From an uncultured Candidatus Saccharibacteria bacterium (GTDB lineage Bacteria > Patescibacteriota > Minisyncoccia > Phycocordibacterales > GWA1-40-21), in the NCBI GenBank assembly GCA_964455475.1, contig CAYVWL010000004.1, forward strand, positions 1 through 34,142: a stretch of 34,142 nt of DNA, written 5' to 3'. Below the pieces are notes generated by a model. The model was not told where the DNA came from and did not search any database. It worked only from the letters and a program-made list of their open reading frames with translations. This document shows, one piece after another, positions 1 through 34,142 of the stretch. The position numbers and the translations under genes are program-made. Numbering within the stretch: position 1 is the first letter of the stretch; the number at the start of each line of letters is the position of its first letter.

Positions 1-9
1 TGCACGTCT
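1..9 (-). ncRNA. 5' end of putative group I self-splicing intron (partial, continues beyond window)
   Basis: Exon end U33-G34-U35 can pair with intron GCA (U.G wobble at the splice site) around an AGACGU loop, forming a P1 helix. Only 9 nt are visible. Confidence 0.65.
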
Positions 10-43
10 ACAGGGGAGTGCTCTACCGTTGAGCTACGCCCGC
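10..43 (-). tRNA. 5' exon of intron-interrupted tRNA, most likely tRNA-Asp(GUC); 3' exon lies off the left edge
   Basis: Minus strand reads GCGGGCG TA GCTC AACGGTA GAGC A CTCCC CT GT|AGACGTGCA. Acceptor 5' strand, D-arm and 5' anticodon stem are intact, but the expected GGGAG 3' strand does not follow. Confidence 0.8.
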
Positions 44-157
44 GTGGCGATAAATCTCAAAAATGAGATCTATACTATTATACATAAAATTGCTTTTTGA
101 GCAATCCGAACACACCTCTTTTCTTAAGGGTATGACACTTTCATATACTACTAATTG

Positions 158-228
158 TTGCGGGGGCACGATTCGCACGTGCATCTCAAGGTTATGAGCC
201 TCGCGAATTACTGTTACTCTACCCCGCT
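158..228 (-). tRNA. initiator tRNA-Met (CAU), atypical D/T loops
   Basis: AGCGGGG...CCCCGCA-A acceptor with 1:72 mismatch, A11-U24 pair, anticodon arm CGAGG CTCATAA CCTTG, T-arm GCACG TGCGAAT CGTGC. CCA is not encoded. Confidence 0.88.
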
Positions 229-310
229 ACTGTTATTATTTCATTTTTTCATCATAAAAGCAAGGCATTGTTTTTCGTGGAAAAAATGCTATATTAAGCG
301 GGTTGTTCTT

Positions 311-381
311 GCCGATGTAGTTCAATGGTAGAACGGGGGACTCATAAGCCTCAAAAAATGGTTCAATTCCATTCATCGGCA
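311..381 (+). tRNA. tRNA-Met (CAU), probably elongator
   Basis: GCCGATG/CATCGGC acceptor, GTTC/GAAC D-stem, loop CTCATAA, T-arm AATGG TTCAATT CCATT. Lacks the Ile identity pairs C4-G69 and C29-G41. A31:G39 mismatch. Confidence 0.85.
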
Positions 382-388
382 CAATACG

Positions 389-410
389 AATAGCCACAGG
401 TGCTATTTTT
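389..410 (+). terminator. putative intrinsic terminator after tRNA-Met
   Basis: AATAGC-cacaggt-GCTATT followed by T-run. Confidence 0.45.
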
Positions 411-458
411 AATATTCTATGGTATCATAACAGCATAGTAATTTATGATACTAAAATC

Positions 459-809
459 ATGCCGTTAAAAGACCCCGAAAAAAGGAGAAAATACCATAAT
501 TATTATATGAAGGTTTGGTATCCAAAAAATAAGGAAAAACATCTCGGATACCTTAGAAACTTGAAGGATAAATTACTTAAATATATTGAGGATTACAAAA
601 GAGCCTGCGTATGCATTGATTGTGGAATAAGCGGAAAGGATTACCCCAGGATTTTAGATTTTCATCATGTTCGGGGGAAGAAACACTTTGATATCTCGGC
701 TCACTCCCATCGGACACTCAGTCTTGATAGGATAAGAGAAGAAATAAAAAAATGCGACATTGTATGTGCTAACTGCCATAGAATACGTACAATTTATAAG
801 AAGAAATAA
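459..809 (+). CDS. small free-standing HNH endonuclease (Zn-binding)
   Basis: CIDCG...LDFHH...KCDIVCANCHRIRT pattern, with a basic N-terminal helix. Confidence 0.8.
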   Translation: MPLKDPEKRRKYHNYYMKVWYPKNKEKHLGYLRNLKDKLLKYIEDYKRACVCIDCGISGKDYPRILDFHHVRGKKHFDISAHSHRTLSLDRIREEIKKCDIVCANCHRIRTIYKKK

Positions 810-1481
810 TTAGATATATTCAAACTCGCGGAAGACGAGTTCGTAAAGACCAATTACCCTCTTGGCTTCCCTTTCATTTATCATAAAATCCGAACCCTCA
901 TGAGCAATCTGATTCCTGATTTTGTGCGCTTCCCAGGCCGCCTCAATATTGGTAAAGTCACTGGGCTCGATGGACTTTAATTTCTCGCCAATACTTTCTT
1001 GCATATAACCCATCTTCTCCAAAATATCCGAGAGCATTATGTCACATTCCAATATAGCCAATTTCCAATCACTAGGGTTGGCGGAATTTATATGAGTGAC
1101 GACACTCTCCCATTTCTGATTTACGATCGGTTGCATTACATTGCTCTCCTTCACCATTTCTTGCCCAGGCAATTTCAGAGCGTCATGCATTTGCCGACGA
1201 TAGCGCATCAGATTATTGGCGGACCAGATCACCACGAAAATTAAGATCAGGGATAAGACAAAAGAAAAAGTAAACAGCTTCATCATAACCAAGACAGCAT
1301 AGTCTGGCAGAAGGAGTAAGAAATTCTTGCCTATTTCACTTAGATTTTGAGTAGTGTTATCTGGTAAAAATTTATTTGCCGAAAGAGTAAGCAAAGCAAA
1401 AACCACAAGAAAAGTAAAAAAGGTCATTCCTAAAAGAAGGGCGGGGCCGGGCGAACTGTCTTTGGATTTAGAACCTGCCAT
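810..1481 (-). CDS. membrane-anchored hypothetical protein with C-terminal HEPN/DUF4145-like RNxxxH motif
   Basis: Two hydrophobic N-terminal segments; C-terminus WKLAILECD...IGEKLK...AWEAHKIRNQIAH. Confidence 0.6.
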   Translation of the reverse strand: MAGSKSKDSSPGPALLLGMTFFTFLVVFALLTLSANKFLPDNTTQNLSEIGKNFLLLLPDYAVLVMMKLFTFSFVLSLILIFVVIWSANNLMRYRRQMHDALKLPGQEMVKESNVMQPIVNQKWESVVTHINSANPSDWKLAILECDIMLSDILEKMGYMQESIGEKLKSIEPSDFTNIEAAWEAHKIRNQIAHEGSDFMINEREAKRVIGLYELVFREFEYI

Positions 1482-1504
1482 GTGAGTATTTTACCAGATA
1501 ATTT

Positions 1505-2926
1505 TTAATTCTCAAAATGCTGAGCTACTTCAAACAAAGTATTTTCCCCGCCGGCCCGGGCCATAAGCTGTAGGCCGAGAGGTAGTTTTTTACCCTCCAC
1601 TTCCTTGAAACCACATGGCACGGACAAGGCTGGTAGGCCAGCCAAGTTTGCTGGAACGGTGAAAATGTCTTCCAAATACAGCTGAAGCGGGTCATTCACC
1701 TTCTCCCCTATCTTGAAAGCGCAGTCTGGCGTAGTGGGAGTGATGATAATATCCACCTCTTCAAAAGCCTTATTGTAATCGGCCTTTATCATATCGCGCA
1801 CAATATTGGCCTTGTTATAATAAGCGTCATAATAACCAGAGGAAAGGACGTAGGTGCCGAGAATAATCCTCCTCTTTGTTTCGGATCCAAATCCCCTGGC
1901 ACGGCTTTTGAAATAATCGTCTATCGAGTTCGCACCATTTTCACTGAGACCATACCTCACACCATCAAATCGAGCTAGGTTTGAGGAAATCTCGGCAAAG
2001 TTTAATATATAATAAGCCGAAAGAGAATATTTCAGATTTGGCAGACTAACTTCTTTTATTTCATAACCGGCTTTTTTCAAACTCTCGATTGTCTGCTCAA
2101 AATTTTTCAGAACTTCTCTGTTTAAGCCTTCCGACGGTATGGCATCTTTCGGAATACCAATGCTCATCTTTACATTTTGTTTTTCAATATTTGATTTTTG
2201 TATGCTGGTGCTATCCATTTCATCCTGTCCGGAAATAATATCATAGAGAATCTGCGCATCTTCTGCACTCTTTGCTATTGGGCCAATCTGATCAAACGAC
2301 GATACGGCAGCCATGAGACCATAACGGGAAACAGCGCCATAAGTAGGTTTGAGACCGACCAGGCCACAGAAACTTGACGGCTGACGAATGGACCCACCCG
2401 TATCCGAACCAAGAGCAACCAAAGCCATGTCCGCCGAAACAGCCGCCGCCGACCCACCCGAAGTTCCGCCTGGTACTCTCTCCAAATCATAAGGGTTTTT
2501 AGTTGCACCATAAGCCGAATTTTCCGTGGACCCACCCATGGCAAATTCATCCATATTTGTTCGGCCCAGAAAAACCGCCCCGGCCTCTTTTAATTTTCTA
2601 ATCACCGTGGCATCATAAGTGGCCGTGTAATTTTCCAGCATCTTGGATGCCGAGCTGGCTATCCGCCCTTTGATTAAAATATTATCTTTTACCGCTATAG
2701 GTATACCTGTAAGTAATGTCACATTATCTTTATTTTTTATTCTTTCATCCGCCTCTCTGGCTTGCTCTAAAACATCGGAAAAAACTTCAAGGTAGGCGTG
2801 AATATCGCCATCCTTTTCTTTTATATTATCTAAATAAGCACTCGCCAAATCCATAGCCGAATATTCTCCACTCACCAGGGCCTCATGTGCTTTCCTAATT
2901 GTTAATTCTTTTAGATTTATCTTCAT
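1505..2926 (-). CDS. gatA: Asp-tRNA(Asn)/Glu-tRNA(Gln) amidotransferase subunit A
   Basis: Amidase signature GGTSGGSAAAV...GSDTGGSIRQP, SSNLARFDGVRYG, RRIILGTYVLSSGYYDAYY. ATG at 2926 preferred over upstream TTG. Confidence 0.97.
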   Translation of the reverse strand: MKINLKELTIRKAHEALVSGEYSAMDLASAYLDNIKEKDGDIHAYLEVFSDVLEQAREADERIKNKDNVTLLTGIPIAVKDNILIKGRIASSASKMLENYTATYDATVIRKLKEAGAVFLGRTNMDEFAMGGSTENSAYGATKNPYDLERVPGGTSGGSAAAVSADMALVALGSDTGGSIRQPSSFCGLVGLKPTYGAVSRYGLMAAVSSFDQIGPIAKSAEDAQILYDIISGQDEMDSTSIQKSNIEKQNVKMSIGIPKDAIPSEGLNREVLKNFEQTIESLKKAGYEIKEVSLPNLKYSLSAYYILNFAEISSNLARFDGVRYGLSENGANSIDDYFKSRARGFGSETKRRIILGTYVLSSGYYDAYYNKANIVRDMIKADYNKAFEEVDIIITPTTPDCAFKIGEKVNDPLQLYLEDIFTVPANLAGLPALSVPCGFKEVEGKKLPLGLQLMARAGGENTLFEVAQHFEN

Positions 2927-2963
2927 CTTCTTTATAACTTTCAACTTTATTAACTTTACAAAC

Positions 2964-3251
2964 TTACAGTATTTTTTTCACTTTCAAATAATTCCCCTCT
3001 TTTCTTGGAAATTCCACCACAATAGTCTCGGTATTACTTCCCCTCTTGTTCATATTTTCATCTTCTCGCATAACATTTTTCAACTCCCCAACTTTATGAC
3101 CTGATGAACTTGATAACTTTACAACTTCTTTTATTTGATCCACATAACCCAAAATCGCCCCTATCTCTTTCAGATAGGTCTGCTTTTCTGTTTCGCTCAA
3201 CTCAATCCTGGCCAATTTCGCCAGCTTTTCAATATCTTTAATTTCTATCAT
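2964..3251 (-). CDS. gatC: amidotransferase subunit C
   Basis: IEKLAKLARIEL...ILGYVDQI...NVMRED...YLKVKKIL; adjacent to gatA; ATG at 3251. Confidence 0.93.
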   Translation of the reverse strand: MIEIKDIEKLAKLARIELSETEKQTYLKEIGAILGYVDQIKEVVKLSSSSGHKVGELKNVMREDENMNKRGSNTETIVVEFPRKEGNYLKVKKIL

Positions 3252-3275
3252 ACCCTGAAAGAATAGCACAAAAGG

Positions 3276-5276
3276 CTAAGAAATTAAACCCAGAAACTCT
3301 TTTTCATCTATTACTTTCACGCCCAGTTTTTGCGCCTTGTCCAGTTTGGAGCCAGCATTTTCTCCAGCCACCACGTAGGAAGTCTTGGCAGAAACAGATT
3401 CGGATATTTCTCCACCAAGGGCGCGGATCTTTTCCTTGGCCACATCACGATCCATGGCGGATAATGTACCTGTCAGAACAAAGGTCCTTCCGGTAAGCTT
3501 TCCCGTTTTTTCTTCAAGGTGAAACCTTGATACTTTTACCTGTTTTAATAGATTCTCCAATAATTTCTGATTACTTTTATCAGAAAACCAATCTACAAGG
3601 GCCTGCGCCACCACCGGCCCAACGCCATTAAGATTTTGTAATTCTTCAAAACCGGCCTGTCTTAATTTTTCCAAACTGCCAAAATGATTTGCCAAATCAA
3701 TAGCGGTCTCTTCACCCACCTGCGGTATAGAGAGACCAACCAGCAATTTTGGTAGGCTCACCTGCCGGGCTTTCTCCACCGAAGCCAGTAAATTATCCAC
3801 AGACTTTTCGGCAAAACGAGGTAGTGACAGCAAGTCACCTCTTTTCAAGGTAAACAAATCATCATAGGAAGAAATCAAATTATTATTCAAGAGGACGTCA
3901 ATAATTTTTGGTCCACAACCATCCATATCAAAAGCTTTCTTGGACACAAAATGATAGAACTTTCGGCGTTTTTGGGCAAAAGAATCTTTACTGACACAGC
4001 GCCAGGCTACTTGTCCCGGCACCCGCTCTATCCGCCCATCACCGCCACAGTCAGCCACCCGCTCTGGGAATTTATAGGGTTTTTCCTTGCCGGTGCGTAA
4101 ATCTTTTAAGACTTGGACAATATCCGGTATCACATCCCCCGCTTTTTGCAGTACCACCGTATCACCCACGCGTACATCCAGTCTCTTTATTTCATCTTCA
4201 TTATGCAAAGTCGCTCGAGACACCACGGAGCCCGCCACCAATACAGCACGTAGATGCGCCACAGGAGTGAGTACACCAGTGCGCCCCACCTGAAGGACAA
4301 TATCCTCCACCACGGTGGTCACCTGCTCCGCTGGAAATTTATAGGCCACACCCCACCGCGGAGTCTTACCCGTATAACCCAAAGCCTCCTGGATTTTATA
4401 AGAATTGATCTTTATTACCATACCATCCAGCCCATATTCCATTTTATCTTTCTTCTTACTCCACTCTTCATAATATTTCTGAATCTCGGCTATGGAGCTG
4501 ACCACTTTAAAATAAGGATTGGTCTTGAAGCCCAGATCCTTTAATAAGACCAATTCCTCTCCTTGGGTGGCTGGCCTTTTCACCCCCACCACTTGATCAA
4601 TATCATAGATAAAAGTATCCAACTTTCTCTTGGCGGTCACCTTGGGATCCAGCTGACGGATGGAGCCCGCCCCGGCATTCCTGGTATTCGCAAAAACTAG
4701 CTCACCCGCCCGCTCTCGCTCCTTATTTATTTTGGCCAATTCTGCTTTATTCATCCAGGCTTCCCCCACAGCAATCAAATCCACTTTTCTTTGCAGGAAA
4801 AAAGGAATGGATTTTATAGTCTTTAAATTTTCTGTCACATTTTCCCCCGTCTGCCCGTCCCCACGAGTGGCCCCCTGGACAAACTCGCCAGCCTTGTAAG
4901 TCAAAATCACTTTCAATCCATCAATTTTTAATTCACAGCAATAATCCAGCTTTTCTGATTTCAAGCTGGGCTCCTTTTCTATCATTCTCTTGATCTTCTC
5001 TTCCCACTTTTGCAATTCGCCAAAATCAAAAACATCGTCAAATGACCACTGCCTCACCTCATGCTTCACTTTTTTAAATTCCTTTAATACGGCTCCACCT
5101 ACCCGCTGAGACGGACTTAGTGGAGAAATAAGCTCCGGGTGCCCAGCCTCAATCTCCAGGAGCTCCCGCATTAGCGAATCATAAGCTTCATCCGTAATCT
5201 CCGGCCGGTCCTCTACATGGTAGAGATACTGATGATGCTCTATAGCTTTGATCAGTTTTTCATAACGGTCTTTCAT
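3276..5276 (-). CDS. ligA: NAD-dependent DNA ligase
   Basis: ELKIDG adenylation motif, TRGDG, QVGRTG, ATLHN, KAGDVIP, HhH repeats, C-terminal BRCT domain. Confidence 0.98.
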   Translation of the reverse strand: MKDRYEKLIKAIEHHQYLYHVEDRPEITDEAYDSLMRELLEIEAGHPELISPLSPSQRVGGAVLKEFKKVKHEVRQWSFDDVFDFGELQKWEEKIKRMIEKEPSLKSEKLDYCCELKIDGLKVILTYKAGEFVQGATRGDGQTGENVTENLKTIKSIPFFLQRKVDLIAVGEAWMNKAELAKINKERERAGELVFANTRNAGAGSIRQLDPKVTAKRKLDTFIYDIDQVVGVKRPATQGEELVLLKDLGFKTNPYFKVVSSIAEIQKYYEEWSKKKDKMEYGLDGMVIKINSYKIQEALGYTGKTPRWGVAYKFPAEQVTTVVEDIVLQVGRTGVLTPVAHLRAVLVAGSVVSRATLHNEDEIKRLDVRVGDTVVLQKAGDVIPDIVQVLKDLRTGKEKPYKFPERVADCGGDGRIERVPGQVAWRCVSKDSFAQKRRKFYHFVSKKAFDMDGCGPKIIDVLLNNNLISSYDDLFTLKRGDLLSLPRFAEKSVDNLLASVEKARQVSLPKLLVGLSIPQVGEETAIDLANHFGSLEKLRQAGFEELQNLNGVGPVVAQALVDWFSDKSNQKLLENLLKQVKVSRFHLEEKTGKLTGRTFVLTGTLSAMDRDVAKEKIRALGGEISESVSAKTSYVVAGENAGSKLDKAQKLGVKVIDEKEFLGLIS

Positions 5277-5280
5277 ATCT

Positions 5281-5730
5281 TTAATAGGATTCCTGTATCG
5301 CCCTCTCTAATTTACCATCATCCGCGGAGTCATACCCTTTCGCTATTATTGTTGTTTCAATTTTTGTTGTCTGAGTTGCTTCACCTGGTCTGGATTTTTC
5401 TATTTTGACACTATAATTAGGACCAGTACTATCTCCAGAAACAACAGTACCAGTTATGGTAGTTGAGGTGGAATACGCATTCAATATGTTTGTATCAAAA
5501 ATTAAGATATCTCCCAACTTTATATCATGATAGAGCACATACTCTCTTCCACTATCCGCCGCGTAAAAAGCATGAATGGAACGTTCCGCCGCGGTGGCAA
5601 TAGCGAGCTCCTTTAAGGCAATATTGAAAATCGAAAGACCGATGGTTAAAAGTAAACTACTCACTAATACAGAAAATAATAGGGCGAAACCCCCGCTTCT
5701 TTTTATTTTTTTATCTATATTTTTTAACAT
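5281..5730 (-). CDS. minor pilin, PilX/GspK-like
   Basis: Class III signal G|FALLF lacking Glu5; AFYAADSG motif; last of the minor pilin set. Confidence 0.75.
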   Translation of the reverse strand: MLKNIDKKIKRSGGFALLFSVLVSSLLLTIGLSIFNIALKELAIATAAERSIHAFYAADSGREYVLYHDIKLGDILIFDTNILNAYSTSTTITGTVVSGDSTGPNYSVKIEKSRPGEATQTTKIETTIIAKGYDSADDGKLERAIQESY

Positions 5731-5741
5731 TTCATTCCTTG

Positions 5742-5779
5742 TCCCGTAGTAAGAAATTCCGATTTCTTTACTACTGGGA
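5742..5779. repeat. palindromic element (CCCGT family)
   Basis: TCCCGTAGTAAGAAAT-tccg-ATTTCTTTACTACTGGGA. Confidence 0.7.
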
Positions 5780-6307
5780 TTAATAATTATAAATCATGGT
5801 ATTTACATCCACACTTCCATCCCCCCAGGTGACCACCACATTAATCTTAGCTTCCACTCCAGCAACAGTTTCAGTGATATTTATCTTTCTCTTAAAACTT
5901 GTATTATTTGAACTAACATTATATCCATAAAAACCATTGCTATCTTTGTATAAGACACCACCTGTGTCCGCAAAAACATAACCTGAACCATTTGCCACTC
6001 CATTTGGAGAATCATAGATTGTATCTATAGCACACCAGGCACTAGCACCGACACAATTAACTCTAAATTGATTGAGCCAATCAGTCTTGTTCAAAAAATT
6101 CTCATCTTTTTTATTCTTGATATATTCAATAGCGTCCTGGACCAAATATGAAGCGATCATTTGATTCTTCGTATAGATGGCGGAAGACAAACCCTTCTGC
6201 GCAATAGTGATAGGTGCCACCACCGCCACCATTAAAATAGAGATAGCTACTAAAGCCTCCAAAAGAGTGAAACCTCGGCTATTCTTTTTTATGTTAAATT
6301 TAATCAT
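5780..6307 (-). CDS. minor pilin, PilV-like
   Basis: RG|FTLLEALVAISIL N-methylation site. Confidence 0.8.
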   Translation of the reverse strand: MIKFNIKKNSRGFTLLEALVAISILMVAVVAPITIAQKGLSSAIYTKNQMIASYLVQDAIEYIKNKKDENFLNKTDWLNQFRVNCVGASAWCAIDTIYDSPNGVANGSGYVFADTGGVLYKDSNGFYGYNVSSNNTSFKRKINITETVAGVEAKINVVVTWGDGSVDVNTMIYNY

Positions 6308-6894
6308 GGGTTAATAGGCAATATTCTTTTTCTCTGTGACACGCTGGTCTGCAAATCAAATTCTGTCTTTATTTTATCCTTTACCCCCGCCTCCCCTTTG
6401 ATGGTCATAATCATTTTGGGTTGATTTGTAATACCAGCACTATTCAGAACGTAAAAAGTCAAATTATTAATATCCACCTCTCCAGAAGTAATACTCTGAT
6501 AAGGACCGTTGAAATCACAATTTGTGGCACCAACCTCAATGCACTGCTGAATTACACCCACAGGACCAGAATTATCAAATTTATAATACACAAAACCAGC
6601 ACCAGTTGCCTTGGGAGACTTATATTTAATTATATTTCCGCCGTCAGAACAGTCTCCGCTTGGCTCATTATCTCTAGCACAAGCATAATCCGTCCCCATC
6701 CTCATATCCTTGGAAATTCCTTCCAGTGCAAAGCTGATATTATTAATGGCGGTTTTGATGGCCCGGGCTTTATTGTTAGCATCTATCACATTTAACAAAG
6801 CGCTCATAGCCGTCACCATCACCACGGAAAAAACGGCGATGGCTACCATCATCTCCACCAATGTGAATCCTCTTTTGTCCTGCTTTCTTATCAT
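6304..6894 (-). CDS. minor pilin, PilW/PulJ-like
   Basis: RG|FTLVEMMVAIAVF; 4-nt overlaps with both neighbours. Confidence 0.8.
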   Translation of the reverse strand: MIRKQDKRGFTLVEMMVAIAVFSVVMVTAMSALLNVIDANNKARAIKTAINNISFALEGISKDMRMGTDYACARDNEPSGDCSDGGNIIKYKSPKATGAGFVYYKFDNSGPVGVIQQCIEVGATNCDFNGPYQSITSGEVDINNLTFYVLNSAGITNQPKMIMTIKGEAGVKDKIKTEFDLQTSVSQRKRILPINP

Positions 6895-7484
6895 TGATTA
6901 ATAATTTCAATTAAACCGTTGGATTGAACATGCACTTTCCTAGTACTTCCATCAACACCTTTTAACACAATTGTCGCTTCTGGTCTTAAATTATTCACAG
7001 AATTAAATTTTATCAAAGCATCAGGATTTGGCCTCTTAAAGACAATATCTAACTTCGTCTTACTACAATCTGCACCCTCACAAAGCTTATCAATATAATT
7101 TCCTCTTTTGATACTGTACTTATTTACGCAACCTTCAGAAGTAATACACTCACCTGGTGTACCATCAAAAATACCATTTGGTGTTACATCACTATCCGCA
7201 AATAAGACAAAGGATTTATTATTTGCCCCAGTTTGAAAATGAACACCATAAGCATAAAATTTTCCGCCACTACCTGTATCAAATTCCTTAATATTTATGC
7301 CATAGTTTTGCGCTTGGCGGATAGTGAGTGCGGTATCATAAGCCAAATTGGTCAGTAAAATAGTGCTGTTAAACTTGGTCTGATTGAAAAGCACAATACC
7401 AGTAAGAAGCACAAAAATAGTGATAGTGACAAGTAGTTCCACGAGAGTGAAACCCTGCTGATTTTTTACTCTTAAGACAGACAT
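6891..7484 (-). CDS. minor pilin, FimT/FimU/GspH-like
   Basis: QG|FTLVELLVTI, IRQAQ, C-terminal VQSNGLIEI; ATG at 7484 follows TGtTATAAT-N6. Confidence 0.78.
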   Translation of the reverse strand: MSVLRVKNQQGFTLVELLVTITIFVLLTGIVLFNQTKFNSTILLTNLAYDTALTIRQAQNYGINIKEFDTGSGGKFYAYGVHFQTGANNKSFVLFADSDVTPNGIFDGTPGECITSEGCVNKYSIKRGNYIDKLCEGADCSKTKLDIVFKRPNPDALIKFNSVNNLRPEATIVLKGVDGSTRKVHVQSNGLIEIINQ

Positions 7485-7501
7485 GGAGATATTATAACAC
7501 A

Positions 7502-8335
7502 CTATGGTATCAAAAATCCTAACCCTAAAACATCAAAACCAAAGAAGTAGACGAGAAGGAAACCCAGGATGAGAAAAGGCGCAAAAGGCACCTCCGTCTT
7601 TCTATCTATCTTTAAGCCATGCCATTTGAATTTAGACAGAGCCATAAGCGCGAGGCCATACACCGCCCCCGTCCAAAAAGCCAGGATAATGGCAGACAAG
7701 CCCAGTATCGGCCCCAAAAACCAGCCAATACCAAGTACAAGCTTTGGATCCCCCAGCCCCATCCACCGCCCACGGGAAATAAGCCAGATCAAGAAAAGCG
7801 GTAAGGCCAAGAGTGGCCCAGCCACCAAATACCAGATCAAATGCGTTTTGACTTCCGCTGGTGTGCCGTCCATTTGAAAAAAATCCAAGGCAATCTTTAT
7901 AAGTGCCAAGACTCCAAAGGTGACTACCAGGCCATCCGGAATTATTTTATGCTTTATATCATAGACAGTGATAACAACTAACACTGAAATAATAATGAGA
8001 GAGATAAGCAAATACCAGGTATCAAACACTAATCCACTCAAACCAAAATATTTTATCAAGATAAAGACAAAGAGTGCCCCGGTCAAACCCTCAATCACCG
8101 GATACTGCCAAGATATTTTACTCTGACATCCCCGGCACTTCCCTTTCTGTATAATAAAGCTAAGAACTGGAATAAGTTCCAAGGGACCCAACTTTTTACC
8201 GCAGGAAAAACAAAATGACCGCCCACGTAGGGCGGAGACACCGGTGTTGTATCGTAAAATCAAGACGTTCAGAAAACTACCCACAATCGTCCCAAAAATA
8301 AAAACAAAAATGTAAAAAATTATCTCCGTAATCAT
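7502..8335 (-). CDS. pilD: prepilin peptidase (A24)
   Basis: GSFLNV, two CxxC pairs, YDIKH and MGLGDPKL catalytic aspartates, VPFAPFL. Confidence 0.95.
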   Translation of the reverse strand: MITEIIFYIFVFIFGTIVGSFLNVLILRYNTGVSALRGRSFCFSCGKKLGPLELIPVLSFIIQKGKCRGCQSKISWQYPVIEGLTGALFVFILIKYFGLSGLVFDTWYLLISLIIISVLVVITVYDIKHKIIPDGLVVTFGVLALIKIALDFFQMDGTPAEVKTHLIWYLVAGPLLALPLFLIWLISRGRWMGLGDPKLVLGIGWFLGPILGLSAIILAFWTGAVYGLALMALSKFKWHGLKIDRKTEVPFAPFLILGFLLVYFFGFDVLGLGFLIP

Positions 8336-8340
8336 TTTAT

Positions 8341-8856
8341 TTATGGATGAACATCAAACATTATTAAGTCAGGAATGTTAGTACCATCAAAACCTAAAGA
8401 ACTGTTGACTCCACAATAATCATAACTACCGGTTTTAGTTTTCTCAGGAGTCCCTATTGGCATGGAGTTAAACTGATCGGTAGTATCTATCTGCTCACTA
8501 CCCATCTCTAATTCCGTTCCTAAATGATAGAAAGTACACTTTGAACCATTTCCTTTTTTTAGGGGAACATACTTATAATTATATTTCGGGTCAGAGGTGG
8601 GAGGATTTTGAGTATCAGAAGTGATATATTTATCAGCCACCAAAATATCCAAATTTTGTGGATATCCTAGACCTGAATTCTGACTATAATAAAGCGACAG
8701 ACCCAGCTGAATAGCCGAAATATCCGCCACCCGCTCCGTATCCCGATTTTTCTTCCGGATATTATTTATGGAGGGCAAAATAATCGCCGTCAGAATGGCA
8801 ATGATGCCAATCACCACAATCACCTCTATTATCGTAAATCCTCTTTTTATCTTCAT
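8341..8856 (-). CDS. type IV pilin / GspG-like pseudopilin
   Basis: RG|FTIIEVIVVIGII...RDTERVADI...YP. Confidence 0.85.
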   Translation of the reverse strand: MKIKRGFTIIEVIVVIGIIAILTAIILPSINNIRKKNRDTERVADISAIQLGLSLYYSQNSGLGYPQNLDILVADKYITSDTQNPPTSDPKYNYKYVPLKKGNGSKCTFYHLGTELEMGSEQIDTTDQFNSMPIGTPEKTKTGSYDYCGVNSSLGFDGTNIPDLIMFDVHP

Positions 8857-8946
8857 TTGTTTATTATATCACCCCGTAGTAAATTTTGCCAAAAGAAAAA
8901 GTGAGGTATTATCCCCACTCTTTCCTATAATCATATTTACTTTAGA

Positions 8947-9369
8947 TTACTCGACTACATTGTTGCTGTCACAATCACCATCAGTCACATCTGGTTGAGT
9001 AGCAGTGCTAGTAGAGACAGTAGTATAATCTACACAAAAGTATGTTGTAGATGCTGATTTAAGATTAGCATAAGCTGCCCATGTGTTAGCGGTTGATGAG
9101 GCAGCTCCCGCTCCTGATCCAGAAGCTTTTGCGGCCAAATATAGTTTCGTTGCTTGATTACTACCATCAAAAAGACCAGCGTAGCTCTGAGGACCATCGT
9201 AAAATAATGCGGCCTCAGCCTTAAGACTACTCAATTGTGATTTAACAGCCGCATCAGAACCCTTTGCTCTAGCGCTATTTAACGATGCCAAGACGACAGC
9301 AGACAAGATACCAATGATGGCGATAACAACGAGAAGTTCGATTAAAGTAAAACCTTGTGATTTTTTCAT
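8947..9369 (-). CDS. probable major type IV pilin
   Basis: QG|FTLIELLVVIAIIGILSAVVLASL, C-terminal disulfide (FCVD...C); own strong promoter upstream. Confidence 0.85.
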   Translation of the reverse strand: MKKSQGFTLIELLVVIAIIGILSAVVLASLNSARAKGSDAAVKSQLSSLKAEAALFYDGPQSYAGLFDGSNQATKLYLAAKASGSGAGAASSTANTWAAYANLKSASTTYFCVDYTTVSTSTATQPDVTDGDCDSNNVVE

Positions 9370-9503
9370 ATTTTGAAAAATTTTTAAATTATAAATTGAT
9401 AAAGTCCTAAATTTTTTGACTCTTTTATCACTTTACGTAAGAGTGACAAAACGAGATCGACCAAAAAATCTTGGGAAAGCTAAAATAATTAGCTCTATGA
9501 GAT

Positions 9504-9528
9504 ATTATAGCATACTAGGAATTGTCAA
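9504..9528 (-). promoter_or_regulatory. sigma70 extended -10 promoter for major pilin
   Basis: TGcTATAAT, with TTGACA only 13 nt upstream (non-standard spacing). Confidence 0.6.
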
Positions 9529-9573
9529 CAATAAGGGGCTGTGGAAAACTATAAGACAACCGCTCCGACAATC

Positions 9574-9700
9574 AAACCACCCCCGCGTCAGAACGCGACC
9601 CCTCCTAAGAAAGGCGGGGTGGAGACGTGATTATTCTTACGTATTTCTTTTCCCCTCCTTTTCTAAGGAGGGGGCGTCATTCTTATGACAGGGGTGGTTT
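9574..9700. repeat. composite REP/MITE-like palindromic element (CCCCTCCTT family)
   Basis: 10-bp terminal inverted repeat AAACCACCCC/GGGGTGGTTT enclosing two CCCCTCCT-N4-AAGG(A/C)GGGG hairpins. Confidence 0.75.
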
Positions 9701-10904
9701 ACATGGCCCCCGAAATATTATAAATAGGGATAAGCACGGAGGCAAGGAGGAAGGCCACACCAAAACCAAGGAAAACAATCATCACCGGCTCAATCAGGCC
9801 CACCAAAGTGTCAATAGCATTTATCACTTCTCGGCGATAGAAGGAGGCCAATGTCTTCAAAATATTACCCAGCTGGCCGGTCTCTTCTCCAATCTTGATC
9901 ATAGCAATAAATATACCGGGTATCTCCCCGCTTTTCATCATCGCATCGGAAATAGAGCTACCGGTCTTTACATCTTCCACTGCGCGCAAGATAAGATCCT
10001 CAAAAATCTTATTATCCACCACCTTGGCGGTCAAATCCAAACCTCGGACGATTGGGATACCAGAGAGAAGCATCACATTCATATTGTCCGCAATACGGGA
10101 CAAATATAATTTACGATACAACACCTGCACGGCCGGCATGGTAATTTTAAAACGGTCAAAAGTATATTTTCCGGCTTCTGTCCGGCTATAGCGCCAGAGG
10201 AAAAACCCACCCACCACGAGTAATATCAAAATAAAGACACCATAACTGACAAAAAAATTGGAAACGCCGAGCACCACTTTGGTATAAATAGGCACGTCCT
10301 GACCAGACTCCGTCAAAATGGCACTGATTTTAGGGATCACCACCGTGAGCATGAGCACCATCACCGCCACGAAGGTAAAGACGATAAAGGCCGGATAGAC
10401 CAAAGCACTTTTTACTTTGGAGGTCACCTCATGAGTACGGTCCAAATAATCCGCCAAGTAAAGCAAGGTTTGATCCAGCTTGCCGGATTCCTCACCGGAT
10501 TTGACCATATTCACATAGAAATCAGAAAAGATATCCGGATGCTTGGCTAAAGCTTCGGAAATGGTATTTCCCGCTTGTAAATCACTCGCCACCTCGGCTA
10601 GCTTTCTCCGCAGGACAGGCTTTTCCGACTGGCTAGCGAGAAGCTCGAACACGCGAAGAGCGGATACCTGGGCCTCAAAGAGAGTAGCCATCTGCCTAGA
10701 CAAAATCACCACATCTTTATTGGAAACACGCTCCAAAAAAGAAATATTTTTCTCCAGAAAAGACTTATCATCAAGTGGCTTGATATCAGACAGCACCAAG
10801 CCTCTCTTTTGCAAGGAACCAATAGCCACTTCAAGACTGACGGCCTCAATAGTGCCTTCACGCTGATTACCGCTTGTATCTATGGCTTTATATTTGAAAA
10901 TCAT
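9699..10904 (-). CDS. pilC: type IV pilus platform protein (T2SSF family)
   Basis: SRQMATL, SGEESGKL, ALVYP, IGEETGQL, LIEP. Confidence 0.95.
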   Translation of the reverse strand: MIFKYKAIDTSGNQREGTIEAVSLEVAIGSLQKRGLVLSDIKPLDDKSFLEKNISFLERVSNKDVVILSRQMATLFEAQVSALRVFELLASQSEKPVLRRKLAEVASDLQAGNTISEALAKHPDIFSDFYVNMVKSGEESGKLDQTLLYLADYLDRTHEVTSKVKSALVYPAFIVFTFVAVMVLMLTVVIPKISAILTESGQDVPIYTKVVLGVSNFFVSYGVFILILLVVGGFFLWRYSRTEAGKYTFDRFKITMPAVQVLYRKLYLSRIADNMNVMLLSGIPIVRGLDLTAKVVDNKIFEDLILRAVEDVKTGSSISDAMMKSGEIPGIFIAMIKIGEETGQLGNILKTLASFYRREVINAIDTLVGLIEPVMIVFLGFGVAFLLASVLIPIYNISGAM

Positions 10905-11006
10905 CCCATTAGAAAATTAACCTTATAATTTTTATTTCTTATTTTATATATTATATTCTTCAACATTTATTATCTTTATTGTATCTTCGCTGATTTTCTA
11001 ACGGGA
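10904..11006. repeat. MITE-like element (CCCGT family) between pilT and pilC
   Basis: Inverted ends TCCCATTAGAAAAT / ATTTTCTAACGGGA around an AT-rich spacer. Confidence 0.65.
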
Positions 11007-11011
11007 CAAGT

Positions 11012-12073
11012 TTATAGAAGGCGCTCCAAGGATTTCGGATTAAAGGAAAAATGATAGGCGTTTTCAATCGTAATCTCGCCACGCGACACCAGATCCGCCA
11101 AACAGCGGTTCATATCCACCATCCCCTCTTGCGAGCTGGTTTCGATCACTGTATTTATTTCGTGCGTTCTCTTCTCGCGAATCAAGTTGGAAACGGCGCT
11201 GTTATTTATCAGTAATTCATAAGCCGGAATCAAACCGCCGGAAATACGCGGAATAAGGCGCTGAGAGAAAATACCGTTCAAGCTACTAGACAGCTGACTG
11301 CGGATCTGATCCTGCTGACTACCTGGGAAGGAATCGATAATACGATCAATGGTTTGGGCGGCGCTATTGGTATGCAAGGTGGAGAACACCAAATGTCCGG
11401 TCTCACCAGCGGTCACCGCGGTGGAAATAGTTTCTAGCCCACGCATCTCACCAATGAGCACCACATCCACATCTTCACGAAACATACTACGCAAGGCATT
11501 AGAGAAATCATCCGTATCAATACGCACTTCACGCTGATCAATCACGGACCTCTTCTGCTCATAGATATATTCAATCGGGTCTTCAATGGTCAAAATATGC
11601 TCAGCCCGGCTATTATTTACATAATCAAGCATGGCAGCAAGCGTGGTACTCTTACCATGACCCACCGGCCCCACCACCAGGAAAAAACCCTGCTGTCTCT
11701 CGGCAAAAGTCTTCAAAATATCCGGCAAATTTAATTCTTCAAATGTGCGAATCTTCCGAGGGACGAGACGAAGCGCCACTGACACCGCTCCCTGCTGAAA
11801 ATAAGCATTACCCCTGAAACGAGCATCACCCAGACTGTAAGAAAAATCCACTTCTTTAGTATTATAAAAAAGCTCCTTATTTTTTTCGGACAATAATTCA
11901 TTTAAAAGGCCAGCCGTGTCATCTTTGGACAGAACAGGATATTTGATGAGTGGTAAAAGCATACCAGACACGCGGATAGTGGGGTGACGACCTTCAGATA
12001 AATGTAAATCCGAGGCGCCTTCATTGACCACGGTTTTTACGAGTTCAGCTAATTTTTCTTTATAGTCAGCCAT
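11012..12073 (-). CDS. pilT: pilus retraction ATPase
   Basis: Walker A GPVGHGKST, TIEDPIE, GEMR, TGHLVFSTLHT, AVSNLIRE (AIRNLIRE-like). Confidence 0.95.
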   Translation of the reverse strand: MADYKEKLAELVKTVVNEGASDLHLSEGRHPTIRVSGMLLPLIKYPVLSKDDTAGLLNELLSEKNKELFYNTKEVDFSYSLGDARFRGNAYFQQGAVSVALRLVPRKIRTFEELNLPDILKTFAERQQGFFLVVGPVGHGKSTTLAAMLDYVNNSRAEHILTIEDPIEYIYEQKRSVIDQREVRIDTDDFSNALRSMFREDVDVVLIGEMRGLETISTAVTAGETGHLVFSTLHTNSAAQTIDRIIDSFPGSQQDQIRSQLSSSLNGIFSQRLIPRISGGLIPAYELLINNSAVSNLIREKRTHEINTVIETSSQEGMVDMNRCLADLVSRGEITIENAYHFSFNPKSLERLL

Positions 12074-12078
12074 ATGAT

Positions 12079-12474
12079 TTATTTTTTCTTTTCTAAATTA
12101 TAAATCCGTGCCACCTCCTCCACCACCTCGGATGGAATAGTGGTGGCCTTGATAATATAACCGTTGATACCAAAGCTCTTGGCTTTTTCAATGTCTGATA
12201 ATTGACCCTGATTAGTGAGCATAATAATGAGTGAGTTTGGCGCAATACTTTCTTTTTTCAGCTTGTCCAAGATTTCAAAACCATCCATCCCGGGCATCAC
12301 AATATCCAAAAGGATAATATCGGGAGTATAACCGTCCTTGATCTTAGCTAGGGCCTCCTCACCAGACGCCGCCGCATTCACCTCAAAATTACTCTTACTA
12401 AATTTTATTGAATACATGTTCAATAAAAACTTATCATCATCTACTATAAGCACTTTTGGTTTTGTATTTTCCAT
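12079..12474 (-). CDS. single-domain response regulator (receiver)
   Basis: LIVDDD, LLDIVMP, MLTN, IIK. Confidence 0.92.
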   Translation of the reverse strand: MENTKPKVLIVDDDKFLLNMYSIKFSKSNFEVNAAASGEEALAKIKDGYTPDIILLDIVMPGMDGFEILDKLKKESIAPNSLIIMLTNQGQLSDIEKAKSFGINGYIIKATTIPSEVVEEVARIYNLEKKK

Positions 12475-12544
12475 AATATTTACCTGTCTAAGTTTTTATT
12501 TAATAAAAATTTTGACAGGTTAATTATATCACAAACTAATAAAT

Positions 12545-14281
12545 CTAGACATCTTCCTCCATCATTCCCAGACCGTCCACTTCACTAAAAGGAATTTCCT
12601 TGTTCAAAGCCTTCACAATCGCGTCCTCTTTCATAGTGAGCATCCCCCGCTTTCTCAAGGATTCATAAATACTGCTTTCCGTGGGGCTGGTCAAAATAAT
12701 CTTTTCTACTTCTTTATTCATCTTAAAGGCCTCAAACACCGCCACTCGGCCTTTGGTCCCAGTGGGACATTCCGCGGTCGGTTCGGGATCATAAACATTT
12801 TCAAATTTTGGCAATTTAGCCTTGAATTCATCCGGCAAGTCATGGAATTGTTTGTCCAAAAGAGCTTTAATACTACCCTCAACTGGTACCGGCTTGCCCG
12901 TCCCGGGATAGAGAGTACGCACCAGGCGCTGAGCCATAGTCAAAATCAAGGTTGGTGCAATTAAATATGGATCCACCCCCATATCAATGAGACGCGGAAT
13001 CACACCCACGGCATTGTTGGTGTGGATAGTAGCCAGCACCAAATGACCGGTAAGGGCCGCTTGCACTGCGAGCTGGGCTGTCTCCTTATCACGGATCTCT
13101 CCCACCATGATCACATCCGGGTCCTGACGCAAGGTAGTACGCAAACCGTTGGCAAAAGTATAGCCAATGTCAGCAAAAATCTGGGACTGTGACACACCAT
13201 CAATATTGTATTCAATTGGGTCCTCAAGAGAAAGCACGTTCAAGCCCTCCTTATCAATCTCCTCTAGCATGGAATACATGGTGGTGGTCTTACCGGAACC
13301 GGTGGGACCAGAAATCAAAATCATACCGTAGGGCCGTTTGATGGCATCCCGAATATATGAAAGGTTCAAAGGTGACAAGCCGACTTTTTCCAAAGTCTGC
13401 ACTCCTTTTTCTTGGTCCAAAATTCTCATCACGAGCTTTTCTCCATAATAGGCCGGGAAAGTGGAAACACGAAAATCAATCTTGCGCCCATCGATCTTGG
13501 CGGAAAAACGACCGTCTTGCGGTTTACGCTTTTCATCCAATTTCATATTGGAAAGAATCTTGATACGGGCAATCACCGCGGAATGTACTGTCGTTGGCAA
13601 AAGCAAGCTGGTATTTAGAAAACCGTCCACGCGGAAACGGACGCGAATCTTTTCCTGCATATGTTCAATATGAATATCCGAGGCATTACCCTCCGTGGCG
13701 TAACGGAGTATGGTGGCCACGATCTTGGTCACCGGCGCATCCTCCACAATTTTGGTTTCCAATGGATCCTCAGACTTCCTGGAATCCAACTCTACATTGT
13801 CCACGTCAGTGGATAATTCTGTTTCTAGTTCCGTCAGGGCAGCGGTCACTTCCCCACCAAGCCCTTTATAATCATCTAGCACTTTTTCAAAAGCGGTTTG
13901 TGAAATAAGATACAGCTTAAACGGCATATTGATCTTATTAGAAATAAAGTTCAAGGCATCTCGCGCTTCAATATTTTCTGGATCCACAATTCCCACTTCC
14001 AAGAGCCCGTCCTTGATACCAATCGGCACAAAGCTGTAATGCCGAGCCGAATCTTCAGAAATATTTTTTAAAATAGAAAAAGGAATCTGCTGACCGCCCA
14101 AGTTTCTGGTGGGGATACTGTAATACTCACCCTTGGAATCTAAAATGACGTCCTCATTGACGCCGTGTTTCATAAGAATCTGCTCCAAGGGGACACCGGC
14201 GTCCTCGGCCTCCGTCTTGAGCCGGCCAATATCTCCCCGATTGATTATTTCTTTTTGGGCTAATATGTCTAATATGCTCAT
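12545..14281 (-). CDS. pilB: pilus assembly ATPase (GspE/PilB)
   Basis: ASDIHIE, PQDGR, GPTGSGKTT, LRQDPDVIMVGEIRD, TGHLV. Confidence 0.95.
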   Translation of the reverse strand: MSILDILAQKEIINRGDIGRLKTEAEDAGVPLEQILMKHGVNEDVILDSKGEYYSIPTRNLGGQQIPFSILKNISEDSARHYSFVPIGIKDGLLEVGIVDPENIEARDALNFISNKINMPFKLYLISQTAFEKVLDDYKGLGGEVTAALTELETELSTDVDNVELDSRKSEDPLETKIVEDAPVTKIVATILRYATEGNASDIHIEHMQEKIRVRFRVDGFLNTSLLLPTTVHSAVIARIKILSNMKLDEKRKPQDGRFSAKIDGRKIDFRVSTFPAYYGEKLVMRILDQEKGVQTLEKVGLSPLNLSYIRDAIKRPYGMILISGPTGSGKTTTMYSMLEEIDKEGLNVLSLEDPIEYNIDGVSQSQIFADIGYTFANGLRTTLRQDPDVIMVGEIRDKETAQLAVQAALTGHLVLATIHTNNAVGVIPRLIDMGVDPYLIAPTLILTMAQRLVRTLYPGTGKPVPVEGSIKALLDKQFHDLPDEFKAKLPKFENVYDPEPTAECPTGTKGRVAVFEAFKMNKEVEKIILTSPTESSIYESLRKRGMLTMKEDAIVKALNKEIPFSEVDGLGMMEEDV

Positions 14282-14312
14282 AGGAATATTTGATTCAAAT
14301 TGACCAAGTCAC

Positions 14313-14648
14313 CTACCTGGTGGATGTGCTGACAATCAAGGAACTGTTCACACCGATCGGCAAAAAGGGATTTGGTCGGCGAAGAGTCTGACTTTCCAAA
14401 GTGCGCTCAAAGCTTTGTAAATTGACAAAAACTTTATTACTAAAAACCGCATCATCCAAGGTGACGGCATTAAGCTTGTTTAGCATAATGAGCACATCCT
14501 GACCGTTTACAAATGTCCCACTTTGGCTATTTTCCGCCACCAGAGCCAAGTCCACGGAATCAGTATTAGAAAAGAACATCTTAAAGCCAACAAAAGAGAT
14601 GGCGATGATAACGAGAGCGAATAGCATTTGTTTGGTTTTCTGGGACAT
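14313..14648 (-). CDS. PilP-like membrane-anchored pilus protein
   Basis: N-terminal TM helix, RPNPF motif, position after pilO. Confidence 0.5.
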   Translation of the reverse strand: MSQKTKQMLFALVIIAISFVGFKMFFSNTDSVDLALVAENSQSGTFVNGQDVLIMLNKLNAVTLDDAVFSNKVFVNLQSFERTLESQTLRRPNPFLPIGVNSSLIVSTSTR

Positions 14649-14653
14649 GACTT

Positions 14654-15217
14654 TTATTTTAACCAATAAGTTTTTAACCCGACCGAGAAATCATACAGAC
14701 CAGTATTGTTGGCGGTGACAGACAGATCCGTAATCTCTACCAAGCGCAAACTACGCTCGAGATCATTCAGGAAATCCTGAAACTTGTCATAAGAAGCTGT
14801 GACGGAAAAGGATATCCCCACCGTGCCGTACTTACTATTGTCTGACCCAAGCTTGTTTGGATCCGTCTTGGCACCGGTGTCCAGCTTGGCACCCTTTAGA
14901 ACCAGATTATGCTTGGCAGCAATATTATCCATATCAATAATCAGTTTAATATTATCGATATTGTCTGGCAAAAGCTTTTTCAGTTTAATGACATCTTCCG
15001 GATTGAAATTATTTTGCTTGGCACTCAAACTATCCCTCTTGGCCCGGATATCTACGGCATTTTTCAAGGCAGTCTGATATTCCGCGTCCTCGGCAAGCAG
15101 GCTTTTGATACTCCTATTTCCGTTGCTCAAATTTTCCCCACGATAATTTGGATCAATGTAGGCAAAGAAAGTGCCGATCGAGATGATTATTAAAATGAGA
15201 GGGGTGATGATATTCAT
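14654..15217 (-). CDS. pilO: pilus alignment protein PilO
   Basis: N-terminal TM, coiled coil, LLP, YDKFQDFLNDLERSLRLVEI. Confidence 0.8.
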   Translation of the reverse strand: MNIITPLILIIISIGTFFAYIDPNYRGENLSNGNRSIKSLLAEDAEYQTALKNAVDIRAKRDSLSAKQNNFNPEDVIKLKKLLPDNIDNIKLIIDMDNIAAKHNLVLKGAKLDTGAKTDPNKLGSDNSKYGTVGISFSVTASYDKFQDFLNDLERSLRLVEITDLSVTANNTGLYDFSVGLKTYWLK

Positions 15218-15221
15218 ATTT

Positions 15222-15878
15222 TTATTCTATTGGTGCGGTGCTCGTACCCGTAGTGGTGCCCGTATTGTTATCAGCTGGTGGAGTCAAAATACCGCTCAAA
15301 CTTTTTTCATAGGTGACCAACTTTGAACTGACCAGAGCATTGAAATTAAAAGTGACGGTGCCGTCTGGATTTAAACTAAAGTCTGTAATAACCGGCTGAG
15401 AGATAAATTCTTTAATTTGATCTGTACCATAAGCATCAGACTGCCGGGAGAGAGCATCATAATTTCTCGCTACTCCAGTGAGATCAATACGGATTTTGTC
15501 TGCCCCACCATAAGCGAATTTTAAAGTTTTCAGCTGAACATTCTGAATAGTATTTTCTTCCAATAATTTAAAAACCGGTGTCACGGCCAAGTGCCGAGCC
15601 AACAAGCTTTTGGCTTCTTCAATCCGATCATTAAGGCGAATCAAATCCAAAATCGTTCCCTCTTCATAAGAATCCTTGGCCGCCGCCAGATCGGCTTTGT
15701 CTTTTACTATCTGCTTGGTTAAAGAAGCTTGCCACACCCACACCCCACCAGCAAGCGCAATGGCCACAATAAAGAGAATGATGGACAATAAAAGAAACAG
15801 GCTAATACCCCCACCGCTGGATTCACTTTCCGTAATCGGTTTCTTCGGAATAAAAGATGTTTGCATTTTTACTTCCAT
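15222..15878 (-). CDS. pilN: PilN-like alignment protein
   Basis: Single TM, coiled coil, LTGVARNY; located between pilM and pilO. Confidence 0.65.
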   Translation of the reverse strand: MEVKMQTSFIPKKPITESESSGGGISLFLLLSIILFIVAIALAGGVWVWQASLTKQIVKDKADLAAAKDSYEEGTILDLIRLNDRIEEAKSLLARHLAVTPVFKLLEENTIQNVQLKTLKFAYGGADKIRIDLTGVARNYDALSRQSDAYGTDQIKEFISQPVITDFSLNPDGTVTFNFNALVSSKLVTYEKSLSGILTPPADNNTGTTTGTSTAPIE

Positions 15879-15934
15879 ATTCTCCTACTATTATAATACT
15901 ATCTAAAAATAAAAGCTATCCTGTCAACTGTGGA

Positions 15935-17056
15935 TTAGTTCATATCCTGCAGACGGCGGAGGGCCAGACCAATAGCCACGGCAAAAGACGGTCCGGCTTG
16001 CTTTAAAACACCTTCCAAAAAGGCTGGGAATTCCACCTTGGAAAAAGGATCAGCCAAAACCACAGGAATACTCAAGGCCGATTCCGCTTTTTCTGCCAGA
16101 CCCTTCAATAATACCCCACCACCCGTCAAAAATACTTTGCTCACATTGCGCTCTGTCTTCTTTTGATAATTTAGCAACACTCGGCCGATCTCAGAGAAAA
16201 TATAATCCAAGGTGAGAGAGGTGATTTCGGTAATATCCATCTGATCACCTTCTTTTCTCAACAGTCCTCTCTCGCGCTTCATCTTTTCTGCTTCGTCCAC
16301 ACTGATACCGAGCGACTTGGAAATGGCCAGAGTAATATCTTGTGAACCATGACTGATCATATGCGAGGTACGCAAAATACCGCGTTCAATAATATAAATC
16401 TTGGTGGCACTAGAACCGAAATCGATAATCATCTGTGGAGCAGTGCCGGGCTCGAGCACGGAGCGCATGGAACCAAAGATCTCGATCTCAGAAAAAGCGG
16501 TGTCTAAACCAGCGATACGCGTGATTTCTTTATTCCTCTGCATGGCATCATTGTGAATCACCACGAGGAGCACATCCATGGTTTTTTCTTCTGGCTTGGC
16601 CTCACTGTTTTGATATTCAGAAGCGATGGCTTCATTGCGTGGAATGACCAGATAGTCCAGACTAACTTCGGAAATCGGCACTGGAATATATTTGCGCGCC
16701 TCGAGCGGTATCACTTGGGCCAATTGCTTTTCTTCAATCTTGGGAATTTTAATAAAAGACACAAGGCTGGAACCCATAGGAATAGAGATGCCACATTTCT
16801 TGGTGGTACTGTTTGATTCACGTAGGACATCCACCACCGCCTGGGCAATTTGTTCTGTCGTCAAGTTTGTGGCCTGGCCTATCCCCACCCCAGCATAAGG
16901 GCCGAGAGATAATTCACCGTAAGTTTCCAGTATCGCCCGGCCTTTTTTCCTTTTCAACTGAACAATCTTCACGGATGATGGGCCAATATCAATACCCAAA
17001 ACGCTTTTGTTTTGGTCGCTAGAAAAAATATTTTTGAGAGAATCAAATATGCTCAT
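15935..17056 (-). CDS. pilM: pilus assembly protein PilM (actin-like)
   Basis: LGIDIGPSSVK, EARKYIP, IDFG, LTGGG, AVAIGLALR. Confidence 0.95.
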   Translation of the reverse strand: MSIFDSLKNIFSSDQNKSVLGIDIGPSSVKIVQLKRKKGRAILETYGELSLGPYAGVGIGQATNLTTEQIAQAVVDVLRESNSTTKKCGISIPMGSSLVSFIKIPKIEEKQLAQVIPLEARKYIPVPISEVSLDYLVIPRNEAIASEYQNSEAKPEEKTMDVLLVVIHNDAMQRNKEITRIAGLDTAFSEIEIFGSMRSVLEPGTAPQMIIDFGSSATKIYIIERGILRTSHMISHGSQDITLAISKSLGISVDEAEKMKRERGLLRKEGDQMDITEITSLTLDYIFSEIGRVLLNYQKKTERNVSKVFLTGGGVLLKGLAEKAESALSIPVVLADPFSKVEFPAFLEGVLKQAGPSFAVAIGLALRRLQDMN

Positions 17057-17094
17057 ATATACTATTTATGCAGACTATTATATCATAAATATAA

Positions 17095-17868
17095 ATGAAT
17101 AATAGAACCTTATCCCCATTCTTTGAACTTTTAAGCCAGATTACTGACAAACTGGCGGATTGGCTCTTGCCCAAGGAGAAAAGGGTGCAGGAGCTGGAGG
17201 CCCTGGGCCCAGATGGTCTATTTGAAAAACTGCCTCGGGCGGAAAATTTTGACTTTGACACAGATAAGATCAAGGCTATCTTCAATTATAAGACCCCGCT
17301 CTGCCGGCAAGCCATCTGGGAGATAAAATATCGGGGCAACAAAAAACTGATTCGGGATTTCAGCCTGCTCCTCTACGATTTTATTTTAGAAGAAATATCG
17401 GAACTAGCGACTTTTGCCAATTTTAAAAATATAATTCTCCTCCCCATCCCCGCCACGCGGGCGCGGGAAAAAGAAAAAGGTTTTAATCAATGCGTTTTAA
17501 TTTGCGAAGAATTATTAAAAATAGATCGTGAAAGAAATAGTCAATCTTTCACCATGGTGAAAGATTTTCTGATCAAAAAAACAGACACTCCGCATCAAGC
17601 CCGCGTCAGCAATCGCAAATTGCGTTTGAAGAATTTAATAAATGCTTTTTCGGTCAACGAATCTGCCTGGCTGGCCTTCCAAAATAACTCTCTCCGTTTA
17701 ACGCAGACTAATCACTGCGAGAGTTTTTCGGAAGGCCAGCCAAATCACTCATTCATCATCATTGACGATGTCATCACCACCGGCGCCACCATGCGTGAAG
17801 CCTTCCGCGCCCTCTCCGCCTCCGGCATCTCCCCCCGCCGTATCCGCGGTTATGCCCTCGCGCATTAA
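17095..17868 (+). CDS. comF: competence protein ComF (PRT domain), with 25-aa palindrome-derived insert
   Basis: IKY, LLPIP, GFNQ, IIDDVITTGAT. Confidence 0.9.
   Translation: MNNRTLSPFFELLSQITDKLADWLLPKEKRVQELEALGPDGLFEKLPRAENFDFDTDKIKAIFNYKTPLCRQAIWEIKYRGNKKLIRDFSLLLYDFILEEISELATFANFKNIILLPIPATRAREKEKGFNQCVLICEELLKIDRERNSQSFTMVKDFLIKKTDTPHQARVSNRKLRLKNLINAFSVNESAWLAFQNNSLRLTQTNHCESFSEGQPNHSFIIIDDVITTGATMREAFRALSASGISPRRIRGYALAH
17668..17742. repeat. 75-nt in-frame palindromic insertion in comF
   Basis: 13-bp perfect inverted ends TGGCTGGCCTTCC/GGAAGGCCAGCCA, codon-aligned. Confidence 0.8.
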
Positions 17869-17873
17869 AGACA

Positions 17874-17913
17874 CAACCTCACCCCAGCCCCTCTCCTTGA
17901 CTAAGGAGAGGGG
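17874..17913. repeat. CCCCTCCTT-family palindrome
   Basis: CAACCTCACCCCAG followed by CCCCTCTCCTT-gact-AAGGAGAGGGG. Confidence 0.75.
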
Positions 17914-17920
17914 AATCTGC

Positions 17921-17960
17921 ATGTGTAAATAAGCAAGCTATAGCTTTGTTATTTACACAT
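17921..17960. terminator. AT-rich hairpin between convergent comF and tspO
   Basis: ATGTGTAAATAA...TTATTTACACAT inverted repeat. Confidence 0.5.
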
Positions 17961-17980
17961 CAAAAAATACAATAAAATAA

Positions 17981-18379
17981 TTAGCGATTCAGGAAAGTAA
18001 TAGTGAGTTGCAAAATGGTAGCAAAGGAAACCCAGACCAAATACGGAATCTGCATATACATGATCCACTTAGCATAAGGATAGATAGCCACCATGGCCCA
18101 GATCAGGGTGCCGAGTACGAGCAAAATATCCAGCGCCGCTAAATAATTATTCTGCAAACCAAATTGCAAAGGTGTGAAAGCAAAATTGAAAATCAAATTT
18201 AAAATAAAAGGCAAGAGAATAATAAAAGTAATTTGCTTTTGGATAGCCATAATGAGCACGCGCCCAAAAGAAATAGCAATCAAGACATAGAGCACAGTCC
18301 ACACTGGCCCGAATAGCCAGGATGGTGGTGACCAGGATGGCTTGATCAAAGTGGAATACCAATTGTAAGTGTTGTTCAT
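17981..18379 (-). CDS. tspO: TspO/MBR tryptophan-rich sensory protein
   Basis: WYSTLIKPSWSPPSWLFGPVWTVLY, PYLVWVSFATIL. Confidence 0.93.
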   Translation of the reverse strand: MNNTYNWYSTLIKPSWSPPSWLFGPVWTVLYVLIAISFGRVLIMAIQKQITFIILLPFILNLIFNFAFTPLQFGLQNNYLAALDILLVLGTLIWAMVAIYPYAKWIMYMQIPYLVWVSFATILQLTITFLNR

Positions 18380-18380
18380 A

Positions 18381-18863
18381 TTATTGTTTTGGGGGGATTG
18401 CTCCCGTACAGCGCCAATTTATTTCGGCGGTTTTGGTCTCCTCGCTCACCACACAAGCCGGATTACAATTTGTCGGGCCGGAGTTTAGATTGGCATCGAA
18501 CCACCAAGTTCTAGTAAATTCATTATAAGTGCCAGAGTTCAAACTCTCCCCGCCTTTGATACAAGTTTTTTCCGCGATACCGCGCGCCTCTGCTTCCGTA
18601 ATCAAGCTATTCACTTTAGGGCAAGGAGTAAATTCACACTTTGGCCCCGTCCGCCCCACAAAGGAACCATCCGGACAAGCCTTGGCGTCCATGGTGCAGG
18701 CCACTGGTTTTGTATTGGTTGCGGTTATTGTGGTCGTGGTGGTGGTGGTAGCCATACCATCATCAGGCGGATTTACTAAAAAATTCAACTTCGAAATCCT
18801 AAGACCAACGACAATAATGACTATGAAGACGATAACCATTATTCCGATAATCATATTTTTCAT
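18381..18863 (-). CDS. membrane-anchored Cys-rich exported protein
   Basis: N-terminal TM, Thr-rich linker, ACTMDAKACPDGSFVGRTGPKCEFTPCP module, second 4-Cys domain; ATG at 18863 preferred. Confidence 0.7.
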   Translation of the reverse strand: MKNMIIGIMVIVFIVIIVVGLRISKLNFLVNPPDDGMATTTTTTTITATNTKPVACTMDAKACPDGSFVGRTGPKCEFTPCPKVNSLITEAEARGIAEKTCIKGGESLNSGTYNEFTRTWWFDANLNSGPTNCNPACVVSEETKTAEINWRCTGAIPPKQ

Positions 18864-18927
18864 TTCTTTATTAAAATTAATTTCTAAAGCTTTTATCATT
18901 ATATCATAGGTGAAAATTTTAGACATG

Positions 18928-18957
18928 AAAAAGAGCGTCGTCCGAAGACAACGCTCT
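18928..18957 (-). terminator. intrinsic terminator
   Basis: AGAGCGUUGUC-UUCG-GACGACGCUCU-UUUU. Confidence 0.85.
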
Positions 18958-19101
18958 GAAATTGTCGGGGTGGCCGAGCGAGTAAGACAAGCTCGGCATT
19001 CACCCCAGTAGAGACAGTACCTTGGGCATTATTGTGACAATCGGGGGGCAATTCTGCCTTTATCGCCGACTGTTCACCCAGAGTTCCCGTTCCCTATCTC
19101 T
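18928..19101 (-). ncRNA. unassigned structured non-coding RNA, ~175 nt
   Basis: Own promoter, two long hairpins, cUUCGg terminator, no convincing ORF. Confidence 0.7.
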
Positions 19102-19108
19102 GTTTACA

Positions 19109-19136
19109 AGAATAGCATATTCACGCTAGAAGTCAA
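19109..19136 (-). promoter_or_regulatory. sigma70 promoter for the ncRNA
   Basis: TTGACT-16 nt-TATTCT with TG extension; predicted +1 near 19101, the first base of hairpin 1. Confidence 0.7.
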
Positions 19137-19210
19137 GCCTTTTAGGCACTTTCTTTCATTTTCTTTTCCCCCACGCCAAAATAGCCTTATTTTATAAGGA
19201 TTTCTTGGAA

Positions 19211-20437
19211 TTATAAAAACAACAAGTCACGGTCGAGGTCATCCGTAGCCGTCCCCTTTTCCTTTCGGTTTAGGGCCTGGTGGGTGGAGGCCAAGTGAAG
19301 CACTTTTTTGCCAAATTTTTGCTCCAGAGCGTCAATTTGTTTGTGAACGCAGGCAAATTTATCCGCCTGGGCGCTACCACCAAAGAGATCCCCCTGGCAT
19401 ACCGCACTGGAAACAAGCTCTTGCAAAATCACCCCCGTGGTGCGATACAGAATATTCATCCGGTGCACCATGGGCAGTTTGGACCGGATGAGCGGGAGCA
19501 ATATCTCTGGTGCACTGGTGGGTGTGGTCAGGGTGATGGTAAAAGTGTGATACTGAAAATCCCGTGTCTTTAAAAAGAAAGATACTTTTTTCGGCACTAG
19601 ATTATAATAACGCGCTTTCCGGCAAGCCTCTTCCATATTTTTTGACAGTTGGGAGAGGAGAAAAACTTTATCATTCGTGGGCGGGTGAAAAGTCCGTGTC
19701 TTTTGGATAGAGGAATAAACCGTCTTCGGCGCGCCATCTATTTTCATGAGGTATTCTCCCTGAAGCTCCCGCCAAAGCACTTCATAAGGACGAGACAAAT
19801 TATTTTTCACCCAAGCCAAATCTTTCTTCACAAAATCCCCGGCCGTGATAATCCCCCACCGATTTAAAAACTCCGCCGTTTTTGGACCAATACCCCAAAT
19901 CTTTCCAACCGGCGTTTTTACTAAAAAATTTTCCGCTTTATTTTTTTCTATCACGGTGAGGCCATTTGGTTTGACCCATTTTGAGGCCACCTTGGCTAAA
20001 ACTTTGGTAGGTGCGAGACCAATAGAGACAGAAATATTTAATTCATTATTAATTTCTTTTTTTATTCTCTCCGCCATTTGCAAATAGGTCATTTTAAGTG
20101 GCCGATCCAAACCAGTGAGATCGGCAAAGCATTCATCAATACTATATTCTTCCACATCATCCGCATAACGGCGCACAATATCAAACATCCGTTCGGAATA
20201 AAGGGCGTAAGAAGCATAATCACCGGGCAAAACAATCACCTGCGGAAAATCCCTCTGCACGCGGAAGATAGGCAGACCGCGGATAATGCCAAGCGCCTTG
20301 GCTTCGTAAGAAAGGGCAGAGACAATACCCCGCTCCTCACCGGTCACCACCGGCTTACCTTTTAATTCAGGATTCTTGGCCATCTCCACGCCCACAAAAA
20401 AGGCATCCCCATCCATATGTAAAATTACGCGTTCCAC
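19211..20437 (-). CDS. dinB: DNA polymerase IV (Y family)
   Basis: ILHMDGDAFF, SYEAK, SIDEC, LAKVASKWVKPNG; start moved to GTG at 20437. Confidence 0.93.
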   Translation of the reverse strand: MERVILHMDGDAFFVGVEMAKNPELKGKPVVTGEERGIVSALSYEAKALGIIRGLPIFRVQRDFPQVIVLPGDYASYALYSERMFDIVRRYADDVEEYSIDECFADLTGLDRPLKMTYLQMAERIKKEINNELNISVSIGLAPTKVLAKVASKWVKPNGLTVIEKNKAENFLVKTPVGKIWGIGPKTAEFLNRWGIITAGDFVKKDLAWVKNNLSRPYEVLWRELQGEYLMKIDGAPKTVYSSIQKTRTFHPPTNDKVFLLSQLSKNMEEACRKARYYNLVPKKVSFFLKTRDFQYHTFTITLTTPTSAPEILLPLIRSKLPMVHRMNILYRTTGVILQELVSSAVCQGDLFGGSAQADKFACVHKQIDALEQKFGKKVLHLASTHQALNRKEKGTATDDLDRDLLFL

Positions 20438-20443
20438 CCACCC

Positions 20444-20471
20444 AGTATAGCACAAGGTGAACGTCCGTTCA
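20444..20471 (-). promoter_or_regulatory. LexA-type SOS box next to extended -10 of dinB
   Basis: Palindrome tGAAC-N4-GTTCa at 20458-20471, 5 nt upstream of TGcTATACT. Confidence 0.7.
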
Positions 20472-20477
20472 CTACCC

Positions 20478-20515
20478 ACACAAAGGTCTAACCTTCAAAG
20501 GTGAAACCTTTGTGT
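20478..20515. repeat. tandem AAGGT-N3-ACCTT palindromes
   Basis: ACACAAAGGTCTAACCTT CAAAGGTGAAACCTTTGTGT; related copies at 24908 and 3514. Confidence 0.75.
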
Positions 20516-20518
20516 TTA

Positions 20519-20977
20519 CTACTTAAACAAAATGGGAATTTCGAGAGAGTCGTCATACTGACGTAGATCGGAGGGATTGTCATTTTTCAAAATTAGAAAA
20601 CCACGGTCACCATAGCTTGGCTTGGCGAATTTTAAAGTAGCAGTGAAAGGCACGAATTCCGTGGTCATCCACTCGCCATCTGCCTGCGCCACCCCCTGGG
20701 CGATAATCGCTCCATCCCAATCTGTAAGTACCACCGGAAAACTGCCCTCAAAATACCAACCACCTCTCGCCTCCCCTTTTATAATTAACGGACTGATTAT
20801 TTTTTCATCCGCAAACAGAGAGGAAACTTTTATCAGATCTTTATATTCTACTAGTTTAGTGGTCGGCGGTACAACATCTCCCCCGTCAGTAAAATTGAAA
20901 CGATATATTCCAGCCCCAGCCACAATCAATACCAAAACAGCAATAACCCCGATTATCCAAGAGGTAGTCTTTTTCAT
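20519..20977 (-). CDS. Gmad2-type Ig-like domain exported protein
   Basis: N-terminal TM; SPLIIKGEARGGWYFEGSFPV...WMTTEFVPF...DNPS. Confidence 0.75.
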   Translation of the reverse strand: MKKTTSWIIGVIAVLVLIVAGAGIYRFNFTDGGDVVPPTTKLVEYKDLIKVSSLFADEKIISPLIIKGEARGGWYFEGSFPVVLTDWDGAIIAQGVAQADGEWMTTEFVPFTATLKFAKPSYGDRGFLILKNDNPSDLRQYDDSLEIPILFK

Positions 20978-21012
20978 CTCTCTATTGTATCACACAATCA
21001 ATCTTTCTCTAT

Positions 21013-22044
21013 TTACCCATTCGTACGAATATGCCGATGGAGGGTTCGCATCTTTCGGAGCATCTCCATAACATTGTCCAAAGCTCCATCTTCGTCCTTT
21101 GATTTCATCATACCAAGAGCACGCAATCCGGTATCGCCAAATGTCTTCTTCATTAATCTAGCAATAGGTATTAGATTTCCATTAAGATTTGCCTTTAAAA
21201 ATTCCCTATGAACTTCTTCTTTATTTTGATATTCTTCGGGAAACTCCTTTACTATTTCTTCGCAGACATATTCCACTACCTTTCTCTGCCAATAATAACC
21301 CGCTCCGCCTCCAATACTTTTGTCCACCAAATCAAGCCAGAAGATCTCGTCATCTGGTATACCCCTTTCCTCCGCAATCTTTTGCCTTTTCGCCTTGGAA
21401 TCTTCTTGTTCATATTTATCTTTTTCCTCCTTCAATTCTGGAATATTTAATAGCCTAGGAAAACTTAGCTTTTCCTGCCAAGCCACTACTGCCTCATCTA
21501 AACCGGAAAAATGAGTAACTGATCGTCCTTGCATGTTTTTCTTTCTCGGAGAAAAAACTCTCATGCCACTTCTATATATTTTATTCTTTAACTTTCCTTC
21601 CCTATCTTCATATAACTGCCAGATCTGTCTAGCTTTCATATGCAAGGCTTCATGAAAAGCAACCGTAACAAACATCAACAGACTCTTCCTTAATTCTGAT
21701 GATAAACCGATAGCATATTTGCTCCCTTCATAGGTGCCGGCAGAACTTGTATGGAAAAATTTATCCATCTCTTCCTTCGGTAGAATATGATAATTCTTTG
21801 CCGGAATATCAATCGGTTCTACACCACATTCCTGCAATAGACGATTTGTTTCTTGATCAATAAAGTCTAGGGCGGCTATTTGCTCCGGAGTTTTATCATA
21901 CTCTACAGCCTCAAGCTTCTTGCGCTCACCCTCAGGCATAAGATCTTGTTGCTTAATAAAAATATCTCTTCTCTTTATAGCAAACTCTTCCTTCTTCTCC
22001 TCTGAAACAGCCCCAATGACTTCAAATTTAGGTAAATTTTCCAT
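21013..22044 (-). CDS. hypothetical protein, possible gluzincin-like metalloprotease
   Basis: HEALH plus downstream GLDEA; AT-rich, charged. Confidence 0.5.
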   Translation of the reverse strand: MENLPKFEVIGAVSEEKKEEFAIKRRDIFIKQQDLMPEGERKKLEAVEYDKTPEQIAALDFIDQETNRLLQECGVEPIDIPAKNYHILPKEEMDKFFHTSSAGTYEGSKYAIGLSSELRKSLLMFVTVAFHEALHMKARQIWQLYEDREGKLKNKIYRSGMRVFSPRKKNMQGRSVTHFSGLDEAVVAWQEKLSFPRLLNIPELKEEKDKYEQEDSKAKRQKIAEERGIPDDEIFWLDLVDKSIGGGAGYYWQRKVVEYVCEEIVKEFPEEYQNKEEVHREFLKANLNGNLIPIARLMKKTFGDTGLRALGMMKSKDEDGALDNVMEMLRKMRTLHRHIRTNG

Positions 22045-22051
22045 AAGTAAA

Positions 22052-24622
22052 TTATATCACAGAATTAGCCGTCAGCCTTCTATTCCAGAAGAACTTTAGA
22101 CCCTCAAACCAGATTAGACTAATAAGGACCACGGAAATAATTAACAAAAAATCCTGCGGATGAAGCGGGGCCAGATGGAAAAGCTCGGCCAAAAATGGAA
22201 TATACAGGACAGCCAAAAGACATAAAACAGCAGAAATAAAAACAATAATCAAAATACGGCTGGCCGAAAACAAAATACGGTGAACCCCTTTGCTCCAGGA
22301 TAGATTGATAGCGATGAGCATCAGATTTGATAAGATCAGAGAGACAAAAGCAAAAGAGCGCGCCTCGGGCACGCTGCGTCCAGACTTGATAACATAAACA
22401 TAAAGTAGAAAAACAGCCACAAGCACGCCAAAGCCCTGAATCAGGCTGATGGAGACATTTTTAAAATTAAAGATGGATCGACGCAGGTCCCGCGGTGGTC
22501 GCTTCATAATATTTTTATCTTCACTCTCGGACTCAAACACCGTGGAACAAGCGGGGTCAATGATAAGCTCCATAAAGGCTACGTGCGCCGGCAAGAGAAC
22601 GATCGGTAAATCAAAAAACAAAGGCAAAACGGCCATACCAGCAATCGGCACGTGCACGGCTAAGAGATACCCGATAGAACCGCGCAAATTATCATATATC
22701 CTCCGGCCGAGACGGACAGCACTCACGATAGAGGAAAAATCATCATTGAGTAAAACCAGAGAGGAGGCTTCGCGAGCCACATCTGTCCCCCTTTCCCCCA
22801 TGGCCACTCCGATATGCGCGGATTTTAGGGCCGGCGCATCATTCACGCCATCTCCAGTCATGGCCACTATTTCGTTATTAGCTTTCAAGGCATTTACTAT
22901 CAATAATTTCTGCTCTGGCACAATACGCGCAAAGACATTTATATCTTTTATCTTCTCCCGCAATTGCTGATGATTCATCTTTTCCAAATCTTCGCCGGTC
23001 AGATATTTGTCAGGATTTTTCAAGCCGATTTTTCTCCCAATATACTGTGCCGTTCCTGGATAGTCCCCGGTAATCATAATAATCCGCATCCCGGCCGCAT
23101 ATGTCTCCCGCACAGCCTCTGGCACTGTAGAGCGGACTGGATCCACAAAACCGAGAAGGCCGACAAAATCAAATTTAAAATCATGTTGATTTGTGGGTAA
23201 ATCTTTATCCAAAAAGACGGCCCGCGCCACGCCCAAAACCCGCAGTCCTTTCTCAGACATTTCTCTGACCCGCTCCAGGACAGCCTGGATTTCCTCGGGC
23301 GAGCTGTGGCATAAATCCAAAATCGCCTCCGGCGCCCCTTTGGAAGCGATCAATTTTTCACCTGTCTCTTTTTTCTGCCAGACATGAGACAGGGCCAGGA
23401 GATCGTGACGAATAGGATATTCACGAATCAAGGTGCTACCGGCCTCTACCTTTTCCATATTTTTCAAATACAAGGTCCCCATTTTTCTCAGTTCCCTTTC
23501 CAAGGGATCAAAGGGGTCTTTTTGACTGGAGAGGACACCATATTCAAGGAGAGTTTTAAATTTGTCCGGCAAATCGGTGGAAGCAAAATTACTCAATTCA
23601 TAAAATCCACCATCTGCATACAAACTACTCAGTTCCATTTTATTTAGGGTCAAGGTTCCGGTTTTATCTGTACAGAGCACGGTGGCTGCCCCCAAAGTTT
23701 CTATTGTGGCGGCGCGACGGGTCAGTACTTTTCGTTTGGAAATACGCCATGCCCCCAGTGTCATAAAAATCACAAGGACGATGGGAAATTCCTCTGGCAG
23801 AATCGCCATACTGAGGGTTAGCCCAGAGAGGAGGCCGGTGATCAAATCATTTTGAAACAGGACATAATATAATAGCACCAGGAGGCACAACATAAGGCCA
23901 ACCACCGAGACCACACGCACGATCTTGGTAATCTCTTTTTTCAGAAGAGTATCTTCTTCTTTTATACTTTCCAAGCTTTTGCCGATTTTACCGATCTCTG
24001 TCTTGAGCCCCGTGAAAATCACTTGCGCCACCCCGCGCCCGCTTGTCACCAAAGAACCCGAATAAATAAAAGGCAAATCATCCCCACCTGGACGCTGGTT
24101 TTTTATTTTGCCATCCCATTCCTTTTTTCGCACCGGCATGGATTCGCCGGTGAGGAGGGATTCATCCACCCCCAGATTTTCACAAGATAGGACCACCGCA
24201 TCGGCCGGCACCCTATCCCCCTCATGAATAATAATGAGATCCCCTGTCACCACTTCCCGGCCGGCGATTCGCCTCTGCTCACCGTCGCGAACTACCAGAG
24301 CGCGCGGACTGGATAAATCACGCAAGGCTTCTAGCGTCCTTTCAGTTTTCTTTTCCTGATAAAAAGTGATACCCACGACCACCAGGACGGAGAAGAGAAG
24401 CAAAATAGAATCACCCTTTTCTCCCATGAAAAAATAAATACTGCCGGCCGCCAAGAGGAGTAAAAGCATCGGTTCGGAGAGGACCCGGGCGAGGATGGCA
24501 AAACCACTTTGCTTCCCTTGCGAGGGCAATTCATTGTAGCCCTCGGTTTTCAGAATGGCCTCGGCCTCCATCTCGGATAGCCCTTCATAAGTCGATATTT
24601 CTTTTTTATCTTTATCCTCCAT
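22052..24622 (-). CDS. cation-transporting P-type ATPase (type II-like)
   Basis: TGES, PEEFP in TM4, DKTGTLT, KGAPE, TGDGVNDAPAL. Confidence 0.95.
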   Translation of the reverse strand: MEDKDKKEISTYEGLSEMEAEAILKTEGYNELPSQGKQSGFAILARVLSEPMLLLLLAAGSIYFFMGEKGDSILLLFSVLVVVGITFYQEKKTERTLEALRDLSSPRALVVRDGEQRRIAGREVVTGDLIIIHEGDRVPADAVVLSCENLGVDESLLTGESMPVRKKEWDGKIKNQRPGGDDLPFIYSGSLVTSGRGVAQVIFTGLKTEIGKIGKSLESIKEEDTLLKKEITKIVRVVSVVGLMLCLLVLLYYVLFQNDLITGLLSGLTLSMAILPEEFPIVLVIFMTLGAWRISKRKVLTRRAATIETLGAATVLCTDKTGTLTLNKMELSSLYADGGFYELSNFASTDLPDKFKTLLEYGVLSSQKDPFDPLERELRKMGTLYLKNMEKVEAGSTLIREYPIRHDLLALSHVWQKKETGEKLIASKGAPEAILDLCHSSPEEIQAVLERVREMSEKGLRVLGVARAVFLDKDLPTNQHDFKFDFVGLLGFVDPVRSTVPEAVRETYAAGMRIIMITGDYPGTAQYIGRKIGLKNPDKYLTGEDLEKMNHQQLREKIKDINVFARIVPEQKLLIVNALKANNEIVAMTGDGVNDAPALKSAHIGVAMGERGTDVAREASSLVLLNDDFSSIVSAVRLGRRIYDNLRGSIGYLLAVHVPIAGMAVLPLFFDLPIVLLPAHVAFMELIIDPACSTVFESESEDKNIMKRPPRDLRRSIFNFKNVSISLIQGFGVLVAVFLLYVYVIKSGRSVPEARSFAFVSLILSNLMLIAINLSWSKGVHRILFSASRILIIVFISAVLCLLAVLYIPFLAELFHLAPLHPQDFLLIISVVLISLIWFEGLKFFWNRRLTANSVI

Positions 24623-24627
24623 TTTGA

Positions 24628-24882
24628 TTACAAAATCTCAAAAGTTTTTTGCTTGGCGGTTTGGCCGGTGACAAGCTGGATGCGGGCTGGGGCGACGGCA
24701 AAATAGGTGGCTAGGGCGCGGATGATAGCCTCATTTGCCCGACCCGAGACGGGTGCTTCCTTGACGGAGACTTTATAAGTGACGAGCTCTGCTCCCCGCC
24801 CACCGAGATCTAGGCGGGGCTGATTTTGCCTTTCCACTTTTTCCACCTTGGCCCGCGTCTTGGCCTTTACAATTATTTTCAT
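24628..24882 (-). CDS. DUF167/YggU family protein
   Basis: KVSVKEAPVSGRANEAIIRALA...GQTAKQK. Confidence 0.85.
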   Translation of the reverse strand: MKIIVKAKTRAKVEKVERQNQPRLDLGGRGAELVTYKVSVKEAPVSGRANEAIIRALATYFAVAPARIQLVTGQTAKQKTFEIL

Positions 24883-24907
24883 AGAAAAATATGATACGTT
24901 TTACCCT

Positions 24908-24924
24908 CAAAGGTTTAACCTTTG
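24908..24924. repeat. AAGGT-N3-ACCTT palindrome after mscL stop
   Basis: CAAAGGT-TTA-ACCTTTG. Confidence 0.7.
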
Positions 24925-24927
24925 TGT

Positions 24928-25326
24928 TTAGACTAACTGCGTGCAATGGGCGCAACGTTTGGCCTGAATAGGTATCTCGCTTTGGCACTCGGGGCATTTT
25001 CTTGTGGTTGGATCAGCGGGCGGTTCTTTGTGTGAACGACTAATTAGAATGTTCATCGGTTTAATAACAAAGAAGAAGACGGCGCCCGCCACCAGGAGGA
25101 ATGAGATCAGAGCATTAATAAAATGTCCGTACATGAATTTACTGCCATTGATTGTAAAAGTAAGACCGCTAAAATCCGGTACTTTGGCAATAGCGGCAAT
25201 AAGCGGTGTGAGGATATCACTCACCAAGGCGCTCACGATAGTACCAAAAGCCGCACCGACGACGACACCCACGGCCAGATCCACCACATTTCCTCTTAAC
25301 AAAAATTGTTTAAATTCTTTTAGCAT
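24928..25326 (-). CDS. mscL: large-conductance mechanosensitive channel with C-terminal Zn ribbon
   Basis: EFKQFLLRGNVVDLAVGVVVGAAF; CPEC...CAHC. Confidence 0.95.
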   Translation of the reverse strand: MLKEFKQFLLRGNVVDLAVGVVVGAAFGTIVSALVSDILTPLIAAIAKVPDFSGLTFTINGSKFMYGHFINALISFLLVAGAVFFFVIKPMNILISRSHKEPPADPTTRKCPECQSEIPIQAKRCAHCTQLV

Positions 25327-25355
25327 AGAATTAAAAATTAATTAATAAAGCTAAA

Positions 25356-25604
25356 TTATTTTGTGCGGGCAATATTTAAAATCTCCTGCATGTTTTGCGA
25401 GAAAGTGCTAAAAGCAGGCACTAGACCAATAATATTTAAAAACCAACCGATGATAGCAATAGCCAAAATCAGGCCGATGAGATACCCTACCGCTCGCCAC
25501 ATACCTTGCACAAACATCTGCCAGCGCGTGGGCTTTAAAATCCGGCGTATCTCCACCAAATTATTCTCTATTGCCTCTAGTTTTTCAAAATGTTTTTCAT
25601 CCAT
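25356..25604 (-). CDS. small membrane protein (DUF5665-like)
   Basis: FVQGMWRAVGYLIG plus TM helix; leaderless-type promoter. Confidence 0.6.
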   Translation of the reverse strand: MDEKHFEKLEAIENNLVEIRRILKPTRWQMFVQGMWRAVGYLIGLILAIAIIGWFLNIIGLVPAFSTFSQNMQEILNIARTK

Positions 25605-25682
25605 GGGGATATAATAACATAAATTAGTTCAGTAATAAATCATAGATTTATTAATTATTTTATGCTAGATTTATCACATCAC

Positions 25683-25769
25683 GGAGACGTGTCAGAGTGG
25701 TCTAATGTGCCTCTTTGCTAAAGAGGTGGGGTTTAATCGCCCCCGCTGGTTCGAATCCAGCCGTCTCCG
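25683..25769 (+). tRNA. tRNA-Ser (GCU)
   Basis: GGAGACG/CGTCTCC acceptor, G73, CCTCT TTGCTAA AGAGG, long variable arm, GCTGG TTCGAAT CCAGC. Confidence 0.96.
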
Positions 25770-25773
25770 CATT

Positions 25774-25797
25774 AAAAGTGCTACATAGCACTTTTTT
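25774..25797 (+). terminator. terminator after tRNA-Ser
   Basis: AAAAGTGCTA-ca-TAGCACTTTTTT. Confidence 0.65.
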
Positions 25798-25910
25798 GCT
25801 GGATTCGAACGGCGGAGCGATGTTTTGCTAGTAAGCAAAACCGTGAGCCGGTGCCCAGGCAAATTTTTGTGACGACAAAAATTTAGCCGAGGGAGAAATT
25901 CCAGCCGTCT
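25798..25910. other. tRNA-associated structured element with antisense T-arm copy and partial tRNA 3'-end duplication
   Basis: 13-nt reverse complement and 11-nt direct copy of tRNA-Ser sequence bound two internal hairpins. Confidence 0.7.
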
Positions 25911-25913
25911 TCT

Positions 25914-26405
25914 TTACTCATGCAACCTCTCCGAGTTTTTTATTTCCTCCTTTTCGTCGCTGTAAGAAATCTTTTTGAAACCTTTTTCCACATACCAGAG
26001 AATGGTAAAAATCAGAAGAGTTAGAAGAGCGGTGATCATGGCCAAAGCGTAAAGCTTAAAACCACATGCCATACCAATACCGGCGGACACCCACAGGCCG
26101 GCGGCCGAAGTGAGACCAGAGGTCCGCATATCGTGACTATTATGAAAAACCAAACCGGCACCGATAAAGCCAATACCCACAAGTATCTGGGAGGCTACAC
26201 GCATGGGGTCAAAGTTTGTCAGATTTATAAATTGAGAAGTGACTATCTGGGAGATCAGCACAAAGAGGGCCGAGCCCATGGCCACCAAGGCGTATGTGCG
26301 CATCCCCGCGGTCTTGCCCGCGAGTGTTCGCTCCATCCCCACCAGCCCGCCCAAAATCACTGCCACCACCAACCGCACTAAAATATCTATTGTTGCTAGT
26401 TCCAT
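25914..26405 (-). CDS. mgtC: MgtC/SapB family membrane protein
   Basis: GMER...AGMRTYALV...DPMRVASQILVGIGFIGAG...GLTSAAGLW. Confidence 0.92.
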   Translation of the reverse strand: MELATIDILVRLVVAVILGGLVGMERTLAGKTAGMRTYALVAMGSALFVLISQIVTSQFINLTNFDPMRVASQILVGIGFIGAGLVFHNSHDMRTSGLTSAAGLWVSAGIGMACGFKLYALAMITALLTLLIFTILWYVEKGFKKISYSDEKEEIKNSERLHE

Positions 26406-26431
26406 TTAATTATTATTAAAGTTATTAAAAT

Positions 26432-26554
26432 CTAGTTTTCTTACTCACCACATCCTTTTCCGAGTACGAATTTTTTCTGCTAAAAAAATTCTCCGTTCTC
26501 GGCTCAGTCAGCCTCGAAAGCCTCTCCAAAGGAAGATGGTTCGACGAAAACTAG
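26432..26554 (-). other. multi-branch structured element in predicted mgtC 5' leader
   Basis: CTAGTTTTC/GAAAACTAG closing stem with nested stems; TGtTATAAT on minus strand at 26565-26573. Confidence 0.55.
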
Positions 26555-26594
26555 CTGCATTTTGATTATAACATAATTTTGATATGATACACCT

Positions 26595-28790
26595 ATGAAC
26601 CTGCAAGACCCAGCGGAAAAGGAATTTCGCCTCCAGGACAGTCAGAAAACGGCCTTGAAAAAGATCGGCTTAAAGACTGTGGAGGATTTGCTATATCATT
26701 TCCCCACCCGCTATGGTGACACATCGGAGATGAAAAATATTGGCAGTTTGACGGCCGGCGAAACGGCGGTGATCTTTGGAAAAATCAGCGGGCTAAAAAC
26801 CGGCAAAGCTTTTATAAAAAGAACGCCAATTTCCGAAGGCTATATTGAGGACGAAACCGGAAGAATAAAAGTAATCTGGTTTCATCAGCCCTATATTGCC
26901 AAGATGATTCATGAGGGGGCGATGGTGCGGGCAGAAGGGAAAATCTCGGAACGTAAAGGTATTTTAGGCATGATGAATCCGAAAATAGAGACGGTGACCA
27001 AACTGCCCACCGGTGTGGGTGATTCCCTCTTCGGCGAGGAGGGCGAAGCCCACTCTCTCTACCCCGTCTATCCGGAAAGTAAGGGCGTCACTTCCAACTG
27101 GCTTTATCACACTATCCAAAAAATATTTAGCAGTAAAATACTTGATGGCTTGGTGGACCCGATTCCAGACTATATTTTGAAAACTTATAATCTCCCCTCC
27201 CTGGCCACCGCCTTGGTCTGGATTCACGCCCCGCTAAAAAAAGAACATGCCGTGTCCGCCCGAAAAAGGTTTGCTTTTGAGGAAGTTTTTTTCATTCAAC
27301 TGCAAAAGAAAAAAGACCGCCTGCTGTGGCAAAAGGAACCAGCCTTTATTATTGAAAAAACACCGGCAGAAATTGAAGCCTTTGTAAAAAGATTCCCTTT
27401 TACGGCCACGGACGCCCAAAGGAAAGCGATTGATAATATTATGGCGGACTTTCACCGCGGCTATGCCATGTCTCGCCTCCTTGAAGGTGATGTGGGTTCG
27501 GGCAAGACCGCCGTGGCCGCTGCCACCGCTTATGCGGTGATTACCTCCCGGCCGAAGGGGCAAGACTTTGGACACCTTCAGACGGCCTATATGGCGCCAA
27601 CAGAGATTCTGGCCAAACAACATTTTGACAGCTTTATAAAATATTTCACTTATCTCAATATAAATATTGGCCTTATTACCGGCAGTGAATGCCGAAAGTT
27701 CCCCTCTAAAACCAATCCCAATGATTGGACTCATATTTCCAAAACTCAACTGTTAAAATGGGTAGAAAATGGCGAGATACCAATTTTAATCGGCACACAC
27801 GCCCTCATTCAAAAAAAGGTAAAGTTTAAACATTTATCTTATGTGATTATTGATGAGCAACACCGTTTTGGCACGGCGCAGAGACAGAAGATTGCCCGCA
27901 AGGAAAATATGAATCCCTGCCCGCTCCCTTCGGAGGGCAGGCGGGCGCACCTGCTCTCCATGACCGCCACGCCGATTCCCCGCACCTTGGCCCTCACTAT
28001 TTATGGGGACTTGGATCTGACATTGCTGGATCAAATGCCCGCCGGGAGAAAACCGATTATCACGGAAATTGTTTTACCGGGCGAGCGTGAAAATACTTAT
28101 GAAAAAATAAAAAAAGAACTGACGGCGGGTCGCCAGCTGTATATTATTTGCCCACGGATCGATGTCCCCGACCCCGCCAAGGAACAAGCCGTGATTGCCA
28201 AAAGTGTGACGGAAGAAGCCGAGCGATTGGAGCGAGATGTCTTTCTAAATTATGAGATCGGTATTCTCCACAGCAAGATGCCTCCGGCGGACAAGGAATA
28301 TGTGATGGAGCAATTTAAGAACGGGAAAATAAAAATACTAGTGGCCACCTCCGTGGTAGAAGTGGGAGTGAATGTGCCAAATGCCACGGTGATAATTATT
28401 GAGGGGGCGGAGCGCTTTGGCCTGGCCCAACTGCATCAGCTCCGCGGGCGCGTGATAAGGAGTAATGATCAAGCCTACTGTTATGTCTTTGCCGATAGCA
28501 AAACACAAAAGACGGTGGACCGTCTAAAGGCTTTTAAAAATTCTTCAAACGGTTTTGAATTGGCGGAATTTGATTTGCAACTCCGCGGGCCCGGCGAGCT
28601 CTCTGGCAACAAACAATGGGGCATTTCCGATATTGGTATGGAGGCCCTGCGCAACCTAAAAATGGTGGAGGCCGCCCGCGCCGAAGCTGAGTATCTCCTC
28701 ACCCAAGATGACACTCTGTCCAAATTCCCCCTCCTAAACGAAAAACTCCTCCATCGTAAATCCGACGGAGAAGCTATCCATTTTGAGTAA
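26595..28790 (+). CDS. recG: ATP-dependent DNA helicase RecG
   Basis: LLEGDVGSGKT, MAPTEILA, DEQHRFG, MTATPIPR, QLHQLRGRV, DLQLRGPGE. Confidence 0.97.
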   Translation: MNLQDPAEKEFRLQDSQKTALKKIGLKTVEDLLYHFPTRYGDTSEMKNIGSLTAGETAVIFGKISGLKTGKAFIKRTPISEGYIEDETGRIKVIWFHQPYIAKMIHEGAMVRAEGKISERKGILGMMNPKIETVTKLPTGVGDSLFGEEGEAHSLYPVYPESKGVTSNWLYHTIQKIFSSKILDGLVDPIPDYILKTYNLPSLATALVWIHAPLKKEHAVSARKRFAFEEVFFIQLQKKKDRLLWQKEPAFIIEKTPAEIEAFVKRFPFTATDAQRKAIDNIMADFHRGYAMSRLLEGDVGSGKTAVAAATAYAVITSRPKGQDFGHLQTAYMAPTEILAKQHFDSFIKYFTYLNINIGLITGSECRKFPSKTNPNDWTHISKTQLLKWVENGEIPILIGTHALIQKKVKFKHLSYVIIDEQHRFGTAQRQKIARKENMNPCPLPSEGRRAHLLSMTATPIPRTLALTIYGDLDLTLLDQMPAGRKPIITEIVLPGERENTYEKIKKELTAGRQLYIICPRIDVPDPAKEQAVIAKSVTEEAERLERDVFLNYEIGILHSKMPPADKEYVMEQFKNGKIKILVATSVVEVGVNVPNATVIIIEGAERFGLAQLHQLRGRVIRSNDQAYCYVFADSKTQKTVDRLKAFKNSSNGFELAEFDLQLRGPGELSGNKQWGISDIGMEALRNLKMVEAARAEAEYLLTQDDTLSKFPLLNEKLLHRKSDGEAIHFE
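27916..27945. repeat. 30-nt in-frame palindromic insertion in recG
   Basis: CCTGCCC-gc-TCC-cttc-GGA-GGGCAGG-CGGG; excision restores PHLLSMTATPIPR. Confidence 0.8.
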
Positions 28791-28792
28791 TT

Positions 28793-29188
28793 CTATAAAC
28801 CCATCGGGGAATCCGTCCTTGGACCAGATATCTTTCCTTTCATAATTGTTCTTAGAGAATCAATTTCTTCTTTTTCCTCCTCTTCTCGTTCTTCTAGTTC
28901 GGCAATATCAACATTCAATCTTGTAAGCACACCATCTCCAAACTCATTGAAGTTGCCCTCAAAATCTTTACCTATTATTTCAGAAGCCTTCTCAATAATT
29001 GCCCTGTCACTTTCATACCCTCTCCTTTCTTCTATTATCTTACTTAATCTTCTTTCAAGGACCGCCATTGCATCGCTTAGGGTTTGCATAATTTCAGGTC
29101 TTTTTAGTTTTTCAGCCCATGAATTTAATCGCTTCTGCTTTTTGGACACACTCGATTCTTCTGCTGGAATACCAATTTTTTCTGACAT
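28793..29188 (-). CDS. hypothetical charged helical protein
   Basis: 131-aa ATG-initiated ORF, Glu/Lys-rich, no motif recognised. Confidence 0.6.
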   Translation of the reverse strand: MSEKIGIPAEESSVSKKQKRLNSWAEKLKRPEIMQTLSDAMAVLERRLSKIIEERRGYESDRAIIEKASEIIGKDFEGNFNEFGDGVLTRLNVDIAELEEREEEEKEEIDSLRTIMKGKISGPRTDSPMGL

Positions 29189-29266
29189 ACTTTTATTGAT
29201 TAATTATTTTATTAAATTTCCGACTCACCCTATTTTACCCCCCCCCTAAAAATAAATGCAAGGAGA

Positions 29267-29377
29267 CAACTTCCCTCAGTCCCCTCTTAACTAAGAGGGG
29301 AAGGTGAAAGAGTGACTTAAGTAGAGTGGAGTTAAGTCTCCTCCCCTCCTTAGATAAGGAGGGGTTGGGGGCAGTTG
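29267..29377. repeat. composite CCCCTCCTT-family element upstream of tRNA-Ile
   Basis: CAACT.../...AGTTG ends; TCCCCTCTT-aact-AAGAGGGGA and CCCCTCCTT-agat-AAGGAGGGG hairpins; central GACTTAA/TTAAGTC stem. Confidence 0.78.
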
Positions 29378-29379
29378 AA

Positions 29380-29408
29380 TTGCGAAAAAGGTATTTTTAA
29401 GCTAATAT
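29380..29408 (+). promoter_or_regulatory. sigma70 promoter for tRNA-Ile
   Basis: TTGCGA-17 nt-TAATAT, ending 6 nt before tRNA G1. Confidence 0.55.
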
Positions 29409-29414
29409 CTAAGG

Positions 29415-29487
29415 GCGCGTTTAGCTCAGTTGGTAGAGCGTTCGACTTATACTCGAATGGTCGGGGGTTCGAGTCCCTCAACGCGCA
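29415..29487 (+). tRNA. tRNA-Ile (UAU)
   Basis: GCGCGTT/AACGCGC acceptor, TTCGA CT TAT AC TCGAA anticodon arm, GGGGG TTCGAGT CCCTC, A73. Confidence 0.93.
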
Positions 29488-29493
29488 CAAAAC

Positions 29494-29532
29494 GAACGGC
29501 TCAACCGTATATTTTATACGGTTGAGCCGTTC
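29494..29532. terminator. 18-bp perfect hairpin after tRNA-Ile
   Basis: GAACGGCTCAACCGTATA-ttt-TATACGGTTGAGCCGTTC. Confidence 0.6.
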
Positions 29533-29651
29533 AATTAATTCTGCTATTTTACTTTACAAACCTTACAACTTTATGAACTTTTAACTATTGCTGGTGCTCG
29601 ATACCCTACCCCCCTGTGGACAGACTTATTAATTATTGATAATATTTATAT

Positions 29652-30680
29652 ATGAATAAAGAAGGAATTATTAAAAACAAATTAATAATCCTAATTACGT
29701 TAGGTTTATTGGTAATTCTATCTATTATTTCTCTATTGATATTTTATCCGACCGATAAAAGATATTTGCCAGAGGAAATGCTTAATCTCACCGTCGGGAT
29801 TTCCAATGCCGATCACTCGGCGCTAATTATCCTCGCTGATAAACTGGGCTTTTTCCAGAAAGCGGGCCTAAATGTCTTAATTAAAAAATATGATTCTGGG
29901 TCTGAGGCAGTTAGTAAATTACTATTTGGTGAATCTGATATTGCCACCGCCGCGGAATTTGTCATGGTAGCCAACAGATTAAGCCACCCCGACTTACAGA
30001 TCCTAGCCACTATTGATGTGGTCAAGACGATGGATCTGATTGCAAACAAGAATTCAGGTATTCAAAACATCAATGACCTGAATAACAAAAAGGTGGGCCT
30101 AAAGAAAAATAGTCAAGCGGAATTCTTTCTCGGTTCCCTTTTGATCGAGAACGGTTTGACCATCTCTGACCTAGATATCACGAACATTGATCCTCCGGAC
30201 ATGTCGCCACAGCTTAAAAGCAGAAAAATTGACGCTGTGGTTGTCTGGGAACCTTATATTTATAATATCGAAAATGATTTAGGAACGGGAACAGTTAAAT
30301 TGGGTGGGGATTTAAACCGAGAATTTTATCTCTCACTCTTCGCCCGCCAAGAAATTATTTCCAATAAAACGGAGTCTTTAGGAAGATTCCTAACCGCCCT
30401 CATTAAAGCCAATGATTACCTCAAAAAAAATCCCGATGTGGCTAAAGAAATCATCAGACAGGAATTTGATTATAGTCAGGCTTATTTGGATTATAACTGG
30501 GGAAACCATAATTTTTCGGTTTCCTTGGATCAATCTCTGATTATCAACATGGAGGGTGAGACCCGTTGGCTCATAGCTAATGACCAAACAAAGATGACCA
30601 AGGTCCCAAATTATCTTGATAATATTAGCCTGGATCTGCTAGAAAAAATTAAACCGGAGGCCGTAACTATTATCCATTAA
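29652..30680 (+). CDS. orphan solute-binding protein (SsuA/NrtA/THI5-like)
   Basis: N-terminal TM; LGFFQKAGLNV, DIAT, DLNNKKVG, IDAVVVWEP. Confidence 0.85.
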   Translation: MNKEGIIKNKLIILITLGLLVILSIISLLIFYPTDKRYLPEEMLNLTVGISNADHSALIILADKLGFFQKAGLNVLIKKYDSGSEAVSKLLFGESDIATAAEFVMVANRLSHPDLQILATIDVVKTMDLIANKNSGIQNINDLNNKKVGLKKNSQAEFFLGSLLIENGLTISDLDITNIDPPDMSPQLKSRKIDAVVVWEPYIYNIENDLGTGTVKLGGDLNREFYLSLFARQEIISNKTESLGRFLTALIKANDYLKKNPDVAKEIIRQEFDYSQAYLDYNWGNHNFSVSLDQSLIINMEGETRWLIANDQTKMTKVPNYLDNISLDLLEKIKPEAVTIIH

Positions 30681-30681
30681 A

Positions 30682-33024
30682 ATGAAAATAAGAACCAAAA
30701 TTCTCCTATCCGTTGGCTTAACCATAATAATAATTGCGGTTATTGGTATTTTGTTTTTTTTCTCGTTTCAAGCATTCAAACAAGCCATCAATAAAGAAAA
30801 AGTGTTGGATAAAATAAGCACTGACCTATTTGGGAAAAGATTATTGCTAGATGAATACATACTCCATTTTGAAGACCGACCAAGAGAGCAATATATTATC
30901 AAGAATAATCAATTAATCGACTTCATCAATAGTCAGGTCACCATCTTTTCAGAGGAAGCTGAAAAAAAGAGTTTGATTAAAATCCTCAGTATTATTGATT
31001 CAACCAGAATCAATTTCTTAAAATTAACCGCTATTGTAGAAAAAATTAACACCCTCGAACCTGATGGACGGCAGAATCTTGAAAATCAAAAAAGTCGTTT
31101 GCTTAACCAATTAATAAGTCAGTCTCAACAAGCAAATTATGAAACGGACCAATTGCAAAAAATATATTCAAACGAACTTGTAAATATTCAAAGGTCAGCA
31201 ACTTATTTGGTGACTTCTTCATTATTCTTTCTGCTCTTAATTATAATAATTCTATCGATTGCCTCAAGAAAAATTATTAACCGGATATCCAAACTCCAAA
31301 AAGGCACAGAGATTATCGGCCAGGGTAATTTAACTTACCAAATTGAAATCGAAAATAATGATGAAATAGGAAGATTATCCCAATCCTTTAATCAAATGGC
31401 CACAAAGCTAAAAGACTCACACAATACTTTGGAACAAAAAATCCAGCAGAAAACTGAAAATTTAGATCAGACAAACAAATTCCTAGAGTCTATTATTGAA
31501 AATATTCCAAATATGATCTTCGTCAAGGAAGCCAAGGATCTACAATTCACCAAATTCAACAAAGCTGGGGAAAACCTGCTTGGCCAGAAAAGAGAAGATC
31601 TTATTGGGAAAAATGATTATAATTTCTTCCCCAAAAAAGAAGCCGACTTTTTTACCAGTAAAGATCGGGAGGTACTCTCTCACGGCAAACTTTTGGATAT
31701 TCCGGAGGAATCAATACAGACCAAAAATGGCTTGCGCCTCCTGCATACAAAAAAAATCCCCATTCTGAGTGATGATGGCAAGCCACTTTATTTACTTGGT
31801 ATTTCTGAAGATATAACTGAAAAGAAGGAGCGAAAGGAACTTATTCAGAAGACAAAAGAGTTGGAGGAAATCAAGGCAAAAGATGAAGCCACACTCTCTT
31901 CTATTGGTGATGGATTGGTAGCGGTGGGCAAGGATGGCAATATTTTCCTCATCAATAAAGCCTTTGAAAGAGTGACCGGCTGGAAGGAATCAGAGGTTCA
32001 GGGTAAATTCCTATCACAAATTATACCAGCAATTGATAAAAACGGAAAAATCATAACGGAGACAGAACGGTTAATCAACAGAACTCTAAAAAACCGTGAG
32101 TCTGTCAAAACGATTAGGGCAGATGATCTCTATTATCGACGCAAAGATGGATCGACCTTCCCCGTCTCCCTTAATATTTCTCCAATCGTCATCGGTTCTG
32201 AATTTATCGGCGCGATTGAGATTTTCCGCGACATTTCTAAGGAAAAGGAAATCGACCGGGCTAAAAGCGAATTCATTTCCCTGGCCTCCCATCAATTAAA
32301 AACCCCGCCGACGGCTATCAAACTACTGACGGAAAGACTGCTGAGTGGAAAGATAGGAAGATTAACAAAAAAGCAGAAAGAATATTTCACCGACGTTCAA
32401 ACATCAAATCAGCGAATGATAGAATTAGTCAAAGCCCTTTTAGACGTGTCTCGGCTGGAACTTGGCACCTTTACTCTACGCCTAAGTAAAGAAAATCCTT
32501 GCTCTATTATTGAAGATATCATCAGAGAAAACAAGCTGACTATCGCCAAGAAACATCAGGTGCTCAAAACAATACTGCCAAAGGAAAAGATATTGATCAA
32601 ACTGGATAAACCAATGTTCAGCCTGATAGTGACCAATCTCCTGATCAATGCTATTCACTATACGGCAGAAAAAGGCCAAATAAAAATTACAGGCCAAATA
32701 ACCGAACCAGGGCAAAGATTCGGTGGAAAATTACTAAAGGACCGCTATTTCGTCTTTTCTGTGGCTGATACCGGCTACGGTATTCCGCACGAGGAACAAA
32801 AGATGATATTCGCCCGATTTTATCGAGCCACCAATATCAAAGAGAAAAACGTAAATCGGACCGGATTGGGACTCTATATCGTCAAATCGATTTTAGACCA
32901 TTCTGGCGGGTTGATCTGGTTTACCTCGCAGGAAAATAAAGGTTCTATCTTCTATGTAGCCATTCCCCTATCAGGCATGACTGCCAAAGATGAAGAAAAA
33001 CCGCTTACTGACCAGCAACCTTAA
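30682..33024 (+). CDS. sensor histidine kinase (TM-HAMP-PAS-PAS-HisKA-HATPase)
   Basis: DEIGRLSQSFNQM, two PAS/PAC domains, ASHQLKTP, NLLINA, DTGYGIP, TGLGL. Confidence 0.95.
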   Translation: MKIRTKILLSVGLTIIIIAVIGILFFFSFQAFKQAINKEKVLDKISTDLFGKRLLLDEYILHFEDRPREQYIIKNNQLIDFINSQVTIFSEEAEKKSLIKILSIIDSTRINFLKLTAIVEKINTLEPDGRQNLENQKSRLLNQLISQSQQANYETDQLQKIYSNELVNIQRSATYLVTSSLFFLLLIIIILSIASRKIINRISKLQKGTEIIGQGNLTYQIEIENNDEIGRLSQSFNQMATKLKDSHNTLEQKIQQKTENLDQTNKFLESIIENIPNMIFVKEAKDLQFTKFNKAGENLLGQKREDLIGKNDYNFFPKKEADFFTSKDREVLSHGKLLDIPEESIQTKNGLRLLHTKKIPILSDDGKPLYLLGISEDITEKKERKELIQKTKELEEIKAKDEATLSSIGDGLVAVGKDGNIFLINKAFERVTGWKESEVQGKFLSQIIPAIDKNGKIITETERLINRTLKNRESVKTIRADDLYYRRKDGSTFPVSLNISPIVIGSEFIGAIEIFRDISKEKEIDRAKSEFISLASHQLKTPPTAIKLLTERLLSGKIGRLTKKQKEYFTDVQTSNQRMIELVKALLDVSRLELGTFTLRLSKENPCSIIEDIIRENKLTIAKKHQVLKTILPKEKILIKLDKPMFSLIVTNLLINAIHYTAEKGQIKITGQITEPGQRFGGKLLKDRYFVFSVADTGYGIPHEEQKMIFARFYRATNIKEKNVNRTGLGLYIVKSILDHSGGLIWFTSQENKGSIFYVAIPLSGMTAKDEEKPLTDQQP

Positions 33025-33045
33025 TTATGCTATAATATAACTACT

Positions 33046-33444
33046 ATGATAGAAAATAAAAAAACAAAAATCTTATTAGTTGAGGACGATGCCATTATTA
33101 GCAAGGTATACGCCGATGAATTAAAAGATGCCGGCTTTCAGGTTATCATAGCTCTTAACGGACAAGATGGACTAAAACTTGCCCTACAGGAAAAACCGGA
33201 TCTTATTTTACTAGATATTATTATGCCGATTATGGATGGTTTAGCCATGATGAAGGAGCTACGCGGGAAAAATCTATACGGGAAAAATGTGCCGATAATC
33301 CTATTAACCAATCTATCCCCCGACGAAGAAAGAATCATGCAAGCGATTGTGGAAAGCGAACCAGCCTATTATTTGATCAAATCAGATTGGGATTTAAGCC
33401 AGGTATTGGAAAAAATCAAGGAACGGTTGAGCCGAACTATTTAA
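33046..33444 (+). CDS. single-domain response regulator (receiver)
   Basis: LLVEDD, PDLILLDIIMP, LLTN, LIK. Confidence 0.93.
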   Translation: MIENKKTKILLVEDDAIISKVYADELKDAGFQVIIALNGQDGLKLALQEKPDLILLDIIMPIMDGLAMMKELRGKNLYGKNVPIILLTNLSPDEERIMQAIVESEPAYYLIKSDWDLSQVLEKIKERLSRTI

Positions 33445-33457
33445 CTATTTAACCCTT

Positions 33458-34142
33458 CTATCCCTGGTGTTCTATATCCTGCTTCTTTTTGGGGAGGATG
33501 CCGTAGGCGATAATAATCTTTTCATATTCGTCACGTTCAATGGTTTCCACTTCCATCAGCCGGCGAGCGACAGCGTCCAAGGCTGGACGGTGAGTCTTTA
33601 CAATCTCCTCGGCTTTGGCCTTGGAGCTACTCATAATCTCTGACACTTCACTATCAATCAGGGCACTCACTTTTTCCGAATATTCATTCTCCCCTATTCC
33701 CCGACTACCAAACAAAGTGGCGCCACCTGTGCCTTCTAGGGCCAGGGCTCCGATCTTGTCTGACATACCATACTTGGTCACCATCTCCCGCGCGAGCGCC
33801 GTGGACACTTGTAAATCATTGGATGGGCCAGTGGTGACATCATCCATAATCATTTTCTCCGTCACAAAACCCGCGAGGGCCACCGTGATATCATCTAGAA
33901 ATTCTTTTTTGCTCTGCAGTTTTCTATCCTCCAATGGTAATTTCAAAGTATAACCGGCCGCGCGCCCGCGAGAGATAATGGAAATCTTATGCACCGGATC
34001 CGCATACGGCAGGACAGAGGAGACGATAGCGTGTCCAGCTTCATGATAAGCAGTGAGCTCTTTTTCTTTTTTAGACAATAAGTGACTTTTCCTTTCCGGA
34101 CCCATCATCACTTTTTCAATGGAACGGATCAAATCAAACTGC
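33458..34142 (-). CDS. ftsH: FtsH protease, C-terminal M41 domain (5'-truncated by window edge)
   Basis: MGPERKS, TAYHEAGHA, TTGPSNDL, MVTKYGMS. Confidence 0.95.
   Translation of the reverse strand, partial: QFDLIRSIEKVMMGPERKSHLLSKKEKELTAYHEAGHAIVSSVLPYADPVHKISIISRGRAAGYTLKLPLEDRKLQSKKEFLDDITVALAGFVTEKMIMDDVTTGPSNDLQVSTALAREMVTKYGMSDKIGALALEGTGGATLFGSRGIGENEYSEKVSALIDSEVSEIMSSSKAKAEEIVKTHRPALDAVARRLMEVETIERDEYEKIIIAYGILPKKKQDIEHQG

Follow-up and report, generated by a model that had tools for sequence, protein, structure and literature searches.

Group I introns of subgroup IC3 in bacterial tRNA genes are reportedly known from Azoarcus and Anabaena through the work of Reinhold-Hurek and Shub (1992) and of Xu et al. 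(1990). Zaug et al. (1993), to go by the title of their paper, are said to deal with exons held by the anticodon stem, and a study by Nakagawa, likewise by its title, reportedly concerns elements of this kind at a non-classical insertion site in the phylum of the bacterium considered here. A sequence-only reading of the present locus had taken such introns to be described in Patescibacteria, which fits the literature as far as the Nakagawa title goes; in the papers readable to us we found none that names a tRNA-Asp group I intron in Patescibacteria. A survey by Williams (2020, bioRxiv 10.1101/2020.01.27.920355) gives the classical bacterial settings as Leu.3Ug, Arg.5Ug, fMet.2Ug and Ile2.5Ug, all of them IC3, adds 17 new settings for a total of 21, and reports that split tRNA genes are frequent, at 0.49 per genome, where metagenome assemblies of unnamed phyla are concerned. 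Its main text does not use the words Asp, Asn or 4Ug; outside of it stand Table 1 and Fig. 3, both images. The relevant portion of the tRNAscan-SE 2.0 paper (PMC8450103) describes that program as not designed to detect tRNAs split by group I introns.

The DNA analysed here (the window, 34,142 nucleotides) is an entire contig (G000:C4) of an assembly of 654,515 bases in 60 contigs (G000), rated 95.3% complete, and its sequence ends at position 1. Read on the minus strand from 43 to 1, this end gives GCGGGCG-UA-GCUC-AACGGUA-GAGC-A-CUCCC-CUGU and then AGACGUGCA. These are the 5' strand of an acceptor stem, a D arm, the 5' strand of an anticodon stem and the loop bases C32, U33, G34 and U35, after which the CUCCC stem is left unclosed, just as had been noticed from the letters. 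In the nine-base tail A1 pairs with U6, C4-G5-U6 forms a candidate P10 strand, and G7-C8-A9 (window 3..1) is the visible part of an internal guide GCAG for the exon CUGU. We interpret window 43..1 as the start of a tRNA-Asp(GUC) gene, comprising the complete 5' exon and nine nucleotides of an ORF-less, compact, IC3-like group I intron (about 200-230 nt) inserted between U35 and C36, with the assembly breaking inside the intron; we give this interpretation a probability of about 93%. Neither the contig nor the bin contains the ribozyme core or the 37-nt 3' exon; the strain itself would carry the whole intron. Positions 1-43 of the window receive no ARAGORN call and no Rfam match at the gathering score; the sequence-only reading was right that scanners miss the gene, and the miscall as tRNA-Tyr that it named as the alternative was not seen.

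Table 1. Coordinates of the tRNA genes, the intron start and the neighbouring features in the window
Feature	Position	Strand	Basis and remarks
Group I intron start, first 9 nt (AGACGUGCA)	1..9	-	Window 9 holds intron nt 1; truncated where the contig ends
tRNA-Asp(GUC) 5' exon, tRNA positions 1-35	10..43	-	34 nt, 7-nt D-loop; ends C32 U33 G34 U35
TGTATAAT, extended -10-like box	77..84	-	33 nt upstream of the tRNA 5' end; read from the sequence
tRNA(CAU) gene	157..228	-	ARAGORN; RF00005, 48.6 bits
tRNA(CAU) gene	311..382	+	ARAGORN; RF00005, 66 bits
Free-standing HNH endonuclease gene, 116 aa	459..809	+	ORF; PHROG HNH families, best E-value 1.8e-22
tRNA-Ile gene, anticodon UAU	29415-29488	+	ARAGORN; RF00005, 75.7 bits

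The identity of the truncated gene was established from its orthologs. A search with the 34-nt 5' half, allowing up to three mismatches, was made in 61 genomes (G000 and 60 relatives). Fourteen of the 60 relatives have it (15 of the 61 genomes when G000 is counted), nine without mismatch and five with one to three mismatches, and the same pattern read backwards matches none of the 61. The loci are orthologous, having in common the upstream flank, the TGTATAAT box and the neighbouring tRNA(CAU) genes. In nine relatives the gene is uninterrupted and reads CTGT/CACGGGAG..., or more fully CTGT/CACGGGAGAGGCCGTGGGGTCAGCACCCATCGCCCGC-G or nearly so. ARAGORN identifies each of the nine as tRNA-Asp(gtc), and RF00005 gives 58.5 bits on one of them (L003); these intron-less orthologs, having the same exons, show that the exons once joined give a cloverleaf with anticodon GUC. 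The assignment to tRNA-Asp(GUC) with the loop CUGUCAC, proposed from the 5' half, is thereby borne out. The identity elements of tRNA-Asp in E. coli and yeast are G73, G34-U35-C36, C38 and G10. Among these, G10, G34 and U35 are present in the window, and C36, C38 and G73 in the orthologous 3' exon CAC...CGCCCGC-G.

Five other orthologous loci (L002, L004, L007, L010 and L012) are interrupted and read CTGT/AGACGTGCAG..., the same as the window, whose nine-nucleotide tail equals the first nine intron bases in all five. Their introns are 203-232 nt long and end with G, whereupon the sequence resumes as CACGGGAG...CGCCCGC. The bases at the exon and intron edges differ, intron base 1 being A and the first base of the 3' exon C, and the last intron base being G and the last base of the 5' exon U. 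The insertion can thus be assigned without ambiguity to the boundary of U35 and C36, in agreement with the site first proposed. In the window's own genus, eight relatives have this exon, with the intron in three and without it in five. Splicing after U33, which would yield the loop of a tRNA-Ala(UGC), was considered and is contradicted by the intron-less alleles. The terminal guanosine predicted for the intron is found in all five orthologs, whose intron ends were set by exon matching alone; in the wider set described below a terminal G was a selection criterion. Two other predictions held in part. The 3' exon has the expected CACGGGAG...CGCCCGC in the orthologs, and the expected internal TTC is replaced by the T-loop of this lineage, GTCAGCA. 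As to the bases following the contig end, the orthologs do continue with the G that completes GCAG, and the foreseen G(GG) reads GC instead.

The missing half was sought throughout the assembly. G000 contains no 3' exon, no T-arm followed by CGCCCGC, and no overlap of this end with another contig end. The group I model RF00028 has no match in it at E<=10; the core motifs have no exact match, and one-mismatch matches occur for an 11-mer only, none of them in an intron or tRNA context. A regular-expression search of G000 for Asp-like anticodon arms gave none in a tRNA context. ARAGORN finds 31 tRNAs in the assembly, the missing ones including Asp, His and Thr(GGU). A tRNA-Thr(GGU) gene lies just downstream of tRNA-Asp in three intron-less relatives; both being missing here, the unassembled piece probably holds the two. 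No metagenome contig with the window's unique flank was obtained in exact-pattern scans of a set in which the window's own record may be missing.

The intron-bearing form can be followed closer to this strain in unassembled data. We compared the Logan contigs (k=31) of four sequencing runs with the complete gene of a relative (L007:1300-1900). The best match to the window is in two of these runs, X1 (0.77 of the words sampled from window 1-1500) and X2 (0.76). X2 has a contig of 295 nt, at depth 9.26, consisting of the intron with 30 nt of exon on each side, which is the shape expected of a k=31 graph when the exons are shared with another allele. Such an allele is there: the joint 1534>1766, which skips exactly the 231-nt intron, is present at depth 80.1 in X1, 46.8 in X2 and 2.34 in X3, so that alleles lacking the intron, with the same exons, stand at a higher depth in X1 and X2 than do the contigs that contain it (about 9). 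Both forms of the gene, their exons being the same, thus coexist in samples resembling the source, and the contig probably breaks at this point because the two share their exons.

This mixture gives some room for a different explanation, in which the tRNA-Asp gene of the strain is intron-less and the last nine bases are a mis-join or graph tip contributed by a co-occurring, intron-bearing relative with an identical 34-nt exon. Besides the abundance of intron-less alleles in X1 and X2, the proneness of contig ends to error and the intron-less state of five of the eight same-genus relatives with the exon speak for it. The assembler, however, needed reads or k-mers spanning the unique flank, the 34-nt exon and nine intron bases. 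Moreover, X2 contains a contig with a loose end that agrees with the window's own upstream flank at 30 of 30 bases, and its bin depth, 9.09, is close to that of the intron contig (9.26) and not to that of the intron-less joint (46.8). This match, indirect and from one run, favours the intron-bearing form for this strain, and we hold a mis-join to be very unlikely. None of the contigs listed joins the window's flank to the intron, nor could any do so, k=31 being shorter than the shared 34-nt exon; the link from flank to intron in this strain accordingly consists of the nine terminal bases of the assembly and the agreement of depths in that one run.

A second explanation would make the stub a dead tRNA fragment or the remnant of an attachment site, that is, a 5' half left by recombination or integration with a tail resembling the intron by descent or chance. 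That the 3' half is not found in the assembly and that tRNA genes are, as is generally known, common targets of integration would agree with it. A relic would hardly be expected to look as this one does, since the half is 100% identical to functional orthologs and has kept both the promoter-like box and its synteny, and the nine-nucleotide tail is exactly the intron start, a coincidence with a chance of about 4e-6. Integrases normally duplicate the 3' part of a tRNA gene and not the 5' part. A remnant would also leave a 95%-complete genome without any tRNA-Asp gene. We judge this explanation extremely improbable and return to the split tRNA-Asp gene.

The introns of the five orthologous loci are all matched by the full RF00028 model, at 51.3, 49.6, 47.8, 46.5 and 37.9 bits (E-values from 9.8e-11 to 9.8e-7). 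The gathering score of the model is 50 bits, which one of the five (51.3) reaches while the other four lie below it, so that an Rfam run at the gathering threshold reports only tRNAs on the orthologs and the group I matches came with an E-value threshold. An 18-mer taken from the core (J6/7-P7-J7/3) retrieved 119 loci from a collection of species-representative genomes, out of an estimated 470 stretches or so, and among the 80 records listed for it most are MAGs of the Patescibacteria group. A structure comprising P1-P9 with the P3/P7 pseudoknot was drawn by hand and mapped onto an alignment of 44 distinct tRNA-Asp introns. The P1 alignment proposed by cmscan, which pairs residues of the D arm, was discarded, and P1 was set by hand and then tested.

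In that alignment 92.1% of the cells of the P1-P9 structure are paired, as against 36.8-44.2% when the partners are slid by one to three columns. Changes on both sides occur in 33 of the 56 pairs, and none of 500 shuffles reaches any of the observed measures. P3 is paired throughout (100%), with five of its six pairs compensatory, and family members show compensatory changes in P2, P3, P5a, P6a, P8 and P9. In P4 the variation is one-sided and confined to a single pair; P7 is invariant, its 5' strand partly by construction, most sequences having been retrieved with the 18-mer that covers P7. The two inner pairs of P8 hold only in the subgroup that was used to draw the structure. P7 is formed by G-A(bulge)-GACUA opposite UAGUC-C, which we take to be the usual guanosine-binding arrangement. 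The predicted group I core is thus found in the orthologs, with support for the pairings P3-P9 and P7. The intron looks like a member of subgroup IC3, by its compact core devoid of P5abc, the AAGAUAUAGUCC segment and the GNRA loops on P2 and P9. Other possibilities, namely an archaeal-type intron with a bulge-helix-bulge motif, a group II intron, or a tRNA gene that is permuted or split, have nothing specific in their favour beyond the brevity of the nine visible bases, and, orthologs with the same junction possessing the group I core, the U.G wobble, the terminal G and the P3-P9 and P7 pairings, their probability is close to negligible.

The P1 helix is formed by exon CUGU and intron GCAG, with the U35.G7 wobble at the junction, in all 44 distinct tRNA-Asp introns. 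The U.G pair that defines a group I 5' splice site is accordingly present as proposed, U35 being window position 10 and the G-C-A visible in the window (G7-C8-A9) occupying positions 3..1. A fifth pair, between intron base 1 and the base 5' of GCAG, exists in 92 of 94 introns of tRNA-Asp, -Asn and -Tyr as A-U, C-G, G-C or a wobble; five further introns are without GCAG in their first 30 bases.

For P10, the three bases 5' of GCAG were compared with the 3' exon in three registers (offsets 0, 1 and 2), offset 1 leaving base 36 unpaired. At offset 1 all three pairs form in 24 of 44 tRNA-Asp introns (CGU with ACG), 9 of 20 tRNA-Tyr introns (AUU with AAU) and 5 of 30 tRNA-Asn introns, against 1.2-3.1% with non-cognate exons, although the counts are inflated by relatedness inside each class. 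A P10 abutting P1 (offset 0) or shifted to offset 2 was rejected, these registers giving zero or one full match per class. The triplet ahead of the guide changes along with the 3' exon (CGU, CUU, AUU). The match of CGU with A37-C38-G39 that had been read as P10 is therefore, as judged from base-pairing, a real class-specific tendency, which the variant in the window displays; what does not stand is its universality.

The intron belongs to a wide family. With ARAGORN in intron mode and the rule of U at -1 and G at omega, a site could be assigned for 104 of 108 tRNA calls split by an intron: 41 loci in tRNA-Asp, 35 in tRNA-Asn and 20 in tRNA-Tyr, all after loop base 4, together with four loci at Leu.3, three at Met.2 and one at Phe.2. 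The introns at the CUGU/ site of tRNA-Asp, -Asn and -Tyr form one family, with the core 18-mer and the guide GCAG in common. In Patescibacteria this 35/36 family extends to hundreds of assemblies, with tRNA-Asp, -Asn and -Tyr as its hosts. The features that the Williams nomenclature would designate Asp.4Ug, namely CUGU/a...g/CAC, are common to all 44 distinct tRNA-Asp introns.

Group I introns also seem to be a regular cause of assembly breaks in these bacteria. In this order, 34 of 61 genomes have group I matches at E<=1e-3, up to six per genome, and at least eight of 66 such matches in the relatives begin less than 300 nt from a contig start. Such introns of tRNA genes break metagenome assemblies, and at the present locus the cause is visible as a mixture of alleles with identical exons. 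The main value of the locus lies in annotation: what looks like an essential tRNA gone from the genome is in fact a split gene lying where a contig ends.

In the intron-bearing relatives the split gene seemingly has to serve. A canonical tRNA-Asp query against five of them, 84-98% complete, gave the 5' exon of the split gene and partial matches, and no second full-length tRNA-Asp copy; the three longest partial matches (51-62 nt) belong to tRNA-Val, tRNA-Thr and tRNA-Ile, and the others cover only the first 36 bases of the query. As far as this query can tell, the split gene appears to be their only source of tRNA-Asp, and it would therefore have to be spliced, and efficiently. A metatranscriptome run (X10, an RNA library) contains a contig of 308 nt that corresponds nearly end to end to the unspliced, intron-bearing tRNA-Asp of a relative (L007:1496-1802), beginning 5 nt upstream of the tRNA start and extending to base 72, the last of the acceptor stem. 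This contig could be precursor RNA, DNA carry-over or a graph artefact. The spliced joint is not among the X10 contigs, an absence that is uninformative. Contigs are also unable to show transcript ends.

From the orthologs and the established chemistry of group I introns, a course of splicing may be proposed, in which the intron would excise itself. The TGTATAAT octamer lies upstream of the gene in all five aligned loci and, on this ground, is a candidate promoter of the pre-tRNA; a simple sigma-70 scan did not list the box and gave no -35 match. Transcription from an upstream promoter would yield a pre-tRNA in which exon CUGU and guide GCAG form P1, with the 5' splice site marked by the U35.G wobble. 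P7 would bind an external guanosine, which would attack that site. The terminal G of the intron would then take the same P7 site, and the freed 3'-OH of U35 would attack the 3' splice site, the 3' exon being kept in place by the anticodon stem, to which about half of the family would presumably add the three-pair P10 of CGU with A37-C38-G39. Ligation would restore the loop CUGUCAC.

The Met/Met/Asp tRNA cluster to which the stub belongs is conserved, being found also in relatives. In the window it is followed by the HNH endonuclease gene, 77 nt downstream of a tRNA(CAU) gene, which has no Pfam match and is absent from the syntenic spot in one relative (G010). Its close homologs (59-81% identity) in G004, G009 and G019 likewise adjoin tRNA(CAU), in the latter two directly downstream. 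More distant homologs (38-44%) overlap or abut group I matches: they lie inside tRNA-Asn introns at 35/36 in G013, G021 and G022, inside an intron in G044 whose host ARAGORN calls tRNA-His, and next to a group I match in G004. The HNH gene was considered as a partner of the tRNA-Asp intron and set aside as unsupported by co-occurrence, since, of the six genomes in which this exon is followed by the full intron (five) or by its start (G000), G000 alone has a close homolog (>=59%), and G004 and G009 have close homologs, yet the tRNA-Asp gene found there is intron-less.

Two introns of 207 nt, from two species of one genus (L012:1529-1747 in G018 and L036:1256-1474 in G023), are 100% identical, and their host genes differ, one being a tRNA-Asp with the odd T-loop described below and the other a canonical tRNA-Asp. 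Identical introns in two types of tRNA-Asp gene suggest, as far as such a comparison goes, a recent transfer of the intron. It is conceivable, if rather unlikely, that the ORF-less tRNA-Asp intron is currently mobile, and that HNH enzymes of the tRNA clusters would act in trans (collaborative homing) to move ORF-less 35/36 introns between the tRNAs with GUN anticodons, Asp, Asn and Tyr. The idea comes from lake metagenomes in which alleles of the gene with and without the intron occur together, from the location of the identical 207-nt introns in two types of tRNA-Asp gene, and from the presence in the window's tRNA cluster of an HNH gene with distant homologs inside tRNA-Asn 35/36 introns.

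Apart from its intron, the tRNA-Asp gene of this lineage has an unusual form. As seen in the orthologs (e.g. L003:1501-1573), the only tRNA-Asp has a 7-nt D-loop, AACGGUA, and the T-loop GUCAGCA, in which positions 54 and 58, near-universally U and A, are both G. This form is kept in 14 relatives of three families, with compensatory changes in the acceptor stem. The same-genus genome G009 has a canonical AGCUGGUUA / UUCAAGU form with the same acceptor stem. The T-loop is GTCAGCA in four of the 44 distinct intron-bearing tRNA-Asp genes and of the TTC type in 40. In addition to the two tRNA(CAU) genes, the window encodes a tRNA-Ile with anticodon UAU, and the bacterium may read AUA with it, a way of reading reported for a few bacterial genera in the portion of PMC8450103 that bears on it.

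The introns of this locus resemble those described by Williams (2020) in lying within the anticodon loop, in having U at -1 in the P1 wobble and G at omega, and in their ORF-less core of about 200 nt; they differ from the four classical types in the insertion site, after loop base 4 (35/36), and in the host tRNA, Asp. The stub appears to be a truncated member of a large intron family that has apparently been catalogued already, and we make no claim of discovery. The introns are also like the IC3 introns reported for Azoarcus pre-tRNA-Ile(CAU) and Anabaena pre-tRNA-Leu(UAA), with a length of about 200-250 nt, a short P1, no ORF, the J8/7-P7 segment AAGAUAUAGUCC and GNRA loops on P2 and P9. In contrast to these two, the host is another tRNA, the insertion is at 35/36 and not at 36/37 (Azoarcus) or 34/35 (Anabaena), and the candidate P10 skips the first base of the 3' exon.

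Follow-up and report, generated by a model that had tools for sequence, protein, structure and literature searches.

A candidate species-specific small RNA gene carried by a recurrent promoter-to-terminator cassette in a patescibacterial genome

Anatomy of the locus

The window, that is, the whole stretch of DNA that was analysed, is 34,142 nt long and represents contig C4 of a 654-kb assembly (G000) that is 95% complete and belongs to a freshwater bacterium with a tiny genome. On its minus strand, positions 19136-18928 combine a consensus-type promoter, a 144-nt two-domain fold and an 11-bp UUCG terminator. The unit is preceded by dinB (19211-20479, minus strand), which is characterized by the Pfam domains IMS, IMS_C and IMS_HHH. 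The hairpin TCCTTATAAAATAAGG on the dinB side, which is followed by CTATTTT (19185-19200, minus strand), was read from the sequence and forms the first part of the block alignment A2 that is described below. Together with its T run (19200-19178), it is terminator-like for dinB and constitutes the left edge of the promoter block. An A-rich block, AAAAGAAAATGAAAGAAAG (19149-19167, minus strand), is found 5' of the -35 element; its AAAAT is invariant and its flanks are mostly conserved in eight aligned blocks. The block resembles an UP element and may function as one.

The promoter scan places the promoter at 19109-19136 on the minus strand, with a -35 element TTGACT (19136-19131), a 16-nt spacer, TG at 19117-19116 and a -10 element TATTCT (19114-19109). 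The A at 19101, 8 nt past the -10 element, is the predicted 5' end of the RNA. Promoters of the type TTGAC-N-TGnTAnnnT occur 32 times in the genome, mostly ahead of genes with leaders, and judged by its motifs the promoter of the unit is of the genome's own strong type. Domain 1 of the RNA is a 92-nt irregular rod (19010-19101, minus strand) on which the minimum free energy (MFE) and centroid structures agree; it is closed by an 8-bp stem, interrupted by internal loops and capped by GGCA-GAAU-UGCC. The predicted domain 2 is a 42-nt hairpin (18966-19007, minus strand) of 7 bp, a 3-nt bulge and a further 7 bp, closed by an 11-nt CU-rich loop. In the fold, a single-stranded 8-nt linker ACAAUUUC (18958-18965, minus strand) leads to the intrinsic terminator (18928-18957, minus strand), whose 11-bp stem (18957-18932), UUCG loop and U run to 18928 are recovered by both the terminator scan and the fold.

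Downstream, 65 AT-rich bases separate the end of the terminator from the likely ATG at 18863 of the next protein gene (18863-18381, minus strand). Its product is Cys-rich and signal-anchored with a Thr-linker, and 18863 is its most likely start. The TspO gene (18379-17981, minus strand) follows. The sequence and the promoter scan reveal a promoter-like site of the next gene at 18898-18931 (minus strand), TTTTCA-17-TATGAT, with a TGaTATAAT box at 18906-18898 inside the AT-rich stretch. The motif TTTTTCATGTCTAAAATTTTCA within this site is similar to the 3' flank of four other cassettes. Since a hairpin with a T run stands before the promoter, a terminator stands behind the RNA and the next gene has its own -10 box, the unit has the appearance of an independent small RNA gene. 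A preliminary description of this DNA, made from the letters alone, had proposed the TTGACT-16-(TG)TATTCT promoter on the minus strand, the cUUCGg terminator and a separate -10 box of the next gene near 18900. All three are present, and the proposal is borne out that the unit is autonomous, with its own promoter and terminator around a strongly folded, non-coding body.

Orthologues of dinB are found in 25 of the 52 other family genomes, and the DNA downstream of each is unrelated to this locus and carries other genes. Of 78 dinB loci, only 2 have a strong promoter in the 500 nt that follow the gene, and a general rule of a promoter behind dinB therefore does not hold. The dinB gene of several relatives lies within a region whose counterpart in the present genome is on contig C13 (G000:C13:8600-16473); here the gene lies on C4 with accessory genes, and its neighbourhood is rearranged (window positions 17900-22100). 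The 343-aa orphan protein encoded nearby is found in one of 15 genus relatives, and the downstream Cys-rich protein has only modular, partial relatives. Because dinB lies elsewhere in the relatives and the 343-aa neighbour is rare, the RNA is seen to sit in a variable, accessory stretch.

The arrangement is not an assembly artefact, since 151-nt contigs from other lake studies are letter-identical to it over both junctions (X7, 18882-19032 and 19062-19212; X5, 18942-19092). Sequencing runs with low shares (0.07-0.22 of sampled words) hold low-coverage pieces of the same organism and unrelated promoter look-alikes, and they were rejected as a sign of a conserved RNA. A dispersed repeat, against which the preliminary description had cautioned, is not at hand, as the RNA sequence is single-copy in the 654-kb assembly.

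Fold, coding potential and relatives of the RNA

The 174-nt RNA folds with an MFE of -76.7 kcal/mol (z -6.42), a value that none of 200 shuffles attained. When the terminator is left out, the 144-nt core reaches a z of -4.26 on the minus strand versus -2.82 on the plus strand, which agrees with the earlier argument that G.U pairs fix the strand. After adjustment for GC, 28 of 6,202 174-nt strand-windows of the genome (contigs C1-C16) are as extreme or more, so the element belongs to the genome's top 0.5% but is not unique. MFE and centroid are one structure, and a competitor to the terminator is absent from both. The helices of the MFE structure are AGAGAUAG/CUGUCUCU, CAGUCGG/CCGAUUG, GGCA-GAAU-UGCC, the second hairpin and the terminator. 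The closing stem, CAGUCGG/CCGAUUG, the apical hairpin and the second hairpin had all been drawn in the preliminary description, but the UGGGU/GCCCA helix that it placed in the middle of the rod gives way to GGG/CCC and GUGA/UCAC. The proposed contact of GACAA with UUGUC can be drawn by eye only, as a 5-bp alternative, and appears in neither MFE nor centroid. The repeat CUGGG(G)UGAA does occur twice, as CUGGGUGAA (19081-19073) and CUGGGGUGAA (19008-18999), but it is statistically unremarkable: three 10-mer repeats with one mismatch are found in the window versus 1.96 expected, which is not rarer than chance.

The longest frame in the unit is 50 aa with a TTG start. This frame and a 26-aa frame both cross the terminator and end beyond the U run, and no GGAGG-type site is seen in the sequence at a workable distance for the frames inside the unit. 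No homologue of the 50-aa frame was found, and the frame itself is absent from the protein collection. The idea of a gene remnant was also rejected: tblastx against the relatives' downstream regions yields only short, scattered matches, none longer than 31 residues (the best at E 7e-4 close to the dinB 3' end), and the open frames are without a Pfam match. The likeness of TVGDKGRIAP to an enolase motif was dismissed as a chance match. The unit thus contains no credible open reading frame, as had been stated beforehand.

A search of the window with Rfam 15 returns four tRNAs as the only matches that reach the gathering score, none of which lies in the locus. The best look-alike in the locus is the terminator hairpin, which scores 23.2 bits against sau-6072 (gathering score 50). 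This accords with the earlier remark that no known RNA motif could be recognised. The model of 6S RNA (RF00013) matches neither the locus (E<=10) nor the whole genome (E<=1), and those of SRP RNA (RF00169, RF01854) likewise match neither. As side observations, RNase P RNA type A (RF00010) is, like 6S RNA, not found in G000 at E<=1, and tmRNA is present at C38:5912-6253.

A further side observation is that no signal-recognition-particle system was found in G000, and the portion of the literature that was searched holds no report on this. The SRP54-type GTPases (Ffh, FtsY; PF00448) and the Ffh M domain (PF02978) are absent from the assembly, in which a scan for G-domain motifs reveals only pilus-type ATPases, L31 and Ndk. 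In a set of 30 genomes from relatives and from the order, many with a completeness of 97-100%, the search for SRP54-type GTPases gave only five weak matches at the P-loop level (at most 22.8 bits). Small SRP RNA was found in none of 53 family genomes and none of 141 order-level genomes. The controls of these searches were positive in 12-14 of 14 well-known genomes.

BLAST searches with the RNA body in 60 relatives gave no match. In 400 order-level genomes they gave only 27 short, chance-level pieces of 16-35 nt (per-genome E 0.002-0.1). The 14 pieces that match the first 105 nt were inspected and are coding or otherwise unrelated sequence; the other 13, outside the inspected set, match the second hairpin, the linker or the terminator. 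In 400 phylum-level genomes four short pieces were found and all were inspected. Three are coding or antisense chance matches, and the fourth is an exact 22-mer (window 19061-19082, minus strand; G447:C1:277291-277312) within a BLAST match of 25 of 26 bases at a per-genome E of 9e-6. It lies in the non-coding DNA of a distant Patescibacteria genome, where it is single-copy and has no other or structural likeness to the RNA, and it may be a chance match.

A covariance model built from the single sequence (R1) finds only the sequence itself in 53 family genomes, that is, none of the 52 others, and has no match in 80 metagenomic dinB loci (469 kb). Four pattern scans of viral contigs were without a match, and blastn against phages and plasmids returned nothing. 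One two-motif pattern gave eight matches in GTDB genome contigs, about the estimated chance number, none of which fits the model at the place of the pattern. By sequence, the transcribed part is an orphan within the genomes and collections searched. As no homologue of the RNA body was found, the searches offer neither covariation nor evidence of selection; with an orphan at a single locus, comparative analysis goes no further.

Parts of the stretch are held by 21 sequencing runs, one of which (X18) is an rRNA-depleted metatranscriptome. In X18 one 151-nt contig matches 18958-19093 over 136 nt with no differences (strand-less), and over 18400-19600 it is the only contig and lies wholly within the predicted RNA. 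By our own estimate, chance alone would place a 136-nt piece inside the 174-nt unit in about 4% of cases. The evidence is a single low-depth contig of assembled reads, DNA may occur in RNA libraries, and the uncovered parts of the 1.2-kb stretch are no evidence of silence. The contig is a hint of transcription, short of proof. As for metatranscriptome coverage bounded at about 19101 and 18928, which had been suggested as a check, one contig lies inside the unit and carries neither strand nor transcript ends.

A scan for target duplexes gave a best energy of -60.9 kcal/mol, compared with -54.9 to -63.7 kcal/mol for the best duplex of each of 12 shuffled RNAs. The scan is crude, with 5' regions taken from 635 gene calls, of which those that lacked 50 nt upstream or contained N were dropped. 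No gene for CsrA (PF02599) or Hfq was found in the genome.

The recurrent promoter block and its cargos

A sensitive self-comparison reveals that 19109-19184 is 75% identical over 77 nt to positions 192-267 of contig C3 of the same genome (E 2.8e-6). A profile of the C4 and C3 copies finds two copies in metagenomic loci, one of which (L105) sits just behind a dinB orthologue, and also weaker ones at C5 and C47. Family BLAST added further copies in G003 (two), G005 and G015. Besides the block at this locus there are seven homologous copies: one on another contig of the genome, four spread over three genus relatives and two from metagenomic relatives. The eight blocks (C4 and C3 of this genome, two of G003, and those of G005, G015, L105 and L102) align over about 100 nt with a mean column identity of 66% (alignment A2), and TATTTT, AAAAT, CTTGAC and TGCTAT are invariant among them. 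The 22-26 nt of the upstream hairpin recur at 92-100% identity in unrelated places of six other family genomes. A degenerate pattern of the block invariants yields 21 matches in 15 of 53 family genomes versus one for the reversed control, and some of the 21 are ordinary promoters such as that of infA.

Each close copy of the block precedes a different, terminator-ended cargo, with lengths from 85 to about 470 nt. The G+C content of every cargo exceeds that of the genome (42%) and amounts to 53% in the RNA described here. In all seven cargos tested, the fold is stronger than in shuffles (z -1.95 to -6.96) and also stronger than in the respective reverse complement. The cargos are unrelated to one another and to this RNA, and those of C47 and C5 in this genome and of G013 align to it with scores no better than shuffles. 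They are mostly non-coding, and some contain very short frames behind perfect Shine-Dalgarno sites, namely those of C3 (21 aa) and C5 (37 aa) in this genome and of G015 (10 aa). Among 53 open frames of seven cargos none exceeds the Pfam cut-off, and the sole weak match is to DUF5397 (E 0.041, 14.1 bits versus a cut-off of 26). Five of seven cassette ends have a short, T-rich motif similar to TTTTGTCCAAATTTT after the terminator. By alignment, the promoter block is homologous across its copies in this genus, and it appears to drive unrelated cargos.

Several other units with related features were observed along the way. A second non-coding unit with the same kind of promoter is located at G000:C47:768-1040 (plus strand) and is conserved across genera (G005:C8, G019:C1, G063:C131; loci L207, L214 and L216). 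It contains a CA-rich stretch AACAACCAAA, a GGAGG site and, later, a CCCCCTT...AAGGGGG hairpin. A three-codon frame (Met-Asn/His-Asp-stop) is present in three of four copies (C47 of this genome, G005:C8 and G019:C1), and none is evident in the 110 nt seen of G063:C131. The C47 unit is about 240 nt long and has an MFE of -96.5 (z -7).

Another cargo family with the same promoter type is represented by G000:C5:3163-3560 (plus strand) and by G013:C1 (locus L205). Its members have a leader with the hairpin GGGACACGG, a AACAACAG-AGGAGG site and a frame of 34-37 aa, and they are clearly related to each other (alignment score 89 versus 35.6 +/- 6.6 for shuffles). The otherwise unrelated cargos at L102:2650-2680 and L105:2175-2205 have a 27-nt motif in common (92.6% identity, E 2.4e-6), which consists of a perfect Shine-Dalgarno site followed by a frame of four or five codons. 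At C9:4771 (minus strand), C14:9406 (plus strand), C25:8374 (minus strand) and C59:1487 (minus strand) of G000, a terminator-like hairpin stands 2-30 nt behind a strong promoter, ahead of the gene; such promoter-proximal hairpins may be short leader attenuators or stabilising 5' hairpins.

Possible roles and comparison with known systems

The unit is probably, with somewhat better than even chances, a species-specific small non-coding RNA gene that is carried as cargo of the genus's recurrent promoter-to-terminator cassette. The cassette would consist of a conserved block of about 100 bp with the upstream hairpin, the A-rich tract and the -35/-10 elements, followed by a variable cargo that folds strongly on the sense strand and exceeds the genome in G+C, a terminator and often a T-rich 3' motif. 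Transcription would start near 19101 from the strong extended -10 promoter and would be ended near 18928 by the efficient intrinsic terminator, yielding an RNA product that is about 170 nt long and comprises two stable domains. This stable, folded RNA may act in trans by binding a partner, either a protein or a nucleic acid. Contact could be made through the purine-rich unpaired GGAAC..AACUCUGG, through the AAUAAUG/AAGGUA loops and through the CU-rich 11-nt loop of domain 2. The preliminary description had likewise suggested a novel small RNA, and this part stands insofar as the unit is autonomous, non-coding and without an Rfam family. Its three guesses at a function found no support: a protein sponge finds only two GGA motifs in the RNA and no CsrA or Hfq gene in the genome, and the 6S-like rod and the terminator-type riboswitch fare no better, as is discussed with the respective alternatives.

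A transcribed cargo without function is a real possibility, although an unlikely one. The control blocks would be maintained or spread, and the 144-nt body would be captured or decaying sequence that has no role. The complete orphan status of the RNA body fits this explanation, as do the variable accessory stretch with dinB elsewhere in relatives, the 343-aa neighbour in one of 15 of them and the modular Cys-rich protein. The cargos moreover differ without limit among the copies, and the duplex scan gave no target signal. The fold argues against it, however, as it lies far beyond shuffles and is stronger on the sense strand, which likewise applies to all seven cargos tested. The G+C content of 53% in a 42% genome is usual for structural RNAs in AT-rich genomes, and contigs of other lake studies have the very same sequence, though these may be from the same species.

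A more far-reaching explanation, which is speculative and distinctly unlikely, is an undescribed cassette system of Paceibacteria. Constant arms, namely the insulated promoter block and the 3' flank, would carry diverse folded RNAs that are swapped, recombination following the natural uptake of DNA being one conceivable route. These RNAs would have a role in conflict, for example as decoys, guides or inhibitors, against hosts, phages or competitors. If true, such a system would explain why the control blocks are conserved and yet every cargo is unique, structured and richer in G+C.

Still less probable is a cis-acting leader, in which the terminator would conditionally stop transcription before the genes for the Cys-rich protein (18863-18381) and TspO (18379-17981). 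The unit lies on the same strand as these genes, its terminator ends 65 nt before the likely start codon, and several strong promoters in the genome run into a terminator hairpin that is followed by a gene. Attenuation would call for an alternative to the terminator, but MFE and centroid coincide and contain no competitor. A separate extended -10 box is positioned between the terminator and the gene, the small internal frames have no usable ribosome-binding site, and a conserved aptamer is missing, as none of the 52 other family genomes matches the covariance model. The riboswitch guess lacks support on the same points: the genomes searched hold no homologue, unlike what a ligand-binding aptamer would lead one to expect, the ensemble shows no terminator alternative, and the next gene has a box of its own.

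A small-protein gene that uses the 9-aa, 26-aa or 50-aa frames of the unit is very improbable: perfect Shine-Dalgarno sites do precede short frames in sister cassettes, but here no GGAGG-type site is present, the 26-aa and 50-aa frames cross the terminator, and neither a homologue nor a Pfam match was found. The least credible explanation is a divergent housekeeping RNA (6S, SRP or RNase P RNA), which the strong promoter and the failure to detect any of the three elsewhere in the assembly might suggest; such RNAs are kept in relatives, whereas this one occurs in none, no Ffh or FtsY gene is at hand for an SRP RNA, and size and architecture do not fit 6S or RNase P RNA. The unit is similar to 6S RNA (RF00013) in its comparable length, strong promoter and look of an abundant RNA. 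It differs in that the model does not match, the ends are not paired, relatives lack it, and two independent domains replace the single rod with its large central bubble.

Regarded as a small non-coding RNA gene, the unit has its own promoter, its own terminator and no coding frame, which are the sequence criteria of a stand-alone sRNA. Like species-specific sRNA genes, it is about 170 nt long, intergenic and flanked by its own promoter (of the sigma-70 type in those genes) and intrinsic terminator. Unlike such sRNAs, it has no target complementarity above chance, and its body is far more paired than that of typical seed-bearing sRNAs. Hfq and CsrA were not found here, and no Hfq, ProQ-type or CsrA partner is known in the lineage. 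An sRNA of the CsrB/RsmZ sponge type was rejected, as the RNA has just two GGA motifs and PF02599 is without a match.

The cassette can also be compared with mobile and repeated elements. Phage morons are autonomous promoter-cargo-terminator units, which the present unit resembles in having its own promoter and terminator, a deviant G+C content and a position between unrelated genes in one genome while being absent from close relatives. In contrast to morons, its cargo is a folded non-coding RNA instead of a protein gene and its promoter block is a conserved, repeated module; a prophage context was not seen at the locus. Correia/NEMIS-type elements are promoter-bearing miniature repeats, and here as well a short, conserved, promoter-carrying block recurs at several places in related genomes. 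The block differs from them in that a unique cargo and a terminator always come next, rather than an abutting host gene, and no terminal inverted repeats or target duplications were found for it. IS110 bridge RNAs are encoded beside a DEDD-type IS110 recombinase; this class was rejected, as the seven neighbouring proteins scanned contain no such domain. TIGR arrays, in the parts of the source consulted, consist of 5-15 units with two alternating repeats of 8-12 nt and 9-nt spacers beside a Nop-domain protein (PMC12045711). A TIGR guide-RNA array was rejected on this description, since the 174 nt contain no such periodic repeat. A Nop domain is not matched by Pfam in the neighbouring genes, with the proviso that the Nop domain of Tas may escape Pfam.

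The non-coding RNAs of Patescibacteria, which are ultra-small and uncultivated, are almost unexplored, and a full-text search, within the portion of the literature it reached, found no account of small RNAs native to this group or of promoter-cargo-terminator cassettes occurring naturally in it. Should this RNA and the cargos of the sister cassettes prove functional, they would represent a pool of lineage-specific RNA genes in genomes that are shorn of most regulation. The conserved promoter block could also supply genetic tools for these bacteria with a strong promoter that is ready for use. As a minor observation on the DNA behind dinB, a metagenomic relative harbors a SAM-I riboswitch (RF00162) directly after its dinB orthologue (L102:5329-5439; 53.7 bits, E 2.8e-10).
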